Positions 1 through 64,000 of a stretch of DNA of 64,000 nt are shown one piece after another. This stretch comes from Escherichia coli (lineage in GTDB: Bacteria; Pseudomonadota; Gammaproteobacteria; Enterobacterales; Enterobacteriaceae). The stretch is taken from assembly GCF_009931435.1 (NCBI RefSeq), contig NZ_CP043414.1; one strand, 5' to 3'. Every line of letters begins with the position of its first letter. Positions within the stretch are counted from its first letter, which is position 1. The notes under the pieces were generated by a model. The model saw only the letters and a list, made by a program, of their open reading frames with translations, did no database searches and was not told the origin of the DNA. The position numbers and the translations under genes are program-made.

Positions 1-1197
1 TGGCGCAAGCTCCAGTTGCGGATCGTGAATCAAAATGGCGTTTTCCAGATCCAGACGCCAGGCGCGTGGGTTCAGGTTATTGCCGGTGAGCAACATCCAC
101 TTATCATCAACCCACATCCCTTTCAGGTGATAGGTGTTGTCGTCATCTTTCCATAACCGAACCACTAACTGGTCAGTGTTGACGTAATACTGCAAACGGC
201 TCAGGAAACGACGCAGATTGATCTCATAGAGATAAGGCAGTGCGCCAATTATCTTGAAAGGCTCATCTTCCGGAATGTAGAAGTCATTCGCAGTTTTATC
301 GCCAACAATAATTTCGACCTTTTTCCCTTCGCGCAGTAACTGGATGATATTACGCACAAGGATTGCTGGCAGGTTGAAATATGGTGTGCAAATGGTTAGT
401 TTCTGCTCGGCACAAGGCATAAGATGGAAAATGGTCTTGTTCAACAGACTCGATTTCCCCAGGCCCACCAATGGCGTAACAGAAAGCTGATCGTTATCAG
501 CATCACCCTGGAAATGATAAGCGGCATCACGCAGCTCCTGGCGGAACAGACGAATGTCATTCTTGATTTCCGGGCTTTTTGGGCGATTAACATCATCCAA
601 ACGATTAACGCCGCGACCATTCATTATATTCTGTGTAACCCATTCGAACATAATGTCTGACATCTTGCGGTTACGAATCAGATGATAACGGTCGTAGCGG
701 TATTTATCGTGCTGATGCAGATAAACATCGTTCAAGCTGGCACCGCTATAAAGAACGCTATCGTCGATGATAAAGCCTTTAAAGTGCAGAACACCAAGGG
801 CCTCACGGGTATTGATTGGAACGCCATAAACTGGAACATCTACGCCCGGATTTTCCTGCGCCATGCGGCAGTACCAGTCAGCGTTAGTGTTAGATGCCGC
901 AGCGCCAATGCGTCCACGTTGTGCACGATGCCAGTCGACCAGCACCCGCACATCCAGTTCCGGACGCTGCCGTTTAGCCTCATACAACGCGTTCAGAATG
1001 CCTTTGCCACCGTCATCCTGTTCGAGATACAGGGCGACAATGCAAATGCGCTGCTTCGCGCTGGCTATTTTTTCCAGCAGCGTCTCCCGGAAGTCGGCGG
1101 GAGCGTAAAAGAAATCGACATCATCAACTGATTGAGAAATCTTGGGTAGTTGGGCAAGGTGTTGTTGATGTTTATTACGCTTAAATTTTGACAACAT
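1..1197 (-). CDS. pssA: CDP-diacylglycerol--serine O-phosphatidyltransferase (phosphatidylserine synthase); partial, C-terminal part lies beyond window start
   Basis: Minus-strand frame open from ATG (revcomp at 1195-1197) to window edge; translation begins MLSKFKRNKHQQHLAQLPKISQSVDD and continues through two HKG-type phospholipase-D-like motifs; synteny downstream of patZ. Confidence 0.9.
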   Translation of the reverse strand, partial: MLSKFKRNKHQQHLAQLPKISQSVDDVDFFYAPADFRETLLEKIASAKQRICIVALYLEQDDGGKGILNALYEAKRQRPELDVRVLVDWHRAQRGRIGAAASNTNADWYCRMAQENPGVDVPVYGVPINTREALGVLHFKGFIIDDSVLYSGASLNDVYLHQHDKYRYDRYHLIRNRKMSDIMFEWVTQNIMNGRGVNRLDDVNRPKSPEIKNDIRLFRQELRDAAYHFQGDADNDQLSVTPLVGLGKSSLLNKTIFHLMPCAEQKLTICTPYFNLPAILVRNIIQLLREGKKVEIIVGDKTANDFYIPEDEPFKIIGALPYLYEINLRRFLSRLQYYVNTDQLVVRLWKDDDNTYHLKGMWVDDKWMLLTGNNLNPRAWRLDLENAILIHDPQLELAP

Positions 1198-1310
1198 CAC
1201 AGTGCATTTCTTCTCTGTTCATTGAAGGGTCCTCTGTGCAATGCAGACGACATAAGCGGGCAATAATAACACCAGTCCCGATTAAGTGGTCAACATTTCC
1301 AGTACCTTAC

Positions 1311-3971
1311 TCATGATTCCTCGCGCTGGGCAAGATTTAGCGTAAGCCCAACGATCCCCTCTTCGAGCTGGATATCAACGTTAAACCCGAGCTTGCGGGC
1401 CAGCGCCACCATGCCACGATTGTTTGGCATCGTAATACCATTCAGACGTTGCAGTCCGTGATCTCGCGTATAGGTAATCAACTTTTCCATTAAGCGTCGA
1501 CCTAAGCCTAACCCTTTGAGATCCGAGCGAACCAGCACGGCAAATTCGGCATCGATGTTATCAGGGTCGGAGATCGCACGCGTGACGCCGAGGATCTCTT
1601 CCGTTTGATCAATACGTCGTACCGCTACAAATGCCATTTCCCGATCGTAGTCGATCTGCGTCATGTTGGCTAAATCTTCATGGGTAAATTCGTTGATCTC
1701 GCTAAAGTAGCGGTAATAAAGATCTTCTTTGGTGACTCGCGAAATGAACTGCTGAAGTTGTGGCTCATCTTCTGGCAAAATCGGGCGGAACAAGCAGCGT
1801 TCACCGTTTTTCAATTCTACCCATTCTTCCAGCTGATGAGGATAAGGGCGGACTGCCAGGCGACTCTCGTTATCGCCTTCAAACGGAGCGATATCCAGCG
1901 TGACATCAAGCGCGGTAAATTCATTGCCGGAAGCCAGCAAAGGATGAATATCCAGCCTCTGAATCTCCGGACAATCGACAATCAAGTTAGAAACCTGCAC
2001 CAGTAACTGGCTTAATCCCGCCACATCCAGCGGGCGTAGCGCACTACGTGCACGAATCTTTTTACTTTTGATCCCCTGAATGACCAGATAACGTGCCAGG
2101 TTCATGTTCAGCGGCGGTAGTGCGACGACGGCTTGATCTTCAGGACGCCACTCCACACCGCCTTCGCCCAGCATGATCAACGGTCCGAAAACCGGATCGT
2201 GCTCAACCACTACTCGCAACTCCTGAGCGCCAGCACGGTTAGCCATACTTTGTACCAACAGGCCGTGGATACACGCCTGCGGCCAGGCCATTTTTACGCG
2301 ATCGAAAATAGCATTTGCGGCTTGCTGGACTTCATTGGCTGTACGCAAGTAGAGCATGACGCCCTGAACTTCTGATTTATGTGGAATATCCGGCGAGCGT
2401 AATTTTAGTGCCACCGGATAACCAATCTGTTCGGCAATATGCACAGCCTCGGTGCTGTCAGTGGCAATCCAGGTGGGAAGTGTGTTCATGCCGTACGCTT
2501 GCAGGATAGGCTGAACTTCATGGGTATCGAGCGACGTTGCCCCTTCGACAATGGCCTGTTGCAACAGAAGATGCGCTTCTGCGGTATTAGAGGTCAGATT
2601 GCTGGGCAACGCCGGCGTTTCGCGTAGTTGCTTCTGATTACGCCGGTACTCCACCATATGCATAAAAGCGGTGATGGTTCCTTCCGGGGTGCGGTAGGTC
2701 GGCAGCCCGGCTTCGCTGAATAAACGTCGTGCCTCTTGCGAGGAGTGCTCGCCGCACCAGTTCGTCAGCAGAGAAACATACTTGCTGCGGGGATGATGCT
2801 TTACCGCTTCAATTAATGCATGCGCGCTTTCTGTTGCGGGAGCTGCGGCGCTGGGCGAATGAATAACCATCAGCGCATCAAAATCCTGACTGTGGAGCAG
2901 AATATCCAGCGTTTTAATATAATGCTCACTGCTGGCGTCATCGCGAAGATCGAGTGGGTTAGAGATTGCCACATGTTCTGGCAGTGCATCGCGCAATTTC
3001 TGGCAGGTTTCTTCACTGAGCGTAGCCAGCTTGCCATTGCGTGACCATAAGGCATCCAGCGCCAGTGCGGCAGGTGCTGCACCGTTGCTGATAATCATCA
3101 GCCGCTCTCCACGTAGCGGGCGCATATGGCTAAGGGTTTCGACTGCCGAAAACAGCTCGTGGGTATCCTGCACTCGCAACAAACCGGCGCGCTGAATAGC
3201 TGCATCCCAAGCAGGATCCATTCCTGCCGTGGTGTTCAGTAGTCGTTGCGCCGCCGGGCTACGTCCGCTTTTAATCACCAGAATCGGTTTATTACGTGAG
3301 GCGCTACGTGCAGCCGAAACAAAACGTCGCGCATCACTTAATTGTTCGAGGTAGAGCAGGATTGCACTAGTTTTGCTGTCGCGCGCCAGATAATCGAGCA
3401 ATTCATCAACGTCGATATCCAGACTGTCGCCGAGAGCAATAAAGTAGGAAAAGCCCATTTCCCGCTGTTGTGCCCAGTCGAGGATGGTATTGGAGACGGC
3501 GGCAGACTGCGAAATAAACGCCAGTTTGCCGCGTTTAATCGGTACAGGCGAAAAGCTGGCATTCAGGCCTTGCCAGGGGGCCAGTAATCCCAGACTGTTT
3601 GGCCCCAGCAGACGCATGTTATGGCGCAGGGCGCAGGCGCGGAGATCTTCGTGTTGCGATGCCGGGGCGGAAAGAATAATGCAGGTTTTACAGCCTTTCT
3701 CGCCGAGCTCTTCCAGAAGAGTAAGATTGCGGCTGGCATTGGTACATAAAACCGCAAGATCGGGTGTAAAGGGCAGGCTGGCAATATCCGGCCAGGCCAA
3801 CACACCCAACACCGCTTTCCAGGCAGGCGTCACCGGGAGTACCGGCCCGTTAAATCCCCCCGCCAGCAGGTTACGCATCATCAGGTAACCTGCGCGATTG
3901 GGTTTCATCGATGCGCCAATTACCGCAATCGATTTTGGTCGCAGTAGTGCTTCCAGTCCTCGCTGACTCAT
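1311..3971 (-). CDS. patZ: Protein lysine acetyltransferase: NDP-forming acyl-CoA synthetase-like region fused to C-terminal GNAT domain
   Basis: 886-aa ORF; N-terminal CoA-binding/succinyl-CoA-synthetase-like segment, C-terminal GNAT motif KGLGLGRRLM; length and synteny match yfiQ/pka. Confidence 0.9.
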   Translation of the reverse strand: MSQRGLEALLRPKSIAVIGASMKPNRAGYLMMRNLLAGGFNGPVLPVTPAWKAVLGVLAWPDIASLPFTPDLAVLCTNASRNLTLLEELGEKGCKTCIILSAPASQHEDLRACALRHNMRLLGPNSLGLLAPWQGLNASFSPVPIKRGKLAFISQSAAVSNTILDWAQQREMGFSYFIALGDSLDIDVDELLDYLARDSKTSAILLYLEQLSDARRFVSAARSASRNKPILVIKSGRSPAAQRLLNTTAGMDPAWDAAIQRAGLLRVQDTHELFSAVETLSHMRPLRGERLMIISNGAAPAALALDALWSRNGKLATLSEETCQKLRDALPEHVAISNPLDLRDDASSEHYIKTLDILLHSQDFDALMVIHSPSAAAPATESAHALIEAVKHHPRSKYVSLLTNWCGEHSSQEARRLFSEAGLPTYRTPEGTITAFMHMVEYRRNQKQLRETPALPSNLTSNTAEAHLLLQQAIVEGATSLDTHEVQPILQAYGMNTLPTWIATDSTEAVHIAEQIGYPVALKLRSPDIPHKSEVQGVMLYLRTANEVQQAANAIFDRVKMAWPQACIHGLLVQSMANRAGAQELRVVVEHDPVFGPLIMLGEGGVEWRPEDQAVVALPPLNMNLARYLVIQGIKSKKIRARSALRPLDVAGLSQLLVQVSNLIVDCPEIQRLDIHPLLASGNEFTALDVTLDIAPFEGDNESRLAVRPYPHQLEEWVELKNGERCLFRPILPEDEPQLQQFISRVTKEDLYYRYFSEINEFTHEDLANMTQIDYDREMAFVAVRRIDQTEEILGVTRAISDPDNIDAEFAVLVRSDLKGLGLGRRLMEKLITYTRDHGLQRLNGITMPNNRGMVALARKLGFNVDIQLEEGIVGLTLNLAQREES

Positions 3972-4002
3972 ATCGGTCTCCCGCAGAAGTGACCGAATGA
4001 TT

Positions 4003-4701
4003 TTAAACGCTTTCTAACTGTTCTGCTGTGATGCTACCCAGATGTTGCGTTTTTCCTGCCAGATAGCGTGTTTTAAAGCGGGTGAAATACTCGCCTAGAC
4101 CTGCCGCCGCTCCGGTATCGCCGGCCATATCTAACAGTGCGATGGCAACTTCGGCAGTGCAGTATTGGCCTTCAGCCTGGGCTTCACGCAGGCGATAGGC
4201 AGAAAGCCGGGAAAGATCGACGGAAATGACGGGAAGATTATCCAGATACGGACTTTTACGAAACATCTTGCGAGCTTCCGGCCAGGTACCATCGAGCATG
4301 ATAAACAGCGGTGGCTTACCAGCAGGTGGTGTAAAAATCACTTCCCGTTGCTCATCAGCATACGAGGCGGGAAAGACCACCATTGGCTGATAATCCGGGT
4401 TTTGTACCAGAGCCAGCAAATCCTGCGAGGGTTCGGTACGGGACCATTGAAACGCGACGGTATTTGGCAAGATATCGGCAATCAGACGCCCGGTGTTACT
4501 GGGCTTCATTGGCTCGGTGTCGAACATCAGCAAACAAAAGCGACTTTTAGCTTCCGCTGGAGTAATTGTCGAACAGAGACATAATTTCTCTGGCAAAAGA
4601 CAGCGTTGGCAGCGACGAACGCGATTACCGCGGGCAAGAAAAGGACGTGTTGCGCGCGCAATACGCTCGGCGCGTAACTGGAGAACAGCGTTTTCGGTCA
4701 T
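4003..4701 (-). CDS. tapT: DTW-domain protein, tRNA-uridine aminocarboxypropyltransferase family
   Basis: ORF track gives 254 aa; start moved to ATG at 4699-4701 (MTENAVLQLRAERIA, 232 aa); DTW motif LDGTWPEA and CxxC pairs present. Confidence 0.8.
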   Translation of the reverse strand: MTENAVLQLRAERIARATRPFLARGNRVRRCQRCLLPEKLCLCSTITPAEAKSRFCLLMFDTEPMKPSNTGRLIADILPNTVAFQWSRTEPSQDLLALVQNPDYQPMVVFPASYADEQREVIFTPPAGKPPLFIMLDGTWPEARKMFRKSPYLDNLPVISVDLSRLSAYRLREAQAEGQYCTAEVAIALLDMAGDTGAAAGLGEYFTRFKTRYLAGKTQHLGSITAEQLESV

Positions 4702-4769
4702 AAGAGAGCGTCGAAAAAACGCCATTGTCGCAGAGGAGAAAACGGGGCACAAGATGCACCCCGACAAGA

Positions 4770-5189
4770 TTAAAGCGATTCGTTCAGCCAGCTATCGAAA
4801 GGTGCTTTTGGTACTGCGCCATTAAGCATGTCGACAACCTGACCGTTTTTGAAAATCATGATTGTCGGAATGCTACGAATACCAAAGCGGCTGCTTAATT
4901 CACGTTCAGCTTCGGTATTCACTTTCACAAAGCGCACTTTACCGCTACGTTCTTGCGCAACATCTTCAAAAATTGGTGCGAAATTACGGCAGGGGCCGCA
5001 CCACGGCGCCCAGAAGTCGATCACCACAGGCAGATCATCTTTCAGCAATTTATCGAGCGTTTCACCGGTCGCATTAATCACCTCTCCGTCAAATAAGTCG
5101 TGACCGCAGCGTCCGCATTTTGCCGCATCTTCGATCCGATCGTCGGGAATGCGATTGATGGCCTGACAATGGGTACAAACGGTATTCAT
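4770..5189 (-). CDS. trxC: Thioredoxin 2 with N-terminal zinc-finger extension
   Basis: 139 aa; N-terminal CTHCQ...CGRCGH double CxxC, WCGPC active site. Confidence 0.92.
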
Positions 5190-5395
5190 AACTAACCTCG
5201 GGATGAGTAAGGAGACTTATCGGCAACGACGCCGGTATGTTTCTAATATGTTACATATTATCGGGGACATTGTTCCAGACAACAATCTGTTTTATTCAAT
5301 AGGTATGATAGTCGCAGGCTTTGGTACGAAATCATGGCGAACCGCGCGCACTTCGGGTAATCTGCGCGCTTCGCGCAGCGCTGGTGGAGAAAAGC

Positions 5396-6433
5396 ATGAA
5401 CGATGAGATGAAAGGTAAAAGCGGCAAGGTCAAAGTGATGTATGTCCGCAGTGATGATGATTCTGATAAACGTACCCATAACCCGCGTACCGGGAAAGGG
5501 GGCGGGCGTCCAGGAAAATCTCGTGCCGACGGTGGCCGTCGCCCCGCCCGCGATGACAAACAAAGTCAGCCCCGTGACCGCAAGTGGGAAGAGTCTCCGT
5601 GGCGCACGGTTTCCCGCGCGCCGGGTGATGAGACGCCGGAAAAGGCCGATCACGGTGGCATCAGTGGTAAAAGTTTTATTGATCCGGAAGTGTTGCGTCG
5701 TCAGCGTGCGGAAGAAACCCGCGTCTACGGCGAAAACGCCTGTCAGGCACTGTTCCAGAGCCGCCCCGAAGCGATTGTTCGCGCCTGGTTTATTCAGAGC
5801 GTAACGCCACGTTTTAAAGAAGCATTGCGCTGGATGGCGGCAAACCGCAAAGCGTATCATGTGGTGGATGAAGCGGAACTGACCAAAGCGTCAGGCACGG
5901 AACATCACGGCGGCGTTTGCTTCCTGATCAAAAAGCGTAACGGTACAACCGTGCAGCAGTGGGTAAGTCAGGCAGGTGCGCAGGATTGTGTACTGGCACT
6001 GGAAAACGAATCTAACCCGCATAACCTGGGTGGCATGATGCGCAGTTGCGCGCACTTCGGCGTGAAAGGCGTCGTGGTGCAGGATGCGGCGTTGCTGGAA
6101 TCCGGTGCGGCTATCCGTACCGCAGAAGGCGGTGCAGAGCATGTTCAGCCGATTACTGGCGACAACATTGTTAACGTGCTGGATGACTTCCGCCAGGCGG
6201 GTTACACCGTAGTGACCACCTCCAGCGAGCAGGGTAAACCGCTGTTCAAAACCAGTCTGCCAGAGAAAATGGTGCTAGTGCTGGGTCAGGAATATGAAGG
6301 GTTACCGGATGCCGCACGCGATCCGAACGATTTGCGCGTGAAGATTGATGGTACGGGCAACGTTGCCGGGCTAAATATCTCTGTTGCAACCGGCGTTTTG
6401 CTTGGTGAATGGTGGCGTCAGAATAAAGCCTGA
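5396..6433 (+). CDS. yfiF: SpoU/TrmH-family RNA 2'-O-methyltransferase with basic low-complexity N-terminal extension
   Basis: ORF track 370 aa; start moved to ATG 5396 ([14 protein letters not shown], 345 aa); C-terminal SpoU-like region, N-terminal K/R/G/D-rich ~95 aa. Confidence 0.8.
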
Positions 6434-6480
6434 TAAATCAGCCGGGTGGCAACGCTGCCATCCGGCGTTTTCCTGCAAAT

Positions 6481-7170
6481 TTACTCACTTTCTGCCGGTA
6501 ATACTGGCATCCAGTCAATCGGTTTCTCGCCACGTTGTTCCAGCCACTGATTTGCCAGCACAAAATGGTTGCAGCCAAAGAACCCACGATGCGCCGAAAG
6601 CGGTGATGGATGCGGCGCTTTCAGTATGTGATGGCGTTGTTTATCAATAATCGCCCCTTTCTTCTGTGCATGTGATCCCCACAACAAAAACACCACGCCT
6701 TCGCGATGCTGGTTGATCAGGCTGATGACTTTATCGGTGAAGGTCTCCCAGCCGAGGCTAGCGTGGGAATGCGCCTGACCTGCGCGAACCGTCAACACAG
6801 TATTGAGTAGCAGAACGCCCTGACGCGCCCAGCTTTCAAGATAACCATGATTAGGGCGGGTGAAACCGGGAATAGTATTTTCCAGCTCTTTATACATATT
6901 CAGCAGTGACGGCGGTGTCGCAATGCCGGGGCGAACGGAAAATGCCAGACCATGCGCCTGTCCCGGTCCGTGATAAGGATCCTGGCCGAGAATCACCACT
7001 TTAACGTCACCCAACTCTGTAAAGCGGAACGCGTTAAAGACATCCTTTTGTGGCGGATAGATAGTGACGCCGGCCTGCCGCTCGCTGGCGACGGTCTGTA
7101 GGGTATTAAGAAAATAGGGTTGCTGCTTCTCTTCAGCCAGCACGTCATGCCAGGTTAATTCGTTTGCCAT
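6481..7170 (-). CDS. ung: Uracil-DNA glycosylase
   Basis: 229 aa; [18 protein letters not shown] and [14 protein letters not shown] motifs. Confidence 0.95.
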
Positions 7171-7300
7171 CTCGCTCTCCCGCGAATCTTCAATCCGCCT
7201 AGCTTAACTGCTTCTTTCTACAGAACAAAATCATGCTCATTTTTTAGACTTAAACGAGTGCAAAAAAATGTAAATTGGTAAAATTTCACACCTGCATAAG

Positions 7301-7314
7301 TTGATGTAAAACAA
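7301..7314 (+). promoter_or_regulatory. Distal FNR/CRP-family half-site pair (TTGATgtaaAACAA) upstream of grcA
   Basis: Partial match to TTGAT-N4-ATCAA, centred 53 bp upstream of the perfect site at 7354-7367. Confidence 0.45.
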
Positions 7315-7353
7315 TAAAATCCATTTGCGACCACACTTGATGTGTGGTTTTTA

Positions 7354-7367
7354 TTGATTTAAATCAA
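7354..7367 (+). promoter_or_regulatory. FNR binding site, perfect TTGAT-N4-ATCAA, grcA promoter
   Basis: Sequence TTGATTTAAATCAA about 108 bp upstream of grcA ATG. Confidence 0.65.
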
Positions 7368-7474
7368 AGAATCAAGGGTGTTTGAGGAGTATATATACAC
7401 TCAAGCAACAATGGTTTTACCAATTGGCCGCGACAGGCTAATCAAATCAAATAATTTTGCCGGGGAGGCATCAC

Positions 7475-7858
7475 ATGATTACAGGTATCCAGATTACTAA
7501 AGCTGCTAATGACGATCTGCTGAACTCTTTCTGGCTGCTGGACAGCGAAAAAGGCGAAGCGCGTTGCATCGTTGCGAAAGCAGGTTTTGCAGAAGACGAA
7601 GTGGTTGCAGTAAGCAAACTGGGTGACATTGAATACCGTGAAGTTCCAGTAGAAGTTAAACCAGAAGTTCGCGTTGAAGGTGGTCAGCACCTGAACGTAA
7701 ACGTTCTGCGTCGTGAAACTCTGGAAGATGCAGTTAAGCATCCGGAAAAATATCCGCAGCTGACCATCCGTGTATCCGGTTATGCAGTTCGCTTTAACTC
7801 TCTGACTCCGGAACAGCAGCGCGATGTTATCGCTCGTACCTTTACTGAAAGCCTGTAA
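7475..7858 (+). CDS. grcA: Autonomous glycyl radical cofactor (spare part for pyruvate formate-lyase)
   Basis: ORF track 133 aa; start at ATG 7475 ([13 protein letters not shown], 127 aa); C-terminal glycyl-radical motif RVSGYAVRF. Confidence 0.95.
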
Positions 7859-7880
7859 GGTTTAAGTAGCAAGTTACTAA

Positions 7881-7911
7881 GCGGAAGAGGGCGACCTCTT
7901 CCGCTTTTTTT
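7881..7911 (+). terminator. Intrinsic terminator after grcA
   Basis: GC-rich hairpin GCGGAAGAGG-gcga-CCTCTTCCGC followed by T7 run. Confidence 0.75.
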
Positions 7912-7913
7912 CA

Positions 7914-8501
7914 TTAACAGAAAATGCGCACCGCGCAATAGACCAGCAACAACGCCAGCACGATATTTAACTGGCGACCATACTGGCGAAACAATCGCTG
8001 AAACAGATGCCCCGCCAGCGCCCAGCACACATTGCCAAAGGTCCCAATCATTGCCAGCAAAACGCTGACGCCAATCACCCAGCTTAACGCCTGCGTTTGT
8101 GGCAGGATAAATGTCGACAGTGCTGTAATGCCGTACAAAATAATTTTGACGTTCACAAACTGCAAAGCAAAGCTGGCCCAGAAGCTGATCGGTTTGGCCT
8201 GAAGTCCGTCTTCCTTGGTTGGACTGGTAGCGATTTTCCACGCCAGCCAGACAATATATGCCGCTCCTGCCCAACTCAAAAGGTGCACCGCTGCTGGGTC
8301 AATAACAGCCAGTGAAAATGAAATTCCTGCACACAGTAACATCACAATCAAAAATCCCAGACTCATCCCTGCCAGCACGTGGGTACTCCGACGAAATCCA
8401 TGCGACGTGGCAGAGCTAAGAGCGAGTATATTGTTTGGTCCTGGCGTCAGGGCGGTAATCAGGGTGTAGGTCCAAAAAGCACTTAAAAGGGTCGGTGTCA
8501 C
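7914..8501 (-). CDS. eamB: LysE/RhtB-family cysteine/O-acetylserine exporter
   Basis: 195 aa, multi-pass hydrophobic protein; synteny between grcA and yfiE. Confidence 0.88.
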   Translation of the reverse strand: MTPTLLSAFWTYTLITALTPGPNNILALSSATSHGFRRSTHVLAGMSLGFLIVMLLCAGISFSLAVIDPAAVHLLSWAGAAYIVWLAWKIATSPTKEDGLQAKPISFWASFALQFVNVKIILYGITALSTFILPQTQALSWVIGVSVLLAMIGTFGNVCWALAGHLFQRLFRQYGRQLNIVLALLLVYCAVRIFC

Positions 8502-8603
8502 TTGTTATCTCCTCTGTTTTGGTAGACAGTACCCGACACAAAACATTTAAAAAAATGAATGTTTTCACATTCTAAATTCGATATTTTCGATAGGTTTGGA
8601 GTT

Positions 8604-9485
8604 ATGGATCTGCGCCGTTTTATTACGCTTAAAACCGTGGTGGAAGAGGGTTCCTTTTTGCGAGCTTCGCAAAAATTGTGTTGCACACAATCGACGGTGA
8701 CTTTTCATATTCAGCAGCTTGAACAGGAGTTCTCAGTACAATTGTTTGAGAAAATTGGCCGACGGATGTGCCTCACTCGCGAAGGCAAAAAGTTGCTGCC
8801 GCACATCTATGAACTCACCAGAGTGATGGATACGCTTCGTGAGGCTGCCAAAAAAGAGTCTGATCCGGACGGAGAACTGCGCGTTGTTTCAGGCGAAACG
8901 CTGCTCTCTTACCGAATGCCGCAGGTGTTGCAGCGTTTTCGGCAACGTGCACCAAAAGTGCGTTTATCACTGCAGTCGCTGAACTGTTACGTGATCCGTG
9001 ATGCTCTACTGAATGATGAGGCCGACGTCGGTGTTTTTTATCGCGTAGGAAATGATGATGCTCTGAATCGACGAGAATTGGGTGAACAATCGCTGGTGCT
9101 GGTGGCTTCACCGCAAATTGCAGATATCGATTTTACCCAGCCGGGAAGACATAACGCCTGTAGTTTTATTATCAACGAACCGCAATGTGTCTTCCGGCAG
9201 ATATTTGAGAGCACGCTGCGCCAGCGGCGGATCACGGTGGAAAATACCATTGAGCTTATAAGTATCGAAAGCATAAAGCGTTGTGTCGCGGCGAATATCG
9301 GAGTTAGCTATCTGCCGCGTTTTGCGGTGGCAAAAGAGTTGGAGTGCGGAGAATTAATCGAATTGCCTTTTGGCGAACAGTCGCAGACCATTACGGCAAT
9401 GTGCGCACACCATGCCGGGAAAGCGGTTAGCCCGGCGATGCACACTTTTATTCAGTGTGTTGAAGAGTGTTTTTTGCCGGGATAA
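8604..9485 (+). CDS. yfiE: LysR-family transcriptional regulator
   Basis: ORF track 308 aa; start at ATG 8604 (MDLRRFITLKTVVEEGSF, 293 aa); N-terminal wHTH, divergent from eamB. Confidence 0.85.
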   Translation: MDLRRFITLKTVVEEGSFLRASQKLCCTQSTVTFHIQQLEQEFSVQLFEKIGRRMCLTREGKKLLPHIYELTRVMDTLREAAKKESDPDGELRVVSGETLLSYRMPQVLQRFRQRAPKVRLSLQSLNCYVIRDALLNDEADVGVFYRVGNDDALNRRELGEQSLVLVASPQIADIDFTQPGRHNACSFIINEPQCVFRQIFESTLRQRRITVENTIELISIESIKRCVAANIGVSYLPRFAVAKELECGELIELPFGEQSQTITAMCAHHAGKAVSPAMHTFIQCVEECFLPG

Positions 9486-9543
9486 AAATAATGCCGGGCT
9501 TAAACCCGGCACCCAACTTGTCGACGAAGTGCGTTTTGTTCAT

Positions 9544-9641
9544 GCCGGATGCGGCGTGAACGCCTTATCCGGCCTACAAGATCGTGCAAATTCAATATAT
9601 TGCATGAGCCATGTAGGCCTGATAAGCGTAGCGCATCAGGC
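9544..9641. repeat. REP doublet (BIME): two inverted REP copies
   Basis: GCCGGATGCGGCGTGAACGCCTTATCCGGCCTAC (9544-9577) and inverted GTAGGCCTGATAAGCGTAGCGCATCAGGC (9613-9641). Confidence 0.85.
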
Positions 9642-9693
9642 AGTTTTGCGTTTGCCAGCACTTTTAATTCCGGGCTTAAACCCGGAATTAAGA

Positions 9694-11028
9694 TCACTCT
9701 TCTGTCGTTTGCGGTGGTACGCCTGTTCCGCTTGGTTTGCGTCGCTTACCAATATTTTTGGTATCGCGATGGCGTTTTTTCACCCGTGGCTTCTCTTTCT
9801 CTTTAGCCTTTTTCTTCTCGGCGCGTTTTGCCAGTACTTTCTTCGATGGCTTGCCGGTCTGCTTTTCGCTTGGCGCACGCGTTTTCGGGCGTAACTCATC
9901 AATAACGCGAGCTTTAATTGGCTCTTCAATATAGCGGCCTACTTTGCCCAGCAGCAGATGGTCATGAGCTTCAACCAGTGAAATCGCGGTTCCCTTACGA
10001 CCAGCGCGAGCAGTACGTCCGATACGGTGTAAATAAGTATCGCCACTGCGTGGCATATCGAAGTTAAAGACATGGCTGACATCCGGAATGTCGATACCGC
10101 GCGCGGCAACATCGGTGGCAACCAGTACGTTTACGCGACCTTCGGTCAGACGCTTGATCGCTTCGTTACGCTTGCCTTGTACCATCTCACCTTCGAGATA
10201 GCAGTTGTTGATGCCCGCTTCGCGCAACCAGTTTGCCAGTTCATGCACACGCTCACGCTTACGCACAAATACAATTGAGCGGGTCGCTTCCGGTTGTTTT
10301 AACAGATGCACCAGTAATGCGGTTTTATGTTCCAGGTCATCGGCGCGGTAATACCACTGATGAATTTTTTTGCGCTCACGGGTGGATGGATTCGCAGAAA
10401 CTTCCACCGGATCTTCAAGCAGACGCTCGGCAAAATCCTGAATGGCATCGCCTTCAAGCGTTGCCGAGAAGAGCAGGGTCTGTTTACGCCAGCGCGTTTC
10501 GCCCGCAATATGTTCGATATCCTGAGCAAAACCCATATCCAGCATTCGGTCTGCTTCGTCGAGGATCAGCGTTTCAACCGCGCGGCAATCGAAGTTCTCT
10601 TCTTTTATGTATTGCAGCAGACGTCCGGTCGTGGCAACCACGATATCCTGGTTTTCGCTGAATACTTCCGCGTGGTTCATATAGGCTACGCCGCCGGTGA
10701 TGGTGGCGATATCCAGATGCGTATGTTTCGCCAGTTCGCGGGCATGATCGGCCACCTGCATTGCCAGTTCTCGAGTCGGGGTGAGGATCAAAATACGCGG
10801 CGGACCGGATTTCTTTCGGGGGAAATCGAGCAGGTGCTGCAACGCTGGCAGCAGATACGCCGCCGTTTTACCGGTGCCTGTCGGCGCAGAACCGAGTACA
10901 TCACGGCCATCGAGCGCAGGCGGAATGGCGGCAGCCTGAATGGCGGTCGGGCGAGTGAAACCTTTATCCTGGAGGGCTTCCAGCAGGCTTTCGTCGAGTT
11001 CAAGTTCGGAAAAAGTCGTTACAGTCAT
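9694..11028 (-). CDS. srmB: ATP-dependent DEAD-box RNA helicase
   Basis: 444 aa; Q-motif, [10 protein letters not shown] Walker [19 protein letters not shown] box, lysine-rich C-terminal tail. Confidence 0.95.
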
Positions 11029-11159
11029 GTTCTACCTCTGTGTGGGGCGCTGATTATAGACGTTACGGCTGCAATCTTCATCTGTTTGTATGGATATCGC
11101 TTCTCGGGTATTGTTCTCACCCGGTGCTATCGCCGTTTTTCCTGCAAGGTTTTATTTTC

Positions 11160-13513
<2,354 letters not shown>

Positions 13514-13792
13514 TTAATTTACTAAACATGGTTTGGTCAGCATAGCATCATGTTGTGCAATTAAACACCTGCTATTTTAATTTTTGTTACAGAGGCTAAA
13601 CAGACCGAATCACGGCGACGAGAAAACGAGAAGTTACTGGCTGGCGAAGGATTAGGTGGTGAAATAAAAAGGCCGTTGGGTTACTCTTCAGGCAGTTAAA
13701 TGGGCATTTCTACACAGATAATGCGATGTTCAGATTCTGTAGACTTATAATGATAGATAATAATCCGTCTACAGCATGACAAACAAAAACAG

Positions 13793-13915
13793 ATGCGTTA
13801 CGGAACTTTACAAAAACGAGACACTCTAACCCTTTGCTTGCTCAAATTGCAGCTAATGGAGTGGCGTTTCGATAGCGCGTGGAAATTTGGTTTGGGGAGA
13901 CTTTACCTCGGATGA
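13793..13915 (+). CDS. rseD: rpoE leader peptide / upstream ORF, stop overlaps rpoE start (ATGA)
   Basis: Frame +1 relative to rpoE reads MRYGTLQKRDTLTLCLLKLQLMEWRFDSAWKFGLGRLYLG*; TGA at 13913-13915 overlaps rpoE ATG 13912-13914; true start uncertain (upstream in-frame extension lacks an ATG; internal ATG at 13856). Confidence 0.45.
   Translation: MRYGTLQKRDTLTLCLLKLQLMEWRFDSAWKFGLGRLYLG
13802..13829 (+). promoter_or_regulatory. SigmaE-type promoter (-35 GGAACTT, 16-bp spacer, -10 TCTAA) upstream of rpoE
   Basis: Match to the sigmaE consensus GGAACTT-N16-TCTRA; position fits the autoregulated rpoE promoter. Confidence 0.6.
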
Positions 13916-14487
13916 GCGAGCAGTTAACGGACCAGGTCCTGGTTGAACGGGTCCAGAAGGGAGATCAGAAATCCTTTAACTTACTGGTAGTGCGCTATCA
14001 GCATAAAGTGGCGAGTCTGGTTTCCCGCTATGTGCCGTCGGGTGATGTTCCCGATGTGGTACAAGAAGCTTTTATTAAAGCCTATCGTGCGCTGGATTCG
14101 TTCCGGGGAGATAGCGCTTTTTATACATGGCTGTATCGGATTGCTGTAAATACAGCGAAAAATTACCTGGTTGCTCAGGGACGCCGTCCACCTTCCAGTG
14201 ATGTGGATGCCATTGAAGCTGAAAACTTCGAAAGTGGCGGCGCGTTGAAAGAAATTTCGAACCCTGAGAACTTAATGTTGTCAGAAGAACTGAGACAGAT
14301 AGTTTTCCGAACTATTGAGTCCCTCCCGGAAGATTTACGCATGGCAATAACCTTGCGGGAGCTGGATGGCCTGAGCTATGAAGAGATAGCCGCTATCATG
14401 GATTGTCCGGTAGGTACGGTGCGTTCACGTATCTTCCGAGCGAGGGAAGCTATTGATAACAAAGTTCAACCGCTTATCAGGCGTTGA
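13912..14487 (+). CDS. rpoE: ECF sigma factor sigmaE (sigma-24)
   Basis: ORF track starts at GTG 13879; conserved N-terminus MSEQLTDQVLVERVQKGD starts at ATG 13912 (191 aa); sigma-70 region 2 and 4. Confidence 0.95.
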   Translation: MSEQLTDQVLVERVQKGDQKSFNLLVVRYQHKVASLVSRYVPSGDVPDVVQEAFIKAYRALDSFRGDSAFYTWLYRIAVNTAKNYLVAQGRRPPSSDVDAIEAENFESGGALKEISNPENLMLSEELRQIVFRTIESLPEDLRMAITLRELDGLSYEEIAAIMDCPVGTVRSRIFRAREAIDNKVQPLIRR

Positions 14488-14519
14488 CGATAGCGGGATA
14501 CTGGATAAGGGTATTAGGC

Positions 14520-15170
14520 ATGCAGAAAGAACAACTTTCCGCTTTAATGGATGGCGAAACGCTGGATAGTGAGCTGCTTAACGAACTGGCTCATAACCCA
14601 GAAATGCAGAAAACCTGGGAAAGCTATCACTTAATCCGTGACTCAATGCGGGGTGATACTCCCGAGGTGCTCCATTTCGATATCTCTTCACGCATAATGG
14701 CCGCCATTGAAGAAGAGCCAGTACGTCAACCGGCGACACTGATCCCAGAGGCCCAGCCTGCGCCGCATCAATGGCAGAAAATGCCATTCTGGCAGAAAGT
14801 ACGTCCATGGGCGGCACAGCTTACCCAAATGGGCGTAGCAGCATGCGTATCGCTTGCAGTTATCGTTGGCGTCCAGCACTATAATGGGCAATCTGAAACG
14901 TCCCAGCAGCCCGAAACGCCAGTATTTAATACACTGCCGATGATGGGTAAAGCCAGCCCGGTTAGCCTGGGAGTACCTTCTGAAGCGACTGCAAACAATG
15001 GTCAACAGCAGCAGGTACAGGAGCAGCGTCGTCGCATTAATGCAATGTTGCAGGATTACGAACTGCAACGTCGACTCCACTCTGAACAGCTTCAGTTTGA
15101 GCAGGCCCAAACACAGCAAGCCGCTGTACAGGTGCCAGGAATTCAAACTTTAGGAACGCAATCGCAGTAA
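14520..15170 (+). CDS. rseA: Anti-sigmaE factor, single-pass inner membrane protein
   Basis: Start at ATG 14520 (MQKEQLSALMDGETLD, 216 aa); central TM segment; Q-rich C-terminus. Confidence 0.93.
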   Translation: MQKEQLSALMDGETLDSELLNELAHNPEMQKTWESYHLIRDSMRGDTPEVLHFDISSRIMAAIEEEPVRQPATLIPEAQPAPHQWQKMPFWQKVRPWAAQLTQMGVAACVSLAVIVGVQHYNGQSETSQQPETPVFNTLPMMGKASPVSLGVPSEATANNGQQQQVQEQRRRINAMLQDYELQRRLHSEQLQFEQAQTQQAAVQVPGIQTLGTQSQ

Positions 15171-16126
15171 TGAAGCAACTTTGGTTTGCCATGTCATTAG
15201 TGACAGGTAGCCTGTTATTCTCTGCTAACGCCTCGGCCACTCCCGCGTCCGGGGCGTTATTACAGCAGATGAACCTGGCCAGTCAGTCACTGAATTACGA
15301 GCTGTCATTCATCAGCATCAATAAACAGGGTGTTGAGTCTCTGCGTTATCGACATGCACGCCTCGATAACCGTCCTCTTGCACAATTGTTGCAAATGGAT
15401 GGCCCGCGCCGGGAAGTGGTACAGCGCGGCAATGAAATCAGCTACTTTGAACCGGGCCTTGAACCGTTCACGCTTAATGGCGATTACATTGTTGATTCTC
15501 TGCCATCGCTCATCTATACCGATTTCAAACGCCTTTCTCCTTACTACGACTTTATCTCCGTGGGACGCACGCGTATTGCTGATCGTCTTTGCGAAGTCAT
15601 TCGCGTGGTGGCCCGTGATGGCACACGCTACAGCTACATCGTGTGGATGGACACCGAATCGAAATTACCGATGCGGGTTGATCTCCTTGATCGCGATGGT
15701 GAAACGCTGGAACAATTTCGCGTGATTGCTTTTAACGTTAATCAGGATATCAGCAGCAGTATGCAGACGCTGGCGAAAGCAAATCTGCCGCCGCTGCTTT
15801 CTGTTCCTGTAGGTGAAAAAGCTAAATTCAGCTGGACGCCAACCTGGTTGCCACAGGGGTTTAGTGAGGTTTCCAGCAGCCGACGTCCGTTACCGACGAT
15901 GGACAACATGCCTATCGAATCACGTCTCTATTCCGACGGATTATTCAGCTTCTCGGTAAACGTTAACCGCGCTACGCCATCGAGCACCGATCAGATGTTG
16001 CGTACCGGACGCAGAACCGTCAGTACAAGCGTACGTGATAACGCCGAAATCACCATTGTCGGCGAACTGCCGCCGCAAACGGCGAAACGCATTGCCGAGA
16101 ATATTAAGTTCGGGGCAGCGCAATGA
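15170..16126 (+). CDS. rseB: Periplasmic regulator of sigmaE, binds RseA
   Basis: 318 aa with signal peptide; start overlaps rseA stop (TAATG). Confidence 0.93.
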   Translation: MKQLWFAMSLVTGSLLFSANASATPASGALLQQMNLASQSLNYELSFISINKQGVESLRYRHARLDNRPLAQLLQMDGPRREVVQRGNEISYFEPGLEPFTLNGDYIVDSLPSLIYTDFKRLSPYYDFISVGRTRIADRLCEVIRVVARDGTRYSYIVWMDTESKLPMRVDLLDRDGETLEQFRVIAFNVNQDISSSMQTLAKANLPPLLSVPVGEKAKFSWTPTWLPQGFSEVSSSRRPLPTMDNMPIESRLYSDGLFSFSVNVNRATPSSTDQMLRTGRRTVSTSVRDNAEITIVGELPPQTAKRIAENIKFGAAQ

Positions 16127-16602
16127 TCAAAGAGTGGGCTACGGTCGTCTCCTGGCAAAACGGGCAGGCGCTGGTCAGTTGTGATGTTAAAGCCTCATGC
16201 AGCAGCTGTGCTTCCCGTGTCGGTTGCGGTAGCCGCGTGCTGAATAAACTTGGCCCACAAACCACGCATACCATTGTCGTACCCTGTGATGAACCGTTAG
16301 TGCCGGGGCAAAAAGTGGAATTAGGAATCACCGAAGGCAGCCTGCTTAGCTCCGCATTACTGGTTTATATGTCGCCGTTGGTGGGATTATTCCTCATCGC
16401 TTCGTTATTTCAGCTACTCTTTGCTTCAGATCTTGCAGCATTATGCGGTGCGATTCTCGGCGGCGTTGGTGGATTCCTGATTGCACGCGGCTACTCGCGA
16501 AAGTTTGCTGCCCGGGCGGAATGGCAACCGATCATCTTAAGCGTGGCATTGCCGCCAGGCCTTGTGCGATTTGAAACATCTTCGGAAGACGCGAGCCAGT
16601 GA
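16123..16602 (+). CDS. rseC: SoxR-reducing system / sigmaE regulatory membrane protein
   Basis: 159 aa; 4-nt overlap with rseB; cysteine cluster CDVKASCSSCASRVGCG then TM helices. Confidence 0.9.
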   Translation: MIKEWATVVSWQNGQALVSCDVKASCSSCASRVGCGSRVLNKLGPQTTHTIVVPCDEPLVPGQKVELGITEGSLLSSALLVYMSPLVGLFLIASLFQLLFASDLAALCGAILGGVGGFLIARGYSRKFAARAEWQPIILSVALPPGLVRFETSSEDASQ

Positions 16603-16799
16603 TTTCACTGGCTTTGTTGCATTTTGCATAACAAATGCGAGGACGTTTCCAGATACCACAATCCATACGGTATGAACATTTCCTCGCCTCAATGTTGTAG
16701 TGTAGAATGCGGCGTTTCTATTAATACAGACGTTAAGCTCAGAACAGCGACTTCTAAAAGCCTGGTTAACCGGGCATTAAGGCACAATAATCATACTTT

Positions 16800-18599
<1,800 letters not shown>

Positions 18600-18614
18600 C
18601 CCTTAGGAGTTGGC

Positions 18615-19589
18615 ATGGCGAATATGTTTGCCCTCATTCTGGTGATTGCCACACTGGTGACGGGCATTTTATGGTGCGTGGATAAATTCTTTTTCGCACC
18701 TAAGCGACGGGAACGTCAGGCAGCGGCTCAAGCGGCTGCTGGTGACTCACTGGATAAAGCAACGCTGAAAAAAGTTGCGCCGAAGCCTGGCTGGCTGGAA
18801 ACCGGGGCTTCTGTTTTTCCGGTACTGGCTATTGTATTGATTGTGCGTTCGTTTATTTATGAACCGTTCCAGATCCCGTCAGGTTCGATGATGCCGACTC
18901 TGTTAATCGGTGACTTTATTCTGGTAGAAAAGTTTGCTTACGGCATTAAAGATCCTATCTACCAGAAAACGCTGATCGAAACCGGTCATCCGAAACGTGG
19001 CGATATCGTGGTCTTTAAATACCCGGAAGATCCAAAGCTTGATTACATCAAGCGTGCGGTGGGTTTACCGGGCGATAAAGTCACTTACGATCCGGTTTCA
19101 AAAGAGCTGACGATTCAGCCGGGATGCAGTTCCGGTCAGGCGTGTGAAAACGCGCTGCCGGTCACCTACTCAAACGTGGAACCGAGCGATTTCGTTCAGA
19201 CCTTCTCGCGCCGTAATGGTGGGGAAGCAACCAGCGGATTCTTTGAAGTGCCGAAAAACGAAACCAAAGAAAATGGAATTCGTCTTTCCGAGCGTAAAGA
19301 GACTCTGGGTGATGTGACGCACCGTATTCTGACAGTGCCGATTGCGCAGGATCAGGTGGGGATGTATTACCAGCAGCCAGGGCAACAACTGGCAACCTGG
19401 ATTGTTCCACCGGGCCAATACTTCATGATGGGTGACAACCGTGACAACAGCGCGGACAGCCGTTACTGGGGCTTTGTGCCGGAAGCGAATTTGGTAGGTC
19501 GGGCAACGGCTATCTGGATGAGTTTCGATAAGCAAGAAGGCGAATGGCCGACTGGTGTGCGCTTAAGTCGTATTGGCGGCATCCATTAA
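18615..19589 (+). CDS. lepB: Signal peptidase I
   Basis: 324 aa; catalytic SGSMMPTL and GDNRDNSADSRYWGFVP boxes; 15 bp after lepA. Confidence 0.96.
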   Translation: MANMFALILVIATLVTGILWCVDKFFFAPKRRERQAAAQAAAGDSLDKATLKKVAPKPGWLETGASVFPVLAIVLIVRSFIYEPFQIPSGSMMPTLLIGDFILVEKFAYGIKDPIYQKTLIETGHPKRGDIVVFKYPEDPKLDYIKRAVGLPGDKVTYDPVSKELTIQPGCSSGQACENALPVTYSNVEPSDFVQTFSRRNGGEATSGFFEVPKNETKENGIRLSERKETLGDVTHRILTVPIAQDQVGMYYQQPGQQLATWIVPPGQYFMMGDNRDNSADSRYWGFVPEANLVGRATAIWMSFDKQEGEWPTGVRLSRIGGIH

Positions 19590-19734
19590 TAGCTTATCTT
19601 CGTTCACGTTGTCGCCGTTATGGCGACAACGTGAATTATTTATGAGATAAATCCCCCGTGGCTAACGACATCCCCCGTCGTTGTGTATAGAATATTCCCC
19701 CGAAGTTTAAGGTTGGCACCTCCAGGTTGCCACG

Positions 19735-19828
19735 GCACACGAAACAGCGTTGGTCCCCATATACCGGTAAACTGAAACTGCAGCGAAGCAGTTAGCAGAG
19801 CCATGTATATCAGGTCTGTTTCGTGTGC
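19735..19828 (+). promoter_or_regulatory. rnc 5' leader long-range stem-loop (candidate RNase III autoregulatory site)
   Basis: Perfect 13-nt inverted repeat GCACACGAAACAG (19735-19747) / CTGTTTCGTGTGC (19816-19828) enclosing smaller stems, ending 34 nt upstream of rnc ATG. Confidence 0.5.
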
Positions 19829-19831
19829 TGA

Positions 19832-21444
<1,613 letters not shown>

Positions 21445-21446
21445 TT

Positions 21447-21575
21447 AGCATACTCTATGACTTTCGAGGTGCAGGAAGGCGGCAAGACCGTGAATCCCTG
21501 GGAGCTTACTAAAGTAAGTGACCAGGGTGAACGGGTGCAGCCAAGGCACCTGCAACTTGAAAGGCGACGAGTATG
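21447..21575. repeat. ERIC (IRU) enterobacterial repetitive intergenic consensus element
   Basis: ~129-bp imperfect palindrome; core GTGAATCCCTGGGAGCTTACTAAAGTAAGTGACCAGGGTGAACG matches the ERIC1R/ERIC2 primer region; fills the whole era-recO spacer. Confidence 0.7.
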
Positions 21576-22304
21576 ATGGAAGGCTGGCAGCGCGCATTCG
21601 TATTGCATAGTCGCCCGTGGAGCGAAACCAGCCTGATGCTGGACGTCTTCACGGAGGAATCGGGTCGCGTGCGTCTGGTTGCCAAAGGCGCACGCTCTAA
21701 ACGCTCTACTCTGAAAGGTGCATTACAGCCCTTCACTCCTCTCTTGCTACGTTTTGGCGGGCGTGGCGAAGTCAAAACGCTGCGCAGTGCTGAAGCTGTC
21801 TCGCTGGCGCTGCCATTAAGCGGTATCACCCTTTACAGTGGTTTGTACATTAACGAACTTCTCTCCCGCGTGCTGGAATACGAGACGCGCTTCTCTGAAC
21901 TCTTTTTCGATTACTTGCACTGCATTCAGTCTCTTGCAGGTGCCACTGGTACGCCAGAACCCGCGCTGCGCCGCTTTGAACTGGCACTGCTCGGGCATCT
22001 GGGCTATGGCGTCAATTTTACCCATTGTGCGGGTAGCGGCGAGCCGGTAGATGACACCATGACGTATCGTTATCGCGAAGAAAAAGGGTTTATCGCAAGT
22101 GTCGTTATCGATAATAAAACGTTCACCGGAAGGCAGTTAAAAGCGTTAAACGCGCGGGAATTTCCTGACGCAGACACACTGCGCGCCGCGAAACGCTTTA
22201 CCCGCATGGCGCTAAAGCCGTATCTTGGCGGTAAACCATTAAAGAGCAGGGAACTGTTCCGGCAGTTTATGCCTAAGCGAACGGTGAAAACACATTATGA
22301 ATGA
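21576..22304 (+). CDS. recO: DNA repair protein RecO
   Basis: 242 aa from ATG 21576 ([20 protein letters not shown]); ORF track starts one codon earlier. Confidence 0.9.
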
Positions 22305-22315
22305 TGAGGATTGTC

Positions 22316-23047
22316 ATGGCTGAATTACTGTTAGGCGTCAACATTGACCATATTGCAACGCTGCGTAACGCACGTGGTACTGCTTACCCGGATCCGGTGC
22401 AGGCGGCGTTTATTGCTGAGCAGGCGGGGGCGGATGGCATTACCGTGCATCTACGTGAAGATCGTCGCCACATTACCGACCGCGACGTGCGCATCCTGCG
22501 TCAGACGCTGGATACCCGCATGAATCTGGAGATGGCGGTGACCGAAGAGATGCTGGCGATCGCCGTTGAAATAAAGCCGCATTTTTGCTGCCTGGTACCT
22601 GAAAAGCGCCAGGAAGTCACAACCGAAGGTGGCCTGGACGTCGCAGGGCAGCGTGACAAAATGCGCGATGCCTGTAAACGTCTGGCGGATGCCGGGATTC
22701 AGGTTTCTCTGTTTATCGACGCCGATGAAGAGCAGATCAAAGCCGCGGCAGAGGTTGGCGCACCGTTTATTGAGATCCACACCGGTTGCTATGCCGATGC
22801 CAAAACTGACGCCGAACAGGCGCAAGAGCTGGCGCGCATTACGAAAGCCGCGACCTTTGCGGCAAGCCTCGGTCTGAAAGTTAACGCCGGACACGGTCTG
22901 ACCTATCACAACGTGAAAGCCATTGCCGCCATTCCTGAGATGCACGAACTGAATATCGGTCATGCCATTATTGGTCGTGCAGTGATGACCGGACTGAAAG
23001 ATGCGGTGGCAGAAATGAAGCGTTTGATGCTGGAAGCGCGTGGCTAA
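22316..23047 (+). CDS. pdxJ: Pyridoxine 5'-phosphate synthase
   Basis: Start at ATG 22316 ([21 protein letters not shown], 243 aa); TIM-barrel PdxJ signature. Confidence 0.93.
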
Positions 23048-23427
23048 TGGCAATATTAGGTTTAGGCACGGATATCGTGGAGATCGCTCGCATAGAAGCG
23101 GTGATCGCCCGATCCGGTGAGCGCCTGGCACGTCGCGTATTAAGCGATAACGAATGGGAAATCTGGAAAACGCACCACCAGCCGGTGCGTTTTCTGGCGA
23201 AACGCTTTGCCGTAAAAGAAGCCGCAGCAAAAGCGTTTGGCACCGGGATCCGCAATGGTCTGGCGTTTAATCAGTTTGAAGTATTTAACGATGAGCTTGG
23301 TAAGCCACGGCTGCGACTGTGGGGCGAGGCATTAAAACTGGCGGAAAAGCTCGGCGTTGTAAATATGCATGTAACGCTGGCAGATGAGCGCCACTATGCT
23401 TGTGCCACGGTAATTATCGAAAGTTAA
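23047..23427 (+). CDS. acpS: Holo-[acyl-carrier-protein] synthase
   Basis: 126 aa; [18 protein letters not shown]-terminus; start overlaps pdxJ stop. Confidence 0.95.
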
Positions 23428-23452
23428 AATAATATCGTTCTCTTTAAAAAGT

Positions 23453-23490
23453 AAAACCCCCGAACTGGTAAGGAACGGGGGTTTTACTTT
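23453..23490 (+). terminator. Intrinsic terminator after acpS (palindromic, possibly bidirectional)
   Basis: AAAACCCCCGAACTGGTAAGGAACGGGGGTTTTACTTT: 5-bp G/C stem flanked by A-run and T-run. Confidence 0.65.
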
Positions 23491-23846
23491 ACAACTTTAA
23501 TTTTGTGCAGCACACGATTCCAACAAAAATGATTATGGATCAATTTAGTTATCCTGTACAAGCAACTTGCAATCTTTAGCATAAAAACTCGAGCCTTTAC
23601 GAAGAAATCGATATTGATGAAAAGATTAACGTGACCGCTTTTTGATAAGTACATTAGAATCGGCGTCGTTATTGGATATTTTGCTGTGTTCTACGCCATG
23701 CCACTGAATTCCCCCATTGAAACGAGTGGTGTCGTCAAAGCTCTGGTGTGGAGTGCGGCACTCGATTCCAATAACTCGCACGTTCAGTTTTGGGGAGATG
23801 TAAGGGCTAATCTGAACGGCTGCATTCCTTGTTTAAGGAAAAACGA

Positions 23847-23927
23847 ATGACTGATTGCCGATACCTGATTAAACGGGTCATTAAAGTCGTCATTGCTGTT
23901 TTACAGCTGATCCTTCTGTTCTTGTAA
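23847..23927 (+). CDS. shoB: Type I toxin-antitoxin small hydrophobic toxic peptide (26 aa)
   Basis: ATG 23847 to TAA 23925-23927 encodes MTDCRYLIKRVIKVVIAVLQLILLFL; SD-like AAGGAAAAA upstream; in the acpS-yfhL spacer where shoB/ohsC is known; below the ORF-track size cutoff. Confidence 0.85.
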   Translation: MTDCRYLIKRVIKVVIAVLQLILLFL

Positions 23928-23944
23928 CACCAGGAAACGTACTT

Positions 23945-23985
23945 AAGGCGCGTCAGGTTAACCAGCCAGGCGCGCCTTTAATAAT
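23945..23985 (+). terminator. Candidate terminator hairpin downstream of shoB
   Basis: AAGGCGCG ... CGCGCCTT inverted repeat followed by TTTAATAATT; U-tract weak. Confidence 0.4.
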
Positions 23986-24120
23986 TAGACGTAAGTGTCG
24001 GCGTATATATTATCGGAATTCATTTAATGAATATATTCATTAATGACATCATGGAAATGAATATGTAACTTTCGCTTTTATACGAGCAAATAAGCAATAT
24101 CCTGCTCATAGAGCAAAATA

Positions 24121-24417
<297 letters not shown>

Positions 24418-24436
24418 TTATACGCGCATTCTTTAC

Positions 24437-25285
24437 TCAAACCAGTTTTTTCACCAGCGCTTCACTATGACGAATACGTTCTGGTGCCAGTTCCAGATCC
24501 TGCTGAATCAGCGCAATGAACAGTAAATCCGTTAACATTCCCTGAGCGTGACAAGCAGAGATTGCAGCACTGTTTGTCGCTTGTTCTTCGGCAATGGTAT
24601 ACAGGCAGTGAGAAGCGCGTTGTTGCAGGGCATTGGGAGTAAAGCCGGTAATTGCCATCACTTTTCCGCCCACTCGCAGCATCTCATCTGCCGCCAGGTT
24701 TAACTCGCGTCGTACACCAGTGTAGGAAATGGCTAATAACAGATCGTCAGGGGACGACGCCTGGACTGTGGCGAGTAGCGCATGCATATCGCGCACTGCG
24801 GCGGCATTGAAGCCAATCTTCATCAGCTTCCAGGCAAAGTTTTGCGCCACCAGACCCGAAGCGCCAATACCGGTCAGAATTATCCGCCGCGCAGAGCGCA
24901 ACATTGCCACGCCTTCATGCAGTTTCTCTTCACTATTAACGTTTAGCGTTGCGTACATGGCGGCAGTATTTTCTTTAATCAGTTTTTCGCCGACCAGCCG
25001 TAACGGATCATCACCACGGATTTGGTTATGAATGGGCACAGAAGGGGATTCCGGCTGGCTTGCCAGCGCTTCACTCAACGCCAACTTCAATGCCGGAAAA
25101 CCTTTATAGCCGAGTTTTTGCGCGAACTTCACGACGCTGGACTGACTGACTCCGGCTTCGTTGGCCAGTTGCTGAGAGCTTAAATGGCGCGCCGTATCAG
25201 GTTGTAGTAGCAAATAGTCCGCCAGTTTTTTATCACTCTGGGCAAGCCCCTGGTAACGCTGACGGATACGAAGTAAGCCGTTCAT
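24437..25285 (-). CDS. yfhH: RpiR/MurR-family transcriptional regulator (HTH + SIS domain)
   Basis: Start at ATG 25285 (MNGLLRIRQRYQGLAQSDKKLADYLL, 282 aa); SIS domain in C-terminal half. Confidence 0.85.
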   Translation of the reverse strand: MNGLLRIRQRYQGLAQSDKKLADYLLLQPDTARHLSSQQLANEAGVSQSSVVKFAQKLGYKGFPALKLALSEALASQPESPSVPIHNQIRGDDPLRLVGEKLIKENTAAMYATLNVNSEEKLHEGVAMLRSARRIILTGIGASGLVAQNFAWKLMKIGFNAAAVRDMHALLATVQASSPDDLLLAISYTGVRRELNLAADEMLRVGGKVMAITGFTPNALQQRASHCLYTIAEEQATNSAAISACHAQGMLTDLLFIALIQQDLELAPERIRHSEALVKKLV

Positions 25286-25493
25286 ATCTTTCCTCGCGAT
25301 GAAATTATGGCGACAACAGGCAATATGAAACACACGCGAGTGAATTTTATATTCCATTGCTGCTAATTGCCATGAATTAAAAATTCCAGATAGCCATGAT
25401 GCAGTCGATTGTTGCCGGAAAAGTGATGATCTATCTGTTAGGCTATGTAGTAGCGAAGATTAATCAGGATGTTTCAGTCCAGAGGAGTATGGT

Positions 25494-26129
25494 TTGGCAA
25501 CTCACGAGCGTCGTGTGGTGTTTTTTGACTTAGATGGAACATTGCATCAGCAGGATATGTTCGGCAGTTTTATGCGTTATTTACTGCGTCGCCAACCGCT
25601 GAATGCATTACTTGTCCTGCCGTTGTTGCCGGTCATTGCCATCGCGTTATTGATAAAAGGTCGTGCAGCACGCTGGCCGATGAGTCTGCTTCTTTGGGGA
25701 TGCACTTTTGGTCACAGTGAAGCGCGTTTACAGGCGTTGCAGGCCGATTTTGTGCACTGGTTTCGCGACAATGTTACAGCTTTTCCGCTTGTCCAGGAGC
25801 GTTTGACTACCTACCTGTTAAGTTCCGATGCGGATATTTGGTTGATCACAGGCTCTCCGCAGCCGCTGGTTGAAGCGGTTTATTATGATACGCCCTGGTT
25901 GCCGCGGGTTAATCTTATTGCCAGTAAGATCCAGCGGGGTTATGGCGGTTGGATATTGACGATGCGTTGTCTGGGACATGAAAAGGTCGCACAACTGGAG
26001 CGCAAAATTGGCACGCCGCTGCGGCTGTACAGTGGCTATAGCGACAGTAATCAGGACAACCCGCTGCTTTATTTCTGCCAGCATCGCTGGCGGGTAACCC
26101 CGCGTGGTGAACTCCAGCAACTGGAATAG
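25494..26129 (+). CDS. pgpC: Phosphatidylglycerophosphatase C (HAD-like)
   Basis: 211 aa; HAD motif I FFDLDGTL; start codon in sequence is TTG. Confidence 0.88.
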   Translation: MATHERRVVFFDLDGTLHQQDMFGSFMRYLLRRQPLNALLVLPLLPVIAIALLIKGRAARWPMSLLLWGCTFGHSEARLQALQADFVHWFRDNVTAFPLVQERLTTYLLSSDADIWLITGSPQPLVEAVYYDTPWLPRVNLIASKIQRGYGGWILTMRCLGHEKVAQLERKIGTPLRLYSGYSDSNQDNPLLYFCQHRWRVTPRGELQQLE

Positions 26130-26141
26130 AGTAAAGCATAG

Positions 26142-28243
<2,102 letters not shown>

Positions 28244-28408
28244 TTAGTTAATTCTCTGTGTCGTGCGCATCCTAGCTTGAAAAAACGTAATAATAGTGAA
28301 AGGTTTACTCATAAATGAGCGGCATTTTGCGTAAACCAGCGCCAGTTGGCAACTTATTACAGCCATTGGCGGCACGCGTTGCTAATTCACGATGGTGATT
28401 TTATTTCC

Positions 28409-28424
28409 ACGCAAACGGTTTCGT
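28409..28424 (+). promoter_or_regulatory. PurR operator (PUR box) in purL promoter
   Basis: ACGCAAACGGTTTCGT palindrome 77 bp upstream of purL ATG. Confidence 0.6.
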
Positions 28425-28500
28425 CAGCGCATCAGATTCTTTATAATGACGCCCGTTTCCCCCCCTTGGGTACACCGAAAGCTTAGAAGACGAGAGACTT

Positions 28501-31500
28501 ATGATGGAAATTCTGCGTGGTTCGCCTGCATTGTCGGCATTCCGAATCAACAAACTGCTGGCACGTTTTCAGGCTGCCAGGCTCCCGGTTCACAATATTT
28601 ACGCCGAGTATGTCCATTTTGCTGACCTCAATGCGCCGTTAAACGATGATGAGCACGCACAACTTGAACGCCTGCTGAAATATGGCCCGGCACTCGCCAG
28701 CCACGCCCCGCAAGGCAAACTCCTGCTGGTGACTCCGCGTCCTGGTACCATCTCTCCCTGGTCTTCGAAAGCGACCGATATCGCCCATAACTGCGGGCTG
28801 CAACAGGTAAACCGCCTTGAGCGCGGCGTTGCTTACTATATAGAAGCCGGTACGCTGACCCATCAACAATGGCAGCAGGTGACCGCTGAACTGCACGACC
28901 GCATGATGGAAACAGTCTTTTCTGCTTTAGATGATGCAGAGCAGCTGTTTGCACACCATCAACCGACTCCGGTCACCAGCGTTGATTTGCTGGGGCAGGG
29001 CCGTCAGGCGCTAATCGACGCTAACCTGCGTCTTGGCCTGGCACTGGCGGAAGATGAAATTGACTATCTGCAGGATGCGTTCACAAAGCTGGGTCGTAAC
29101 CCGAACGACATCGAGCTGTATATGTTCGCCCAGGCGAATTCTGAGCACTGCCGCCACAAAATTTTTAACGCCGACTGGATTATCGACGGAGAACAACAGC
29201 CGAAATCGCTGTTCAAGATGATCAAAAACACCTTCGAAACCACGCCGGATCACGTTCTTTCTGCTTATAAAGATAACGCCGCCGTAATGGAAGGTTCTGA
29301 AGTGGGCCGCTACTTTGCTGACCACGAAACGGGCCGCTACGATTTCCATCAGGAACCGGCGCACATTCTGATGAAAGTCGAAACCCACAACCACCCAACG
29401 GCGATTTCTCCGTGGCCGGGCGCAGCTACCGGTTCCGGCGGTGAAATCCGCGATGAAGGTGCCACCGGCCGCGGCGCGAAGCCGAAAGCTGGCCTGGTCG
29501 GTTTCTCCGTATCCAACCTGCGTATTCCTGGCTTTGAACAACCGTGGGAAGAAGATTTCGGTAAGCCTGAGCGCATTGTCACCGCGCTGGACATCATGAC
29601 AGAAGGTCCGCTGGGCGGCGCGGCATTTAACAACGAATTTGGTCGTCCGGCACTGAACGGCTACTTCCGTACCTATGAAGAAAAAGTGAACAGCCACAAC
29701 GGCGAAGAGCTGCGCGGGTATCACAAACCGATCATGCTGGCGGGTGGGATCGGCAACATTCGCGCCGATCACGTACAAAAAGGTGAGATCAACGTCGGTG
29801 CGAAACTGGTCGTTCTCGGCGGCCCGGCAATGAACATCGGTCTTGGCGGCGGCGCGGCGTCTTCCATGGCGTCTGGTCAGTCTGATGCCGACCTCGACTT
29901 TGCTTCCGTACAGCGCGATAACCCGGAGATGGAGCGTCGCTGTCAGGAAGTGATCGACCGTTGCTGGCAGCTTGGTGATGCTAACCCAATTCTGTTTATC
30001 CACGACGTCGGCGCAGGCGGTCTTTCTAATGCCATGCCGGAGCTGGTGAGCGACGGCGGACGCGGCGGTAAATTCGAACTGCGCGATATTCTGAGCGACG
30101 AACCGGGCATGAGCCCGCTGGAAATCTGGTGTAACGAATCCCAGGAACGCTACGTGCTGGCGGTTGCTGCCGATCAGTTACCGCTGTTTGACGAACTGTG
30201 TAAGCGTGAACGCGCGCCCTACGCGGTGATTGGTGAAGCGACCGAAGAACTGCATCTTTCTCTGCACGATCGTCATTTTGATAATCAGCCGATCGATCTG
30301 CCGCTGGACGTCCTGCTTGGTAAAACGCCGAAGATGACCCGCGATGTGCAAACGCTGAAAGCGAAAGGCGACGCGCTGGCCCGTGAAGGGATCACCATTG
30401 CAGACGCGGTGAAACGTGTGCTGCATCTGCCGACTGTGGCGGAAAAAACCTTCCTGGTGACCATTGGCGACCGCAGCGTAACCGGTATGGTGGCGCGCGA
30501 TCAGATGGTGGGGCCGTGGCAGGTGCCGGTCGCTAACTGCGCGGTCACTACCGCCAGCCTCGACAGCTACTACGGCGAAGCGATGGCAATTGGCGAACGT
30601 GCGCCGGTTGCACTGCTGGATTTCGCCGCCTCTGCCCGTCTGGCGGTCGGTGAAGCGTTAACCAATATTGCCGCAACGCAGATTGGCGATATCAAACGCA
30701 TTAAACTTTCCGCCAACTGGATGGCGGCGGCAGGCCACCCTGGTGAAGATGCAGGCCTGTATGAAGCCGTTAAAGCGGTGGGCGAAGAGCTTTGTCCGGC
30801 GCTGGGCCTGACGATTCCGGTGGGTAAAGACTCCATGTCGATGAAAACCCGCTGGCAGGAAGGTAGCGAAGAGCGCGAAATGACCTCGCCGCTTTCGCTG
30901 GTGATTTCTGCATTTGCCCGCGTGGAAGATGTACGTCACACCATCACGCCGCAGCTTTCTACCGAAGATAACGCACTGCTGCTGATTGATTTAGGCAAAG
31001 GCAATAACGCGCTGGGCGCAACGGCGCTGGCGCAGGTTTATCGTCAGCTTGGCGACAAGCCTGCTGATGTGCGCGACTTCGCGCAACTGAAAGGTTTCTA
31101 TGACGCGATTCAGGCACTGGTTGCACAGCGTAAGCTGCTCGCGTACCACGACCGCTCTGACGGTGGCCTGCTGGTGACGCTGGCGGAAATGGCGTTTGCC
31201 GGTCATTGCGGTATTGAAGCGGATATCGCCACTCTGGGTGACGATCGCCTGGCGGCGTTGTTTAACGAAGAACTGGGTGCGGTGATTCAGGTTCGAGCCG
31301 CTGACCGTGAAGCAGTTGAAGCGGTACTGGCACAGCATGGGCTTGCTGATTGCGTCCATTATGTTGGGCAGGCGGTTTCCGGTGACCGTTTTGTAATTAC
31401 CGCCAACGGGCAGACTGTATTCAGCGAAAGCCGCACCACGTTGCGTGTCTGGTGGGCAGAAACTACCTGGCAGATGCAGCGCCTGCGTGACAATCCGGAG

Positions 31501-32388
31501 TGTGCCGATCAGGAACATCAGGCGAAATCTAACGACGCCGATCCGGGCCTGAATGTGAAACTGTCGTTTGATATCAACGAAGATGTGGCAGCACCGTATA
31601 TTGCCACCGGTGCGCGTCCGAAAGTTGCCGTGCTGCGTGAGCAGGGGGTGAACTCGCATGTTGAAATGGCGGCAGCTTTCCACCGTGCAGGCTTCGATGC
31701 AATCGATGTGCATATGAGCGACCTGCTGGCTGGACGCACGGGCCTGGAGGATTTCCACGCTCTGGTAGCGTGCGGCGGATTCTCCTACGGTGACGTGCTG
31801 GGGGCTGGTGAAGGTTGGGCGAAGTCTATCCTGTTCAATGACCGTGTACACGATGAGTTTGCAACCTTCTTCCACCGTCCGCAAACGCTGGCGCTGGGGG
31901 TATGTAACGGTTGCCAGATGATGTCTAACCTACGCGAACTGATCCCAGGTAGCGAGTTGTGGCCACGTTTCGTGCGTAACACCTCCGATCGCTTTGAAGC
32001 GCGTTTCAGCCTGGTAGAAGTGACCCAAAGCCCGTCTCTGCTGTTGCAAGGGATGGTGGGTTCGCAGATGCCGATTGCTGTCTCTCACGGCGAAGGGCGC
32101 GTGGAAGTGCGCGATGCGGCGCATCTGGCGGCACTGGAAAGCAAAGGGCTGGTGGCACTGCGCTATGTCGATAACTTTGGTAAAGTCACCGAAACCTACC
32201 CGGCTAACCCGAACGGTTCTCCGAATGGTATTACGGCGGTCACGACTGAAAGTGGTCGAGTCACCATTATGATGCCGCACCCGGAACGTGTTTTCCGTAC
32301 TGTCAGTAACTCCTGGTATCCGGAAAACTGGGGCGAGGATGGCCCATGGATGCGTATTTTCCGCAATGCGCGTAAGCAGTTGGGGTAA
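28501..32388 (+). CDS. purL: Phosphoribosylformylglycinamidine (FGAM) synthase, large single-chain form
   Basis: 1295 aa; [21 protein letters not shown]-terminus; C-terminal glutaminase domain GVCNGCQMM. Confidence 0.96.
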
Positions 32389-32411
32389 GTCGTAAAACTA
32401 TTGGTTTTGCT

Positions 32412-32452
32412 GCCCGGATGTGGCATTCACGCCGCATCCGGCATTAAACGCC
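32412..32452. repeat. REP-like palindrome downstream of purL
   Basis: GCCCGGATGTGGCATTCACGCCGCATCCGGC; resembles a degenerate single REP. Confidence 0.4.
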
Positions 32453-32465
32453 GACCACTATCATA

Positions 32466-32491
32466 AGCTCCCAGCTCCGGGAGCTTTTTTT
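32466..32491 (+). terminator. Intrinsic terminator of purL
   Basis: AGCTCCC-agctcc-GGGAGCT hairpin followed by TTTTTT. Confidence 0.75.
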
Positions 32492-32492
32492 G

Positions 32493-32510
32493 TGTCTGTA
32501 AATCACGACA
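32493..32510 (+). promoter_or_regulatory. GlrR-type activator binding site 1 (TGTC-N10-GACA)
   Basis: TGTCTGTAAATCACGACA upstream of the glmY sigma54 promoter. Confidence 0.55.
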
Positions 32511-32525
32511 ATGGGTGGTTTACCG

Positions 32526-32543
32526 TGTCGCTTTTTGGCGACA
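32526..32543 (+). promoter_or_regulatory. GlrR-type activator binding site 2 (TGTC-N10-GACA)
   Basis: TGTCGCTTTTTGGCGACA. Confidence 0.6.
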
Positions 32544-32588
32544 TTTAATTGATTGATTTTATTTGGATCTAATAAATTTATCTTAAGG

Positions 32589-32606
32589 TGTCTCTTTTTA
32601 GCGACA
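32589..32606 (+). promoter_or_regulatory. GlrR-type activator binding site 3 (TGTC-N10-GACA)
   Basis: TGTCTCTTTTTAGCGACA; three similarly spaced repeats are typical of a sigma54 enhancer. Confidence 0.6.
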
Positions 32607-32695
32607 CAATGGCTGATTTACAGCCAAATAGCGAAGAAGTCATAAATCCATCAAAACAACGTATAATCAGTACGTTACCAAACTATTTTATTTAT

Positions 32696-32711
32696 TGGCA
32701 CAGTTACTGCA
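32696..32711 (+). promoter_or_regulatory. Sigma54 promoter (-24 TGGCAC / -12 CTGCA) of glmY, overlapping a sigma70 -10-like CATAAT
   Basis: TGGCACagttaCTGCAT with correct GG-N10-GC spacing; predicted start about 32722-32724. Confidence 0.65.
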
Positions 32712-32722
32712 TAATAGTCATC

Positions 32723-32906
32723 AGTGGCTCATTCACCGACTTATGTCAGCCCCTTCGGGACGTGCTACATAAAATTCGAATGACGCACAACAAGGTGCCT
32801 GCCGTCCAACTTCTGATATCAGCTTAGCTATATCAACCCTCGGGCGAAACGTCGAGTTAGGCACCGCCTTATTCCATAACAAAGCCGGGTCATTCCCGGC
32901 TTTGTT
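32723..32906 (+). ncRNA. glmY: Small regulatory RNA GlmY (controls glmS via GlmZ/RapZ)
   Basis: Starts AGTGGCTCATTCACCGACTTATGTCAGCCCCTTCGGGACG 12 nt after the sigma54 -12 element; ends with terminator AAAGCCGGGTCATTCCCGGCTTTGTTGT; ~184 nt; upstream of glrK on the same strand. Confidence 0.8.
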
Positions 32907-32964
32907 GTATCTGAACTTCCCCTCGGTTAGCATCAGGCTATTCGCGTCTGACGAGAGTAACACC

Positions 32965-34392
32965 TTGAAACGCTGGCCCGTTTTTCCCCGCTCATTACGA
33001 CAACTGGTAATGCTGGCATTTTTGCTGATTCTGCTACCCCTGTTGGTGCTGGCATGGCAAGCCTGGCAAAGCCTGAATGCGCTTAGCGATCAGGCGGCGC
33101 TGGTTAACCGTACTACGCTTATTGATGCCCGGCGCAGTGAAGCGATGACCAACGCGGCGCTGGAGATGGAGCGTAGCTACCGTCAGTATTGCGTGCTGGA
33201 TGACCCAACCCTGGCGAAGGTTTATCAAAGCCAGCGCAAGCGTTATAGCGAAATGCTCGATGCCCACGCAGGCGTACTGCCGGACGATAAACTTTACCAG
33301 GCATTGCGTCAGGACTTGAACAATCTGGCTCAACTTCAGTGTAACAACAGCGGTCCCGATGCTGCCGCCGCCGCGCGTCTGGAAGCCTTTGCCAGCGCCA
33401 ATACCGAAATGGTACAGGCCACGCGCACAGTGGTGTTCTCTCGTGGGCAGCAGCTTCAGCGTGAAATCGCCGAACGTGGGCAATATTTTGGTTGGCAATC
33501 GCTGGTGTTATTTCTGGTAAGTCTGGTGATGGTACTGCTCTTCACGCGGATGATTATCGGCCCGGTAAAAAATATTGAACGGATGATCAACCGTCTGGGG
33601 GAAGGGCGTTCTCTGGGCAATAGCGTTTCGTTCAGTGGCCCGAGTGAGTTACGCTCGGTTGGGCAACGTATTCTTTGGTTAAGTGAGCGCCTGTCATGGC
33701 TGGAATCCCAGCGCCATCAATTCTTAAGACATTTATCTCATGAATTAAAAACCCCGCTGGCGAGTATGCGCGAGGGCACTGAATTACTGGCTGACCAGGT
33801 TGTCGGGCCGCTTACGCCCGAGCAAAAAGAGGTGGTGAGCATCCTTGATAGCAGCAGCCGCAATTTGCAAAAACTGATCGAACAACTGCTTGATTACAAC
33901 CGTAAACAGGCGGACGGCGCGGTGGAACTGGAGAGTGTAGAGTTGGCACCGCTGGTGGAAATGGTGGTTTCTGCTCATAGCCTGCCCGCACGGGCTAAAA
34001 TGATGCATACCGACGTCGATCTCAAAGCAACTGCTTGCCTGGCGGAGCCAATGCTGCTGATGAGCGTACTGGATAATCTTTACTCCAATGCGGTGCACTA
34101 CGGGGCTGAATCCGGTAACATTTGCCTTCGCAGCAGTTTACATGGCGCGCGGGTTTATATTGATGTCATCAATACAGGCACACCCATTCCGCAAGAGGAA
34201 CGCGCCATGATCTTCGAACCCTTTTTTCAGGGAAGCCACCAGCGAAAAGGGGCGGTGAAGGGCAGCGGTCTGGGATTAAGCATTGCCAGGGATTGTATTC
34301 GCCGTATGCAGGGGGAACTGTATCTGGTCGACGAGAGCGGGCAAGAGGTTTGCTTCCGCATTGAATTACCGTCGTCGAAAAACACGAAATAA
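32965..34392 (+). CDS. glrK: Sensor histidine kinase of the GlrK/GlrR (QseE/QseF) two-component system
   Basis: ORF track starts at TTG 32902 inside the glmY terminator; conserved N-terminus (M)KRWPVFPRSLRQLV begins at TTG 32965 (475 aa); HAMP, H-box HELKTPLASM, HATPase. Confidence 0.88.
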   Translation: MKRWPVFPRSLRQLVMLAFLLILLPLLVLAWQAWQSLNALSDQAALVNRTTLIDARRSEAMTNAALEMERSYRQYCVLDDPTLAKVYQSQRKRYSEMLDAHAGVLPDDKLYQALRQDLNNLAQLQCNNSGPDAAAAARLEAFASANTEMVQATRTVVFSRGQQLQREIAERGQYFGWQSLVLFLVSLVMVLLFTRMIIGPVKNIERMINRLGEGRSLGNSVSFSGPSELRSVGQRILWLSERLSWLESQRHQFLRHLSHELKTPLASMREGTELLADQVVGPLTPEQKEVVSILDSSSRNLQKLIEQLLDYNRKQADGAVELESVELAPLVEMVVSAHSLPARAKMMHTDVDLKATACLAEPMLLMSVLDNLYSNAVHYGAESGNICLRSSLHGARVYIDVINTGTPIPQEERAMIFEPFFQGSHQRKGAVKGSGLGLSIARDCIRRMQGELYLVDESGQEVCFRIELPSSKNTK

Positions 34393-34556
34393 TGTTAAGA
34401 GCCTATCCCATCAGGCTATTTTATTTGCCAGTTTGGCCTCGTGCAGTGCTCGAAATCCTTACGTACTACGTGTACGCTCCGGTTTCTCCGCGCTGTCCAT
34501 GTCCAAACTGCCTGCAACAATTACGCCCACTGGGATAGGTTTTAAGTCTGGTGAAT

Positions 34557-35270
34557 ATGCGACACATTTTTCAACGATTATTGCCCCGACGGCTATGGCT
34601 GGCAGGGCTGCCATGTCTGGCATTGCTGGGTTGCGTGCAGAGTCACAATAAGCCAGCTATTGATGCGCCAGCAGAAGAAAAAATTCCGGTTTATCAACTG
34701 GCTGACTATCTTTCTACTGAATGCAGCGACATCTGGGCACTGCAAGGTAAGTCAACCGAAACCAATCCGCTTTACTGGCTGCGGGCGATGGATTGTGCTG
34801 AACGTTTAATGCCTGCGCAGTCGCGTCAGCAAGCCCGCCAATATGACGACGGCAGCTGGCAAAATATCTTCAAACAAGGGATTTTGCTCGCTGACGCCAA
34901 AATTACGCCTTATGAGCGCCGCCAGCTGGTCGCGCGCATTGATGCGTTAAGTACCGAGATCCCGGCACAGGTTCGCCCACTGTATCAACTCTGGCGCGAA
35001 GGTCAGGCGCTGCAACTGCAACTGGCGGAAGAGCGCCAACGCTACAGCAAACTCCAGCAGTCCAGCGACAGCGAACTGGATACTTTACGCCAGCAACATC
35101 ACGTTCTACAGCAGCAACTGGAACTCACTACCCGCAAGCTGGAAAACCTGACCGATATTGAACGCCAGCTCTCGACTCGCAAACCGGCTGGCAATTTCTC
35201 GCCGGATACGCCGCACGAGAGTGAAAAGCCCGCGCCATCTACCCATGAGGTCACTCCTGATGAGCCATAA
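34557..35270 (+). CDS. qseG: Outer-membrane lipoprotein required for GlrK signalling
   Basis: Start at ATG 34557 (MRHIFQRLLPRRLWLAGLPCLALLGCVQ, 237 aa); lipobox LLGC; coiled-coil Q-rich C-terminus. Confidence 0.8.
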   Translation: MRHIFQRLLPRRLWLAGLPCLALLGCVQSHNKPAIDAPAEEKIPVYQLADYLSTECSDIWALQGKSTETNPLYWLRAMDCAERLMPAQSRQQARQYDDGSWQNIFKQGILLADAKITPYERRQLVARIDALSTEIPAQVRPLYQLWREGQALQLQLAEERQRYSKLQQSSDSELDTLRQQHHVLQQQLELTTRKLENLTDIERQLSTRKPAGNFSPDTPHESEKPAPSTHEVTPDEP

Positions 35271-36594
35271 ACCTGCGCATTTATTACTGGTCGATGACGA
35301 TCCAGGATTGCTGAAACTGCTTGGTCTGCGTCTGACCAGCGAAGGTTATAGCGTGGTTACGGCGGAAAGTGGAGCTGAAGGATTGCGGATACTGAATCGT
35401 GAAAAAGTAGATTTAGTCATCAGCGACCTGCGGATGGATGAAATGGATGGTATGCAACTGTTTGCTGAAATCCAGAAAGTGCAGCCAGGTATGCCAGTAA
35501 TCATCCTCACCGCGCATGGCTCCATTCCCGATGCGGTTGCCGCGACACAGCAGGGCGTGTTCAGTTTCCTCACCAAGCCCGTCGATAAAGACGCGCTGTA
35601 TCAGGCAATTGATGATGCGCTGGAACAATCCGCGCCAACCACCGACGAACGCTGGCGCGAGGCGATTGTCACCCGCAGCCCGCTGATGCTGCGTTTGCTG
35701 GAACAGGCGAGGCTGGTGGCGCAGTCAGATGTTAGCGTTTTGATTAACGGTCAGAGCGGTACCGGGAAAGAGATTTTTGCCCAGGCGATCCACAACGCCA
35801 GCCCGCGCAACAGCAAGCCGTTTATTGCTATTAACTGTGGCGCATTGCCCGAGCAATTACTGGAGTCCGAGCTGTTTGGTCATGCGCGCGGTGCGTTTAC
35901 TGGCGCTGTCAGCAATCGCGAAGGTTTATTCCAGGCGGCGGAAGGCGGTACGCTGTTTCTCGATGAGATTGGCGACATGCCCGCACCGTTGCAGGTCAAA
36001 CTGCTACGCGTGTTGCAGGAGCGCAAAGTGCGCCCGCTGGGCAGCAACCGCGATATTGATATCGACGTGCGGATTATTTCCGCCACTCACCGTGACCTGC
36101 CAAAGGCGATGGCGCGCGGGGAATTCCGTGAAGATCTCTACTATCGCCTCAACGTTGTCAGTCTGAAAATTCCGGCATTGGCGGAGCGCACAGAAGACAT
36201 TCCGCTACTGGCAAACCACTTATTGCGCCAGGCGGCAGAGCGACATAAACCGTTTGTCCGCGCATTCTCCACCGATGCAATGAAACGCCTGATGACCGCG
36301 AGCTGGCCGGGCAACGTGCGCCAGTTGGTCAACGTGATTGAACAGTGCGTGGCGCTAACATCATCTCCGGTGATTAGTGATGCGTTAGTCGAGCAGGCGC
36401 TGGAGGGCGAAAATACGGCTCTGCCAACCTTTGTTGAGGCGCGTAATCAGTTTGAACTCAACTACTTGCGTAAGCTGCTGCAAATCACCAAAGGTAATGT
36501 CACCCACGCGGCGAGAATGGCGGGGCGCAACCGGACAGAATTTTATAAACTGCTTTCCCGACACGAGCTGGATGCAAACGATTTCAAGGAATGA
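35260..36594 (+). CDS. glrR: Sigma54-dependent response regulator (NtrC family)
   Basis: Start at ATG 35260 ([18 protein letters not shown], 444 aa) overlapping qseG end by 11 nt; receiver domain, AAA+ sigma54-interaction domain ([14 protein letters not shown]), C-terminal HTH. Confidence 0.9.
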
Positions 36595-36618
36595 ATTGGC
36601 GTTATGTGTTACGTTTAG

Positions 36619-36993
<375 letters not shown>

Positions 36994-37004
36994 ACCGCGT
37001 CAGG

Positions 37005-37030
37005 GTTGCCGGATGTCTCCATCCGGCAAC
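37005..37030. terminator. Hairpin between convergent glnB and hmp (candidate bidirectional terminator)
   Basis: GTTGCCGGATG-tctc-CATCCGGCAAC perfect 11-bp stem; no clear U-tract on either strand. Confidence 0.4.
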
Positions 37031-37036
37031 CTCAAA

Positions 37037-38227
37037 TCACAGCACTTTATGCGGGCCAAAGCATTCGTAATGAATGTTTTCCTGTTTCACACCCAGGTCC
37101 ACTAACTGTTTCGCGGCAAACTGCATGAAGCCAACCGGGCCGCAGAGATAGAACTGCATTGTCGGATCGCTGAACGCACCTTCCAGTTTGCTCAAATCCA
37201 TCAGACCTTCACTATCAAACTGACCTTTAGCGCGATCGGCTTCGCTCGGCTGACGATACCAGGTGTGCGCGGTAAAGCGTGGCAGTGCTTGCCCCAGTTC
37301 CTTAACTTCATCGGCAAAGGCATGAACATCGCCATTTTCTGCCGCATGGAACCAGTTTACCTGAGCGCTATGACCTGCTTTTGCCAGCGTGTCGAGCATT
37401 GCCAGCATTGGTGTTTGACCGACACCGGCAGAGATTAACGTCACCGGCGTGTCATCTGCGATAGCCATAAAGAAATCACCTGCCGGAGCGACCAGTTTCA
37501 CGACATCGCCAACGTTGGCGTGATTGTGTAACCAGTTTGATACCTGCCCACCCTCTTCGCGTTTCACTGCAATACGATAGCCTTTGCCATCCGGTTTGCG
37601 CGTCAAAGAGTACTGACGAATTTCCTGATGTGGGAAACCTTCCGGTTTCAGCCAGACGCCGAGATATTGCCCTGGACGGTATTCCGCCACTGCGCCGCCG
37701 TCCACCGGCTCAAGTTCGAAACTGGTGATAAGCGTGCTGCGCGGTGTTTTAGCTACAATGCGGAAATCGCGAGTACCTTCCCAGCCACCGGCTTTGCTGG
37801 CGTTTTCGTTATAGATTTCCGCCTCGCGATTAATAAATACATTAGCCAGTACGCCATAGGCTTTACCCCACGCGTCCAGTACTTCCTGGCCCGGGCTGAA
37901 CATTTCGTCCAGCGTCGCCAACAGGTGTTCACCGACGATATTGTATTGTTCCGGTTTGATCTGGAAGCTGGTGTGTTTCTGAGCGATTTTTTCTACCGCT
38001 GGTAACAGCGCAGGCAGGTTTTCAATATTGCTGGCGTAGGCGGCAATAGCGTTAAACAGGGCTTCACGTTGATCGCCATTACGCTGGTTACTCATGTTAA
38101 AAATTTCTTTGAGTTCTGGGTTATGAGTAAACATACGGTCGTAGAAATGGGCGGTTAACTTTGGCCCTGTTTCCACCAGTAAAGGGATGGTGGCTTTTAC
38201 TGTAGCGATGGTTTGAGCGTCAAGCAT
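37037..38227 (-). CDS. hmp: Flavohemoglobin (nitric oxide dioxygenase)
   Basis: Start at ATG 38227 ([17 protein letters not shown], 396 aa); N-terminal globin, C-terminal FAD/NAD reductase module. Confidence 0.95.
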
Positions 38228-38244
38228 ATGGTCTTCCTTTTTTT

Positions 38245-38276
38245 GCATCTTAATTGATGTATCTCAAATGCATCTT
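38245..38276. promoter_or_regulatory. NsrR-type operator overlapping the hmp promoter
   Basis: Minus-strand reading AAGATGCATTTGAGATACATCAATTAAGATGC, an AAGATGC-containing imperfect palindrome 18-49 bp upstream of hmp ATG. Confidence 0.55.
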
Positions 38277-38554
38277 ATAAAAAATAGCCCTGCAATGTAA
38301 ATGGTTCTTTGGTGTTTTTCATGAAGAATGTGATGAAGTGAAAAATTTGCATCACAAACCTGAAAAGAAATCCGTTTACGGTTGCAAGCTCTTTATTCTC
38401 CAAAGCCTTGCGCAGACTGAAGGTAATCGTTTGCGTAAATTCCTTTGTCAAGACCTGTTATCGCACAATGATTCGGTTATACTGTTCGCCGTTGTCCAAC
38501 AGGACCGCCTATAAAGGCCGAAAATTTTATTGTTAGCTGAGTCAGGAGATGCGG

Positions 38555-39808
38555 ATGTTAAAGCGTGAAATGAACATTGCCGATTATGATGCCGAACTGT
38601 GGCAGGCTATGGAGCAGGAAAAAGTACGTCAGGAAGAGCACATCGAACTGATCGCCTCCGAAAACTACACTAGCCCGCGCGTAATGCAGGCGCAGGGTTC
38701 TCAGCTGACCAACAAATATGCTGAAGGTTATCCGGGCAAACGCTACTACGGCGGTTGCGAGTATGTTGATATCGTTGAACAACTGGCGATCGATCGCGCG
38801 AAAGAACTGTTCGGCGCTGACTACGCTAACGTCCAGCCGCACTCCGGCTCCCAGGCGAACTTTGCGGTCTACACCGCGCTGCTGGAACCCGGCGACACCG
38901 TTCTGGGTATGAACCTGGCGCATGGCGGTCACCTGACTCACGGTTCTCCGGTTAACTTCTCCGGTAAACTGTACAACATCGTTCCTTACGGTATCGATGC
39001 TACCGGTCATATCGACTACGCCGATCTGGAAAAACAAGCCAAAGAACACAAGCCGAAAATGATCATCGGTGGCTTCTCTGCATATTCCGGCGTGGTTGAC
39101 TGGGCGAAAATGCGTGAAATCGCTGACAGCATCGGTGCTTACCTGTTCGTTGATATGGCGCACGTTGCGGGACTGGTCGCTGCTGGCGTCTACCCGAACC
39201 CGGTTCCTCATGCTCACGTAGTGACTACCACCACTCACAAAACCCTGGCGGGTCCGCGCGGCGGCCTGATCCTGGCGAAAGGCGGTAGCGAAGAACTGTA
39301 CAAAAAACTGAACTCTGCCGTTTTCCCTGGTGGTCAGGGCGGCCCGTTGATGCACGTAATCGCTGGTAAAGCGGTTGCTCTGAAAGAAGCGATGGAGCCT
39401 GAGTTCAAAACTTACCAACAGCAGGTCGCGAAAAACGCTAAAGCGATGGTAGAAGTATTCCTGGAGCGCGGTTACAAAGTGGTTTCCGGCGGTACTGATA
39501 ACCACCTGTTCCTGGTTGATCTGGTTGATAAAAACCTGACCGGTAAAGAAGCTGACGCCGCTCTGGGCCGTGCTAACATCACCGTCAACAAAAACAGCGT
39601 ACCGAACGATCCGAAGAGCCCGTTTGTAACCTCCGGTATTCGCGTGGGTACTCCGGCGATTACACGTCGTGGCTTTAAAGAAGCCGAAGCGAAAGAACTG
39701 GCTGGCTGGATGTGTGACGTGCTGGACAGCATCAATGATGAAGCCGTTATCGAGCGCATCAAAGGTAAAGTTCTCGACATCTGCGCACGTTATCCGGTTT
39801 ACGCATAA
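38555..39808 (+). CDS. glyA: Serine hydroxymethyltransferase
   Basis: Start at ATG 38555 ([22 protein letters not shown], 417 aa); PLP-lysine motif [14 protein letters not shown]. Confidence 0.96.
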
Positions 39809-39847
39809 GCGAAACGGTGATTTGCTGACAATGTGCTCGTTGTTCAT

Positions 39848-39944
39848 GCCGAATGCGGCGTGAACGCCTTATCCGGCCTACAAATTATTGCAAATTCAAG
39901 ATATTGCAATCTCCGTGTAGACCTGATAAGCGTAGCGCATCAGG
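39848..39944. repeat. REP doublet (BIME) between convergent glyA and yphH
   Basis: GCCGAATGCGGCGTGAACGCCTTATCCGGCCTAC (39848-39891) and inverted GTAGACCTGATAAGCGTAGCGCATCAGG (39917-39944). Confidence 0.8.
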
Positions 39945-40005
39945 TAATTTTTCGTTTGTGATCATCAAGGCTTCCTTAGGGAAGCCTTGTTACGTTATCG
40001 CGTCA

Positions 40006-41199
40006 TCAAATCTGTCGTAACTGCGCCTCAACATACAAATAGCCAATCCCCAGCACCTGCTGTGCGCGGCTTAATTGCCCAAAGCCAATTTGCGTCGCTT
40101 TCACGCTCGGTCCTTCGTCACGGTCGAACGGGTTAAATCCTGTCTGGCGAATAATGGAATTAAGCCAGTTCTCACCAAAGGCGCAGCTGCGACCATACAG
40201 CCAAATCTGATTAATATTGAGGATATTGAGGAAGTTATACAGACTCAAACCAATGGCGTTGGCACTGCGGTCAACCCAGCTGGTGATCCACGGTTCTCCA
40301 CTCTGCCAGGCAGCGATTAACTGCGCGGTAGTCAGTTTTTCAGGATCAAGCTGAGTATTAACCGGTTGTGATTTTAGCCATACCCGCGCCTGTTTTTTTA
40401 ATGCGCTTAACGAGGCGACGGTTTCCAGGCAGCCATAACGTCCACAGTCGCAGGCGACGCCATCCGGATTAACGATGGTGTGACCAATCTGTCCGCTACC
40501 ATACAAACTGCCGCGATAAATTTGCTCGTTAATCACGAACGACGAGCCAATACCGTAATCAACGTTGATCACGCAGAAATCCCGTCCTTGCGAATTATTT
40601 TGCCATTTCTCCGCCAGCGCCAGCATCACGCAGTCATTATCGACCATCACCCGAATGCCCAGCTTCTCTTCCAGCAGATACTTCACCTCAACCGGTGTTG
40701 TCCACGGCGCTTGCGGCATGGTTTGCGACACGCCAGTCACTGGATCAACCTGACCGTGGATAGCCAGCGCCAGGTTGATGGTACGGTCTGACCACAGTTT
40801 ACGATGGCGATGCCAGCATTTTTCGATTTCGGACAACAGAGCCTGCGGTGTCGGTGCATCAATCTGAAAATACTCAAATTCGCCTTTCGGACTTAAACAG
40901 GCATTAGCGACCTGACACTCAATGCTGGTGGGCGTTACGTTCAGGCACAGCGTCCAGTCACCTTCCGGCGCGATCAGCCATGTACCGCTACTGTGCCCGC
41001 GCGTCTGGCTTTCATCGTCGATATTCACCACCCGCTTTTCGCTTTCCAGTTCCTGCAAAATATTACTGACTGCCGGAATTGAAATTTGCGCCAGCCGGGC
41101 CAGCGTTGATTTATTGGCGCGCTTTTGCCGGTACAGCAGTTCCAGAATCACGCATTTGTTATGGTGGCGGATCTGTTGATTGTTAATGCAGGCTCTCAT
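40006..41199 (-). CDS. yphH: ROK-family (NagC/Mlc-like) transcriptional regulator
   Basis: 397 aa from ATG at 41199 (MRACINNQQIRHHNKCVILELL); ORF track starts two codons upstream (41205); N-terminal wHTH, ROK sugar-kinase-like fold with CxCGxxGC zinc motif (CDCGRYGC). Confidence 0.8.
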   Translation of the reverse strand: MRACINNQQIRHHNKCVILELLYRQKRANKSTLARLAQISIPAVSNILQELESEKRVVNIDDESQTRGHSSGTWLIAPEGDWTLCLNVTPTSIECQVANACLSPKGEFEYFQIDAPTPQALLSEIEKCWHRHRKLWSDRTINLALAIHGQVDPVTGVSQTMPQAPWTTPVEVKYLLEEKLGIRVMVDNDCVMLALAEKWQNNSQGRDFCVINVDYGIGSSFVINEQIYRGSLYGSGQIGHTIVNPDGVACDCGRYGCLETVASLSALKKQARVWLKSQPVNTQLDPEKLTTAQLIAAWQSGEPWITSWVDRSANAIGLSLYNFLNILNINQIWLYGRSCAFGENWLNSIIRQTGFNPFDRDEGPSVKATQIGFGQLSRAQQVLGIGYLYVEAQLRQI

Positions 41200-41316
41200 A
41201 TTCACTAAACCTTGTTTAGTTAATTGCGTGATTATTCCGCGAAAACATTGCCAGATTGTTCAATACACTGCCACAAATCTTTTAATTCAGTATGTCTTGT
41301 TAATATTGAGGGCACC

Positions 41317-44300
41317 ATGACTCCAGTAAAAGTGTGGCAAGAGCGCGTTGAGATCCCGACTTATGAAACAGGTCCGCAGGATATACACCCTATGTTCCTG
41401 GAAAATCGCGTTTATCAGGGATCGTCCGGTGCGGTTTATCCCTACGGCGTGACCGATACGCTGAGCGAGCAGAAAGTCCTGAAATCCTGGCAAGCGGTGT
41501 GGCTGGCAAACGACTATATCAAAGTGATGATCCTGCCGGAGTTGGGCGGTCGGGTGCATCGCGCTTGGGATAAAGTGAAACAGCGCGATTTTGTCTATCA
41601 CAATGAGGTGATTAAACCGGCGCTGGTAGGGCTATTGGGGCCGTGGATTTCGGGCGGGATTGAGTTTAACTGGCCACAACACCATCGCCCGACTACCTTT
41701 ATGCCCGTTGATTTCACCATCGAAGCCCATGAAGACGGCGCACAAACTGTGTGGGTTGGCGAAACGGAGCCGATGCACGGTTTACAGGTGATGACCGGTT
41801 TCACACTACGCCCTGACCGGGCGGCGCTGGAGATTGCCAGCCGCGTCTATAACGGCAATGCCACGCCGCGTCATTTCTTGTGGTGGGCCAACCCGGCAGT
41901 GAAAGGTGGCGAAGGGCATCAGAGCGTTTTCCCGCCGGATGTAACGGCGGTGTTTGATCACGGCAAACGGGCTGTTTCAGCTTTCCCTATCGCTACCGGC
42001 ACTTACTACAAAGTGGACTACTCCGCCGGAGTGGATATTTCTCGCTATAAAAATGTGCCAGTGCCGACTTCGTATATGGCCGAAAAATCGCAGTACGATT
42101 TTGTTGGCGCATGGTGTCACGATGAAGATGGCGGTTTGCTACACGTTGCCAACCACCACATCGCGCCAGGTAAAAAACAGTGGAGCTGGGGACACAGTGA
42201 ATTCGGCCAGGCGTGGGATAAGAGCCTGACCGACAATAACGGCCCGTATATCGAACTGATGACGGGTATTTTTGCCGATAACCAGCCCGATTTTACCTGG
42301 CTTGATGCTTACGAAGAGAAGCGTTTCGAGCAGTATTTCCTGCCTTATCATTCTCTGGGCATGGTGCAAAACGCCTCCCGCGATGCGGTGATTAAACTCC
42401 AGCGTAGTGAGCGGGGGATTGAGTGGGGGCTGTATGCCATCTCCCCGTTGAACGGATACCGGCTGGCGATCCGCGAAATCGGCAGATGCAACGCGTTACT
42501 CGACGATGCCGTGGCTCTGACACCAGCGAACGCCATTCAGGGCGTGTTGCATGGTATCAATCCTGACAGACTAACCATTGAACTCTCCGATACTGACGGC
42601 AATATCGTACTGAGTTATCAGGAACATCAGCCACAAGAGTTGCCGTTGCCGGACGTCGCCAAAGCGCCACTGGCAGCACAAGACATTACTAGTACAGATG
42701 AAGCCTGGTTTATCGGTCAGCATCTGGAGCAATATCATCATGCCAGCCGTTCACCGTTCGATTACTACCTGCGCGGTGTGGCGCTGGATCAGCTGGATTA
42801 TCGCTGTAACCTGGCGTTGGCAATGCTGGAATATAACCGCGCCGATTACCCACAAGCGGTGTCGTATGCCACTCAGGCGCTGAAACGCGCACATGTGCTG
42901 AACAAAAACCCGCAGTGCGGACAGGCGAGTTTGATTCGCGCCAGTGCTTACGAACGTCAGGGGCAATATCAACAAGCCGAAGAGGATTTCTGGCGTGCGG
43001 TCTGGAGCGGAAACAGTAAAGCCGGTGGCTATTATGGTCTGGCACGGCTGGCGGCGCGTAATGGTCACTTCGACGCGGGTCTGGATTTTTGCCAACAAAG
43101 TCTTCGCGCCTGCCCAACCAATCAGGAAGTGCTTTGCCTGCATAACCTGCTGCTGGTGTTAAGTGGTCGTCAGGACAACGCGCGTTTACAGCGAGAGAAG
43201 TTGCTGCGCGATTATCCGCTGAACGCCACCTTTTGGTGGCTGAACTGGTTCGATGGTTGTAGCGAATCTGCCCTCGTACAGTGGCGAGGTCTGTGTCAGG
43301 GACGCGACGTTAACGCCCTGATGACCGCCGGGCAACTGATTAACTGGGGCATGCCCGCTCTGGCGGCAGAGATGCTGAACGCACTGGACTGTCAGCGCAC
43401 GCTACCGCTTTACCTGCAAGCCAGTTTGCTGCCAAAAGCTGAACGCGGAGAACTGGTCGCAAAAGCTATTGATGTCTTCCCGCAGTTTGTCCGTTTCCCT
43501 AATACGCTGGAAGAAGTGGCGGCGCTGGAGAGTATCGAAGAGTGCTGGTTTGCCCGGCATTTACTGGCCTGTTTCTACTACAACAAGCGCAGCTACGGCA
43601 AAGCAATTGCCTTATGGCAACGTTGCGTTGAGATGTCGCCGGAGTTTGCCGACGGCTGGCGTGGGCTGGCAATCCATGCATGGAATAAGCAGCATGATTA
43701 TGAACTGGCCGCGCGTTATCTTGATAGTGCTTATCAGCTTGCGCCGCAGGATGCTCGTCTGCTTTTTGAACGGGATTTGCTGGATAAGCTAACCGGAGCC
43801 GCACCGGAGAAACGACTGGCTCGTCTGGAAAATAATCTGGAAATTGCTCTGAAACGCGACGACATGACCGCAGAACTGCTCAATTTGTGGCATCTCACTG
43901 GTCAGGCAGACAAAGCGGCGGACATTCTCGCCAAGCGCAAATTCCACCCGTGGGAAGGTGGGGAAGGGAAGGTCACCAGCCAGTTTATCCTCAACCAGTT
44001 ATTACGCGCCTGGCAGCATCTTGATGCCAGAGAGCCGCAGCAGGCCAGCGAACTGCTTCATGCCGCGTTGCATTATCCGGAGAATTTAAGCGAAGGCCGT
44101 TTACCGGGGCAAACTGACAACGACATCTGGTTCTGGCAGGCGATATGCGCCAAGGCGCAGGGCGATGAAACTGAAGCGACGCGTTGTTTACGTCTGGCGG
44201 CGACCGGCGATCGCACCATTAACATCCACAGTTATTACAACGATCAGCCGGTTGATTATCTCTTCTGGCAAGGGATGGCGCTGCGATTACTGGGCGAACA

Positions 44301-44598
44301 ACAAACCGCACAGCAACTGTTTAGTGAAATGAAACAGTGGGCACAAGAGATGGCAAAAACCAGTATCGAAGCGGATTTCTTTGCCGTCTCGCAACCTGAC
44401 TTGTTATCGCTGTATGGCGATTTACAACAGCAACATAAAGAAAAATGTCTGATGGTGGCGATGCTGGCGGCTGCGGGATTAGGCGAGATTGCGCAATACG
44501 AATCTGCTCGCGCTGAATTGACGGCGATTAATCCAGCCTGGCCGAAAGCGGCATTATTCACCACCGTGATGCCTTTTATTTTTAGCTACGTTCACTAA
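41317..44598 (+). CDS. yphG: Large uncharacterised protein: N-terminal domain of unknown function plus C-terminal TPR-like repeat array
   Basis: ORF track 1124 aa; start at ATG 41317 (MTPVKVWQERVEIPTYETGPQ, 1093 aa); C-terminal half rich in A/L/W/Y helical repeats typical of TPR. Confidence 0.8.
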   Translation: MTPVKVWQERVEIPTYETGPQDIHPMFLENRVYQGSSGAVYPYGVTDTLSEQKVLKSWQAVWLANDYIKVMILPELGGRVHRAWDKVKQRDFVYHNEVIKPALVGLLGPWISGGIEFNWPQHHRPTTFMPVDFTIEAHEDGAQTVWVGETEPMHGLQVMTGFTLRPDRAALEIASRVYNGNATPRHFLWWANPAVKGGEGHQSVFPPDVTAVFDHGKRAVSAFPIATGTYYKVDYSAGVDISRYKNVPVPTSYMAEKSQYDFVGAWCHDEDGGLLHVANHHIAPGKKQWSWGHSEFGQAWDKSLTDNNGPYIELMTGIFADNQPDFTWLDAYEEKRFEQYFLPYHSLGMVQNASRDAVIKLQRSERGIEWGLYAISPLNGYRLAIREIGRCNALLDDAVALTPANAIQGVLHGINPDRLTIELSDTDGNIVLSYQEHQPQELPLPDVAKAPLAAQDITSTDEAWFIGQHLEQYHHASRSPFDYYLRGVALDQLDYRCNLALAMLEYNRADYPQAVSYATQALKRAHVLNKNPQCGQASLIRASAYERQGQYQQAEEDFWRAVWSGNSKAGGYYGLARLAARNGHFDAGLDFCQQSLRACPTNQEVLCLHNLLLVLSGRQDNARLQREKLLRDYPLNATFWWLNWFDGCSESALVQWRGLCQGRDVNALMTAGQLINWGMPALAAEMLNALDCQRTLPLYLQASLLPKAERGELVAKAIDVFPQFVRFPNTLEEVAALESIEECWFARHLLACFYYNKRSYGKAIALWQRCVEMSPEFADGWRGLAIHAWNKQHDYELAARYLDSAYQLAPQDARLLFERDLLDKLTGAAPEKRLARLENNLEIALKRDDMTAELLNLWHLTGQADKAADILAKRKFHPWEGGEGKVTSQFILNQLLRAWQHLDAREPQQASELLHAALHYPENLSEGRLPGQTDNDIWFWQAICAKAQGDETEATRCLRLAATGDRTINIHSYYNDQPVDYLFWQGMALRLLGEQQTAQQLFSEMKQWAQEMAKTSIEADFFAVSQPDLLSLYGDLQQQHKEKCLMVAMLAAAGLGEIAQYESARAELTAINPAWPKAALFTTVMPFIFSYVH

Positions 44599-44694
44599 AC
44601 ACTATTAACTGTAATATTTGAGCGGCACGCGCTGCCGCTCACGCTCAAATAATTAAAATAAGCCGTTGTAAATAAAAACCCTACAGGAGGCACT

Positions 44695-45678
44695 ATGCCT
44701 AAAAAAATGAGAACAACCCGTAATCTATTATTAATGGCTACGCTATTAGGTAGCACACTATTTGCCAACGCTGCGGAAAAAGAAATGACCATTGGTGCAA
44801 TATACCTTGATACCCAGGGATATTACGCCGGAGTGCGCCAGGGCGTTCAGGATGCGGCAAAAGATTCTTCAGTACAGGTACAGTTAATTGAAACTAACGC
44901 CCAGGGCGATATTTCGAAAGAAAGTACCTTTGTTGATACCCTCGTGGCGCGTAATGTCGATGCCATTATTTTGTCGGCAGTGTCCGAAAATGGCAGTAGC
45001 CGCACCGTTCGCCGCGCCAGTGAGGCGGGTATTCCGGTGATTTGCTACAACACCTGTATTAATCAAAAGGGTGTCGATAAATATGTCTCGGCATATCTGG
45101 TTGGCGATCCGCTGGAATTTGGTAAAAAACTGGGTAACGCTGCCGCAGATTATTTTATTGCCAACAAAATTGACCAGCCGAAAATTGCTGTCATCAATTG
45201 CGAAGCCTTTGAAGTTTGTGTGCAACGACGTAAAGGGTTTGAAGAAGTATTAAAAGCCCGCGTTCCCGGCGCGAAAATTGTCGCTAATCAGGAAGGGACT
45301 GTTTTAGATAAAGCGATTTCTGTTGGTGAAAAACTGATTATCTCCACGCCAGATCTCAACGCCATTATGGGGGAATCGGGTGGAGCGACACTCGGCGCGG
45401 TAAAAGCGGTACGTAATCAAAATCAGGCTGGAAAAATTGCCGTTTTCGGTTCAGATATGACCACTGAAATTGCTCAGGAACTGGAAAATAACCAGGTGCT
45501 GAAAGCGGTAGTGGATATTTCCGGTAAGAAAATGGGCAATGCTGTTTTCGCGCAAACATTGAAGGTTATCAATAAACAAGCCGACGGTGAAAAAGTGATT
45601 CAGGTACCAATCGATCTCTATACCAAAACGGAAGACGGTAAACAGTGGCTGGCAACGCACGTTGATGGTCTGCCCTAA
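44695..45678 (+). CDS. yphF: ABC transporter periplasmic sugar-binding protein (LacI/RbsB-type fold)
   Basis: 327 aa; signal peptide MPKKMRTTRNLLLMATLLGSTLFANA; periplasmic binding protein type I. Confidence 0.85.
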   Translation: MPKKMRTTRNLLLMATLLGSTLFANAAEKEMTIGAIYLDTQGYYAGVRQGVQDAAKDSSVQVQLIETNAQGDISKESTFVDTLVARNVDAIILSAVSENGSSRTVRRASEAGIPVICYNTCINQKGVDKYVSAYLVGDPLEFGKKLGNAAADYFIANKIDQPKIAVINCEAFEVCVQRRKGFEEVLKARVPGAKIVANQEGTVLDKAISVGEKLIISTPDLNAIMGESGGATLGAVKAVRNQNQAGKIAVFGSDMTTEIAQELENNQVLKAVVDISGKKMGNAVFAQTLKVINKQADGEKVIQVPIDLYTKTEDGKQWLATHVDGLP

Positions 45679-45700
45679 TCGCTGATTCGCAGAGGTCCCT

Positions 45701-47212
45701 ATGTTCACGGCAACAGAGGCAGTTCCGGTAGCAAAAGTGGTGGCAGGAAATAAGCGTTACCCCGGCGTCGTTGCGCTGGATAACGTTAACTTTACGCTCA
45801 ATAAAGGCGAAGTTCGCGCGCTGTTAGGCAAAAACGGTGCGGGAAAATCGACCCTCATTCGAATGCTTACCGGTAGCGAACGTCCGGATAGCGGTGATAT
45901 CTGGATTGGCGAGACGCGACTGGAAGGCGACGAAGCTACGCTGACTCGCCGTGCCGCTGAACTGGGGGTACGCGCGGTTTATCAGGAATTAAGTCTGGTG
46001 GAGGGGCTGACGGTGGCGGAAAATCTCTGCCTCGGTCAGTGGCCCCGCCGCAACGGCATGATTGATTACCTGCAAATGGCGCAGGATGCCCAACGTTGCT
46101 TACAGGCGCTGGGCGTCGATGTTAGCCCTGAACAACTTGTTTCGACACTAAGCCCGGCGCAAAAGCAACTGGTGGAAATTGCGCGGGTGATGAAAGGCGA
46201 GCCGCGCGTGGTCATTCTTGATGAACCTACCAGTTCGCTTGCCAGTACGGAAGTTGAACTGGTGATCAGCGCCGTGAAAAAGATGTCGGCACTGGGCGTG
46301 GCGGTGATTTATGTCAGCCACCGAATGGAAGAAATCCGCCGCATTGCCTCCTGTGCCACCGTCATGCGCGATGGTCAGGTGGCGGGCGATGTGATGCTCG
46401 AAAACACCTCAACCCGTCATATTGTGTCGCTGATGCTCGGGCGCGATCACGTTGATCTTGCACCGGTTGTAGCTCAGGAGATTGCGGACCAGACCGTACT
46501 GGAAGTTCGCGCGTTACGCCACAGACCAAAACTTACGGAGATCAGTTTTTCCCTGCGTCGTGGCGAAGTGCTCGGCATTGCTGGCCTGCTGGGGGCAGGG
46601 CGCAGTGAATTGCTGAAGGCGATTGTTGGACTGGAGACGTATGAACAGGGCGAAATTGTTATCAACGGCGAGAAAATCACGCGCCCCGATTACGGCGACA
46701 TGCTGAAACGCGGCATTGGCTATACGCCAGAAAACCGCAAAGAAGCGGGGATCATTCCCTGGCTGGGCGTTGACGAAAATACGGTACTGACCAATCGGCA
46801 AAAAATCAGCGCCAACGGTGTGCTGCAATGGTCCACCATCCGCCGCCTGACCGAAGAGGTGATGCAGCGGATGACGGTCAAGGCCGCCAGTAGCGAAACG
46901 CCCATCGGCACGCTTTCTGGCGGCAATCAGCAAAAAGTGGTGATCGGTCGTTGGGTCTATGCCGCCAGCCAGATTTTATTGCTCGACGAGCCAACGCGCG
47001 GCGTCGATATCGAAGCCAAACAGCAGATTTACCGTATTGTCCGCGAGCTGGCTGCCGAAGGGAAAAGCGTGGTGTTTATCTCCAGTGAAGTGGAGGAGTT
47101 GCCGCTGGTGTGCGACCGCATCCTGTTATTACAGCACGGTACGTTCTCGCAGGAGTTTCACTCGCCGGTCAATGTGGATGAGCTGATGTCCGCCATTCTG
47201 TCTGTGCACTGA
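45701..47212 (+). CDS. yphE: ABC transporter ATP-binding protein, tandem-duplicated ATPase (sugar importer type)
   Basis: 503 aa; two Walker A (GKNGAGKST; second degenerate), two LSGG signature regions. Confidence 0.9.
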   Translation: MFTATEAVPVAKVVAGNKRYPGVVALDNVNFTLNKGEVRALLGKNGAGKSTLIRMLTGSERPDSGDIWIGETRLEGDEATLTRRAAELGVRAVYQELSLVEGLTVAENLCLGQWPRRNGMIDYLQMAQDAQRCLQALGVDVSPEQLVSTLSPAQKQLVEIARVMKGEPRVVILDEPTSSLASTEVELVISAVKKMSALGVAVIYVSHRMEEIRRIASCATVMRDGQVAGDVMLENTSTRHIVSLMLGRDHVDLAPVVAQEIADQTVLEVRALRHRPKLTEISFSLRRGEVLGIAGLLGAGRSELLKAIVGLETYEQGEIVINGEKITRPDYGDMLKRGIGYTPENRKEAGIIPWLGVDENTVLTNRQKISANGVLQWSTIRRLTEEVMQRMTVKAASSETPIGTLSGGNQQKVVIGRWVYAASQILLLDEPTRGVDIEAKQQIYRIVRELAAEGKSVVFISSEVEELPLVCDRILLLQHGTFSQEFHSPVNVDELMSAILSVH

Positions 47213-47236
47213 TGAATTTTACCGAGGAACCTGAAG

Positions 47237-48235
47237 ATGTCTGCTTCGTCATTACCATTGCCGCAGGGCAAGAGCGTCTCGCTCAAACAATTTGTCAGTC
47301 GCCATATTAATGAGATCGGTTTGCTGGTGGTAATCGCCATTCTTTATCTGGTCTTCTCCCTGAATGCGCCTGGCTTTATCTCATTGAATAACCAAATGAA
47401 CGTGCTGCGCGATGCTGCCACCATCGGGATCGCCGCCTGGGCGATGACGCTGATTATTATCTCCGGTGAAATTGATGTCAGCGTTGGACCGATGGTGGCT
47501 TTTGTCTCGGTGTGCCTGGCATTTTTGCTGCAATTTGACGTTCCGCTGGCGATTGCTTGTCTGCTGGTGTTGCTGTTAGGCGCGCTGATGGGGACGCTGG
47601 CCGGCGTGCTGCGCGGCGTGTTTAACGTGCCCAGTTTCGTTGCCACGCTGGGGCTGTGGAGCGCCCTGCGCGGAATGGGGCTGTTTATGACTAACGCCCT
47701 GCCAGTGCCGATTGACGAAAACGAGGTACTGGACTGGCTGGGGGGACAATTTCTCGGTGTGCCAGTATCCGCGCTGATCATGATGGTGTTGTTTGCGCTG
47801 TTTGTGTTCATCAGCCGCAAAACCGCCTTCGGGCGCTCGGTTTTTGCTGTTGGCGGTAATGCGACGGCAGCGCAGTTGTGCGGTATCAACGTTCGTCGGG
47901 TGCGCATTCTTATTTTTACCCTTTCGGGATTATTAGCGGCGGTGACCGGCATTTTGCTGGCAGCTCGCCTCGGTTCTGGTAACGCAGGTGCGGCAAACGG
48001 TCTGGAGTTTGACGTCATCGCTGCGGTCGTGGTCGGCGGTACGGCACTTTCCGGCGGTCGCGGTTCCTTGTTCGGTACGTTGCTTGGTGTGCTGGTGATT
48101 ACGCTAATCGGTAACGGTCTGGTGTTGCTCGGGATTAACTCTTTTTTCCAGCAGGTGGTGCGCGGCGTCATCATCGTGGTGGCGGTTCTGGCGAATATCT
48201 TGCTGACCCAGCGAAGCAGTAAAGCGAAACGCTAA
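47237..48235 (+). CDS. yphD: ABC transporter permease (RbsC/AraH-like)
   Basis: 332 aa polytopic membrane protein. Confidence 0.9.
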   Translation: MSASSLPLPQGKSVSLKQFVSRHINEIGLLVVIAILYLVFSLNAPGFISLNNQMNVLRDAATIGIAAWAMTLIIISGEIDVSVGPMVAFVSVCLAFLLQFDVPLAIACLLVLLLGALMGTLAGVLRGVFNVPSFVATLGLWSALRGMGLFMTNALPVPIDENEVLDWLGGQFLGVPVSALIMMVLFALFVFISRKTAFGRSVFAVGGNATAAQLCGINVRRVRILIFTLSGLLAAVTGILLAARLGSGNAGAANGLEFDVIAAVVVGGTALSGGRGSLFGTLLGVLVITLIGNGLVLLGINSFFQQVVRGVIIVVAVLANILLTQRSSKAKR

Positions 48236-48300
48236 ACCTTAACGCCCCTGGCGCGGGTGCGGCAGGGATGAAAATTAATCGTATTGTTAATGAGGGAATT

Positions 48301-49362
48301 ATGAAAACGATGCTGGCAGCTTATTTACCAGGAAATTCGACCGTCGATCTGCGGGAAGTTGCGGTGCCGACACCGGGGATTAACCAGGTACTGATTAAAA
48401 TGAAATCCTCCGGGATTTGCGGAAGCGATGTCCACTATATCTATCATCAACACCGCGCCACAGCGGCGGCTCCCGATAAACCGTTATACCAGGGATTTAT
48501 CAACGGTCATGAACCGTGCGGGCAAATTGTGGCGATGGGGCAAGGTTGTCGCCATTTTAAAGAGGGCGACCGCGTGCTGGTGTATCACATTTCTGGCTGT
48601 GGTTTTTGCCCGAACTGCCGTCGCGGTTTTCCTATCTCTTGTACTGGCGAAGGAAAAGCTGCTTACGGCTGGCAGCGTGACGGCGGTCATGCTGAATATC
48701 TGCTGGCGGAAGAAAAAGATCTGATCCTCCTGCCGGATGCGTTGAGCTACGAAGATGGTGCGTTTATCAGTTGTGGCGTTGGCACAGCGTATGAAGGGAT
48801 TTTGCGTGGCGAAGTTTCCGGCAGTGATAACGTGCTGGTGGTCGGTCTGGGGCCGGTCGGCATGATGGCGATGATGCTGGCGAAAGGTCGCGGTGCAAAA
48901 AGGATCATCGGCGTTGATATGCTGCCGGAACGTCTGGCGATGGCGAAACAGTTAGGGGTGATGGATCATGGTTATTTAGCAACCACTGAAGGTCTGCCGC
49001 AGATTATCGCCGAACTTACCCACGGCGGCGCGGATGTTGCGCTCGATTGTTCCGGTAATGCCGCAGGTCGCTTACTGGCTTTGCAATCCACCGCTGACTG
49101 GGGACGCGTGGTTTACATCGGAGAAACCGGAAAAGTCGAGTTCGAGGTTAGCGCCGACCTGATGCACCATCAACGGCGGATTATTGGCTCCTGGGTGACC
49201 AGTTTGTTCCATATGGAAAAATGTGCCCATGATTTGACTGACTGGAAACTGTGGCCGCGTAACGCCATTACCCACCGCTTCACGCTGGAACAGGCAGGTG
49301 ATGCCTATGCGCTGATGGCGAGCGGCAAATGCGGGAAAGTTGTGATTAACTTCCCGGATTAA
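48301..49362 (+). CDS. yphC: Zinc-dependent medium-chain alcohol/polyol dehydrogenase
   Basis: Start at ATG 48301 (MKTMLAAYLPGNSTVDL, 353 aa); GICGSDVH and GHEPCG zinc ligand motifs, Rossmann GLGPVG. Confidence 0.85.
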   Translation: MKTMLAAYLPGNSTVDLREVAVPTPGINQVLIKMKSSGICGSDVHYIYHQHRATAAAPDKPLYQGFINGHEPCGQIVAMGQGCRHFKEGDRVLVYHISGCGFCPNCRRGFPISCTGEGKAAYGWQRDGGHAEYLLAEEKDLILLPDALSYEDGAFISCGVGTAYEGILRGEVSGSDNVLVVGLGPVGMMAMMLAKGRGAKRIIGVDMLPERLAMAKQLGVMDHGYLATTEGLPQIIAELTHGGADVALDCSGNAAGRLLALQSTADWGRVVYIGETGKVEFEVSADLMHHQRRIIGSWVTSLFHMEKCAHDLTDWKLWPRNAITHRFTLEQAGDAYALMASGKCGKVVINFPD

Positions 49363-49373
49363 GGAGTCAGCGG

Positions 49374-50246
49374 ATGACCATCTATACCTTATCTCACGGG
49401 CCGCTAAAGCTGGACGTTTCTGACCGGGGCGGCGTCATCGAAGGCTTCTGGCGTGACGTGACGCCGCTCTTACGTCTCGGTAAAAAAAGCGGTGTGGCAA
49501 CCGATGCCTCTTGTTTTCCGCTGGTGCCGTTTGCAAACCGGGTGAGCGGCAACCATTTTGTCTGGCAGGGGCGTGAGTATCAACTGCAACCGAATATTGA
49601 ATGGGATGCGCACTATCTGCACGGCGACGGCTGGCTGGGCGAGTGGCAATGTGTCTCGCGCAGCGATGATAGCTTGTGTCTGGTGTATGAACATCGCAGC
49701 GGTGTTTATCACTATCGGGTAAGTCAGGCGTTTCATTTAACGGCAGATACGCTGACGGTGACGCTCTCTGTCACCAACCAAGGGACAGAGACGCTGCCAT
49801 TTGGTACCGGCTGGCATCCTTATTTTCCGTTGTCACCACAAACGCGGATTCAGGCGCAGGCGAGCGGTTACTGGCTGGAGCGGGAGCAGTGGCTGGCGGG
49901 GGAGTTTTGCAAGCAGCTACCGCAGCAGCTGGATTTCAACCAGCTCGCGCCGTTGCCGCGCCAGTGGGTAAACAATGGCTTTGCCGGATGGAATGGTCAG
50001 GCCCGCATCGAGCAGCCGCAGGAGGGTTATGCCATCATCATGGAAACGACGCCGCCGGCACCGTGTTATTTCATCTTTGTTTCCGATCCGGCGTTTGATA
50101 AAGGATATGCGTTTGATTTCTTCTGTCTGGAACCGATGAGTCATGCGCCGGATGACCATCATCGCCCGGAAGGAGGTGACCTCATTGCGCTTGCGCCGGG
50201 GGAATCAACAACGTCAGAGATGTCGTTGCGGGTTGCGTTACTGTAA
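49374..50246 (+). CDS. yphB: Aldose 1-epimerase (mutarotase) family protein
   Basis: 290 aa; galactose mutarotase-like fold inferred from length and synteny. Confidence 0.8.
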   Translation: MTIYTLSHGPLKLDVSDRGGVIEGFWRDVTPLLRLGKKSGVATDASCFPLVPFANRVSGNHFVWQGREYQLQPNIEWDAHYLHGDGWLGEWQCVSRSDDSLCLVYEHRSGVYHYRVSQAFHLTADTLTVTLSVTNQGTETLPFGTGWHPYFPLSPQTRIQAQASGYWLEREQWLAGEFCKQLPQQLDFNQLAPLPRQWVNNGFAGWNGQARIEQPQEGYAIIMETTPPAPCYFIFVSDPAFDKGYAFDFFCLEPMSHAPDDHHRPEGGDLIALAPGESTTSEMSLRVALL

Positions 50247-50256
50247 TTTATAAAAT

Positions 50257-50286
50257 GCCGGATAAGGCGTTCACGCCGCATCCGGC
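50257..50286. repeat. Single REP element between convergent yphB and yphA
   Basis: GCCGGATAAGGCGTTCACGCCGCATCCGGC. Confidence 0.7.
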
Positions 50287-50293
50287 ATCTTTC

Positions 50294-50716
50294 CTAACGC
50301 CGATCGAGAGAAATTGCCCCCGGCCCGGTAATTGCCAACAGCAGGAATGCGCCAGCGATACTGACATTCTTCCAGAAATTAATCATATTTGGCCCAACCG
50401 CATCGCCGGTCATATCCCAGTAATGGTGACCAATCACCGCCGTACCCAGCGTGTAGAAAATAAACAGCACCGCCAGCGGACGGGTGAAAAAGCCAAGCAC
50501 GATTAAAATCGCGGCGGGCACTTCCATAACTACCGCAATAATCGCTGCCAGCATCGGCATTGGCGCGCCCAGCGAGGCCATATATTGGACCGTACCGTCA
50601 AAGCCCATCATTTTGGGAAAACCAAAAATAATGAAAATTAAGACCACGGCGATACGGGCAATTAATAACAAAACGGGGCGTGCAACACCAAAATCAAAAT
50701 AACGTAGTGAGTTCAT
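50294..50716 (-). CDS. yphA: DoxX-family inner membrane protein
   Basis: Start at ATG 50716 ([18 protein letters not shown], 140 aa); four predicted TM helices. Confidence 0.8.
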
Positions 50717-50812
50717 AACCAATCCCTTTGCAAGATAATGTGATTTAAACGTAATACACACTCTGGCACCTCGCCACGCCCCAGGAGTTGAGATATTCGC
50801 TAATTATCCTGG

Positions 50813-52024
<1,212 letters not shown>

Positions 52025-52837
52025 TTAAAGATCCAGCCCAGCCGCTACGTGGCGAATGCCGCGAATCGCTAAACCCGCATCAGCGTTGATCATCACACCG
52101 CTTAATGCGCGATTATTGCGCCGCGATGCCAACATCACATACGGACCCGTAAAATCCGCCGGTTGCGGGAAAAATTGCAGCGGTAATATGGCGGCAATTT
52201 TCTCCGGCGTCAGAGACTGCATTATCGAGGTTTCACTTTGCCCGAGCGCCTGTGGGCCGCGCAGGTCGCTGGCCATACCACACGGGCCGACGCCATTCAC
52301 CCGCACTTTCGGTGCCAGTTCATAAGCCAGTTGGCGAATAAGTCCGGTTGCGGCATGTTTACTGGCGGTGTACAGCGGGCCACCGCCGCCGGGATACCAG
52401 GCGGCATTTGACAGTGTGAAAATCATGCTGCCTTCACTGGCGATTAACGCCGGAGCGCTGGCTTTTGCGCCCAGCAGGTAACCGAGTACGTTGACGTTAA
52501 ACAGCTCGTGGAAGCCGGTTTCGAGCGTCTCTGCGGGAGTATTAACCAGTGAGGCATTGTGATCCCAGATGCCCGCATTGCCGATAAAACAATCCAGCTT
52601 GCCGGAACGAGTCAGGATCTGATCGATCGCGCGTTGATAATCGGCATAACAGGTCACGTTGCCTTCCACCGCCAGAATATGTTCACCAAATCGCTGACGC
52701 AGACTGGCGACTTTCGCCGCCGACAGTTCCAGCGTGGCAACCTGCGCGCCTTCTTCGATAAATCGCTCGACCAGCGCCAGGCCTAATCCCGATCCGCCGC
52801 CGGTAATAAAGATGGACTCGTTATGCAGATCGCTCAT
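52025..52837 (-). CDS. hcaB: cis-dihydrodiol dehydrogenase (SDR family)
   Basis: 270 aa; [10 protein letters not shown] cofactor motif, YTASK catalytic motif. Confidence 0.9.
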
Positions 52838-53153
52838 GGCTGCGCCTCCGGTAAGTCGATGAAGATGTCACCACCTTCAACGTGTACTGGATAAGTGGTT
52901 AGCGGATCGGTGGCGGGCAGGCATAATGCTTTCCCCGTTTTCAGGCAAAAACTGGCGGCGTGCAGCGGGCACTCCACCGTGGCGTCATCTTCCAGATACC
53001 CTTCTGACATCGACGCATTACCATGGCTGCAACGATCGTTAATGGCATAAAACTCGCCGCCCACGTTGAACAAGGCGATGACGGGCGAGGTATCTATCCG
53101 GAGAGCCTCACCCTCCGGCACATCCGCAACGGGACACGCATAAATTCGATTCA

Positions 53154-53154
<1 letters not shown>
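52834..53154 (-). CDS. hcaC: Rieske-type ferredoxin of 3-phenylpropionate dioxygenase
   Basis: 106 aa; CSHGN ... CPLHAASF Rieske ligands. Confidence 0.9.
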
Positions 53155-55066
<1,912 letters not shown>

Positions 55067-55165
55067 CTATTTTTGTGCCATAAGGATGTTGCTGGTTGGT
55101 TGCTGATATGTGAAATAGTTAATTTCTACCAACTGAGACGTTTTTTCGATAACAAGGGGAAGGTG

Positions 55166-56056
55166 ATGGAACTACGGCATTTACGCTATTTCGTCGCAGT
55201 GGCGCAGGCACTGAACTTTACCCGTGCGGCGGAAAAACTGCATACCTCACAGCCTTCGTTAAGCAGCCAGATCCGCGATCTCGAAAACTGTGTTGGTGTT
55301 CCGCTACTGGTACGTGATAAACGTAAAGTCGCGTTGACGGCGGCGGGAGAATGTTTTCTCCAGGACGCGCAGGCAATCCTGGAACAAGCGGAAAATGCCA
55401 AACAACGGGCGCGGAAAATTGTTCAGGAAGATAAGCATTTAATCATCGGTTTTGTGCCATCGGCGGAAGTGAATTTACTGCCAAAAGTATTGCCCATGTT
55501 CCGACTGAAACAGCCAGAAACTTTGATCGAATTGGTGAGTTTAATTACCACGGAACAGGAAGAAAAAATTCGCCGTGGTGAACTGGATGTCGGCTTAATG
55601 CGTCATCCTGTCTATAGCCCGGAGATTGATTATCTGGAACTTTTTGACGAACCATTAGTGGTGGTGTTGCCGGTTGATCATCCTTTAGCACAAGAAAAAG
55701 AGATCACCGCCGCGCAGCTGGATGGCGTGAATTTCGTTAGTACCGATCCGGCGTATTCCGGTTCGCTTGCGCCGATCGTTAAGGAGTGGTTTGCGCAAGA
55801 AAACAGCCAGCCGAATATCGTCCAGGTGGCAACCAATATTCTGGTAACGATGAATTTGGTGGGGATGGGGCTTGGCGTAACTTTGATACCCGGTTATATG
55901 AATAATTTTAATACCGGGCAGGTGGTATTTCGGCCAATTGCCGGAAATGTGCCTTCCATTGCCCTACTAATGGCGTGGAAGAAAGGCGAAATGAAACCGG
56001 CATTACGCGATTTCATCGCCATTGTGCAGGAACGTTTGGCAAGCGTAACGGCATAA
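55166..56056 (+). CDS. hcaR: LysR-family activator of the hca operon
   Basis: Start at ATG 55166 (MELRHLRYFVAVAQALNFTRAAEKL, 296 aa); divergent from hcaE. Confidence 0.9.
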   Translation: MELRHLRYFVAVAQALNFTRAAEKLHTSQPSLSSQIRDLENCVGVPLLVRDKRKVALTAAGECFLQDAQAILEQAENAKQRARKIVQEDKHLIIGFVPSAEVNLLPKVLPMFRLKQPETLIELVSLITTEQEEKIRRGELDVGLMRHPVYSPEIDYLELFDEPLVVVLPVDHPLAQEKEITAAQLDGVNFVSTDPAYSGSLAPIVKEWFAQENSQPNIVQVATNILVTMNLVGMGLGVTLIPGYMNNFNTGQVVFRPIAGNVPSIALLMAWKKGEMKPALRDFIAIVQERLASVTA

Positions 56057-56217
56057 ATACGCAATAATTTTGCAAGGTGCGTTGTGGGGCGCAGCTTTTT
56101 TAGTGCTTGCGAACAGGCGTTACAGACATCGGGAAGCAGGCTCGAATATTCTTATTTTTTCAACTTGCACCAACATTCGATTAACCCCAGACTAACGCCT
56201 CCTGACGGGAGGGACTC

Positions 56218-57357
56218 ATGGTTTTGCAATCCACGCGCTGGTTGGCGCTCGGTTATTTCACATACTTTTTTAGTTACGGCATTTTTCTACCTTTCTGGAG
56301 CGTCTGGCTTAAGGGGATTGGCTTAACGCCAGAAACTATCGGCCTGTTATTGGGGGCTGGTCTGGTTGCCCGTTTTCTCGGGAGTTTGCTCATCGCGCCA
56401 CGCGTTAGCGATCCTTCCCGCCTGATTTCCGCCTTGCGCGTACTGGCACTGTTGACACTTCTCTTTGCTGTCGCCTTCTGGGCGGGGGCGCATGTAGCGT
56501 GGTTGATGGTGGTGATGATTGGCTTTAACCTCTTTTTCTCACCGCTGGTACCGTTGACCGATGCACTGGCGAATACATGGCAAAAACAGTTCCCGCTTGA
56601 TTACGGCAAAGTGCGACTGTGGGGCTCGGTGGCGTTTGTCATTGGCTCGGCGCTGACAGGCAAACTGGTCAGTATGTTGGATTATCGGGTGATCCTCGCG
56701 CTGTTGACGTTGGGCGTGGCGTCCATGCTGCTCGGATTTCTCATTCGTCCAACGATTCAGCCACAAGGGGCTAGCCGTCAGCAGGAGAGCACGGGAGGGC
56801 CAGCCTGGCTGACACTGGTCCGCCAGAACTGGCGCTTTCTGGCCTGCGTTTGTTTATTACAGGGAGCGCATGCAGCCTATTACGGTTTTAGCGCTATTTA
56901 CTGGCAGGCAGCTGGGTATTCTGCTTCAGCGGTGGGCTATTTGTGGTCGCTGGGCGTGGTGGCAGAAGTCATTATTTTTGCGCTGAGTAATAAACTTTTC
57001 CGCCGTTGTAGTGCACGCGATATGCTGCTGATCTCGGCGATTAGCGGCGTAATGCGCTGGGGAATTATGGGAGCAACGACGGCGTTGTCGTGGTTGATAG
57101 TAGTGCAAATTCTGCATTGCGGCACCTTCACGGTCTGCCACCTGGCGGCCATGCGTTATATTGCCGCCCGCCAGGGTAGCGAAGTCATTCGTTTGCAGGC
57201 GGTTTACTCTGCCGTTGCAATGGGCGGTAGTATCGCCATCATGACCGTCTTCGCCGGTTTCCTGTATCAATATCTGGGCCACGGCGTGTTCTGGGTGATG
57301 GCGCTGGTGGCGCTTCCGGCAATGTTCTTGCGCCCGAAAGTTGTTCCCTCATGCTGA
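56218..57357 (+). CDS. hcaT: MFS transporter (putative 3-phenylpropionate permease)
   Basis: 379 aa, 12-TM MFS-like; 9-nt convergent overlap with csiE. Confidence 0.88.
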   Translation: MVLQSTRWLALGYFTYFFSYGIFLPFWSVWLKGIGLTPETIGLLLGAGLVARFLGSLLIAPRVSDPSRLISALRVLALLTLLFAVAFWAGAHVAWLMVVMIGFNLFFSPLVPLTDALANTWQKQFPLDYGKVRLWGSVAFVIGSALTGKLVSMLDYRVILALLTLGVASMLLGFLIRPTIQPQGASRQQESTGGPAWLTLVRQNWRFLACVCLLQGAHAAYYGFSAIYWQAAGYSASAVGYLWSLGVVAEVIIFALSNKLFRRCSARDMLLISAISGVMRWGIMGATTALSWLIVVQILHCGTFTVCHLAAMRYIAARQGSEVIRLQAVYSAVAMGGSIAIMTVFAGFLYQYLGHGVFWVMALVALPAMFLRPKVVPSC

Positions 57358-58629
57358 TTCGAGCATTTTGCGGATCTGATCCTGTTGGTGTGTTGTCAGC
57401 GTCAGATCTGTGTAGATCAGCGGTGGTGAAAAGAGCGGTAACGGCGTGGTGTAAGGCGCAATAATCAGTGCCGCGCCGCGTGGAGCACCTCTCTGCAAAA
57501 ATGCTTTTACCGACATATGCTTAATGTTGAGCGGCAGTAACGTTAGTTCACGTAACTGCTGCTCAATCTGCGCTTCACGCTCGCTATCATTCCCGGTCAG
57601 TAGAATAATCTGTTTTTCATGCAGGTCGTTTTCCTGCATTAGCCAGGCACCGAAAATCACCGCGACCAGACCGCTTTCCTCATCAGAAAGATGGACGCTG
57701 TATTCACTTTCAAATCCGGTCAGCGCCGCGCGGGTGGTGCGCACCAGGCGTGGGTACAGTCTGGAGAACTCTTCTGGCAGGGTGTTATCAATACCGATGG
57801 CAAACAAACTGCGATTTAACGCCTGGGCGAGGTGAGTATAAAGCTGATCGCATAACCCCTGTTCATCATAAAAACGAACATTTCCCAGCTCACGAAAATG
57901 GTTTACCAGATGTTTGATAGACTGACGCAATTGTCTATCCCGCTGATGCGCATCCCGAATTGGATCGGGAACTCGCAACATGGAAAAAAGTAATGCCATA
58001 AATAGTGGCTCATCAGGCGGTACAGGCTGAAGCGCCCGACGCTGCCAGTGGCGTCCAATTTCCTGCGCTACCTGAAATTCCAGGCAGGATTCTGCCCAGC
58101 GACGTTGGAGCGGATTAAACTGAGGCGTAATGCCAGCGTGGTGTTGCAGCAAGCAATATTGCAGATACAGACACAGGAAATGAATATCGCGCGATTCAAA
58201 GCGTTTTTGTAGCCGTCGAGAGCAGAGATTCACTAACGCTTGTAGATTGGTATCGTCGTAAAAGTTACGCGAAATTCCGCGCCGCTTTAGTTCACTCTTC
58301 AGAGCAGGTGTGAATTGGCTGGTAATAAATGACGGACACAGACGGAAACCACGTCGTAGCCAATGAAATAAACACAAACGTTGGTTAAGCACTGTGCCTT
58401 CAACCCGATAGCTACCGTCATAACCAGTAGTCAGTGTGAGTTGATGATAGCGCAGGATCTCCCGTCCTGTTTCGCTGATATCAAGACTGGCAATATCATC
58501 ATCCACACCATTAAGCTTGCTGAAGGTTGCCGTGGTGGCGGTCAACCCCGGCTGAAAGAGTGTCAGCAAGATCTGGCAGCGGCGCTGGGGAGCCGAAAGG
58601 ACAGATGGTGAAGCAAGCGTAGGCATCAT
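57349..58629 (-). CDS. csiE: Stationary-phase inducible protein CsiE
   Basis: Start at ATG 58629 (MMPTLASPSVLSAPQRRCQILL, 426 aa); ORF track extends 7 codons upstream. Confidence 0.85.
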   Translation of the reverse strand: MMPTLASPSVLSAPQRRCQILLTLFQPGLTATTATFSKLNGVDDDIASLDISETGREILRYHQLTLTTGYDGSYRVEGTVLNQRLCLFHWLRRGFRLCPSFITSQFTPALKSELKRRGISRNFYDDTNLQALVNLCSRRLQKRFESRDIHFLCLYLQYCLLQHHAGITPQFNPLQRRWAESCLEFQVAQEIGRHWQRRALQPVPPDEPLFMALLFSMLRVPDPIRDAHQRDRQLRQSIKHLVNHFRELGNVRFYDEQGLCDQLYTHLAQALNRSLFAIGIDNTLPEEFSRLYPRLVRTTRAALTGFESEYSVHLSDEESGLVAVIFGAWLMQENDLHEKQIILLTGNDSEREAQIEQQLRELTLLPLNIKHMSVKAFLQRGAPRGAALIIAPYTTPLPLFSPPLIYTDLTLTTHQQDQIRKMLESA

Positions 58630-58819
58630 CTGTAGATCTCCCATAAGCATAATTGATAAGAATAGCTAAAGTTTGCTCAGGGAAATGGCGAAGGGAATGC
58701 TAATCATCAGAAATGTTGGCAAGCGTCACAGAATTTTTCTCATCTTAAACTGTTCTGACCAGTGGATTAGCTCGTCTAAAGGTGGATTTGTGAATGATTA
58801 TCGCGCTAGCGATCATGGG

Positions 58820-59674
58820 TTAGTTCTGCGGATTCAACGCGCTAAGGATAAAATCCACTATTTGTTCGCGATAAACATCACCGTGACGATCGGAAAAAGC
58901 ATCAATGTGTTCGCCGTCAGGGATTAAGATTAAACGTTTTGGCTCTTTTGCCAGATCATACAACTTTTGGCTGTGCTGCCATGGGATAACGTGATCGGCC
59001 TTACCGTGAATGAGTAAAACTGGGATCGGGCTGACGCTGGCGATGTAATTTTCGCCGCTGTAACTCTCATCAAGTAAGTAGCCACTGCCGGGGATCATCT
59101 GGTTGGCAATGGTTGCATAAGAGGCAAATGTGGAGTCGAGGATCACTGCACGTATGCCCTCACGATCCCCCTGACCAACGACATCAAGAATATTCGCCCC
59201 GCCAATACTCTGCCCGAACAGCACCAGTCGTTGTTGGTTTACATCACTGCGATGGCGCACCACATTGATGGCACTTAGCGTATCGTCCAGCAATCCGGCC
59301 TGAGACGGTGTGCCTTTTGATTTACCAAACCCGCGATAATCAAACATAAAAACGTTGAAATTACGCTCGGGTAACCAACTGACCAGCGGCCAGTGGGCGG
59401 ACATATTTCCGGCATTGCCGTGAGCATGAATGATGGTTGCGATGGCGTTGTCAGCGGGGCCTGTCGAAGAAGGGATAAACCAGCCTTGCAGACGAGTACC
59501 GTCCTTAGCTGTAAATTCGACGGATTCCGCCGACCAGGGGTCGGGACCGTAAATTTTGTCGTCGGGATAATAGAAGAAGTTGATGGCAACGCGCGGCACT
59601 AAATAAACGCAGAAGACAACAACAAAGAGAATAAACAGAATTTTGAGAACGCGTGTGTTCACTGGCAGTGCCAT
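58820..59674 (-). CDS. yfhR: Alpha/beta-hydrolase (peptidase S9-like) membrane-anchored protein
   Basis: Start placed at ATG 59674 (MALPVNTRVLKILFILFVVVF, 284 aa; alternative 59701); N-terminal TM anchor, GQSIGG nucleophile elbow. Confidence 0.8.
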   Translation of the reverse strand: MALPVNTRVLKILFILFVVVFCVYLVPRVAINFFYYPDDKIYGPDPWSAESVEFTAKDGTRLQGWFIPSSTGPADNAIATIIHAHGNAGNMSAHWPLVSWLPERNFNVFMFDYRGFGKSKGTPSQAGLLDDTLSAINVVRHRSDVNQQRLVLFGQSIGGANILDVVGQGDREGIRAVILDSTFASYATIANQMIPGSGYLLDESYSGENYIASVSPIPVLLIHGKADHVIPWQHSQKLYDLAKEPKRLILIPDGEHIDAFSDRHGDVYREQIVDFILSALNPQN

Positions 59675-59818
59675 AACCTTTCCTTGCGACTTCTTTATCA
59701 TCCATTAATCGGGGAAAGATGGTGGGAGAGTGACGAAAGAAAGTAAAGCAGAGCGGAAGCATTTCGGAATAGCGCCTGAAAGGCGAGGGCGGGTGAGAGA
59801 AATCACCCGCCAGAGAAA

Positions 59819-60622
59819 TTAACGCTTCAGGGCGTCGCTTAACTCGTCACGCATGTTCGCCAGCATGGCTTTAACAACGCGCGGGTTACCGGCAACGATG
59901 TTACCGGTCAGCATGTAGTTATGACCACCGGTGAAGTCGCTGACGATACCGCCCGCTTCACGAACCAGCAGCTCACCTGCGGCGAAATCCCACGGACGCA
60001 GACCGATTTCAAAGAAACCGTCAACACGACCTGCGGCAACGTAAGCCAGATCCAGCGCCGCAGAACCAGTACGACGGAAGTCTGCACATTCGTTGAACAG
60101 TTTGCCGACGATGTTGATGTAAGTGGTAGCGTACTGTTTTGCTTTGAACGGGAAGCCGGTCGCCAGAATAGTACCGTCGAGATCGCGAGCGGTGCTGCCG
60201 CGCAGACGGTAGCCGTTCAGCTGTGCGCCCTGACCGCGAGTCGCGGTGAACAGTTCGTTACGCATAGGATCATAAACCACAGCAACTTCAGTGCGGCCTT
60301 TGATACGAACGGCAATAGATACCGCGAAGTGCGGCAGGCGTTTGATAAAGTTGGTAGTGCCATCCAGTGGATCGATAACCCATTGAACATCCTGATCGGT
60401 ACCTTCAAGTTCACCGCTTTCTTCGGTGATGATGGTGTGCTGTGGGTAAGATTTACGAATCGTGTCGATAATCACCGCTTCGGCAGCTTTATCTACGTTG
60501 GTCACGAAATCGTTACTGCCTTTCTGGCTCGCTTCTACAGCGTCCGGGGTTTCATAGTTTTTGGCAATTAAATTACCCGCCTTGCGCGCTGCGCGCACGG
60601 CGATGTTCAGCATCGGATGCAT
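59819..60622 (-). CDS. suhB: Inositol monophosphatase family protein SuhB
   Basis: 267 aa; DPLDGTTNF and WDFAAG motifs. Confidence 0.95.
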   Translation of the reverse strand: MHPMLNIAVRAARKAGNLIAKNYETPDAVEASQKGSNDFVTNVDKAAEAVIIDTIRKSYPQHTIITEESGELEGTDQDVQWVIDPLDGTTNFIKRLPHFAVSIAVRIKGRTEVAVVYDPMRNELFTATRGQGAQLNGYRLRGSTARDLDGTILATGFPFKAKQYATTYINIVGKLFNECADFRRTGSAALDLAYVAAGRVDGFFEIGLRPWDFAAGELLVREAGGIVSDFTGGHNYMLTGNIVAGNPRVVKAMLANMRDELSDALKR

Positions 60623-60740
60623 CGGTCTCTCTCACTGGATGTTAAAGAACGGGAAAACGGCGCAGAGTATAGCAGCGAGATCGGCATCTGTCTTCGTTTT
60701 ATGATAAGATGCGTGAATAATCTTTAGATGAAGAAAGACA

Positions 60741-61478
60741 ATGCTGCAAAATATTCGAATTGTGCTGGTGGAGACGTCACACACCGGTAATATGGGTTCT
60801 GTTGCCCGTGCCATGAAAACAATGGGCTTAACCAATCTGTGGCTGGTTAATCCACTAGTGAAACCTGACTCCCAGGCGATTGCTCTGGCAGCAGGGGCCA
60901 GCGATGTGATTGGTAATGCTCACATTGTCGATACACTCGACGAAGCGTTAGCCGGTTGTAGCCTGGTGGTTGGCACCAGTGCACGCTCGCGCACGCTGCC
61001 GTGGCCGATGCTCGACCCGCGCGAATGCGGTTTGAAAAGCGTCGCTGAAGCGGCAAATACGCCGGTGGCACTGGTTTTTGGTCGTGAGCGTGTCGGCTTG
61101 ACCAATGAAGAGTTGCAAAAGTGCCATTATCATGTCGCCATTGCCGCTAACCCGGAATACAGTTCGCTGAACCTGGCGATGGCTGTTCAGGTTATTGCCT
61201 ATGAAGTGCGCATGGCCTGGCTGGCGACTCAGGAGAACAGCGAGCAGGTTGAACATGACGAGACGCCGTATCCGCTGGTCGATGATCTGGAACGTTTTTA
61301 CGGTCATCTTGAACAAACGCTGCTGGCAACCGGTTTTATCCGTGAAAACCATCCGGGGCAGGTGATGAATAAGCTACGTCGTCTGTTTACCCGTGCGCGC
61401 CCGGAAAGCCAGGAGTTGAATATCCTGCGCGGGATTCTGGCTTCTATTGAGCAGCAGAATAAAGGTAATAAGGCCTGA
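60741..61478 (+). CDS. trmJ: tRNA (cytidine/uridine-2'-O)-methyltransferase
   Basis: 245 aa; SpoU/TrmH SPOUT fold; divergent from suhB. Confidence 0.92.
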
Positions 61479-61507
61479 GGGCTAAGCCAGATAAGTGCAC
61501 GGACGGT

Positions 61508-61545
61508 CCCCTCGCCCCTTCGGGGAGAGGGTTAGGGTGAGGGGA
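61508..61545. repeat. GC-rich palindromic intergenic repeat (Box C-like)
   Basis: CCCTCGCCCCTTCGGGGAGAGGGTTAGGGTGAGGGGAA; resembles the E. coli Box C dispersed repeat as recalled; 30 bp after trmJ stop. Confidence 0.45.
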
Positions 61546-61659
61546 ACAGGCCAGCGCTAATGCGAATAATTGCCCTCAACCCGCTCATGGTCTGGAAGGA
61601 CAACAGGTACAAACGCCACGATAAAAAAATGGCACTGAAGGTTAAATACCCGACTAAAT

Positions 61660-61778
61660 CAGTCAAGTAAATAGTTGACCAATTTACTCGGGAATGTCAG
61701 ACTTGACCCTGCTATGCAATACCCCCACTTTTACAATAAAAAACCCCGGGCAGGGGCGAGTTTGAGGTGAAGTAAGAC
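61660..61778 (+). promoter_or_regulatory. iscR promoter/operator region (expected IscR autoregulatory sites)
   Basis: AT-rich region with TTGACC hexamers (61675-61680, 61704-61709) and TACAAT (61732-61737) upstream of iscR ATG; individual IscR site boundaries not resolved. Confidence 0.45.
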
Positions 61779-62267
61779 ATGAGACTGACATCTAAAGGGC
61801 GCTATGCCGTGACCGCAATGCTTGACGTTGCGCTCAACTCTGAAGCGGGCCCGGTACCGTTGGCTGATATTTCCGAACGTCAGGGAATTTCCCTTTCTTA
61901 TCTGGAACAACTGTTTTCCCGTCTGCGTAAAAATGGTCTGGTTTCCAGCGTACGCGGGCCAGGCGGTGGTTATTTGTTAGGCAAAGATGCCAGCAGCATC
62001 GCCGTTGGCGAAGTAATTAGCGCCGTTGATGAATCTGTAGATGCTACCCGTTGTCAGGGTAAAGGCGGCTGCCAGGGGGGCGATAAATGCCTGACCCACG
62101 CGCTGTGGCGTGATTTGAGCGACCGTCTCACCGGTTTTCTCAACAACATTACTTTAGGCGAACTGGTTAATAACCAGGAAGTGCTGGATGTATCTGGTCG
62201 TCAGCATACTCACGACGCGCCACGCACCCGCACACAAGACGCGATCGACGTTAAGTTACGCGCTTAA
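61779..62267 (+). CDS. iscR: Fe-S cluster regulator IscR (Rrf2 family)
   Basis: 162 aa; [19 protein letters not shown] wHTH; cluster ligands in [13 protein letters not shown]. Confidence 0.96.
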
Positions 62268-62271
62268 TTTA

Positions 62272-62400
62272 ACCGTCCTGTTTCGTGTTGCATCTGCGTT
62301 GACTGCACATACTCACTCCGGTCACTTACTTATGTAAGCTCCCGGAGATTCGTAAGTTTGTCAACTTGCTGAAACCCGAAACAGTTAGGTTAAAGATAAC
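62272..62400. repeat. ERIC-like imperfect palindrome in the iscR-iscS spacer
   Basis: Core CACTCCGGTCACTTACTTATGTAAGCTCCCGGAGATTC aligns with the ERIC central region and with the reverse complement of the element at 21447-21575; flanking arms partly complementary. Confidence 0.6.
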
Positions 62401-62507
62401 AAGATATTAGAATCAGGCCGGGGCGTATCGCGCTCCGTAAACACGGTCGTACATCCAGCCGGTAGCCTGGTTCCTTGCATTGAGTGATGTACGGAGTTTA
62501 TAGAGCA

Positions 62508-63722
62508 ATGAAATTACCGATTTATCTCGACTACTCCGCAACCACGCCGGTGGACCCGCGTGTTGCCGAGAAAATGATGCAGTTTATGACGATGGACGGA
62601 ACCTTTGGTAACCCGGCCTCCCGTTCTCACCGTTTCGGCTGGCAGGCTGAAGAAGCGGTAGATATCGCTCGTAATCAGATTGCCGATCTGGTTGGCGCTG
62701 ATCCGCGTGAAATCGTCTTTACCTCTGGTGCTACCGAATCTGACAACCTGGCGATCAAAGGTGCTGCTAACTTTTATCAGAAAAAAGGCAAGCACATCAT
62801 CACCAGCAAAACCGAACACAAAGCGGTACTGGATACCTGCCGTCAGCTGGAGCGCGAAGGTTTTGAAGTCACTTACCTGGCACCGCAGCGTAACGGTATT
62901 ATCGACCTGAAAGAACTCGAAGCAGCGATGCGTGACGACACCATCCTTGTTTCCATCATGCACGTAAATAACGAAATCGGCGTGGTGCAGGATATCGCGG
63001 CTATCGGTGAAATGTGCCGTGCTCGTGGCATTATCTATCACGTTGATGCAACCCAGAGCGTGGGCAAACTGCCTATCGACCTGAGCCAGTTGAAAGTTGA
63101 CCTGATGTCTTTCTCCGGTCACAAAATCTACGGCCCGAAAGGTATCGGTGCGCTGTATGTGCGTCGTAAACCGCGCGTACGTATCGAAGCACAAATGCAC
63201 GGCGGCGGTCACGAGCGCGGTATGCGTTCCGGTACTCTGCCTGTTCACCAGATCGTCGGGATGGGCGAAGCCTATCGCATCGCAAAAGAAGAGATGGCGA
63301 CCGAGATGGAACGCCTGCGCGGCCTGCGTAACCGTCTGTGGAACGGCATCAAAGATATCGAAGAAGTTTACCTGAACGGTGACCTGGAACACGGTGCGCC
63401 GAACATTCTCAACGTCAGCTTTAACTACGTTGAAGGTGAGTCGCTGATTATGGCGCTGAAAGACCTTGCGGTTTCTTCCGGTTCTGCCTGTACGTCAGCA
63501 AGCCTCGAACCGTCCTACGTGCTGCGCGCGCTGGGGCTGAACGACGAGCTGGCACATAGCTCTATCCGTTTCTCTTTAGGTCGTTTTACTACTGAAGAAG
63601 AGATCGACTACACCATCGAGTTAGTTCGTAAATCCATCGGTCGTCTGCGTGACCTTTCTCCGCTGTGGGAAATGTACAAGCAGGGCGTGGATCTGAACAG
63701 CATCGAATGGGCACATCATTAA
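62508..63722 (+). CDS. iscS: Cysteine desulfurase IscS
   Basis: Start at ATG 62508 ([19 protein letters not shown], 404 aa); PLP-lysine [12 protein letters not shown], active-site loop SSGSACTS. Confidence 0.96.
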
Positions 63723-63750
63723 TCGGTATCGGAATCAGGAGAATTTATAA

Positions 63751-64000
63751 TGGCTTACAGCGAAAAAGTTATCGATCATTACGAGAATCCGCGTAACGTG
63801 GGTTCCTTCGACAACAACGACGAGAACGTGGGCAGTGGCATGGTGGGTGCACCGGCCTGTGGCGACGTGATGAAGTTGCAGATTAAAGTCAACGATGAAG
63901 GTATCATTGAAGACGCGCGTTTTAAAACTTACGGCTGCGGTTCCGCTATCGCTTCCAGCTCCCTGGTCACCGAATGGGTGAAAGGGAAGTCTCTCGACGA
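63751..64000 (+). CDS. iscU: Fe-S cluster scaffold protein IscU (partial, continues beyond window end)
   Basis: ATG 63751: MAYSEKVIDHYENPRNVGSF ... GAPACGDVMKLQIKV ... YGCGSAIASS; truncated by window end. Confidence 0.93.

What the first reader, a model, noticed from the sequence alone, without database searches (positions are those of the whole stretch)
32389..32964. Complete GlmY sRNA module: purL terminator, three GlrR-type inverted repeats, dual promoter, GlmY, then glrK
The purL-glrK spacer is densely organised: a REP-like palindrome and intrinsic terminator, three TGTC-N10-GACA repeats (32493, 32526, 32589), a sigma54 -24/-12 promoter overlapping a sigma70 -10-like CATAAT, and a ~184-nt RNA gene ending in a terminator hairpin 58 bp before the TTG start of glrK. 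The ORF track calls glrK from 32902, inside the glmY terminator, which would mis-annotate both genes. The module is textbook; the point is that it is absent from any ORF-based view.
Basis: partly seen in the sequence, partly recalled or inferred. Interest (0 to 1): 0.4.

Follow-up and report, generated by a model that had tools for sequence, protein, structure and literature searches.

The report
Textbook GlmY small-RNA gene module

Summary
Confirmed, and already known. Rfam's GlmY model (RF00128) matches window 32723-32870 end to end at 145 bits against a threshold of 33. By gap-free alignment to K-12 b4441, the 184-nt gene runs 32723-32906.

The only three TGTC-N10-GACA motifs in the 64-kb window lie at 32493, 32526 and 32589, which is -230, -197 and -134 from the start. 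In 116 other Enterobacterales loci, 98 keep three such sites at the same spacing and 115 keep the sigma54 motif. The 17-mer TTGGCACAGTTACTGCA matches the K-12 sigma54 ChIP-seq site exactly and overlaps CATAAT.

glrK starts at TTG 32965 (475 aa), not at 32902. RefSeq uses 32965, and 97 of 99 orthologues have TTG or GTG there. 24 have no upstream alternative, and the mapped K-12 glrK transcription start lies downstream of 32902. The 496-aa form does occur in a minority of GenBank records.

The only local peculiarities are an intact REP, which K-12 has lost through an 18-bp deletion, and a host lineage about 95-96% identical to mainstream E. coli. No new biology.

The parts
28501..32388 (+). purL coding sequence, the upstream neighbour. 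Its stop codon ends at 32388.
   Evidence: ORF list. RefSeq annotation of the 100%-identical genome.
32411..32443 (.). REP (repetitive extragenic palindrome) hairpin. It is intact here, whereas K-12 carries an 18-bp deletion of its top.
   Evidence: Exact REP core on the minus strand at 32426-32442, with 6 copies in the window against 0.3 expected. Fold. Alignment to K-12. A full REP is also present in another Escherichia locus, L033.
32465..32491 (+). Intrinsic terminator after purL: 8-bp stem AAGCTCCC/GGGAGCTT followed by a T-run.
   Evidence: Terminator scan. Fold with z = -6.1.
32493..32510 (.). GlrR/QseF activator binding site 1, TGTCTGTAAATCACGACA, at -230 from the GlmY start.
   Evidence: Consensus from PMC3045617.
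32526..32543 (.). GlrR/QseF activator binding site 2, TGTCGCTTTTTGGCGACA, at -197.
32546..32558 (-). IHF consensus site AATCAATCAATTA, a perfect match to WATCARNNNNTTR, between binding sites 2 and 3.
   Evidence: PMC3045617 reports two IHF sites flanking binding site 3.
32589..32606 (.). GlrR/QseF activator binding site 3, TGTCTCTTTTTAGCGACA, at -134.
32665..32677 (+). IHF consensus site AATCAGTACGTTA (perfect match), between binding site 3 and the promoter. It is identical in K-12.
32695..32711 (+). Sigma54 promoter TTGGCACAGTTACTGCA. GG is at 32697-98 and GC at 32709-10.
   Evidence: The 17-mer is identical to K-12 sigma54 ChIP-seq site OS24 for glmY (PMC4591121). TGGCAY-N5-NTGCW is kept in 115 of 116 orthologous loci.
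32710..32715 (+). Sigma70 -10 hexamer CATAAT, overlapping the sigma54 -12 element. Both promoters use the same start site.
   Evidence: Sequence. PMC3045617 names CATAAT as the characterised -10. It is kept in 49 of 115 orthologues, the Escherichia/Salmonella/Citrobacter/Enterobacter group. The -35 is weak, and the generic promoter scan did not flag this promoter.
32723..32906 (+). glmY, primary transcript of 184 nt. 32723-32870 corresponds to the 148-nt processed, active form.
   Evidence: RF00128 at 145.3 bits over model positions 1-163 of 163. Gap-free alignment to K-12 b4441. Fold with z = -4.95. Lengths of 184 and 148 nt from PMC4152352.
32878..32906 (+). glmY intrinsic terminator: a 12-bp stem AACAAAGCCGGG/CCCGGCUUUGUU with a 5-nt loop.
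   Evidence: Fold. Conserved in close genera.
32905..32940 (+). Weak sigma70 promoter of glrK-qseG-glrR. Putative -35 is TTGTAT (32905-10) and putative -10 is TAGCAT (32928-33). The transcription start is near 32940.
   Evidence: [quoted passage not shown] The spacer is 100% identical to K-12. The hexamer assignment is my inference from blocks conserved across genera.
32965..34392 (+). glrK (qseE), 475 aa, with a TTG start preceded by GAGAG at 32953-57.
   Evidence: RefSeq start positions. Orthologue analysis. HAMP, HisKA and HATPase_c domains.
34557..35270 (+). qseG (yfhG), the lipoprotein needed for kinase activity.
   Evidence: NCBIfam equivalog NF007997 at 357.7 bits, cut-off 234. Annotation.
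35260..36594 (+). glrR (qseF), the sigma54-dependent response regulator that binds the three upstream sites.
   Evidence: NCBIfam equivalog NF011695 at 980.6 bits, cut-off 763. Response_reg and Sigma54_activat domains.

Best explanation
This is the canonical enterobacterial glmY locus.

What the sequence shows:
- purL transcription ends at a REP hairpin plus an intrinsic terminator.
- Immediately downstream, three TGTC-N10-GACA sites lie at -230, -197 and -134.
- Two IHF sites and a sigma54 promoter follow.
- A weak sigma70 promoter whose -10 (CATAAT) overlaps the sigma54 -12 element fires from the same nucleotide, 32723.
- The 184-nt GlmY RNA ends at its own hairpin terminator, 32878-32906.
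- The 58-bp spacer then carries a separate weak sigma70 promoter and the ribosome-binding site for glrK, which starts at TTG 32965.

Mechanism taken from the K-12 literature and inferred for this strain by near-identity:
- Phosphorylated GlrR (QseF), encoded 2.3 kb downstream, binds the three sites.
- IHF bends the DNA so that GlrR can activate the sigma54 promoter.
- GlmY is trimmed to 148 nt.
- The trimmed form sequesters the RNase-E adaptor RapZ, which protects GlmZ. GlmZ then activates glmS translation when glucosamine-6-phosphate is scarce.
- RapZ free of glucosamine-6-phosphate stimulates GlrK/GlrR, which closes the loop.
For: - RNA identity: RF00128 at 145.3 bits over the full model. 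It is 98% identical to K-12 glmY with no indels. 40 orthologues share a consensus fold with compensatory changes in 5 pairs.
- Synteny: purL-glmY-glrK-qseG-glrR-glnB, as in K-12.
- Upstream sites: the only three TGTC-N10-GACA in 64 kb. 98 of 116 orthologous loci have three sites at 31-33 and 62-64 bp spacing, and many sit at the same -230/-197/-134 offsets.
- Sigma54 motif: identical to the K-12 ChIP-seq site and kept in 115 of 116 loci.
- IHF: two perfect consensus sites flank the third binding site, as published.
- glrK start: RefSeq uses 32965. 97 of 99 orthologues have TTG or GTG at the homologous codon. 24 have no upstream in-frame alternative, and 46 have an in-frame stop after the glmY terminator. 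Frameshifting indels occur in the spacer of Salmonella and Enterobacter. The mapped K-12 glrK transcription start is 25 bp upstream of the short start.
- Mechanism: PMC3045617, PMC4152352, PMC6075780 and PMC7073468.
Against: - Nothing in the sequence contradicts this explanation.
- All functional steps (GlrR and IHF binding, transcription start, processing, RapZ sequestration) are transferred from K-12 experiments. None was measured in this strain.
- The host lineage is about 4-5% diverged from K-12. The region between the third binding site and the promoter is only 88% identical.
- The generic sigma70 scan found no promoter above its threshold. Both sigma70 promoters therefore rest on the literature plus weak hexamers.
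Confidence: 0.97

Rival explanations
1. glrK really starts at TTG 32902 and encodes a 496-aa kinase. The coding region would then overlap the 3' end of glmY.
For: The frame is open from 32902. It stays open in close relatives such as Escherichia and some Citrobacter. The 496-aa form is deposited in GenBank as 'YfhK' on 22 contigs for the K-12-type sequence and 2 contigs for the window-type sequence.
Against: - The 475-aa form is on at least 1000 contigs (K-12 type) and 702 contigs (window type).
- Curated K-12 and PGAP annotation both use the short start.
- In 46 of 99 orthologues an in-frame stop lies after the glmY terminator. In 24 the homologous TTG or GTG is the only possible start.
- One-nucleotide indels occur in the spacer of Salmonella and Enterobacter.
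- The 21-aa extension matches no protein family.
- 32902 sits in a terminator stem with no Shine-Dalgarno sequence.
- The mapped glrK transcription start is 25 bp upstream of the short start, which is downstream of 32902.
Confidence: 0.02
2. glmY and glrK-qseG-glrR form one operon here. On this reading the glmY hairpin is a leaky terminator or processing site rather than a full stop, as reported for Proteus mirabilis.
For: PMC8745638 reports glmY-qseE-qseG-qseF as an operon in P. mirabilis (abstract). The terminator's T-tract is interrupted (TTTGTTGT), and the generic terminator scan did not flag it.
Against: [quoted passage not shown] The terminator differs from K-12 only by one loop nucleotide, and the spacer is identical. 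The hairpin has a strong 12-bp stem.
Confidence: 0.07
3. The RNA is the paralogue GlmZ or a decayed copy, and the three inverted repeats are a chance cluster or sites for another regulator.
For: GlmY and GlmZ belong to the same Rfam clan. 5 of 100 shuffles gave three or more TGTC-N10-GACA matches somewhere in 64 kb.
Against: - Rfam's clan competition keeps GlmY, at 145 bits.
- Synteny with glrK is specific to glmY (PMC3045617).
- The three sites lie within 114 bp and keep their offsets across about 45 genera.
- The cognate regulator GlrR is encoded downstream.
Confidence: 0.01

Closest known systems
E. coli K-12 glmY (b4441) with its GlrR/IHF/sigma54 plus sigma70 control region (Reichenbach 2009; Gopel 2011, PMC3045617)
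   Same: - Same neighbouring genes.
- Same 184-nt RNA, with 4 substitutions and no indels.
- The same three TGTC-N10-GACA sites at -230, -197 and -134.
- The same sigma54 17-mer and the same CATAAT.
- The same downstream IHF site.
- An identical 58-bp spacer and TTG start for glrK.
   Different: - The window keeps an intact REP hairpin after purL, where K-12 has an 18-bp deletion and one T fewer in the terminator T-run.
- There are 11 substitutions between and within the spacers of the binding sites, and 11 more between the third site and the promoter.
- Two substitutions lie just upstream of the start: AGTCATC here against AGTAACC in K-12.
- None of these touches a consensus position.
GlmZ (Rfam RF00083, same clan CL00011)
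   Same: A homologous sRNA with the same overall fold. It also binds RapZ.
   Different: GlmZ lies next to the hemCDXY operon. In Escherichia it has only a sigma70 promoter and no GlrR sites (PMC3045617). It base-pairs with glmS, whereas GlmY acts as a decoy. The window RNA scores as GlmY and sits next to glrK.
rpoE P2, the other known QseF/GlrR-dependent sigma54 promoter (PMC6358824, PMC6075780)
   Same: It uses the same activator and the same overlapping sigma54/sigma70 design. It lies in the same window, upstream of rpoE near 13.5-13.9 kb.
   Different: No perfect TGTC-N10-GACA is found there. Only two looser TGT-N12-ACA motifs occur, at 13511 and 13585. I did not analyse it further.

Membership tests
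GlmY sRNA (Rfam RF00128) | Covariance-model score above the family's gathering threshold over the full model | tested here: met
   145.3 bits against 33, model positions 1-163 of 163, E = 2e-33.
GlmY sRNA (Rfam RF00128) | Located directly upstream of glrK-qseG(yfhG)-glrR | tested here: met
   In 104 of 105 orthologous loci with enough downstream sequence, a GlrK homologue follows glmY.
GlmY sRNA (Rfam RF00128) | 184-nt primary transcript with an intrinsic terminator, processed to about 148 nt | tested here: inconclusive
   Length and terminator are met by gap-free homology to b4441 and by folding. Processing cannot be shown from sequence. The Rfam match spans exactly 148 nt (PMC4152352).
GlmY sRNA (Rfam RF00128) | Binds RapZ as a decoy and does not base-pair with glmS | not testable with these tools
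   This needs binding or genetic assays. It is inferred from 98% identity to K-12 GlmY and from PMC4152352 and PMC7073468.
GlrR/QseF-activated sigma54 promoter | -24 GG and -12 GC elements (TGGCAC-N5-TTGCA-like) at the correct distance from the transcription start | tested here: met
   TGGCACAGTTACTGCA at 32696-32711 with 1 mismatch. It is identical to the K-12 ChIP-seq site. GC lies at -14/-13 from 32723.
GlrR/QseF-activated sigma54 promoter | Three TGTC-N10-GACA activator sites more than 100 bp upstream | tested here: met
GlrR/QseF-activated sigma54 promoter | IHF sites (WATCARNNNNTTR) flanking the third activator site | tested here: met
   Two matches with 0 mismatches, at 32546-58 (minus strand) and 32665-77 (plus strand). 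Actual binding was not tested.
GlrR/QseF-activated sigma54 promoter | Cognate enhancer-binding protein with receiver, sigma54-interaction and DNA-binding modules | tested here: met
   GlrR equivalog NF011695 at 980.6 bits against 763. Pfam Response_reg plus Sigma54_activat.
Overlapping sigma70 promoter of glmY | CATAAT -10 overlapping the -12 element, with the same start site | tested here: met
   CATAAT at 32710-15. PMC3045617 names this hexamer. The -35 is weak (TTTATT-like), so the generic scan gave no hit. Activity was not tested.
REP element | Imperfect palindrome matching the GCCGGATGCGGCGTGAA core, extragenic, with multiple copies per genome | tested here: met
   Exact core at 32426-42 on the minus strand. 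6 matches in the window against 0.3 expected. Hairpin.

The most novel reading that the evidence does not exclude
The 58-bp glmY-glrK spacer might be constrained by more than a weak promoter. It is 100% identical to K-12, while the flanking genes differ by 3-4%. Its conserved -35-like TTGTAT overlaps the last bases of the glmY terminator.

The overlap could couple glmY termination or RNA-polymerase traffic to initiation at the glrK promoter. That would add a transcriptional-interference layer to the GlmY-RapZ-GlrK feedback loop.

The identity alone is weak evidence. At 4.3% divergence about 2.5 differences are expected in 58 bp, so zero differences has a probability of about 0.08.
Probability: 0.07. 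Interest if true: 0.3.

Novelty: already known. Interest (0 to 1): 0.1.

Why it matters
It matters mainly as an annotation check.

- **glmY is missing from standard annotation.** It is absent from the PGAP annotation of the genome that is 100% identical over the spacer and two flanking regions.
- **A naive longest-ORF call is wrong here.** It lengthens glrK by 21 codons into the glmY terminator. That error is present in a minority of GenBank records.

The biology itself is thoroughly characterised in E. coli K-12: cell-envelope precursor homeostasis through GlmY, GlmZ, RapZ and glmS, driven by the GlrK/GlrR system. This sequence adds nothing to it. It only shows that the module is intact in a divergent Escherichia lineage.

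Tried and rejected
- **Generic promoter scan.** It found no sigma70 promoter in 32300-33100. Both known sigma70 promoters here have weak -35 hexamers, so this is a limit of the scan's sensitivity and not evidence against them.
- **Generic terminator scan.** It found the purL terminator but missed the glmY terminator. Part of the T-tract pairs into the stem, and the remaining tail (GTTGTATC) has too few T's. Folding shows a 12-bp hairpin.
- **Sigma54 consensus search.** With up to 2 mismatches it gave 28 hits against 29 expected, so it is uninformative on its own. Only the 1-mismatch hit at 32696 matters, because of its position, the ChIP-seq identity and its conservation.
- **Primary paper.** Reichenbach 2009 (PMID 19843219) is not held. 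Its results are cited through PMC3045617, PMC6075780 and PMC7073468.
- **Overlapping short ORFs.** I considered 32588-32827 (+, 79 aa) and 32733-32963 (-, 76 aa) as possible genes. I rejected them without further testing, because they overlap a conserved RNA gene and its promoter.

Full report
**Observation**

- purL is the ORF 28501-32388.
- An exact REP core (GCCGGATGCGGCGTGAA) lies on the minus strand at 32426-32442, inside a hairpin at 32411-32443. The window holds six REP-core matches against 0.3 expected.
- An intrinsic terminator follows at 32465-32486 plus a T-run.
- TGTC-N10-GACA occurs exactly three times in the whole 64-kb window, at 32493, 32526 and 32589. Shuffles average 0.84 matches per 64 kb, so three inside 114 bp is far beyond chance.
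- TGGCAC-N5-CTGCA lies at 32696-32711. CATAAT at 32710-32715 overlaps its -12 element.

**Identity of the RNA**

- Rfam's GlmY model RF00128 matches 32723-32870 on the + strand at 145.3 bits. The gathering score is 33, and the match covers model positions 1-163 of 163.
- It is the only hit in the region and survives clan competition with GlmZ.
- K-12 annotates glmY (b4441) as a 184-nt ncRNA, 58 bp from the glrK start.
- The window aligns to it without indels, with 4 substitutions in 184 nt. This gives 32723-32906 and the same 58-bp spacer.
- The RNA folds well, with z = -4.95. It has the three expected stem-loop regions and a 12-bp terminator hairpin at 32878-32906.
- The literature gives 184 nt for the primary transcript and 148 nt for the active processed form (PMC4152352). 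The Rfam match spans exactly 148 nt.

**Comparative test**

A glmY-specific DNA pattern retrieved 120 loci from roughly 45 genera of Enterobacterales.

- Of the 116 loci with at least 350 nt upstream, 98 carry three TGTC-N10-GACA sites, each with at most one mismatch, spaced 31-33 and 62-64 bp apart.
- 115 of the 116 carry TGGCAY-N5-NTGCW at the promoter position.
- In Citrobacter, Enterobacter, Kluyvera, Salmonella and related genera the sites sit at -230, -197 and -134, exactly as in the window.
- CATAAT is kept in 49 loci, the enteric core group. Göpel et al. reported the same.
- An alignment of 40 GlmY orthologues gives the expected consensus helices, with compensatory changes in five pairs.

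**Published architecture**

- PMC3045617 describes, for E. coli glmY, three GlrR sites TGTCN10GACA more than 100 bp upstream.
- It also describes overlapping sigma54 and sigma70 promoters that start at the same nucleotide, with CATAAT as the sigma70 -10.
- Two IHF-like sites (WATCARNNNNTTR) flank the third GlrR site. IHF is essential for the sigma54 promoter.
- The window has two perfect IHF consensus matches in those positions: 32546-32558 on the minus strand and 32665-32677 on the plus strand.
- The 17-mer TTGGCACAGTTACTGCA at 32695-32711 is identical to K-12 sigma54 ChIP-seq site OS24, assigned to glmY (PMC4591121).
- GlrR, QseG and GlrK are all encoded downstream. GlrR matches its equivalog at 980.6 bits against a cut-off of 763 and QseG at 357.7 against 234. 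GlrK has HAMP, HisKA and HATPase domains.

**The glrK start**

- RefSeq starts the gene at the position equal to window 32965. This holds both in the identical strain annotated by PGAP and in K-12.
- Among 99 orthologous loci whose GlrK aligns from residue 1, the homologous codon is TTG in 77 and GTG in 20.
- In 24 loci there is no other in-frame start before the upstream stop.
- In 46 loci an in-frame stop lies after the glmY terminator.
- The spacers of Salmonella and Enterobacter carry 1-nt indels relative to the window. The conserved blocks show no codon periodicity.
- The 21-residue extension matches no family.
[quoted passage not shown] Transcription starts 25 bp upstream of the start codon, and read-through from glmY is virtually absent (PMC6075780).
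- The spacer is 100% identical to K-12, so the start should be near 32940, downstream of 32902.
- My inferred hexamers are TTGTAT (32905-10) and TAGCAT (32928-33), 17 bp apart. Both are conserved across close genera.
The 496-aa form exists in public records ('YfhK', for example EIG70376.1). It is on 22 contigs for the K-12-type sequence and 2 for the window-type. The 475-aa forms are on at least 1000 and 702 contigs.
- PGAP annotates nothing in the purL-glrK gap of the identical genome.

**Mechanism**

This comes from the literature and is inferred for this strain.

1. RapZ free of glucosamine-6-phosphate stimulates GlrK autophosphorylation.
2. Phosphorylated GlrR, helped by IHF, activates the sigma54 promoter.
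3. Processed GlmY sequesters RapZ, which spares GlmZ from RNase E.
4. GlmZ activates glmS.
5. GlmY-bound RapZ no longer stimulates GlrK, which gives negative feedback (PMC7073468; PMC4152352).

**What is particular to this window**

- The host is a divergent Escherichia lineage. purL, lepA-lepB and glrK-glrR are only about 95-96% identical to nearly all of 5,425 complete E. coli genomes. purL and glrK-glrR are 100% identical to strain 2020CK-00188, which was not among the listed rows for lepA-lepB, where the best match was strain N96 at 99.5%.
- Against that background glmY is 98% identical to K-12 and the glmY-glrK spacer 100%. The inter-site DNA is 88-90% identical, and every consensus position is intact.
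- The REP after purL is intact here and in another Escherichia locus. K-12 and apparently most E. coli carry an 18-bp deletion, which would explain why 5,047 genomes match the spacer at only 90-95%.
- None of this changes the interpretation.

**Verdict**

The module is a known, fully characterised system. Interest is low.

Noticed in passing
window 28501-32388, 16900-19600, 33000-36500: The window comes from a divergent Escherichia lineage. purL, lepA-lepB and glrK-glrR are about 95-96% identical to nearly all 5,425 complete E. coli genomes. purL and glrK-glrR are 100% identical to strain 2020CK-00188. Only 17 genomes are at least 99% identical for lepAB. This looks like a cryptic-clade-like 'E. 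coli'.
   Followed up: partly
window 32411-32443: The REP hairpin after purL is intact here and in locus L033. K-12 has lost its top through an 18-bp deletion. 5,047 of 5,425 genomes match the spacer at only 90-95%, which this indel and the substitutions would explain, though I did not check those genomes directly.
   Followed up: partly
window 13505-13911 (nadB-rpoE intergenic): The other known QseF/GlrR-dependent sigma54 promoter (rpoE P2) should lie in this same window. There is no perfect TGTC-N10-GACA there. Only looser TGT-N12-ACA motifs occur, at 13511 and 13585, with a GG-N10-GC at 13863.
   Followed up: partly
window 9578-9620, 16087-16918, 19702-19916, 23448-23524, 62397-62506: Other Rfam matches above their gathering scores: ES036 sRNA (+), AsrC antisense to rseC (-), rncO (+), ohsC antitoxin RNA (-) and the iscRS stability element (+). 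There are no tRNA genes in the window.
   Followed up: no
orthologous loci L003-L122, glrK start: The glrK start codon is non-ATG almost everywhere: 77 TTG and 20 GTG among 99 loci. In 35 loci, mostly Serratia, Yersinia, Cedecea, Hafnia, Rahnella and Photorhabdus, an ATG lies exactly 3 codons upstream and may be the real start there. A conserved weak start fits the very low QseE abundance reported in PMC6075780.
   Followed up: partly
L120, L113, L107, L109, L117, L099, L043, L092, L039 and others: The distance from the glmY start to the glrK start is 242-256 nt in most Enterobacteriaceae. It is 350-430 nt in some Enterobacter, Raoultella, Buttiauxella and Tenebrionibacter, and 480-690 nt in Serratia and Yersinia. 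This implies extra DNA inserted between glmY and glrK in those lineages.
   Followed up: no
L006 (Escherichia albertii) upstream of glmY: E. albertii keeps glmY and the spacer almost identical to the window, but its upstream activating region is very different. It resembles Citrobacter more than E. coli. No site is a perfect TGTC-N10-GACA, and only two are within one mismatch.
   Followed up: no
public protein records: The 496-aa N-terminally extended GlrK ('putative sensor-like histidine kinase YfhK', e.g. EIG70376.1, KGM60250.1) persists in GenBank. It overlaps the glmY terminator by 5 nt.
   Followed up: yes

Follow-up and report, generated by a model that had tools for sequence, protein, structure and literature searches.

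The spacer between the divergent genes hmp and glyA raises the question of which regulators act from it and at which bases their sites lie. An earlier note, made by eye on the window (the whole 64-kb stretch of Escherichia coli DNA analysed here), had placed an NsrR-type palindrome next to hmp and expected MetR and PurR sites on the glyA side. Overall, the matrix scans, the identity with published sites and the conservation described below point to the canonical divergent hmp-glyA control region of E. coli, with NsrR/FNR, MetR and PurR sites, a reading to which we assign a probability of roughly 95%.

The hmp-glyA spacer and its conservation

The spacer comprises positions 38228–38554 (327 bp), exactly as the earlier note had it, and separates hmp (hmpA; coding sequence 37037..38227, minus strand, ATG at 38227..38225) from glyA (38555..39808, plus strand, ATG at 38555). 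Translation, NCBIfam and RefSeq identify their products as the NO-inducible flavohaemoglobin Hmp (396 aa; 627 bits against the equivalog model NF009805, cut-off 432) and the serine hydroxymethyltransferase GlyA (417 aa; 678 bits against NF000586, cut-off 335), both scores exceeding the cut-offs of models at equivalog or subfamily level. The RefSeq annotation of a 100% identical locus names hmpA and glyA and uses the inner start codons for both. Two outer in-frame starts from the mechanical open reading frame list were rejected, namely the ATG at 38248 for hmp and the ATG at 38549 for glyA; the latter is directly abutted by the Shine-Dalgarno sequence AGGAG (38544–38548), which lies 6 nt from the glyA ATG at 38555. 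Three small open reading frames within the spacer (58, 58 and 42 aa, with TTG or GTG starts) were likewise set aside as mechanical, as related genera show variation or deletions in the segments that they span.

The glyA side had been described as long and AT-rich, and this description holds: GC content is 40.3% for 38277–38554, 38.8% for the whole spacer and 29.7% on the hmp side, compared to 51.9% for the window, and an AT content as high as that of the spacer is reached by only 0.8% of 327-nt windows. A search of the spacer for structured RNA against Rfam returned mir-67 as the sole match, at the noise level (E = 0.33), and folding of the glyA leader relative to shuffled sequences revealed nothing unusual (z = +0.51) and no riboswitch-like element.

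Of 5426 complete E. coli genomes, 5425 contain a single copy of a 527-bp query centred on the spacer, and its location between hmpA and glyA is the same in each of them. The E. coli K-12 region (b2552/b2551) has the same 327 bp and the same arrangement, with 321 of 327 bases identical. The six substitutions relative to K-12 MG1655 (38322–38323, 38378, 38413, 38416 and 38520; no indel) all fall in poorly conserved columns outside every regulator site, and there is no difference between the two sequences in the NsrR/FNR operator, either of the MetR boxes, the PurR operator or the promoter hexamers. The TG at 38322–38323 (GA in K-12) is rare, the identical 61-mer being present in 8 of 5425 genomes, and belongs to a variable segment that is deleted in Enterobacter and Trabulsiella. 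Collinearity of the window with the best-matching genome (strain 2020CK-00188) is lost more than about 24 kb from hmp, because that genome carries an extra prophage remnant.

For comparison beyond the species, a DNA-pattern scan of species-representative genomes with a degenerate glyA start yielded 120 loci, mostly from Enterobacterales. In 90 of the 120, hmp lies divergently upstream of glyA across a spacer of mostly about 270–470 bp, giving 91 spacers together with the present one. Conserved blocks were defined on an alignment of 40 distinct Enterobacteriaceae spacers.

A predicted NsrR operator over the hmp promoter

The NsrR matrix was symmetrised and built from the published 11-1-11 sites of E. 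coli CFT073 (Mehta 2015, PMC5320621, Table 4), excluding the hmp site itself and one duplicate so that 25 sites were retained, and both strands of the window were scanned against a first-order Markov background. With this leave-one-out matrix, the top match in the 64 kb was 38254–38276 (18.5 bits; runner-up 12.5), with a per-position p value of 8e-7 and about 0.1 such matches expected per window (128,000 positions). The score falls within the 12.2–31.6 bits spanned by the known NsrR sites. This 23-mer (plus strand TTGATGTATCTCAAATGCATCTT, hmp strand AAGATGCATTTGAGATACATCAA) is an 11-1-11 imperfect inverted repeat in which 7 of 11 arm pairs are complementary. A half-site matrix identified its promoter-proximal half, AAGATGCATTT (38266–38276), as the best 11-mer of the window (15.6 bits).

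The same 23 bases are identical at 23 of 23 positions to the hmp entry in Table 4 of Mehta et al. 2015 (PMC5320621), who reported a ChIP-seq peak for the hmp NsrR site in E. coli CFT073 with its summit 34 bp upstream of the hmp start codon. Transferred to our sequence, this summit maps to about 38261, within 38254–38276. The supplements of Leyn 2014 give regulon membership, with site sequences absent. Within the species, 5095 of 5418 E. coli genomes (94%) share without change a 61-mer that spans the operator and promoter of hmp.

The position of the 23-mer relative to the hmp promoter fits a role in repression. The sigma-70 core promoter of hmp (38274..38301, minus strand) consists of a −35 TTTACA (38301..38296), a 16-nt spacer and a −10 TATAAG (38279..38274), and the same TTTACA-16-TATAAG was given for hmp by Shimada et al. 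2014. Both hexamers are conserved in the 40 Enterobacteriaceae (plus strand TGTAAA at 38296–38301 and CTTATA at 38274–38279); a consensus promoter scan of the hmp side returned the overlapping TTTACA-18-TAAGAT. A promoter pointing towards glyA, TTGATG-16-TATAAA (38254–38281), is also predicted here. Transcription of hmp would start at about 38264–38267. The 23-mer starts within the −10 TATAAG and runs over this putative start, as would be expected of the site of a repressor that acts by occluding the promoter.

Conservation across the order gave the same picture. An NsrR match was present in 90 of the 90 other Enterobacterales spacers (15.7–30.4 bits, median 27.0), and in 86 of these it lies no more than 45 nt from the hmp ATG (median 27 nt, typically 25–32 nt). 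The hmp operators of Enterobacter, Klebsiella, Cedecea, Serratia, Yersinia and Proteus do not differ in their position with respect to the ATG and the −10, and their proximal half is the same. Among the NsrR operators of the E. coli nitric oxide stress response (ytfE, hcp, ygbA and yeaR; PMC5320621), the 23-bp architecture and the overlap with the core promoter are likewise the same, and the proximal half at hmp is identical to the ytfE half-site. Given its repeat structure, its identity with a site occupied in vivo, its overlap with the promoter and its conservation, we regard 38254–38276 as a predicted NsrR operator of the E. coli 11-1-11 type.

Alternatively, NsrR might have no part in the palindrome, which would then be either a Fur box or a coincidence in an AT-rich promoter. 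At 29.7% GC, the hmp side does offer a higher background for A/T-rich motifs, and Fur has been reported as a weak repressor of hmp (PMC2884951). However, the p value given above was derived from a first-order Markov background, with 0.1 matches expected in 128,000 positions, and chance could not account for an NsrR match in each of the 90 other spacers. As to Fur, the closest fit to its box in the spacer carries 8 mismatches in 19 positions, lies elsewhere (38332) and has more than 300 equally good counterparts in the window. The matrix, the conservation and the Fur-box scans thus effectively refute this explanation, to which we give next to no credence.

Extent of the operator and a leader copy of the half-site

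The earlier note had read the operator as an AAGATGC-containing imperfect palindrome at 38245–38276, 18 bp from the hmp start codon. The window's best NsrR match lies inside this interval, so that the refuting outcome named in the note, a lack of any significant NsrR match there, did not arise; AAGATGC is indeed present, and the identification as an NsrR site is supported by the matrix and by identity with the ChIP-seq-backed site. The interval as a whole is self-complementary at only 12 of 32 positions; the actual repeat is the 23-mer within it, and the operator begins 27 nt, not 18, from the hmp ATG. The left boundary at 38245 had been drawn there because a further AAGATGC copy ends at this base. 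On the hmp strand, AAGATGC occurs twice, at 38276..38270 and 38251..38245, as part of an exact 9-nt direct repeat of TGCATCTTA (38244–38252 and 38269–38277) with 25 nt spacing. The copy in the hmp 5' leader belongs to the 11-mer AAGATGCAAAA (38241..38251, minus strand), a weak NsrR-like sequence that would be the third half-site of the interval.

The exactness of this direct repeat could be taken to mean that the whole 32-bp interval is a single operator with three half-sites, the leader copy recruiting an extra NsrR subunit or dimer. Mehta 2015 (PMC5320621) lists AAGATGCAAAA as a weak PatSer hit under the hmp peak (‘hmp (19)’, score 5.00) and cites NsrR binding to single motifs, and the 61-mer that is identical in 94% of the E. 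coli genomes contains the leader copy. Weighed against this, the 11-mer scored 7.6 bits, which is at chance level, as 0.6 such matches are expected in 327 bp, and its 25-nt spacing is off the helical phase with the main site. Among the 40 aligned Enterobacteriaceae, the copy was found only in E. coli and E. albertii; it is missing in every other genus of the alignment, where the leader stretch varies freely. We therefore consider an operator of three half-sites quite unlikely, and the leader copy at 38241–38251 is probably non-functional.

A putative FNR box within the distal half of the operator

The FNR scan proposed in the earlier note did yield a box, and this box shares its bases with the NsrR site, a point that the note had missed. 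With the plus-strand sequence TTGATGTATCTCAA (TTGAGATACATCAA on the hmp strand), it occupies 38254..38267 in the promoter-distal half of the NsrR operator and matches TTGAT-N4-ATCAA at 9 of 10 positions. By the consensus alone it is not significant, as dyads with at most one mismatch occurred five times in the window compared to 2.2 expected. Two of the four other matches lie 53 nt apart just upstream of an open reading frame that translates to GrcA/YfiD and adjoins ung. The grcA promoter is a standard example of activation by FNR from two sites, and these boxes are a positive control demonstrating that the scan recovers real sites. The box in the operator is presumably centred at about +5.5 of hmp.

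Repression of hmp by FNR is documented (PMC2884951), and Rodionov et al. 2005 found the candidate NsrR site to be conserved and the FNR site to be confined to E. coli and Salmonella. Among our 91 spacers, an FNR match with at most two mismatches at the operator position was found only in Escherichia, Citrobacter and one Klebsiella. The assignment of a putative FNR box is thus based on conservation and the literature rather than on the consensus scan.

The distribution of scores indicates how the two motifs came to overlap. With a matrix for uniform background, the sites of E. coli and E. albertii are near the bottom of the order (17.9 bits), because their distal half, AGATACATCAA, is degenerate. 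In the other Enterobacterales, the hmp operators are mostly near-perfect palindromes such as AAGATGCATTTAAAATGCATCTT, with 25–30 bits and without an FNR box, and it is the departure of AGATACATCAA from AAGATGCATTTAAAATGCATCTT that creates the FNR dyad. Accordingly reshaped, the hmp operator of E. coli reaches 18.5 bits compared to 31.6 for ytfE and ranks in the lower half of the set of known sites. Across the spacers, the mean NsrR score rises from 21.5 bits in those with one FNR mismatch to about 28 bits in those with five or six. The Escherichia and Citrobacter versions thus appear to have traded part of their NsrR match for an FNR half-site.

The low NsrR score of E. coli within the order, together with the 9 of 10 match and the documented repression by FNR, could also suggest that the 23-mer is essentially an FNR operator for oxygen control and that its resemblance to NsrR sites is secondary. 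However, conservation within it peaks in the NsrR-proximal half AAGATGCATTT, outside the FNR box, FNR-like boxes occur in few genera compared to NsrR matches in all 90 spacers, and an NsrR ChIP-seq peak has been published on the site (PMC5320621). The two roles are moreover compatible, and dual use is already part of the reading that we prefer. A mainly FNR-type operator is therefore highly improbable, and we retain 38254–38276 as a predicted NsrR operator with a putative FNR box nested in its distal half.

Predicted PurR and MetR sites on the glyA side

The expected PurR site was recovered unambiguously. The PurR matrix was derived from the ChIP-chip motifs of Cho et al. 2011 (PMC3159470, Table 1) with glyA and purL left out, and the scan of the window gave two outstanding matches, 38421–38436 (plus strand, 21.0 bits) and 28409–28424 (21.7 bits). 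A score of 21.0 bits was reached by none of 6 million random positions. The second match, ACGAAACCGTTTGCGT, lies about 100 nt upstream of the purL start as placed by collinearity with K-12 and is a positive control for the scan. The first, AGGTAATCGTTTGCGT, is identical to the published glyA motif, which lies under a ChIP-chip peak with a log2 value of 2.08 in the presence of adenine (PMC3159470); RegulonDB grades the glyA PurR site as ‘confirmed’ (footprint, site mutation and ChIP). A PurR match of at least 14 bits was present in 88 of the 90 other spacers, about 105–130 nt from the glyA ATG (median 116). Based on its score relative to known operators and its identity with a bound site, 38421–38436 is a predicted operator for PurR (LacI family), a 16-bp dyad of the ACGNAAACGTTTGCNT type situated about 60 bp upstream of the putative glyA start.

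The MetR consensus is weaker, and a dyad scan with it was uninformative in itself (14 matches in the window compared to 14 expected); its sole match in the spacer was the hmp-proximal box A, TGAAAAATTTGCA (38339..38351, plus strand), with one mismatch to TGAA-N5-TTCA. A second box, TGAAAAGAAATCC (box B; 38361..38373, plus strand), has two mismatches and is centred 22 bp from box A, and both boxes lie in conserved blocks. We therefore examined pairs: with the PurR box as the common reference point of the 91 spacers, the best two dyads 21–23 bp apart were recorded in each. In 55 of the 91, the best pair had box B at −60 from the PurR box, and box A kept a fixed offset of −82 in most spacers. Pairs with at most four summed mismatches were found in 63 of 91 spacers compared to 33 of 1820 shuffled controls (1.8%). 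The pair is present in Enterobacteriaceae, Yersinia, Serratia, Pectobacterium, Dickeya, Rahnella and Hafnia and absent from Morganellaceae. By this paired-dyad test, boxes A and B are two candidate boxes for MetR (LysR type), separated by about two helical turns and keeping their register across Enterobacterales, and they provide the MetR sites that the earlier note had expected. The MetR sites of glyA were reportedly footprinted with DNase I by Lorenz and Stauffer in 1995, and boxes A and B would correspond to these footprinted sites.

A secondary source (PMC5002191) states that two MetR sites with the consensus TGAAnnTnnTTCA have been reported between hmp and glyA and that metE has a pair of sites at a spacing of 22 bp. 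The metE-metR region resembles the present one in having two TGAA-N5-TTCA-type boxes 22 bp apart in a divergent spacer, and the sequence TGAATAATTTGCG in the metR-metE spacer of K-12 is similar to box A. In contrast to metE-metR, the boxes here are far upstream of the activated promoter, at about −124 and −146 from the putative glyA start, and are shared with a second, unrelated gene, hmp.

A third MetR-like sequence, TGTAAATGGTTCT (38296–38308), lies over the hmp −35 and has two mismatches, but it was rejected, as likeness to MetR sites was found in only 32 of 68 spacers. Its distance to box A is 43 nt in E. coli and 21 nt in Enterobacter and ranges from 20 to 146 nt across the 68 spacers, and the distinct distances among these spacers displayed no helical phasing (R = 0.04–0.26).

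The glyA promoter, its leader and further conserved blocks

The probable −10 of glyA is TATACT (38478–38483, plus strand), which is near-invariant in the 40 Enterobacteriaceae and would place the transcription start near 38490. The −10 proposed by the promoter scanner, AATGAT (38467–38472), was rejected as it is not conserved. TTGTCA lies 27 nt from the conserved −10 and is therefore unable to serve as the −35; a weak −35 is probably held by the 3' end of the conserved block TTTGTCAAGACCTGTTATC (38444..38462, plus strand), which forms the upstream part of the promoter. The end of the 5' leader, GTTAGCTGAGTCAGGAGATGCGG (38532..38554, plus strand, 23 nt), includes the AGGAG and is invariant in the 40 Enterobacteriaceae; over 119 loci it is about 70–95% conserved.

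These two blocks and a third one, CAAAGCCTTG (38401..38410), are conserved across Enterobacterales and match none of the four motifs scanned (NsrR, FNR, MetR and PurR). The four regulators thus leave part of the constraint on the glyA half unexplained. The three blocks may be extended contacts of the polymerase or the ribosome, or sites of further regulators. It seems to us unlikely on balance that an undescribed regulator of glyA, transcriptional or post-transcriptional, acts through at least one of them in place of such an extended contact.

A model for the control of hmp and glyA

For protein binding, the response to nitric oxide and the exact transcription starts at this locus, the following model draws on the literature and on inference from the positions of the sites. 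The sigma-70 promoter TTTACA-16-TATAAG would drive hmp. As the operator at 38254–38276 starts in the −10 and covers the start, bound [Fe-S]-NsrR should block RNA polymerase, and damage to the NsrR cluster by nitric oxide would release NsrR from the DNA and derepress hmp. NsrR binding and the relief of hmp repression by NO have been reported for K-12, CFT073 and Salmonella (PMC5320621, PMC2884951). FNR, bound to the distal half and centred a few bases downstream of the start, would repress hmp anaerobically, and this repression would also be relieved by NO. The candidate MetR boxes may serve both genes, in homocysteine-dependent activation of glyA and MetR-dependent control of hmp, and the PurR operator would mediate purine-dependent repression of glyA. 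NsrR, FNR and MetR have previously been described as regulators of hmp, with Fur as a weak one (PMC2884951).

Implications

The hmp-glyA spacer is among the best-characterised divergent control regions of E. coli, and most of the sites placed here had been published before; for E. coli K-12 and CFT073 the literature already contains every point of substance. Its value is that of a calibration case. The call made by eye was right in substance, and only the extent, the symmetry and the distance to the start codon needed correction. Leave-one-out matrices recovered the NsrR and PurR operators cleanly, and purL (for PurR) and grcA (for FNR) provided controls within the window, while MetR and FNR, regulators with a weak consensus, could be placed only through conservation. 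The 91 spacers point to an FNR box overlaid on an ancestral NsrR palindrome in Escherichia and Citrobacter, with a loss of NsrR match, a point that Rodionov et al. 2005 had made qualitatively.

Conservation of the hmp-glyA control region

The arrangement of divergent hmp and glyA genes, with an NsrR site next to hmp and a PurR box next to glyA, was found in 90 of the 119 sampled glyA loci (L003-L122), nearly all of which belong to Enterobacterales. Among these loci, spacer length changed chiefly through indels between the hmp -35 element and MetR box A (38339-38351 in the window), and a few far longer spacers carried insertions (Yersinia similis, 723 bp; Y. pestis, 540 bp). Relative to K-12, the spacer of the window has an adjacent double substitution at 38322-38323 (GA to TG), from which the palindrome CATGAAG / TTTTTCATGAAGAA arises. 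The TG variant is rare, as the identical 61-mer was recovered from 8 of 5425 complete E. coli genomes. The change is probably neutral because it falls in a variable segment, which has been deleted in Enterobacter and Trabulsiella.

The spacer of strain 2020CK-00188 (L124; NZ_ABACVG020000001.1, 1207800-1217000) is 100% identical to that of the window. In this strain, yfhH is followed by phage-derived genes (tail fibre assembly, DUF2800, DUF2815, DNA polymerase, VRR-NUC and helicase) that span roughly 13 kb, a rough size gauged from the rnc-to-hmp distance of 30 kb there. The section of the window compared with this region was about 11000-24000. Since ung and grcA lie at a K-12-like distance from hmp, the window lacks the phage-derived region and therefore stems from another strain.

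FNR and PurR boxes elsewhere in the window

The FNR consensus scan placed two plus-strand boxes at 7301-7314 and 7354-7367, at a spacing of 53 nt; one is a perfect match (TTGATTTAAATCAA), and the other departs from the consensus at one position. The pair is flanked by ung (6481-7170, minus strand) and by the GrcA/YfiD ORF identified by translation (7457-7858, plus strand), a layout that we take to resemble the yfiD promoter with its two known FNR sites.

A strong PurR operator, ACGAAACCGTTTGCGT, lies on the minus strand at 28409-28424 and scored 21.7 bits with a matrix built without the purL and glyA sites. It matches the published purL motif at every base, the purL start as placed by K-12 collinearity lies about 100 nt downstream, and the operator served as the positive control for the PurR matrix. 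The PurR-like box TTGAAATCGTTTGCAT (36572-36587, minus strand; 12.9 bits, about three expected per window) precedes the glnB start (36655) by roughly 70 nt and falls within the glrR ORF, at its 3' end. Given that glnB is among the published targets of PurR and was reported missing by the ChIP-chip study (PMC3159470), this box may be the glnB operator.

The glyA side and a predicted promoter over the NsrR operator

Enterobacterales-wide conservation on the glyA side marked CAAAGCCTTG (38401-38410), TTTGTCAAGACCTGTTATC (38444-38462) and the invariant 23 nt preceding the glyA ATG (38532-38554), and none of these blocks matched the NsrR, FNR, MetR or PurR motifs. RNA structure in the glyA leader was unremarkable, and no Rfam family matched the leader. 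A glyA-direction promoter, TTGATG-16-TATAAA (38254-38281, plus strand), is listed as predicted for the spacer (Shimada et al. 2014); its position, some 270 nt upstream of glyA, coincides with the NsrR/FNR operator, and it stands back-to-back with the hmp promoter. If this predicted promoter is active, glyA would be transcribed with a long, NsrR-controlled leader.

Follow-up and report, generated by a model that had tools for sequence, protein, structure and literature searches.

The yph locus of Escherichia coli is a real sugar-uptake operon; its substrate is a known unknown, for which testable leads are now available. Five of its genes, yphFEDCB, were newly recognized here as a conserved cassette that recurs in other bacteria, in two of which it adjoins a gene for a galactonate dehydratase-type enzyme. 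It is tentatively proposed, as a reading that could well prove wrong, that the locus is a repressor-controlled catabolic operon through which a galacto-configured reducing sugar would be imported and oxidized at C1 toward galactonate. The substrate would be a neutral reducing monosaccharide, most likely a galacto-configured one such as D-galactose or a close relative.

Organization and control of the yph locus

The eight genes of the yphH / yphGFEDCB / yphA block occupy positions 40006-50716 of the window (the whole stretch of 64,000 nucleotides that was analyzed), on which the ORF list and the RefSeq annotation of the closest genome agree; the locus is flanked by glyA and hcaD (Table 1). The gene-level assignments of the preliminary description, which included a complete sugar-type ABC importer, a divergent ROK-family regulator, an aldose-1-epimerase-like YphB, a convergent DoxX protein and a YphG of uncharacterized function, were all reproduced by profile, structure or annotation searches, and none of the eight proteins reaches an NCBIfam equivalog. 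No experimentally assigned substrate or pathway was found in the full-text literature searched (mostly outside subscription journals), and the earlier view of the block as a known-unknown rather than a new system is a reasonable one.

Table 1. Features of the yph locus, in coordinates of the window
Feature	Position	Strand	Description
yphH	40006..41199	-	ROK-family (NagC/Mlc-like) transcription regulator; divergent from yphG
yphH-yphG control region	41200..41316	.	Candidate; inverted repeat and alignment of intergenic regions
yphG	41317..44598	+	1093 aa; DUF5107 and TPR repeats
Hairpin GAGCGGCA-CGCGC-TGCCGCTC	44620..44640	+	yphG-yphF gap; T-run absent
yphF	44695..45678	+	Periplasmic sugar-binding protein of CUT2 ABC importer; Sec signal peptide
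yphE	45701..47212	+	Tandem-domain ABC ATPase, 503 aa
yphD	47237..48235	+	ABC permease
yphC	48268..49362	+	Zn-dependent medium-chain dehydrogenase; likely true start ATG 48301
yphB	49374..50246	+	Small aldose-1-epimerase; begins 11 bp past yphC
REP-like palindrome GCCGGATAAGGCGTTCACGCCGCATCCGGC	50257..50287	.	Between convergent yphB and yphA
yphA	50294..50716	-	Putative DoxX-family inner-membrane protein, convergent with yphB

The plus-strand genes from yphG to yphB are separated by 96, 22, 24, 32 and 11 bp, in that order, a spacing that fits a single operon with predicted co-transcription. The hairpin in the first of these gaps (-24.1 kcal/mol, z -2.4 in RNA folding) may be an element for transcript stabilization or processing. 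A weak terminator-like hairpin was also seen within the 3′ end of yphG, at 44550-44583. For two genes, homologs favor the more downstream of two starts: in yphG, ATG 41317 over the TTG at 41224, which would give a longer ORF, and in yphC, ATG 48301, which yields a protein of 353 aa, over position 48268.

The importer is of the CUT2 monosaccharide type (ribose/arabinose/galactose class). YphF has a signal peptide visible at its N-terminus, which reads MPKKMRTTRNLLLMATLLGSTLFANA, and weak matches, all far under cut-off, to the NCBIfam models AlsB, MglB, RbsB, LsrB and YtfQ, its best PDB match being 5hsg (2e-24). YphE scores 413-450 bits against AraG, XylG, AlsA and MglA, and YphD 221-226 bits against RbsC and AraH, in each case under the equivalog cut-offs. 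The domains encoded in orthologous loci are Peripla_BP_4, two copies of ABC_tran, and BPD_transp_2. RbsABC, AraFGH, MglBAC, AlsBAC, YtfQRT-YjfF and YphFED are all built from three parts, with a single permease and an ATPase in which two ABC domains are fused; although the family matches are strong, YphFED misses every equivalog cut-off of those importers widely.

YphH matches the NCBIfam models for NagC (112 bits, cut-off 650), Mlc (109 bits, cut-off 530) and ROK glucokinase over residues 10-350, with the Mlc match beginning at residue 10 and the N-terminal region present, and carries the ROK zinc motif CDCGRYGC (type CxCGxxGC) at residue 250. It resembles the NagC/Mlc repressors in its N-terminal region, a putative winged-helix DNA-binding domain, in its ROK domain with CxCGxxGC and in a gene divergent from the presumed target operon, but its scores lie far under both equivalog cut-offs, and its linker motif is unlike the GR motif found in most ROK clusters (PMC4288165). 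The same paper refers to YphH as the "third uncharacterized ROK repressor" in E. coli. A ROK gene is likewise divergent from the yphG homolog in loci of Enterobacterales and Aeromonas. Between yphH and yphG lie an imperfect palindrome, ATTCACTAAAC / GTTTAGTTAAT, at 41200-41224, an invariant ATTGCGTGA at 41223-41231 and, closer to yphG, the boxes ACTGCC and TTCAGT; when 13 such intergenic regions from Enterobacterales and Aeromonas are aligned, 26 columns are invariant, most densely in the palindrome block. The region is a candidate YphH operator and promoter, and YphH would repress the operon at the conserved palindrome block.

The yphFEDCB cassette and a possible route to galactonate

A five-gene block syntenic with yphFEDCB of E. 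coli occurs at 41-68% identity in Vibrio nigripulchritudo and Acidisoma cellulosilytica (YphF 52-54%, YphE 53%, YphD 65-68%, YphC 61-66% and YphB 41-42%), in loci that carry neither yphG nor yphH. In both species the cassette adjoins genes for a GntR/FCD regulator and for a dehydratase of the enolase superfamily (MR_MLE). Against the NCBIfam equivalog "galactonate dehydratase", the two dehydratases score 577 and 339 bits (cut-off 311, which the Acidisoma enzyme barely exceeds), and the nucleotide sequence of the Vibrio gene matches dgoD of E. coli. The Acidisoma dehydratase also scores 255 bits against the model for a bifunctional gluconate/galactonate dehydratase, and its locus contains an SDR gene typical of deoxy-sugar routes.

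YphC has the features of a zinc-dependent medium-chain dehydrogenase: catalytic zinc ligands, four structural-zinc cysteines and a GxGxxG fold. In the ortholog alignment, the catalytic ligands H66 and E67 and the structural-zinc residue C96 do not vary, nor do G41 and the glycines G178, G180 and G183 of the dinucleotide fold; the catalytic ligand C40 and the structural-zinc cysteines C99, C102 and C110 are retained in at least 90% of the sequences. Its Pfam domains are ADH_N, ADH_zinc_N and Glu_dehyd_C (1.8e-10), the last overlapping the generic ADH_zinc_N domain. The mutarotase gene abuts or overlaps yphC in Acidisoma and Vibrio and lies 11 bp downstream of it in E. coli, and an Aldose_epim gene also follows the yphC ortholog in the high-GC locus L094. 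YphB itself matches PDB 3nre (E. coli b2544; 5e-200, identical in family), and its orthologs carry Pfam Aldose_epim, in keeping with membership of the mutarotase family; in the literature it was found solely as a structural template (PMC5902678). A mutarotase gene in this position makes sense only if the dehydrogenase takes one anomer of a cyclic reducing sugar, and together with the galactonate dehydratase neighbor in two lineages it points to such a sugar rather than a polyol, which suggests that YphC may be an aldose 1-dehydrogenase. The earlier designation of YphC as a polyol/alcohol dehydrogenase agrees with its sequence neighborhood but not, as regards a polyol substrate, with this genomic context.

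In the proposed route, the sugar would be imported at high affinity by YphF, YphE and YphD, its anomers would be interconverted by YphB and probably also by the mutarotase-fold domain of YphG, and the cyclic sugar would be oxidized at C1 by YphC to the aldonolactone. The lactone would then open to D-galactonate, which would be converted to pyruvate and glyceraldehyde-3-phosphate via the separately encoded dgoD, dgoK and dgoA. At least 5021 of the 5426 genomes of E. coli contain matches annotated as dgoD and dgoA, and dgoK is presumably present as well, given established knowledge of the dgo operon. YphG could alternatively perform ring-form interconversion or another cofactor-free conversion at the anomeric carbon.

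Overall, this would be a De Ley-Doudoroff-type route, with the order sugar, lactone, galactonate and 2-keto-3-deoxygalactonate. The likeness includes the dgoD-type dehydratase and DgoR-like GntR/FCD regulator beside the Vibrio and Acidisoma cassettes, as compared with dgoRKADT of E. coli. The galactose 1-dehydrogenases known from bacteria are of the SDR or Gfo/Idh/MocA type, unlike YphC, a zinc-dependent medium-chain dehydrogenase; moreover, in E. coli the upper (yph) and lower (dgo) parts are unlinked and under different regulators. The promiscuous Entner-Doudoroff pathway of archaea (Sulfolobus) shares with the cassette the pairing of a zinc-dependent medium-chain dehydrogenase with an enolase-superfamily aldonate dehydratase (in Sulfolobus, a Zn-MDR glucose/galactose dehydrogenase and a gluconate/galactonate dehydratase), a likeness extended by the Glu_dehyd_C match of YphC and the gluconate/galactonate match of the Acidisoma dehydratase. 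The 60 listed PDB matches to the profile of YphC, however, include no archaeal MDR glucose/galactose dehydrogenase.

Several observations count against the galactonate route. The dehydratase neighbor occurs in two independent lineages only, one of them Acidisoma with its low score and additional SDR gene, and NCBIfam provides no equivalog for any of the eight proteins. The cassettes of the E. coli, Vibrio and Acidisoma loci and of L094 showed no domain of a lactonase type (SMP30, amidohydrolase_2), so that the lactone would have to hydrolyze spontaneously or through an enzyme encoded elsewhere. Mutants of E. coli K-12 lacking galK are not known to grow on galactose, which would mean either that galactose does not induce the operon or that the physiological substrate is not D-galactose. 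In Vibrio and Acidisoma the cassette manages without YphG, and a plain mutarotase role for this protein seems redundant, as its operons already encode another mutarotase (YphB or GalM).

In Serratia, the operon reads either yphG-MFS-yphB or yphG-MFS-yphFEDC-yphB, the FEDC genes being present or absent between the MFS gene and yphB. YphC and YphG are also paired in an organism of 63.5% GC, where the order yphG-FEDCB is accompanied by an AraC regulator and YphG is 36% identical. Both patterns support the proposed route. The E. coli operon looks like a composite: an older core of yphH, yphG, a transporter gene and yphB, found elsewhere with an MFS sugar porter, would have received the yphFEDC import-oxidation cassette and then lost the MFS gene.

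YphG and competing interpretations of the locus

YphG is a member of a very large family with a mutarotase-like fold whose function is uncharacterized. It consists of an aldose-1-epimerase-fold DUF5107 domain (approximately residues 5-345; Pfam PF17128, 2.3e-54 over residues 39-324), a small beta domain (357-435) and a TPR superhelix (460-1093), and has no signal peptide. The N-terminal domain shows the mutarotase beta-sandwich fold; compared with the GalM/aldose-1-epimerase family (PF01263), to which it has no match in a Pfam search, YphG is three times longer and has an extra beta domain and the TPR superhelix. Invariant or nearly invariant residues include H122, H123, R124, H215 and E313, candidate equivalents of the GalM catalytic residues (two His and Glu, plus Asp and Arg). 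E313 is followed by NQPD, which in our reading resembles the GalM motif E-T-Q-x-x-P-D; profile comparisons with GalM and YphB gave no significant similarity (hhalign). PDB 5cd6 (BDI_1685 of Parabacteroides distasonis), a structural genomics entry of 580 aa for which no publication was found, has a TPR part roughly half as long as that of YphG and no function on record.

The neighborhoods of YphG have a galactose theme, in line with the proposed galacto-configured substrate. Among 85 YphG loci, a sugar-porter MFS gene and an AraC-type regulator were each present in 47, a BT4151-like GH2 exo-beta-1,4-galactosidase in 29 and GalM in nine; GH97-like alpha-galactosidases occur too. In Bacteroidota the GH2 proteins bear signal or lipoprotein peptides, which their Firmicutes counterparts lack; in either phylum the freed monosaccharide would meet a cytoplasmic YphG.

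In a possible, if somewhat unlikely, alternative, YphG would be the key catabolic enzyme, with a novel cofactor-free activity at or near the anomeric carbon that converts an unusual imported sugar to ordinary galactose. Ring-form conversion, aldose-ketose isomerization, anhydro-sugar opening or hydrolysis of very small galactosides would be candidate reactions; YphB would anomerize the product, to be consumed by the Leloir pathway in most species or by YphC in E. coli. The minimal conserved module is consistent with such a role, comprising a regulator, YphG, a monosaccharide transporter and a mutarotase with no other enzyme, and about 60 YphG residues that are invariant or nearly so down to 27% identity, including R782, F876, E880 and G881 in the TPR part, suggest an enzyme over a scaffold. 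More distant members of the family are equipped with signal or lipoprotein peptides, and their genes lie beside sulfatases or in polysaccharide utilization loci with SusC/SusD, GH16 and GH42-like genes, where only cofactor-free chemistry would be possible. The Gal-negative phenotype of galK mutants would also be explained, as galactose would not be the inducer. Against this, the top structural matches of YphG are, by a wide margin, true mutarotases, no similarity to catalytic domains of known CAZy families (glycoside hydrolases, polysaccharide lyases) was found, and we know of no glycoside hydrolase family that uses a mutarotase-like fold as its catalytic domain. Furthermore, the cassette occurs without YphG in Vibrio and Acidisoma, with a binding protein still 52-59% identical, and the present data point to no candidate substrate.

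A polyol or rare-sugar route is unlikely, although it draws on the relatives of YphC, which count against C1 oxidation: here YphC would act as a sorbitol/xylitol-dehydrogenase-type enzyme and oxidize a secondary alcohol of an imported sugar alcohol or rare sugar to a ketose, with kinases encoded elsewhere acting next. Among solved structures, YphC comes closest to threonine, xylitol and sorbitol dehydrogenases and to a ketose reductase. In NCBIfam it is matched best by Tdh and the scyllo-inosose 3-dehydrogenase IolM, and CUT2-class importers transport polyols and inositols as well as sugars. However, polyols have no anomers, yet a mutarotase gene lies against yphC in all versions of the cassette. 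In addition, no linked kinase, isomerase or aldolase was seen in any examined locus, and the downstream enzyme linked in two lineages is an aldonate dehydratase.

It is doubtful that YphG serves as a non-enzymatic scaffold or sensor, its mutarotase-like domain sensing the sugar and its 630-aa TPR superhelix docking a transporter, regulator or enzymes. Its partner regulators (ROK, AraC, LacI) and transporters (MFS or ABC) vary such that no fixed partner is apparent, secreted family members exist, and the polar and aromatic residues of the sugar-fold domain are highly conserved. Whole-protein geometry is also retained in an 18%-identical homolog (TM 0.79 over 1053 columns), suggesting a rigid single unit.

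Of 5426 complete E. coli genomes searched by Megablast, 5425 contain the yph block, 5370 of them with at least 80% coverage, and all of its ORFs are intact in the window. YphF protein has been detected in E. coli and was 3- to 4.6-fold more abundant with levoglucosan than with fructose, together with other binding proteins for scavenging, which indicates that the system is expressed (PMC8753852); no other mention of YphF was found in the literature searched. Given this conservation, the regulated YphF and a control region conserved across genera, it is very improbable that in E. coli the locus is a mostly silent relic of evolution that no longer serves the physiology of the cell, despite the lack of a phenotype or substrate in the searched literature and the split or truncated yphG and yphC of some E. 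coli assemblies and metagenome contigs.

At the distal end of the locus, the palindrome downstream of yphB is probably a REP element, given its likeness to the REP sequences of E. coli. YphA is annotated as a DoxX family protein in RefSeq, with a weak NCBIfam match of the HvfX/DoxX type (41 bits, cut-off 80). In RIT691, Cedecea and Enterobacter Ag1, the gene for its homolog is the next one downstream of yphH, indicating that linkage to the locus is kept in a different arrangement.

Gene content and family assignments of the yph locus

All eight genes placed at 40006-50716 by the preliminary description were recovered as ORFs at their listed positions, in agreement with the RefSeq annotation of E. 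coli 2020CK-00188, the closest complete genome to this 10.7-kb block (99.1% identity). The block, flanked by glyA on one side and by hca genes on the other, is present in 5425 of 5426 complete E. coli genomes and is chromosomal in every case. Against nearly every complete E. coli genome the block shows 95-99% identity, rising to 99.1% with a single strain (2020CK-00188), which suggests that the window belongs to an uncommon lineage of E. coli. Homolog alignments favored ATG start codons at 41317 for yphG and at 48301 for yphC (353 aa); the longer forms, namely a TTG-initiated yphG ORF of 1124 aa (extra part 41224-41316) and a 364-aa form of yphC (extra part 48268-48300), overrun the points where the orthologs start. 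Split or truncated yphG genes (e.g., 841+244 aa or 753+360 aa; loci L007 and L173, proteins P0002, P0030, and P0042), as well as one split yphC, occur in some E. coli assemblies and metagenome contigs, suggesting occasional pseudogenization or sequencing errors. In RIT691, Cedecea, and Enterobacter Ag1 (loci L010, L015, and L019), the yphA (DoxX) homolog directly follows yphH and shares its strand; in E. coli yphA is found at the opposite end of the operon from yphH, its linkage to the locus retained and its position altered.

The intergenic gaps among the plus-strand genes from yphG to yphB are 96, 22, 24, 32, and 11 bp, and this spacing, together with the site scan, predicts that these genes are likely cotranscribed. 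The promoter and terminator scan of the locus returned sites no more numerous than expected by chance, and flagged a weak hairpin with a T-run within the final 50 nt of yphG. Two hairpins, one on either side of the yphG stop codon (44550-44640), may adjust how strongly yphF is expressed relative to yphG. One conserved block of the yphH-yphG intergenic region (41200-41316), shared by 13 loci of Enterobacterales and Aeromonas, may serve as operator and promoter. A CRP site in this region was rejected by eye, as no acceptable second half-site accompanies the conserved TGCGTGA.

Features of the yph locus and of YphG (genes from the ORF list and the RefSeq annotation of the closest complete genome; conserved residues from a 75-sequence alignment; domains from the AlphaFold2 model)
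Feature	Position	Strand	Context
yphH	40006-41199	-	
yphG	41317-44598	+	
yphF	44695-45678	+	
yphE	45701-47212	+	
yphD	47237-48235	+	
yphC	48268-49362	+	
yphB	49374-50246	+	
yphA	50294-50716	-	
Imperfect palindrome ATTCACTAAAC/GTTTAGTTAAT	41200-41224		abuts yphH start codon
Invariant ATTGCGTGA	41223-41231		yphH-yphG intergenic region
ACTGCC and TTCAGT/TTCACT boxes	within 41200-41316		near yphG ribosome-binding site
Weak terminator-like stem with TTTTATTTTT	44550-44583		inside yphG coding end
GC-rich stem without T-run	44620-44640		yphG-yphF gap
REP-type palindrome (GCCGGATAAGGCGTTCACGCCGCATCCGGC)	50257-50287		between convergent yphB and yphA
YphG beta domain	residues 5-345		
YphG small beta domain	residues 357-435		
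YphG helical repeat superhelix	residues 460-1093		
YphG conserved motif GPWISGGIEFNWPQHHRP			N-terminal part
YphG conserved H215	residue 215		N-terminal part
YphG conserved GKK	residues 285-287		N-terminal part
YphG conserved D306	residue 306		N-terminal part
YphG conserved Y311 and E313	residues 311, 313		N-terminal part
YphG conserved NQPD	residues 322-325		N-terminal part
YphG second conserved patch	R782, F876, E880, G881		TPR part

Profile, structure, and annotation searches agreed with the gene-level family assignments made previously, and none of the eight proteins reached an NCBIfam equivalog cut-off. YphH carries the zinc motif CDCGRYGC and belongs to the ROK regulators, with NagC and Mlc as relatives; it has been listed as the third, uncharacterized ROK repressor of E. 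coli (PMC4288165; see also PMC9308461). A CUT2 monosaccharide-type ABC importer is made up of YphF (which carries a signal peptide), YphE, and YphD. In YphC, a Zn-dependent medium-chain dehydrogenase, the catalytic and structural zinc ligands are conserved; its closest solved structures are threonine, xylitol, and sorbitol dehydrogenases. YphB is the mutarotase of structural-genomics entry 3nre, used in the literature searched solely as a structural template (PMC5902678). In YphG, Pfam DUF5107 covers residues 39-324 and is followed by TPR repeats.

Few multigene sugar loci of E. coli still lack a substrate, and the yph genes form one of these. The searchable full-text literature (queried with the gene names, DUF5107, 5CD6/BDI_1685, and Bacteroides fitness) contained no functional or substrate assignment for the yph genes, in line with the earlier statement that the role of the locus is not established; most matches were off-target (B. 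subtilis YphC, a GTPase; the H. pylori MLST gene yphC; unrelated abbreviations). With the genes as described and no new kind of system found, the label of a known unknown rather than a new system stands. YphF protein was increased 3 to 4.6-fold on levoglucosan versus fructose, along with MalE, XylF, YtfQ, UgpB, and MglA (PMC8753852), indicating that the yph system is expressed; we read this rise as relief of catabolite repression. Levoglucosan itself was rejected as the substrate: the comparator was fructose, several unrelated scavenging binding proteins went up together, and the strain required a foreign kinase for levoglucosan use (PMC8753852).

A probable composite operon and a predicted route to galactonate

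Orthologs of YphC with 61-66% identity were found in Acidisoma cellulosilytica and Vibrio nigripulchritudo within the same five-gene block (binding protein, ATPase, permease, YphC, and Aldose_epim), without yphG or yphH. Each block is neighbored by a GntR/FCD regulator and an enolase-superfamily dehydratase, and these dehydratases pass the NCBIfam equivalog for galactonate dehydratase with 577 and 339 bits (cut-off, 311 bits). The Vibrio dehydratase gene matches E. coli dgoD by DNA similarity, with dgoD and dgoA annotated under such matches in at least 5021 E. coli genomes. The cassette argument is limited to close YphC orthologs, since a 58%-identical relative occurs with a TRAP transporter instead of the ABC block and a Bacteroidales relative is an isolated gene. 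A metagenome scan for further YphC contexts yielded few new ones, 69 of the 80 loci listed being E. coli-like.

In Aeromonas, Serratia, Citrobacter, Cedecea, Hafnia, and Budvicia aquatica, the operon order is a divergent ROK gene, yphG, an MFS sugar porter, and a yphB-type mutarotase, without ABC genes or yphC. Serratia contigs carry two forms, yphG-MFS-yphB and yphG-MFS-yphFEDC-yphB, with 98% identical MFS genes, suggesting that FEDC acts as an insertable cassette; the E. coli operon looks like a form that lost the MFS gene. Serratia locus L004 differs from loci L100 and L101 in the presence or absence of yphFEDC between the MFS gene and yphB, the operons being otherwise nearly identical. An organism with 63.5% GC has an AraC gene, yphG (36% identical), and then yphFEDCB (53-68% identical), suggesting that YphG and the cassette have become associated on independent occasions.

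As the most economical reading, a reducing galacto-configured monosaccharide would be imported, its anomer or ring form would be set by YphB and the mutarotase-fold domain of YphG, and C1 would be oxidized by YphC; the lactone would then open and the product enter the dgo pathway of galactonate catabolism, with YphH acting as a putative repressor from the conserved yphH-yphG block. Two indirect arguments favor C1 oxidation by YphC: a mutarotase gene beside a dehydrogenase gene would be pointless for a polyol, and the sole linked downstream enzyme is an aldonate dehydratase. Arguing the other way, the sequence neighbors of YphC are polyol and threonine dehydrogenases, the cassette genes include no lactonase, and the dehydratase link is supported by only two lineages. 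Moreover, galactose does not support growth of galK mutants of E. coli K-12, which means that either induction would require another signal or the true substrate would be a relative of galactose. If the cassette oxidizes a galactose-type sugar to galactonate, it would provide an unrecognized non-Leloir entry into the dgo pathway in E. coli, with a bearing on gut carbon scavenging and metabolic models. Besides this galactonate-directed hypothesis, the present analysis adds a composite history for the operon and describes the structure and the ecological settings of the DUF5107-TPR family. The interest of the locus is moderate and due mainly to YphG, its more interesting part, which is embedded in galactan-type utilization loci; E. 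coli offers a tractable host for assigning its function, and the neighborhood data narrow the candidate sugars.

YphG and the DUF5107-TPR family

The YphG family comprises 1121 representative clusters at 50% identity (E <= 1e-30), and the full ~1100-aa architecture is retained at identities as low as about 30%, in enterobacteria, Bacteroidota, Firmicutes, and bifidobacteria alike. Conservation is dense in the N-terminal part. The AlphaFold2 model is confident (pLDDT 95.2, pTM 0.93), and an 18%-identical AlphaFold DB homolog superposes on it with a TM of 0.79 over 1053 columns, suggesting a rigid and conserved domain arrangement. The AlphaFold DB search with YphG returned no characterized relative, and profile-profile alignment of the N-domain with GalM and YphB was not significant, indicating kinship at the fold level only. 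Some distant members bear signal or lipoprotein peptides and are located in polysaccharide utilization loci with SusC/SusD, GH16, and GH42-like genes, with sulfatases, or with a set of Aldose_epim, enolase-superfamily, and aldehyde dehydrogenase genes, which points to cofactor-free carbohydrate chemistry.

Among 85 yphG loci, 47 contain a single sugar-porter MFS family (XylE-like, over the TIGR00879 subfamily cut-off), 47 an AraC-type regulator, 29 GH2 enzymes nearest the Bacteroides exo-beta-1,4-galactosidase BT4151, and nine GalM; a GH97-type alpha-galactosidase and a beta-L-arabinopyranosidase-like protein are further members, as are sulfatases and an SGNH esterase in marine Flavobacteriia. 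Outside enterobacteria, the recurrent order is AraC (divergent), MFS, yphG, and GH2. In Bacteroidota the GH2 proteins are equipped with export signals, which their Firmicutes and Bifidobacterium counterparts lack; either way, the released monosaccharide would reach a cytoplasmic YphG. The common theme of these neighborhoods is galactose-type sugars.

Conservation and the secreted members argue that YphG is probably an enzyme. It is possible, albeit rather unlikely as a whole, that the DUF5107-TPR family is an undescribed class of cofactor-free carbohydrate-converting enzymes, in which a mutarotase-like site buttressed by a rigid TPR superhelix acts, in a reaction beyond simple anomerization, on a monosaccharide freed by BT4151-like GH2 galactosidases and imported by sugar porters in gut and marine polysaccharide degraders and enterobacteria, and that in E. 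coli YphG feeds a latent oxidative galactose-type route (YphC to dgo) around the Leloir pathway. A plain mutarotase role looks redundant with YphB or GalM. Action as a glycosidase on imported galactosides is unlikely, as the partner transporters belong to monosaccharide classes and the YphG fold matches non-catalytic domains of glycoside hydrolases. The possibility that YphG is the missing lactonase was set aside, as most yphG loci carry a transporter and a mutarotase and no dehydrogenase.

In Aeromonas (locus L002, 15676-23279), the yphG-MFS-yphB module directly adjoins a GalNAc/galactosamine (aga-type) cluster with GatZ/KbaZ, SIS, a PTS-Man family system, and tagatose-bisphosphate aldolase, which may be a coincidence or another galactose-family link. 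Seven marine Flavobacteriia loci (L021, L036, L038, L040, L061, L068, and L069) share a fixed string of sulfatase(s), MFS, SGNH/GDSL esterase, GH2, and the yphG homolog, often with more sulfatases and a second GH2, which suggests that their target is a sulfated, possibly acetylated, galactan.

What the first reader, a model, noticed from the sequence alone, without database searches (positions are those of the whole stretch)
41317..44598. YphG: 1093-aa protein with TPR-like C-terminal array embedded in a transporter operon
A cytoplasmic-looking giant protein sits immediately upstream of and co-oriented with the ABC transporter genes (96-bp gap). The N-terminal ~500 aa show no motif I can assign, while the C-terminal ~550 aa contain repeated helical W/Y/A/L-rich units typical of TPR scaffolds. 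TPR scaffolds inside a sugar-uptake operon are unusual and suggest an enzyme or chaperone-like adaptor of unknown activity.
Basis: seen in the sequence. Interest (0 to 1): 0.5.

Follow-up and report, generated by a model that had tools for sequence, protein, structure and literature searches.

The report
YphG: altered mutarotase fold plus TPR
The gene is real and is the uncharacterised Escherichia protein YphG, whose front half is a modified copy of a sugar-anomerising enzyme fold and whose back half is a long helical-repeat solenoid; it belongs to a very large family that sits beside sugar transporters and galactose-releasing enzymes in many bacterial phyla, and it is most likely an undescribed sugar-processing enzyme.

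Summary
An ORF at 41317-44598 (+) encodes the 1093-aa YphG. It lies 96 bp upstream of yphFEDCB and divergent from the ROK regulator yphH.

Chained weak profile alignments suggest that the mutarotase catalytic Glu is kept (E313, invariant), while the ring-oxygen acid His is an invariant Asn (N192).

The family is very large: 3,889 clusters at 50% identity and at least 593 species. It is core in E. coli (5422 of 5426 genomes) and under purifying selection in both halves (dN/dS 0.03-0.07).

Across 79 species loci it lies near AraC or ROK regulators (55), sugar transporters (49), GH2_20 or GH35 beta-galactosidases (35 and 9) and mutarotases (18). About a fifth of diverse homologues are exported, some inside polysaccharide utilisation loci. 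One carries a CBM9-like module.

No characterised member was found in Pfam, NCBIfam, PDB or the literature. The best reading is a cofactor-independent carbohydrate-active enzyme, probably a new glycosidase family acting on a galacto-type glycoside. The activity is inferred, not shown.

The parts
40006..41205 (-). yphH, a ROK-family (NagC/Mlc-like) transcription regulator, divergent from yphG
   Evidence: ORF. NCBIfam NagC/Mlc hits are below the curated cut-offs. RefSeq annotates it as a 'ROK family protein'. A ROK gene lies within 5 genes of the YphG homologue in 11 of 79 species loci.
41200..41224 (.). Palindrome ATTCACTAAAC-ctt-GTTTAGTTAAT in the yphH-yphG intergenic region. It is a candidate operator (inferred).
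   Evidence: Inverted repeat with 11-nt arms, 91% complementary. The core ACTAAACCTTGTT is invariant from this window to Citrobacter and Enterobacter.
41317..44598 (+). yphG coding sequence, 1093 aa plus stop
   Evidence: dN/dS is 0.05-0.07 against E. coli N96, E. albertii and Enterobacter.
41329..42351 (+). YphG residues 5-345: DUF5107, an aldose-1-epimerase-like beta supersandwich. This is the most conserved part of the protein and carries the invariant polar residues N65, Y94, N179, N192, Y311 and E313.
42385..42621 (+). YphG residues 357-435: a second, poorly conserved beta-sandwich that links the two halves
   Evidence: Strands in the AF2 model. Mean top-residue frequency is 0.32, against 0.55-0.70 in the first domain.
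42694..44592 (+). YphG residues 460-1092: TPR-like alpha solenoid of about 34 helices, with the conserved loop motif F-H-P-W-E-G-G-E-G at 876-884
44695..45678 (+). yphF, periplasmic binding protein of the RbsB/AlsB/MglB (CUT2, monosaccharide-type) class
   Evidence: NCBIfam hits are all below the curated cut-offs. The PDB relatives are ribose-, galactose- and allose-binding proteins.
45701..47212 (+). yphE, fused two-domain ABC ATPase of the AraG/XylG/MglA type
47237..48235 (+). yphD, single CUT2 permease of the RbsC/AraH type
48268..49362 (+). yphC, Zn-dependent medium-chain dehydrogenase of the polyol/threonine/scyllo-inosose dehydrogenase relatives
   Evidence: The same cluster (c18) also lies next to YphG homologues in two Firmicute loci, L052 and L071.
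49374..50246 (+). yphB, a canonical aldose 1-epimerase that keeps the catalytic Arg, His, His and Glu
   Evidence: PDB 3nre, E 5e-200. Catalytic columns R87, H112, H187 and E318 are invariant in alignment A3.

Best explanation
YphG is a cytoplasmic, cofactor-independent carbohydrate-active enzyme and the first gene of a sugar-utilisation module (regulator, YphG, transporter, mutarotase, and in some versions a Zn-dependent dehydrogenase).

Shown: residues 5-345 form an aldose-1-epimerase-type beta supersandwich. Residues 357-435 are a variable beta linker. Residues 460-1092 are a TPR solenoid. The arrangement of the first ~545 residues (both beta domains and the first TPR helices) matches the crystal structure of the homologue 5cd6. 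The conserved polar residues are concentrated in the first domain.

Inferred from chained weak alignments: the pocket is the old mutarotase sugar site. The Glu that sits at the anomeric oxygen is kept (E313), and one His is kept (H122/H123). The His that protonates the ring oxygen is an invariant Asn (N192). Ring opening would therefore be disabled while chemistry at O1 is retained.

Inferred from gene context and relatives: the substrate is a galacto-configured small glycoside or oligosaccharide brought in by the adjacent transporter (YphFED here; a sugar-porter MFS, CUT1 or MelB-type carrier elsewhere). YphG most likely cleaves it, making it a glycosidase of a family not yet described. YphB then equilibrates the anomer of the released aldose. 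YphC may oxidise the other product.

The TPR solenoid is proposed to brace or cap the catalytic domain rather than to recruit partner proteins.

For: Active site: alignment A1 of 90 sequences down to 25% identity has invariant N65, Y94, N179, N192, Y311 and E313, and at least 90% conservation of E116, N118, H122, H123, R124, H215, K286, K287, D325 and E333 (D321 89% in the reduced set). The divergent 5cd6 keeps E64, N65, Y94, E116, H123, N192, H215, K287, Y311, E313 and D321. The YphG profile against a small mutarotase-like neighbour protein (c45) gives E 2.6e-6 and pairs H122 and N192 with that protein's two His residues. Those His residues align with the GalM/YphB columns H112 and H187, which are invariant in GalM/YphB and correspond, by motif, to the known catalytic His pair. 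A relaxed hhalign pairs E313 with the GalM column E318, the invariant CLE-motif Glu.

Selection and spread: dN/dS is 0.03-0.07 in both halves. The gene is present in 5422 of 5426 E. coli genomes. There are 3,889 clusters at 50% identity and at least 593 species across Proteobacteria, Bacteroidota, Firmicutes, Actinobacteria and Spirochaetes.

Context in 79 species loci: AraC 44, ROK 11, any sugar transporter 49, GH2 35, GH35 9, mutarotase 18. The GH2 is subfamily GH2_20 (PDB 8u01, E 1e-181), reported as beta-galactosidase (PMC12243196). GH35, GH97 alpha-galactosidase and MelB were identified. Several Firmicute loci show an AraC gene next to YphG with no other recurrent neighbour, an arrangement I recall as typical of inducible glycosidases.

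Exported relatives: about 18 of 90 homologues have signal peptides. One lies in a SusC/SusD locus with sulfatases and GH16, and another lies next to carbohydrate esterases. One has a signal peptide and a C-terminal CBM9-like module. DUF5107 is an indicator orthogroup of phagotrophic protists, listed beside digestive enzymes (PMC8163842).
Against: No activity has been measured for any member. Pfam still calls the domain a DUF, NCBIfam has no model for it, and I found no paper on its function.

The transporters most often adjacent, CUT2 ABC and sugar-porter MFS, usually carry monosaccharides rather than glycosides. This fits an enzyme that converts a free sugar at least as well as it fits a glycosidase.

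The residue equivalences with mutarotase rest on weak alignments (hhalign probabilities 89%, 13% and 4%). I could not superpose coordinates.

The helical half resembles protein-binding TPR scaffolds, not the (alpha/alpha)6 barrels of known glycosidases.

The galactoside theme comes from other phyla. The Escherichia operon itself contains no glycosidase other than, possibly, YphG.

The window's own allele has A64 where 96% of the family has Glu.
Confidence: 0.4

Rival explanations
1. YphG is a non-hydrolytic sugar-converting enzyme acting on a free monosaccharide imported by YphFED. It could be a specialised mutarotase or ring-form (pyranose/furanose) isomerase, an epimerase or an aldose-ketose isomerase. 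It could also be a sugar-lactone hydrolase working after YphB (anomer supply) and YphC (acting as an aldose 1-dehydrogenase), so that the operon would make a sugar acid.
Against: The His that performs ring opening in mutarotases appears to be an invariant Asn. A classical mutarotase is already encoded in the same operon. An enzyme of 1093 aa with a 630-aa solenoid is unusual for a monosaccharide isomerase. Most loci have no dehydrogenase, kinase or dehydratase that could carry a rare product onward. Exported, PUL-embedded and CBM9-fused relatives share the same invariant residues.
Confidence: 0.25
2. YphG is a non-catalytic sugar-binding adaptor. A degenerate mutarotase domain senses the sugar, and the TPR solenoid docks onto the regulator (YphH or AraC), the transporter ATPase or another partner.
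Against: The beta domain is the most conserved part. It has about 45 conserved polar or aromatic positions, including several carboxylates, His and Tyr, which is more than a binding site needs. Relatives with signal peptides, in periplasmic polysaccharide utilisation loci or fused to a CBM, cannot contact cytoplasmic regulators. The partner regulator differs between lineages (ROK or AraC) while the solenoid is conserved.
Confidence: 0.15
3. YphG is an exolytic oligosaccharide lyase or epimerase acting on a uronic-acid-containing oligosaccharide, using Tyr/His/Asn/Lys chemistry as in alpha-toroid plus beta-sandwich polysaccharide lyases.
Against: The dominant neighbours are neutral-sugar transporters and galactosidases, not uronate transporters or KduI, KduD and KdgK. 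The domain order and the helical fold differ from known lyases.
Confidence: 0.08

Closest known systems
PDB 5cd6, BDI_1685 of Parabacteroides distasonis (structural-genomics entry, 'TPR-domain containing protein')
   Different: It is about half the length (575 aa, few TPRs) and only 21-24% identical. H122, R124 and K286 are not conserved. No function or publication was found.
Aldose 1-epimerase / galactose mutarotase family (GalM, YeaD, YihR, YphB; Pfam Aldose_epim)
   Different: There is no Pfam or NCBIfam match to the family, and direct profile comparison is not significant. The catalytic acid His is apparently replaced by an invariant Asn. There are many additional invariant residues. YphG is fused to a second beta domain and a 630-aa TPR solenoid, whereas mutarotases are proteins of 270-350 aa.
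Carbohydrate-active enzymes whose catalytic or substrate-binding domain is a mutarotase-like supersandwich (GH174 endo-1,3-fucanase, OpgG/OpgD beta-1,2-glucanases, PL4, PL26 and PL40 lyases)
   Different: Their structural scores are much lower than those of true mutarotases. There is no sequence relationship. None of them has a TPR solenoid.
lac/gal-type modules (regulator, glycosidase, permease, mutarotase) and E. coli CUT2 sugar operons (rbs, als, mgl, ytf)
   Same: The gene content and order resemble them: a divergent regulator, one large cytoplasmic protein, a transporter and an aldose 1-epimerase. The Enterobacterales variant ROK | YphG - MFS - YphB is the minimal form.
   Different: The large protein is not a member of any known glycosidase family. 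No kinase or isomerase is encoded. The substrate is unknown: yphFED is listed only as a 'putative' sugar transporter (PMC10305011), and YphH is listed as a transcription factor of unknown function (PMC9308461).

Membership tests
Pfam DUF5107 (PF17128) | Significant match to the family HMM | tested here: met
   Residues 39-324 match model positions 5-281 of 310, E 2.3e-54, 184.9 bits. RefSeq names the protein accordingly.
Pfam DUF5107 (PF17128) | Architecture typical of the family: DUF5107 followed by TPR repeats | tested here: met
   Most of the 150 best 50%-identity cluster representatives are 1000-1170 aa, and the whole of residues 1-490 aligns. The precomputed Pfam domains of the close homologues are DUF5107 plus TPR. 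5cd6 has the same domain order.
Aldose 1-epimerase (galactose mutarotase) family | Beta-supersandwich fold | tested here: met
Aldose 1-epimerase (galactose mutarotase) family | Sequence membership (match to the family profile) | tested here: not met
   There is no Aldose_epim hit in Pfam and no mutarotase hit in NCBIfam. hhalign against a GalM/YphB alignment aligns only the first strands (E 0.054, probability 1%).
Aldose 1-epimerase (galactose mutarotase) family | Catalytic His (acid to the ring oxygen) and catalytic Glu (base at O1), plus the second His | tested here: inconclusive
   Glu is probably kept: E313 aligns with the GalM Glu (E 0.012). One His is probably kept (H122/H123). The acid His position is occupied by invariant N192, through two chained alignments (E 2.6e-6 and 2e-3). 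No coordinate superposition was possible with these tools.
Aldose 1-epimerase (galactose mutarotase) family | Mutarotase activity | not testable with these tools
   This needs polarimetry or NMR exchange spectroscopy on purified protein.
TPR repeat proteins | Helix-turn-helix repeats that match TPR profiles and form a superhelix | tested here: met
Glycoside hydrolases (any CAZy family) | Sequence or fold membership of a described GH family | tested here: not met
   No GH profile was hit. The helical half does not match (alpha/alpha)6 GH barrels. GH supersandwich domains score lower than mutarotases.
Glycoside hydrolases (any CAZy family) | Hydrolysis of a glycosidic bond by a pair of carboxylates | not testable with these tools
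   Conserved carboxylates exist (D85, E116, D306, E313, D321, D325, E333, E880), but their geometry and activity are unknown.
CUT2 monosaccharide ABC uptake operon | RbsB-like binding protein, fused double ATPase and a single RbsC-like permease | tested here: met
   YphF, YphE and YphD match these classes, all below the equivalog cut-offs, so the substrate is not assigned.

The most novel reading that the evidence does not exclude
DUF5107-TPR proteins are a new glycoside hydrolase family whose catalytic domain evolved from an aldose 1-epimerase. The anomeric-oxygen Glu would be kept and the ring-opening His replaced by Asn. The Escherichia yph operon would be a cryptic pathway for a small galactoside such as a galactosyl-polyol: YphFED imports it, YphG cleaves it, YphB equilibrates the released galactose, and YphC oxidises the polyol aglycone.
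Probability: 0.3. Interest if true: 0.7.

Novelty: new variant of a known kind. Interest (0 to 1): 0.5.

Why it matters
YphG is one of the largest proteins of unknown function in E. coli. It is present in essentially every E. coli genome, and its family spans gut, soil and marine glycan degraders and even phagotrophic protists. If the family is a new type of glycosidase derived from a mutarotase, three things would follow. It would add a family to carbohydrate-enzyme classification. It would assign a function to the yph operon, including its transporter and regulator. It would also explain a recurrent gene, with no assigned function, in Bacteroidota and Firmicute galactan and galactoside loci. 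The comparative data here narrow the experiment to a short list of substrates and to two point mutants.

Tried and rejected
1. Literature. Searches for yphG, DUF5107, PF17128/IPR033396/P76585, 5CD6, BDI_1685, b-numbers and the other yph genes gave no functional study. yphG appears only as a Klebsiella PCR marker.

2. NCBIfam gave only weak TPR hits for YphG.

3. Direct profile-profile comparison of YphG with GalM/YphB was not significant. A forced global hhalign gave nonsense (first run). Only the relaxed local run, and the bridge through the small c45 protein, gave usable but weak residue pairings.

5. Domain fusions as function clues. The 1510-aa ORF in L057 is an artefact of my ORF caller in GC-rich DNA. 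P0238 has a C-terminal extension that looks like an endonuclease/exonuclease/phosphatase domain by eye only, and I did not test it. Only the CBM9-like module of P0258 was confirmed.

6. Promoter and terminator scans of the operon were no better than shuffled sequence for promoters.

7. A search for papers combining GH174, GH186 and supersandwich terms found nothing. The precedent of catalytic supersandwich domains therefore rests on my own knowledge.

8. A lactonase role within a YphB-YphC oxidative route was considered and kept only as part of a rival explanation, because most loci lack a dehydrogenase.
Full report
**Observation**

The window contains an ORF at 41224..44598 on the + strand. 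The ATG at 41317 is preceded by GAGGG and gives 1093 aa. RefSeq uses this start for yphG, 'DUF5107 domain-containing protein', and the first Met is nearly invariant in homologues.

The next gene, yphF, starts 96 bp downstream. It is followed by yphE, yphD, yphC and yphB on the same strand. The ROK regulator yphH is divergent. YphG has no signal sequence.

The DNA is 90-95% identical to most E. coli genomes and 98% identical to a few. The protein is 95% identical to that of E. albertii. The window therefore comes from an Escherichia lineage somewhat outside typical E. coli.

yphG is present in 5422 of 5426 complete E. coli genomes. dN/dS against three relatives is 0.03-0.07 in both the N-terminal and the C-terminal half. 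Both halves are therefore under purifying selection.

**Anatomy**

Pfam finds DUF5107 at residues 39-324 (E 2.3e-54) and TPR_16 at 499-560 and 754-813. NCBIfam has no model for the N-terminal part.

The only solved relative by sequence is 5cd6, a structural-genomics protein of unknown function from Parabacteroides (E 3e-20).

An AlphaFold2 model built on 90 diverse homologues is very confident (pLDDT 95.5, pTM 0.93). It has three parts:
- a beta domain at residues 5-345;
- a second small beta domain at 357-435;
- 34 helices from 460 to 1092.

The full-length model superposes on 544 of the 575 residues of 5cd6. This supports the predicted domain packing. Its helical half matches only TPR superhelices such as OGT, SPINDLY, PilF and consensus TPR, and no (alpha/alpha)6 enzyme barrel.

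The 'unassignable' N-terminus is a mutarotase-like domain.

**Active site**

In the 90-sequence alignment (identity to YphG down to 25%), the invariant polar residues all lie in the first beta domain: N65, Y94, N179, N192, Y311 and E313. E116, N118, H122, H123, R124, H215, K286, K287, D325 and E333 are at least 90% conserved (D321 is 89% in the reduced set).

The first domain is the best conserved part (mean top-residue frequency 0.55-0.70). The linker domain is the worst (0.32). The solenoid is intermediate and is conserved mostly at structural Ala, Gly, Leu and Pro positions, apart from a loop motif FHPWEGGEG at 876-884. The divergent 5cd6 keeps eleven of the core residues.

A direct profile comparison with a GalM/YphB alignment is not significant. 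However, a small uncharacterised mutarotase-like protein encoded next to YphG homologues in Paenibacillus and Ruminiclostridium (cluster c45) bridges the two:
- It aligns with the YphG profile at E 2.6e-6. This places YphG H122 and N192 opposite its two His residues.
- Those two His residues align with the GalM/YphB columns H112 and H187, which are invariant in alignment A3 and, by motif (LHG / NHxYF), correspond to the catalytic His pair of mutarotases (E 2e-3).

A relaxed local hhalign pairs E313 with the invariant Glu of the GalM/YphB CLE motif, the catalytic base in characterised mutarotases (E 0.012). The order of the strands in the model is consistent with this.

The inference is that the pocket is the ancestral sugar site, that the Glu next to the anomeric oxygen is retained, and that the His which protonates the ring oxygen is replaced by Asn in every member. 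These pairings are weak, and I could not check them on coordinates.

**Family and context**

A search with residues 1-490 against representatives at 50% identity finds 3,889 clusters (878 below 1e-30). Most are 1000-1170 aa. A scan of one genome per species returned at least 593 species. They include Enterobacterales, Vibrionaceae, Aeromonas, many Bacteroidota, Paenibacillus, Lachnospiraceae, Ruminococcaceae, Bifidobacterium and Spirochaetes.

I called ORFs in the 80 best loci, clustered the neighbours and annotated the recurrent clusters. Within five genes of the YphG homologue, in 79 loci, I found:
- AraC regulator: 44
- ROK regulator: 11
- any sugar transporter: 49 (XylE-like sugar-porter MFS 35, CUT2 ABC 10, CUT1 ABC 6, MelB-type 2)
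- GH2: 35
- GH35 beta-galactosidase: 9
- GH97 alpha-galactosidase: 3
- GalM or YphB-type mutarotase: 18
- YphC-type Zn-dependent dehydrogenase: 5
- SusC/SusD: 11

The GH2 is 1e-181 to PDB 8u01. That is subfamily GH2_20, reported to have beta-galactosidase activity (PMC12243196).

Enterobacterales have two versions. One is ROK | YphG-YphFEDCB, as in this window. The other is a minimal ROK | YphG-MFS-YphB. Bacteroidota typically have AraC | MFS-YphG-GH2, and there the GH2 carries a signal or lipoprotein peptide. Several Firmicutes show an AraC gene adjacent to YphG with no other recurrent neighbour.

**Exported relatives**

About 18 of the 90 aligned homologues carry clear signal peptides. All 90 share the invariant residues. 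One exported homologue sits in a SusC/SusD locus with sulfatases, GH16 and beta-helix proteins. Another sits beside carbohydrate esterases. One has a signal peptide and a C-terminal CBM9-like module.

DUF5107 is also listed as an indicator orthogroup of phagotrophic stramenopiles, alongside digestive enzymes (PMC8163842).

**Interpretation**

The following is shown:
- the gene;
- its domain architecture;
- its fold relationships;
- its conservation;
- its conserved association with sugar uptake, sugar regulators, galactosidases and mutarotases.

The remainder is inferred. A conserved polar pocket, purifying selection, exported relatives in polysaccharide loci, and a CBM fusion all point to a cofactor-independent carbohydrate-active enzyme rather than a passive scaffold. 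Losing the ring-opening His while keeping the O1-proximal Glu is what one would expect if a mutarotase site had been converted to act on a glycosidic oxygen. The module regulator-YphG-permease-mutarotase also resembles lac/gal-type glycoside modules.

I therefore rank a new type of glycosidase acting on a galacto-configured small glycoside first (confidence 0.4). In that model YphB handles the released aldose, and YphC possibly oxidises a polyol aglycone.

The main weakness is that CUT2 and sugar-porter transporters usually carry free monosaccharides. This keeps alive the rival that YphG converts a free sugar, as a ring or anomer isomerase, an epimerase, or a lactonase acting after YphC (0.25). 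A non-catalytic sugar-sensing TPR adaptor (0.15) and a lyase (0.08) are less likely, for the reasons given in the rival entries.

**Comparison with the known**

YphG is a member of Pfam DUF5107 and a homologue of 5cd6, neither of which has a known function. It works on the scaffold of the aldose 1-epimerase family but is not a member of it by sequence, and it probably lacks one catalytic residue. It is not a member of any described glycosidase or lyase family.

The yph operon remains uncharacterised in the literature. yphFED is listed as a 'putative' sugar transporter (PMC10305011), and YphH is listed among E. coli transcription factors of unknown function (PMC9308461).

**Verdict**

This is a real and already-annotated gene of unknown function. 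The new content here is the fold assignment with an altered catalytic set, the size and spread of the family, and the conserved galactoside-linked context. Interest is moderate (0.5). It is a well-defined and widespread orphan family with a short list of decisive experiments, but no activity has been demonstrated.

Noticed in passing
window 41506-41508 (YphG residue 64): This window's YphG has Ala at position 64. Glu is present there in 96% of the family and in every close relative checked, including an E. coli strain that differs at only 8 residues, E. albertii, and the main E. coli cluster. The residue sits in the W-L-E-N-D-Y strand next to invariant N65, so this allele may be impaired.
   Followed up: partly
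window 41200-41224: An 11-nt-arm palindrome (ATTCACTAAAC ctt GTTTAGTTAAT) overlaps the start of yphH in the 111-bp yphH-yphG intergenic region. Its core and two further blocks (TGCGTGATTATT and TTCAGTATGTCTTGTTAA) are conserved out to Citrobacter and Enterobacter. It is a candidate YphH operator.
   Followed up: partly
window 41224-41316: The ORF extends upstream to a TTG and would give 1124 aa. I recall older annotations of YphG being about this length. Homologues start at the ATG at 41317, so the extension is probably not translated.
   Followed up: partly
window 44550-44583: A terminator-like hairpin (8 pairs, 3 of them G-C) followed by a T-run lies inside the last codons of yphG, just before the 96-bp gap to yphF. 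It could attenuate read-through into the transporter genes. The scan as a whole found 22 such sites against 13.0 +/- 3.6 in shuffled sequence, so this single weak hairpin may still be a chance match.
   Followed up: no
whole window; region 41317-44598 tested: The DNA is 90-95% identical to 5401 of 5422 E. coli genomes but 97-98% identical to a handful of records labelled E. coli. The window probably comes from a cryptic Escherichia clade or a sister species rather than typical E. coli.
   Followed up: no
L039:13318-14289, and the c45 proteins encoded next to the YphG homologue in L033 (332 aa, minus strand, immediately upstream beyond the AraC gene): A protein family of about 324-332 aa is encoded next to YphG homologues in Paenibacillus and Ruminiclostridium. 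Its only Pfam hit is a weak N-terminal DUF5107 match. It keeps both mutarotase His residues and is intermediate in sequence between DUF5107 and aldose 1-epimerases.
   Followed up: partly
L023:4013-7887, L071:4070-7176, L052:11101-12120: In some Firmicutes the YphG homologue is followed by a small cupin-like protein (weak ureidoglycolate-lyase-like hits), a dehydrogenase, and in L023 an IlvD/Edd-type sugar-acid dehydratase. This hints at an oxidative sugar route in those lineages.
   Followed up: partly
proteins P0002 (955 aa), P0030 (741 aa), P0042 (643 aa): Some E. coli genome records encode truncated YphG proteins that are 97-98% identical over the aligned part. The gene is therefore disrupted in a minority of strains although it is nearly universal.
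   Followed up: no
window 50294-50761 (-), yphA: The DoxX-family membrane protein downstream of the operon gives a sub-threshold hit to the HvfX Cu-binding RiPP maturation family (E 2.5e-10, 40.8 bits against a cut-off of 80). It is probably unrelated to yphG.
   Followed up: no

Follow-up and report, generated by a model that had tools for sequence, protein, structure and literature searches.

Organization of the trmJ-iscR region

The stretch of Escherichia coli DNA analysed here, 64,000 nucleotides long and referred to as the window, presents the gene order suhB (- strand), trmJ (+), a 300-bp spacer, iscR (+) and iscS. The genes and the control region that frame this spacer are the following:

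60741-61478, + strand: trmJ, 245 aa, C-terminus ...KGNKA* (ORF list, RefSeq annotation of matching records and allele alignment)
61599-61778, + strand: iscR upstream region, IscR-operator-like palindromes and 5' leader (invariant columns of the six-sequence alignment)
61779-62267, + strand: iscR (ORF list and RefSeq annotation of matching records)

The six aligned sequences (the window plus five E. coli genomes) do not differ at any position between 61599 and the iscR start codon, irrespective of the repeat located upstream, and from about 61636 on this block is also conserved in 25 other Enterobacterales. Neither a + strand terminator nor a consensus promoter was returned for 61300-61900 by the terminator and promoter scans, and an Rfam scan of 58000-64000 (E <= 1) yielded no family in the trmJ-iscR spacer, its sole match being the iscRS element downstream of iscR.

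With respect to that downstream spacer, the Rfam family RF01517, 'iscR stability element', matches 62397-62506 with 118 bits. The same iscR-iscS spacer (62290-62506) contains CTCACTCCGGTCACTTACTTATGTAAGCTCCCGGAGATTCG, which we take to resemble the centre of an ERIC/IRU repeat, and on account of this ERIC/IRU-like sequence on the iscS side both spacers flanking iscR appear to hold dispersed repeats. Within the iscR 5' leader there is in addition a palindrome at 61743-61757, CCCCGGGCAGGGG, which is preceded by an A-run and is called by the scan as a terminator-like site on the - strand. Its CCCC/GGGG stem recurs with another loop in Klebsiella and Buttiauxella, among others, and the palindrome might act as a hairpin in the leader or halt antisense transcription.

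A GC-rich three-block module downstream of trmJ

The spacer contains a GC-rich module, CCCTCGCCCCTTCGGGGAGAGGGTTAGGGTGAGGGG, of 36 nt at 61509-61544 on the + strand. A previous reading of this DNA, made from the sequence only, had drawn attention to a 38-mer at 61508-61545; that string is present exactly as given, while the size and the ends of the module required a trivial correction, as each end lies one base further in. The sharp compositional contrast with AT-rich promoter DNA that the same reading described is real, the GC fraction being 0.725 at 61500-61539 versus 0.33-0.45 at 61620-61720. The 36-mer occurs once in the 64-kb window, even when 3 mismatches are allowed (0 matches expected from 100 dinucleotide-preserving shuffles), and searches of the window with the 36-mer, its G-rich 19-mer and the B-type 21-mer at up to 3 mismatches disclosed no further copies. 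The module is made up of three 10-nt blocks, one C-rich and two G-rich, separated by the loops TTC and TTA:

61509-61518, + strand: block 1, CCCTCGCCCC, pyrimidine strand of the hairpin (sequence and DNA fold)
61519-61521: loop 1, TTC, between blocks 1 and 2
61522-61531, + strand: block 2, GGGGAGAGGG, pairs with block 1 (DNA fold)
61532-61534: loop 2, TTA, between blocks 2 and 3
61535-61544, + strand: block 3, GGGTGAGGGG, mirrors block 2 and could serve as the third strand in a purine-motif triplex

Blocks 1 and 2 form a hairpin of 9 Watson-Crick pairs and one G.A mismatch, for which the DNA fold gives -8.6 kcal/mol. When block 3 is read 3' to 5' against block 2 (register set by hand), the resulting triplets are G*G, A*A and T*A. 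The stretch 61509-61544 has the layout of the BoxC/PIT/TMECO family, that is, of a class II purine-motif intrastrand triplex with 3-nt loops, the layout being defined as a pyrimidine block, a complementary purine block and a mirrored purine block of 9-10 nt each with loops of 3-5 nt. Blocks 2 and 3 together (61522-61544) also contain a predicted canonical G-quadruplex motif, GGGG-AGA-GGG-TTA-GGG-TGA-GGGG, under the usual definition of four runs of at least three G with loops of 1-7 nt. The hairpin is followed by GGGGAACAGGCC, which has no T-run; an intrinsic terminator is recognized by a GC stem and then a T/U run, and here the stem leads into TTAGGG.../GGGGAACAGG. A larger structured RNA was also considered and was dropped, as RNA and DNA folds of the wider region were no better beyond the hairpin than those of shuffled sequences (z -0.4 to -1.0).

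Identity of the module as a BoxC (PIT, TMECO) element

By its sequence, the GC-rich module is a type A BoxC (PIT, TMECO) element in which a single triplet is mismatched. It is identical at 35 of 36 positions to the K-12 TMECO copies 7, 11 and 15, the sole difference falling in loop 1, and it has the features of the 'type A mm' class as listed in Table 1 of PMC4666352, namely a TTA loop 2 and one G.A mismatch. That table includes 23 K-12 copies, among which 'type A mm' is the commonest class. The family has been named several times, as BoxC at first, then as PIT element (Hoyne et al. 2000) and subsequently as TMECO (Holder et al. 2015, PMC4666352); the family references given in PMC4666352 are Bergler 1992, Bachellier 1999, Hoyne 2000 and 2002, and Holder 2015. 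K-12 copy 9 adjoins fabI (envM), the site of the original BoxC description. The present locus has likewise been recorded before: Table S8 of PMC4666352 lists the exact 36-mer in O157:H7 Sakai at 3383056-3383021, which falls between iscR (end 3382921) and trmJ (start 3383222), so that the trmJ-iscR BoxC locus was already catalogued.

The dispersal of the family was assessed by BLAST with a 136-nt query (61470-61605) against 5,426 complete E. coli genomes, in which it was found at a median of 17 places per genome, with a maximum of 30 and with 19 in K-12 strains; only 43 of 83,340 places were plasmid-borne. All family copies that were fetched lie between genes, and the window copy touches only the region of the trmJ stop codon, through its allele-specific flank. 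The family, which is found in E. coli and its relatives, is dispersed and strictly intergenic, and the suggestion of the sequence-only reading that the module was Box C-like and belonged to a dispersed intergenic repeat of E. coli is borne out.

Full extent of the element: remnant of an inverted composite

The sequence related to this family extends well beyond the 36-mer, and its parts are as follows:

61489-61599, + strand: family-related sequence of about 111 nt, consisting of left flank, A module, internal spacer and degenerate B arm
61495-61549, + strand: BoxC core unit of about 55 nt, GTGCACGGACGGT followed by the 36-mer and AACAG (alignment with 12 other A-type copies)
61545-61572, + strand: internal spacer, AACAGGCCAGCGCTAATGCGAATAATTG, which aligns with the spacers of the gcvP-ygfF, fepB-entC, alx-sstT and recA-recX composites
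61573-61599, + strand: degenerate inverted B arm (composite alignment and right-half profile)

In the aligned K-12 copies, A-type elements share a left-hand stretch of about 13 nt (GTGCACGGACGGT) and a right-hand AACAG, and the window agrees with the consensus of the 12 other A-type copies at 49 of 53 conserved columns. The resulting core of about 55 nt is in line with the 56 bp that PMC2267715 cites as the published BoxC length. BLAST alignments with the recA-recX and gcvP-ygfF copies span query positions 20/24-114/117, which correspond to 61489/61493-61583/61586. These copies are composites, in which about 27 nt of spacer separate an A module from a B module in inverted orientation; such composites were found at gcvP-ygfF, fepB-entC and alx-sstT in K-12 and at recA-recX in another strain, and the 'palindromic' A+B arrangement had been reported earlier by Holder and Hoyne. 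A profile of the right half of three K-12 composites aligns at 61544-61599 with E = 4e-9 over positions 1-57 of 85. Of the B arm, the outer block CCCTCAACCC (61573-61582), with one mismatch, and the loop CTGGAAGG (61592-61599) persist, but the middle block has been destroyed and there is no last block. As judged from these alignments, the window module is the left arm, still intact, of an A+B inverted pair that has decayed. None of the three A-module blocks shows any decay, whereas the B arm does, an asymmetry that could reflect selection on the A module and could equally well result from the removal of a long palindrome.

Two allele classes in the trmJ-iscR spacer

Alignment of six alleles (the window and five E. 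coli genomes), together with allele counts and a SNP profile, delimits the segment in which BoxC and REP/BIME alleles differ:

61476-61598: allele-specific segment of 123 nt, nearly all of it taken up by BoxC-related sequence

This segment starts at the trmJ stop codon TGA (61476-61478) and ends at GACAACAGG. Since the stop codon is its first triplet, TrmJ terminates in ...KGNKA* (245 aa) here and in ...KGNKAE* (246 aa) in BIME strains. Just to the left of the segment, a T at 61469 is linked to the BoxC allele. In BIME alleles the segment is replaced by about 92, 93, 183 or 274 nt containing 1-3 REP/BIME units, which gives spacers of 269/270 bp with one unit, 360 bp with two and 451 bp with three, as compared with 300 bp for the BoxC allele. 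K-12 has 451 bp, and the sequence-only reading was right that the spacer is shorter here than in K-12, and right to suggest that it may be strain-variable, given the observed lengths of 269, 270, 300, 360 and 451 bp. Both findings, that the motif recurs elsewhere in the genome and that the spacer differs from strain to strain, agree with that reading. The frequencies of the two classes in the 5,426 complete E. coli genomes were:

BoxC allele: 1,452 genomes (26.8%)
REP/BIME allele: 3,928 genomes (72.4%)
Neither allele at >= 80% coverage: 46 genomes (0.8%, by difference)

The spacer in other Enterobacterales

Loci outside Escherichia were located with a 24-mer of iscR operator sequence that has an exact match in the window and in all E. 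coli alleles studied, and the sample comprised 25 non-Escherichia Enterobacterales loci from genera other than Escherichia, Shigella, Salmonella and Citrobacter. The trmJ-iscR spacers of these loci measure 104-251 bp. A bare spacer of about 130 bp without any repeat is found in Buttiauxella, in some Pantoea loci and in one Trabulsiella strain, and REP-like palindromes are found in another Trabulsiella strain and in an Enterobacter strain. Direct reading of the spacers of Klebsiella oxytoca and Klebsiella michiganensis revealed a B-type-like BoxC module in the same position and orientation as in E. coli, followed by CAGGCCGCGCTGAAGTGAAA, the equivalent place in the window being AACAGGCCAGCGCTAATGCGAATAA; Klebsiella spallanzanii and Klebsiella grimontii have a decayed BoxC-like module (K. 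oxytoca complex loci L018, L025, L026 and L028). The shared E. coli segment beginning with GACAACAGG may be one more relic of the B arm or of the Klebsiella-type module, the similarity being about 50%, and the BoxC copies of Klebsiella and Escherichia may be orthologous or may stem from independent occupation of the site. The occurrence of bare, REP-like and BoxC-like spacers across genera indicates that repeats repeatedly occupy the trmJ 3' flank.

The two Trabulsiella loci come from Trabulsiella odontotermitis (L019 and L027), one having a spacer of 232 bp with REP-like palindromes and the other a repeat-free spacer of 129 bp, which is a presence/absence polymorphism of the same kind as that of E. 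coli.

Probable origin and transfer of the BoxC allele

The genomes nearest to the window (99.6% over 6 kb) carry the BIME allele. Compared with the closest of them, RMDEC465, the flanks of the segment differ by 0-2 SNPs per 250 nt, and up to 61415 the window sides with RMDEC465 at all sites that distinguish it from the BoxC-allele strain E2865. Beyond 61415 the window instead has the T at 61469 that goes with BoxC, and then the entire BoxC segment, within which it differs from E2865 at 3 sites. No identical copy of the segment was found among the 5,426 complete E. coli genomes (best match 98.5%), and the same allele occurs in three NCBI draft assemblies with 1-2 SNPs in 3.7 kb. A divergence of about 2% between the BoxC alleles of different lineages indicates that the allele is old, and the position of the linked SNP at 61469, outside the segment, fits a transfer by homologous recombination. 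From these patterns we infer that homologous recombination in one of the two lineages probably swapped the allele as a short block; a fresh insertion seems not to be involved.

In the iscR coding region, four substitutions within 90 nt (61958, 61974, 62015 and 62045) separate the window both from its closest relative and from the BoxC-allele strain. By codon position they look synonymous, and they may belong to the right-hand portion of a recombination tract acquired from a donor that is not in the sample.

Published structural and functional tests of the family

It has been reported that PIT/BoxC elements show no promoter or terminator activity and leave RNA polymerase unaffected (Hoyne & Maher 2002, as summarised in PMC4666352), and the same summary states that PIT elements stop DNA polymerase only in vitro. 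Oligonucleotides of the family, covering the types A, A mm, B and B mm, form a stable triplex in vitro as demonstrated by CD and NMR, they form a duplex if their complement is available, and DMS footprinting in vivo did not detect triplex protection (PMC4666352). Loop 1 is the only part in which the window copy departs from the A mm type that was tested. TMECO loci have furthermore been described as more variable in sequence than control intergenic regions (PMC4666352), and the trmJ-iscR dimorphism is a typical example of this variability. On the other hand, Kaplan et al. 2016 (PMC5100583) favour a G4-to-hairpin switch, with an ion-dependent transition observed by CD in vitro, and they report for K-12 an association of the motif class with the GO term iron-sulfur cluster binding, a statistic on about 20 copies. 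This association is suggestive in that it would fit a role near iscR, yet the aligned strains that do not have the element keep the same promoter block. A literature search for BoxC/PIT studies later than 2016 found nothing relevant.

Possible roles of the element at the trmJ-iscR locus

Taken together, the BoxC copy is very probably a neutral or selfish structure-forming repeat that has no dedicated job at iscR and has been moved by homologous recombination. When single-stranded, its G-rich strand could adopt a hairpin, a G-quadruplex or an intrastrand purine-motif triplex, and the most that the element would do is to furnish the 3' end of trmJ with a GC hairpin and to increase local instability. 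The trmJ 3' flank would be a site taken by repeats over and over, a recurrent occupation from which the two E. coli allele classes would follow, with a BoxC remnant in about 27% of the genomes and 1-3 REP/BIME units in about 72%. The allele itself would travel between lineages as a short homologous-recombination block and would not represent a new insertion. The element might modestly influence how stable the trmJ mRNA is or how much transcription reads through into iscR. The proposal of the sequence-only reading, that of a terminator or insulator in which the hairpin stops transcription of trmJ and protects the iscR promoter against read-through, has in its favour that the stem is GC-rich and lies 30 nt past the trmJ stop codon, and that the REP/BIME units of the alternative allele are also 3'-end structures. 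It is nevertheless very unlikely, given that no T-run follows the stem, that the scan recovered no + strand site in the spacer, that the stem amounts to 9 bp with a mismatch and -8.6 kcal/mol as DNA, and that PIT/BoxC was inactive as terminator or promoter in the tests of Hoyne & Maher 2002 as related in PMC4666352; this part of the sequence-only reading is not upheld. Very unlikely indeed is a switch between G-quadruplex, hairpin and duplex that tunes iscR, the Fe-S regulator, in the strains carrying the element. The four G-tracts are identical to those of the HPG1 motif, and both the ion-dependent G4-to-hairpin transition in vitro and the iron-sulfur GO association (PMC5100583) speak for such a switch; NMR on family oligonucleotides, however, points to a triplex and not to a G4, and the duplex prevails once the complement is present, with no DMS protection in vivo (PMC4666352). 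Moreover, the distances between TMECO elements and ORFs are inconsistent, the present element is separated from the conserved operator block downstream by about 90 nt or more and from the core promoter by no fewer than 130 nt, and it is missing in 72% of E. coli, while the promoter block is identical in the aligned sequences.

Two further readings compete with that of a neutral or selfish repeat. One of them holds that a non-autonomous, MITE-like element with the A and B arms as terminal repeats was recently inserted and displaced a BIME in the trmJ 3' flank. The inverted arms of composites are indeed similar for about 14 nt past the triplex blocks, and the family has many dispersed copies whose presence or absence differs by strain; but no target-site duplication was visible on simple inspection of the junctions, no transposase of the family is known, and there is no link to transposons, phages or plasmids (the 43 plasmid-borne places out of 83,340 noted above). 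The allele, with about 2% divergence between lineages, is old, its B arm has decayed, and the linked SNP at 61469 outside the segment fits homologous recombination, all of which makes a recent insertion extremely unlikely. The other reading is that of a maintained two-allele site, in which BoxC would alter trmJ read-through or PiscR supercoiling and give roughly a quarter of the strains their own set-point of Fe-S homeostasis. Although we regard this as exceedingly improbable, it would, if true, turn the BoxC-like modules of the Klebsiella oxytoca complex into a case of long-term retention and not of chance re-occupation.

The element family, its structural models, the lack of promoter and terminator activity, its instability and the Sakai locus are all already in the literature. 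What is added locally comprises the two allele classes among 5,426 genomes, the stop codon inside the allele-specific segment, the remnant of an inverted pair and the apparent short-tract recombination. These data may be of use in the annotation of intergenic variation upstream of iscR, with the caution that this variation ends before the promoter block. Overall their importance is small, as a known repeat is involved at a known locus; the feature is real and non-random, and was correctly spotted by the sequence-only reading.

Comparison with known repeats and terminators

The element resembles rho-independent terminators in being a GC-rich stem-loop soon after a stop codon and differs from them in that there is no U-tract here and that the BoxC family was tested without terminator activity. 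With REP/BIME elements it shares the niche in the 3' flank of a gene, GC-rich imperfect palindromes and a copy number that varies by strain, although the sequences are unrelated: the REP consensus (GCCTGATGCGACGC...GCGTCTTATCAGGCCTAC, with Y/Z palindromes in alternating orientation) is absent from the window segment, and REP pairs occur only in the other alleles. REPs have a dedicated transposase family, the RAYTs, and we know of no RAYT-like enzyme for BoxC. K-12 itself has no BoxC copy at trmJ-iscR and carries three BIME units instead.

The HPG1 class of predicted G-quadruplex motifs (Kaplan et al. 2016, PMC5100583) is represented in the window by a 21-mer without any difference, GGGAGAGGGTTAGGGTGAGGG, with the C-rich block complementary to it just before. 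It is the same element as BoxC under another name and with another structural model, and its K-12 list cannot include the locus of the window. The closest correspondence is with BoxC/PIT/TMECO, with which the window shares the three-block architecture, the conserved flanks, the intergenic site and the A+B inverted pair known from five K-12 loci. Nothing essential differs between the two; the B arm of the window copy is degenerate and truncated in its loop.

Follow-up and report, generated by a model that had tools for sequence, protein, structure and literature searches.

An ERIC element between the iscR stop codon and the iscR mRNA stability element in a subset of Escherichia coli

Intercistronic repeat hairpins can alter the relative stability of the segments of a polycistronic mRNA. 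REP/BIME elements are known as mRNA stabilizers, for example in malE-malF. Correia/NEMIS elements are processed by RNase III (PMC10969869). ERIC elements, which form a repeat family distinct from both, are not known to be processed in this way. In Yersinia, ERICs that abut stop codons lower the level of the upstream transcript in an orientation-dependent manner, and the mechanism described for Yersinia enterocolitica is that ribosomes reaching the stop codon melt the hairpin, so that an RNase E site in its 3' arm becomes accessible (De Gregorio 2005, via PMC2229807, PMC3184786, and PMC10969869). In E. coli K-12, RyhB sets off the decay of iscSUA, and the iscR part of the mRNA is protected from it by a REP-like structure in the spacer between iscR and iscS (Desnoyers 2009, via PMC7038943 and PMC12533949).

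ERICs and the RyhB/iscRS differential-decay switch are each well known, and their juxtaposition is absent from the literature that we searched, in which no paper mentions an ERIC in the iscR-iscS spacer; the RefSeq records that we checked carry no annotated feature for it. The locus described here is a new one for a known element beside a known regulatory RNA, and not a new mechanism.

The iscR-iscS spacer and its ERIC element

We analyzed a stretch of 64,000 nucleotides of E. coli DNA (here called the window), in which iscR is followed by iscS (Table 1). The encoded IscR protein is identical to K-12 IscR over 162 of 162 residues (BLASTP). From the end of iscR and the position of the iscS ATG, the spacer comprises 62268-62507, or 240 bp, in agreement with the original prediction, which had also suggested, correctly, a spacer of about 111 bp for K-12; in MG1655 it is 111 bp (locus L001: iscR 1180-1668, iscS 1780-2994). 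When the two spacers were aligned, they were found to differ by a 129-bp insertion with ERIC homology, which occupies 62268-62396 of the window.

Table 1 Features of the iscR-iscS region, in coordinates of the window
Feature	Coordinates	Strand	Basis
iscR CDS, including TAA stop	61779..62267	+	ORF list; RefSeq annotation of matching genomes
ERIC (IRU/RU-1) element, 127 bp	62268..62394	+	K-12 without it; consensus alignment; hairpin; compensatory changes
Left terminal inverted repeat of ERIC, TTTAACCGTCCTGTTTCG	62268..62285	+	Pairs with 62377-62394 in minimum-energy and centroid folds
ERIC central core (ERIC-PCR primer region), forms apical hairpin	62321..62342	+	Exact match
Right terminal inverted repeat of ERIC, CGAAACAGTTAGGTTAAA	62377..62394	+	Without (G/A)AUU(A/U) RNase E motif (motif scan)
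Single-stranded linker between ERIC and stability element, GATAACAAGATATTA	62395..62409	+	P(unpaired) ~0.7
iscR stability element, Rfam RF01517 (iscRS)	62397..62506	+	cmscan, 118.3 bits
Predicted RyhB pairing region and iscS translation-initiation region	62460..62510	+	RNAduplex; K-12 alignment
iscS CDS, 404 aa	62508..63722	+	ORF list; RefSeq annotation of matching genomes

The extra DNA is one copy of ERIC, a miniature inverted-repeat element. A gap-free alignment of 62268-62394 covers the full 127 nt of the E. coli ERIC consensus (as printed in PMC2759123, Table 1a), with 92 of 127 positions identical (72%), and the element is 70% identical to Salmonella SeRU-1. The mRNA strand corresponds to the "ORF strand" of the consensus, which carries the core GTCACTTACTTATGTAAGCTCC. 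This 22-mer, quoted in the original prediction as the center of an ERIC-type imperfect palindrome, is present exactly and is identical to the consensus; when up to 3 mismatches are allowed, the core occurs twice in the window and not at all in 100 shuffles. The isc copy shares with the ERIC/IRU family its length of 127 bp, its exact core, its long terminal inverted repeats, and its folding into one long hairpin, as well as an intergenic position in an operon, a presence that varies among strains, and divergent flanks. A second copy at the era-recO junction means that the window holds multiple dispersed, extragenic, transcribed copies, as is characteristic of ERICs. The isc copy departs from the E. 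coli consensus in the remaining 28% of positions, in its termini, which are TT...AA where the consensus has TA...TA, and in the right arm, where the AAUUA is missing. The empty sites, TAA/TAAAAAG in K-12 and TAA/AAGATAAAAAG in E. albertii (the slash marks the junction), are 125 to 129 bp shorter than the filled site. No clean TA target-site duplication is visible at the isc ERIC, whose flanks are too diverged for one to be recognized.

In an Rfam scan of 61400-62800, the ERIC gave only subthreshold matches, such as one to CssrA at 21.8 bits (gathering score, 93), and there appears to be no ERIC family in Rfam. A weak match on the minus strand to RF02818 (V_AS5, a Vibrio antisense RNA; 62272-62394, 20.7 bits, gathering score 96, E 0.21) spans the whole ERIC and model positions 1 to 129, and the Vibrio V_AS5 RNA family may be ERIC derived.

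Folding of the spacer RNA revealed the stable structure that the original prediction had expected there. The ERIC RNA folds as one long imperfect hairpin of -45.8 kcal/mol (z score, -5.2), and 0 of 200 shuffles were as stable. The mRNA-sense hairpin is weaker than that of the opposite orientation (-45.1 versus -53.9 kcal/mol). Among 8 aligned ERIC sequences, 18 of the 39 consensus hairpin pairs show double-sided, pair-preserving changes, from which we conclude that the hairpin is under constraint, at either the RNA or the DNA level.

Neither a promoter-like nor a terminator-like site was found in the spacer in a scan of 61480-62560, a scan of low sensitivity that did not detect the known iscR promoter either. 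The GC-rich hairpin followed by a U tract that marks an intrinsic terminator is not found in the ERIC, and GAUAACAAGAUAUUAG comes after the element. The iscR reading frame continues into the open-frame strand of the ERIC (62265-62369), and read-through of the TAA would add 34 residues (FNRPVSCCICVDC...) before a TGA is reached; given the one-in-three chance of a frame match, this shared frame is probably a coincidence.

Other repeats in the window also vary among strains. The second ERIC copy lies at 21441-21570, between era (20539-21444) and recO (21573-22304), and its orientation relative to transcription is opposite to that of the isc copy. It was found in only 15 of 5,425 complete E. coli genomes (100% match, strain 2020CK-00188), and in all of the other genomes the era-recO junction is about 120 bp shorter. 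This copy and Salmonella SeRU-1 (PMC2759123) share the TTTAGTAAG core variant and are 77% identical. The trmJ-iscR spacer (61479-61778) is repeat polymorphic as well. It measures 300 bp in the window, with a GC-rich BoxC-like repeat, CCCCTCGCCCCTTCGGGGAGAGGGTTAGGGTGAGGGG, at about 61500-61555; 451 bp in K-12, with three REP/BIME-like copies; and 269 bp in strain Z0117EC0005, with one copy. The 180 bp before iscR, which contain the promoter region, are identical among the spacers compared.

The iscR stability element and the RyhB pairing region

The original prediction held that an ERIC-sized hairpin in this spacer would be the structure that protects the iscR portion of the mRNA, or a lineage-specific elaboration of it. 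We found that the protective structure is encoded separately. Directly downstream of the ERIC, and without overlap, is a match to RF01517 over model positions 1 to 110 of 110 (118.3 bits versus a gathering score of 40; E 1.5e-31), while the ERIC segment itself gave no RF01517 match above the gathering score in the Rfam scan. The long REP-like stem of the iscRS element occupies 62410-62473, and its apical hairpin is of the type that we call W. The mean pair probability of the iscRS stems is 0.85 without the ERIC and 0.82 with the ERIC upstream, and in a fold of the whole spacer the ERIC and the iscRS element form two independently folding modules. The ERIC is thus a module of its own, with the iscR stop codon on one side and the iscR stability element on the other.

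The two modules have some properties in common, since they occupy the same spacer and the same mRNA and each forms a stable hairpin 3' of iscR at which exonucleases could be stopped; a hairpin of -45.8 kcal/mol directly 3' of iscR could in principle stop 3'-exonucleases on its own. However, they are distinct in sequence and structure. The strain in which the protective element was defined is K-12 (PMC7038943), where the spacer is 111 nt long and contains no ERIC, so the ERIC cannot be the element defined there; that element is separately present and intact in the window, and more than 90% of E. coli genomes lack the ERIC. The proposal that the ERIC hairpin itself protects iscR during iscSUA degradation is already contradicted as far as the primary element is concerned, and we regard it as extremely unlikely. 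The original prediction is right that an ERIC is present, that the K-12 spacer is shorter, and that the extra hairpin is an addition that varies among lineages, at the site of RyhB-dependent differential decay.

The predicted RyhB target is also unaffected by the insertion. The best predicted duplex with RyhB lies at 62460-62500 (-25.2 kcal/mol, RNAduplex), and the K-12 sequence gives a comparable duplex in the same region of the iscS leader (-24.7 kcal/mol); the RyhB sequence used is 100% identical in E. coli genomes, including one ERIC-containing strain. The sequence from 62474 through the iscS start is identical to that of K-12, and G62470, which is an A in K-12, is the only difference both in the 3' arm of the long stem and in 62460-62510. 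RyhB pairing inside the ERIC was considered and rejected, as the best duplex there is weak (-15.6 kcal/mol).

The ERIC could also act as a switch, if its core, once opened (about 62310-62339), paired with the iscS leader (62474-62500) and masked the RyhB target or the ribosome-binding region, thereby changing iscS translation or RyhB access. In constrained folds, the minimum-energy structure includes this long-range pairing, and its duplex energy of -31.7 kcal/mol compares with -23.1 ± 3.2 kcal/mol for shuffled ERIC sequences, 3 of 500 of which did as well. In contrast, when each orthologous ERIC was paired with the leader of its own locus, the energies were -24 to -27.5 kcal/mol and fell in the range of the shuffles, so that the pairing is not conserved. 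The duplex would also have to compete with an intramolecular hairpin of -45 kcal/mol, and the core is conserved in all ERIC copies regardless of locus. Because of the lack of conservation in orthologues, we treat this pairing as a chance match despite the 3 of 500 shuffles, and a switch of this kind seems to us hardly credible.

The apical hairpin of the iscRS element is itself dimorphic in E. coli (window, 62419-62437; L001, 1689-1707). The form CCGGGGCGTATCGCGCTCCG is found in the window, HS, O157, SCU-105, and E. albertii, and the form CCGGAGTGCTAAATACTCCG is found in K-12, 536, and 33E. Over 98 nt there are 10 differences, of which 9 are in this hairpin, where pairing is kept, and the tenth, at 62470, exchanges a G-U for an A-U pair in the long stem. 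About 35% of genomes have the W type and about 65% have the other, or K, type, and this split is independent of ERIC status.

Distribution and age of the insertion

The long, ERIC-containing spacer is present in 489 to 490 of 5426 complete E. coli genomes (about 9%), among them E. coli HS (NC_009800) and strains of serotypes O111:H8 and O111:H11. Each of these genomes has a single copy, and identity among the copies is 99% or more. Genomes that lack the ERIC carry short spacers of at least three alleles: one of 111 bp with a W-type apical hairpin like that of the window (O157:H7 and SCU-105), one of 111 bp with the very different K-type hairpin (K-12 and 536), and one of 115 bp (strain 33E, like E. 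albertii). The flanking 300 to 380 nt of iscR and iscS differ by only 1.6 to 3% among E. coli. In contrast, the 13 nt of linker before the stem differ at 4 to 5 of 13 positions between E. coli with and without the ERIC but at only 1 of 13 between ERIC-containing E. coli and ERIC-containing Citrobacter werkmanii.

We also found the ERIC at this site outside E. coli. In C. werkmanii (L004), an ERIC follows directly past the iscR stop codon in the same orientation and is 76% identical to the window copy, and the two share substitutions away from the consensus (a TTT start, TTTCGTG, GCAC, AAGTTTG, and an AAA end). Genomes that have the same IscR protein and an iscS 95 to 96% identical to that of C. 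werkmanii have an empty 112-bp spacer, and among those relatives one Citrobacter locus (L089) has an ERIC with a 49-bp internal deletion. A metagenome scan for the ERIC core together with the iscRS core recovered the E. coli allele twice more and full ERICs at the same site in two further lineages. One of these (L099) is a relative of "Escherichia sp. ESNIH1" with an iscS 96.3% identical; the iscS of the other (L107) is at most 91.7% identical to any labeled locus. "Escherichia sp. ESNIH1" itself (L037) keeps only the two ERIC ends (TTTATCCGTTCATAC/GGGTAA), which still form a mini-hairpin.

Since the site, the orientation, the derived substitutions, and the right flank are common to E. coli, C. 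werkmanii, L099, and L107, the data point to a single ancient insertion. The simplest reading of these sequences would be one insertion followed by repeated loss and recombination. The insertion would be older than the split of Escherichia and Citrobacter from each other and from two or more further enterobacterial lineages, and the element would since have been lost in most lineages while surviving in about 9% of E. coli. Wilson and Sharp reportedly described, in 2006, ancient insertion with repeated loss as the general pattern of E. coli ERICs. The species scan comprised 80 loci, and Salmonella, Klebsiella, and most Escherichia species are not among them, so the age of the insertion and how often it was lost are bounded only roughly.

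The occurrence of both allele classes in Escherichia and in Citrobacter could also mean that the alleles with and without the ERIC set different IscR/IscSUA ratios and that both are kept by selection across species. A balanced polymorphism of this kind would fit the linker, which separates the E. coli alleles and unites the ERIC alleles of E. coli and Citrobacter, and the preservation of the hairpin by covariation. However, repeated loss by deletion, together with recombination, gives the same pattern; decayed copies exist; identity among the ERIC-containing alleles of E. coli is 99% or more; and the alleles are not known to differ in phenotype. We consider balancing selection very unlikely as the explanation of this distribution. 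A broader proposal, in which the ERIC would have been kept over tens of millions of years as a functional module and, by altering iscR 3'-end processing, would give ERIC-containing strains (HS and O111) a different IscR set point under iron limitation, with the alleles forming a balanced polymorphism across genera, is in our judgment a long shot.

The iscR-iscS spacers of other genera differ widely in length. Those of the Enterobacterales range from 39 to 281 bp (loci L005, L007, L009, L012, L016, L025, L026, L028, L032, and L053), with 170 bp in Pluralibacter, 186 bp in Shimwellia, 252 bp in Pectobacterium, and 281 bp in Rouxiella, and those of Vibrio and Aeromonas are only 20 to 60 bp. Many genera have an unrelated extra hairpin or insert of their own between the iscR stop codon and the conserved leader, and structured insertions appear to be especially frequent at the site past the stop codon. 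The long spacers (208 to 281 bp) of Pectobacterium, Brenneria, Rahnella, Rouxiella, and Providencia were considered as candidates for ERIC insertions and rejected, as their sequences are not ERIC.

Predicted consequences for iscR mRNA

The position of the isc ERIC invites comparison with the ERICs of Y. enterocolitica. As there, the element lies within an operon, directly at the stop codon of the upstream gene, is probably co-transcribed with the genes on both sides, and is oriented such that the 3' arm of the consensus would contain an RNase E motif. The isc locus differs in that the motif is absent and a dedicated stabilizer lies directly downstream.

If the isc ERIC behaved like its Yersinia counterparts, ribosomes at the iscR stop codon would melt its left arm, and RNase E would cut the freed 3' arm and the linker; the cut would sever iscR from the iscRS structure, and iscR mRNA and IscR would be lower in ERIC-containing strains. 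Several features of the locus are consistent with this course of events, which has been described for Y. enterocolitica (PMC2229807, PMC3184786, and PMC10969869). The ERIC begins at the first base past the iscR stop codon (a distance of 0 nt), and at that distance the left terminal repeat would lie inside the footprint of a ribosome terminating there. When the first 12 to 20 nt were held open in folding, P(unpaired) of the right arm rose from 0.23 to about 0.6 while the iscRS element stayed folded. The isc copy would be transcribed in the only orientation that gives the consensus ERIC a right-arm (G/A)AUU(A/U), at positions 111 to 116 in a motif scan, the orientation being assigned from the position of this motif in the consensus, and the linker contains an AU/AUU-type site (read by eye).

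However, the right-arm RNase E motif is absent from the isc copy and from its orthologues in C. werkmanii, L099, and L107; these copies read GAAACAG, GAACTAT, or AAAACAG where the consensus has GAATTAT. This absence makes destabilization less likely, and it would also be consistent with selection against a cleavage that separates iscR from its stabilizer. In addition, K-12 has a comparable AU-rich linker (GAAUUC) without an ERIC, and we found no data on E. coli ERICs. We therefore consider a Yersinia-type destabilizing role unlikely.

We think it likely that the ERIC is an ancient copy, often lost since its insertion, that sits between the iscR stop codon and an intact stabilizer as a passenger or at most as a redundant barrier. 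It lies inside the iscRSUA operon, the stability element downstream is intact, and the predicted RyhB target and the iscS start region are unchanged, so that its most likely role is that of a passenger hairpin transcribed along with the operon and, at most, an additional barrier. RyhB would pair near the iscS start as in K-12, and iscSUA would be degraded; 3'-to-5' decay would halt at the iscRS structure, and the surviving stable iscR fragment would be about 129 nt longer than that of K-12. The ERIC would contribute to these steps at most as a second, redundant exonuclease barrier and as a spacer that increases the distance between terminating ribosomes and the stability element.

That the element is dispensable follows from the more than 4,900 of 5,424 E. 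coli genomes that lack it and from an IscR identical to that of K-12. The decayed copies in Citrobacter L089 and in ESNIH1 (L037), and the loss of the consensus RNase E motif from the isc copy and its orthologues, support the same reading. Two observations argue against a mere passenger. The compensatory substitutions across genera, together with the 76% identity of the E. coli and Citrobacter ERICs, suggest constraint beyond pure neutrality, and a left arm that starts at the base past the stop codon is also found in those Yersinia ERICs that change the level of the upstream mRNA.

If the insertion has no effect, this locus is one more ancient presence/absence polymorphism of ERIC. In about 1 in 11 sequenced E. 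coli genomes, including that of the commensal HS, a structured insert of 127 nt separates the iscR stop codon from the stabilizer, and this natural variant could show whether stop-adjacent ERICs act on mRNA stability in E. coli as they do in Yersinia and how much distance from the terminating ribosome the iscR stabilizer tolerates.
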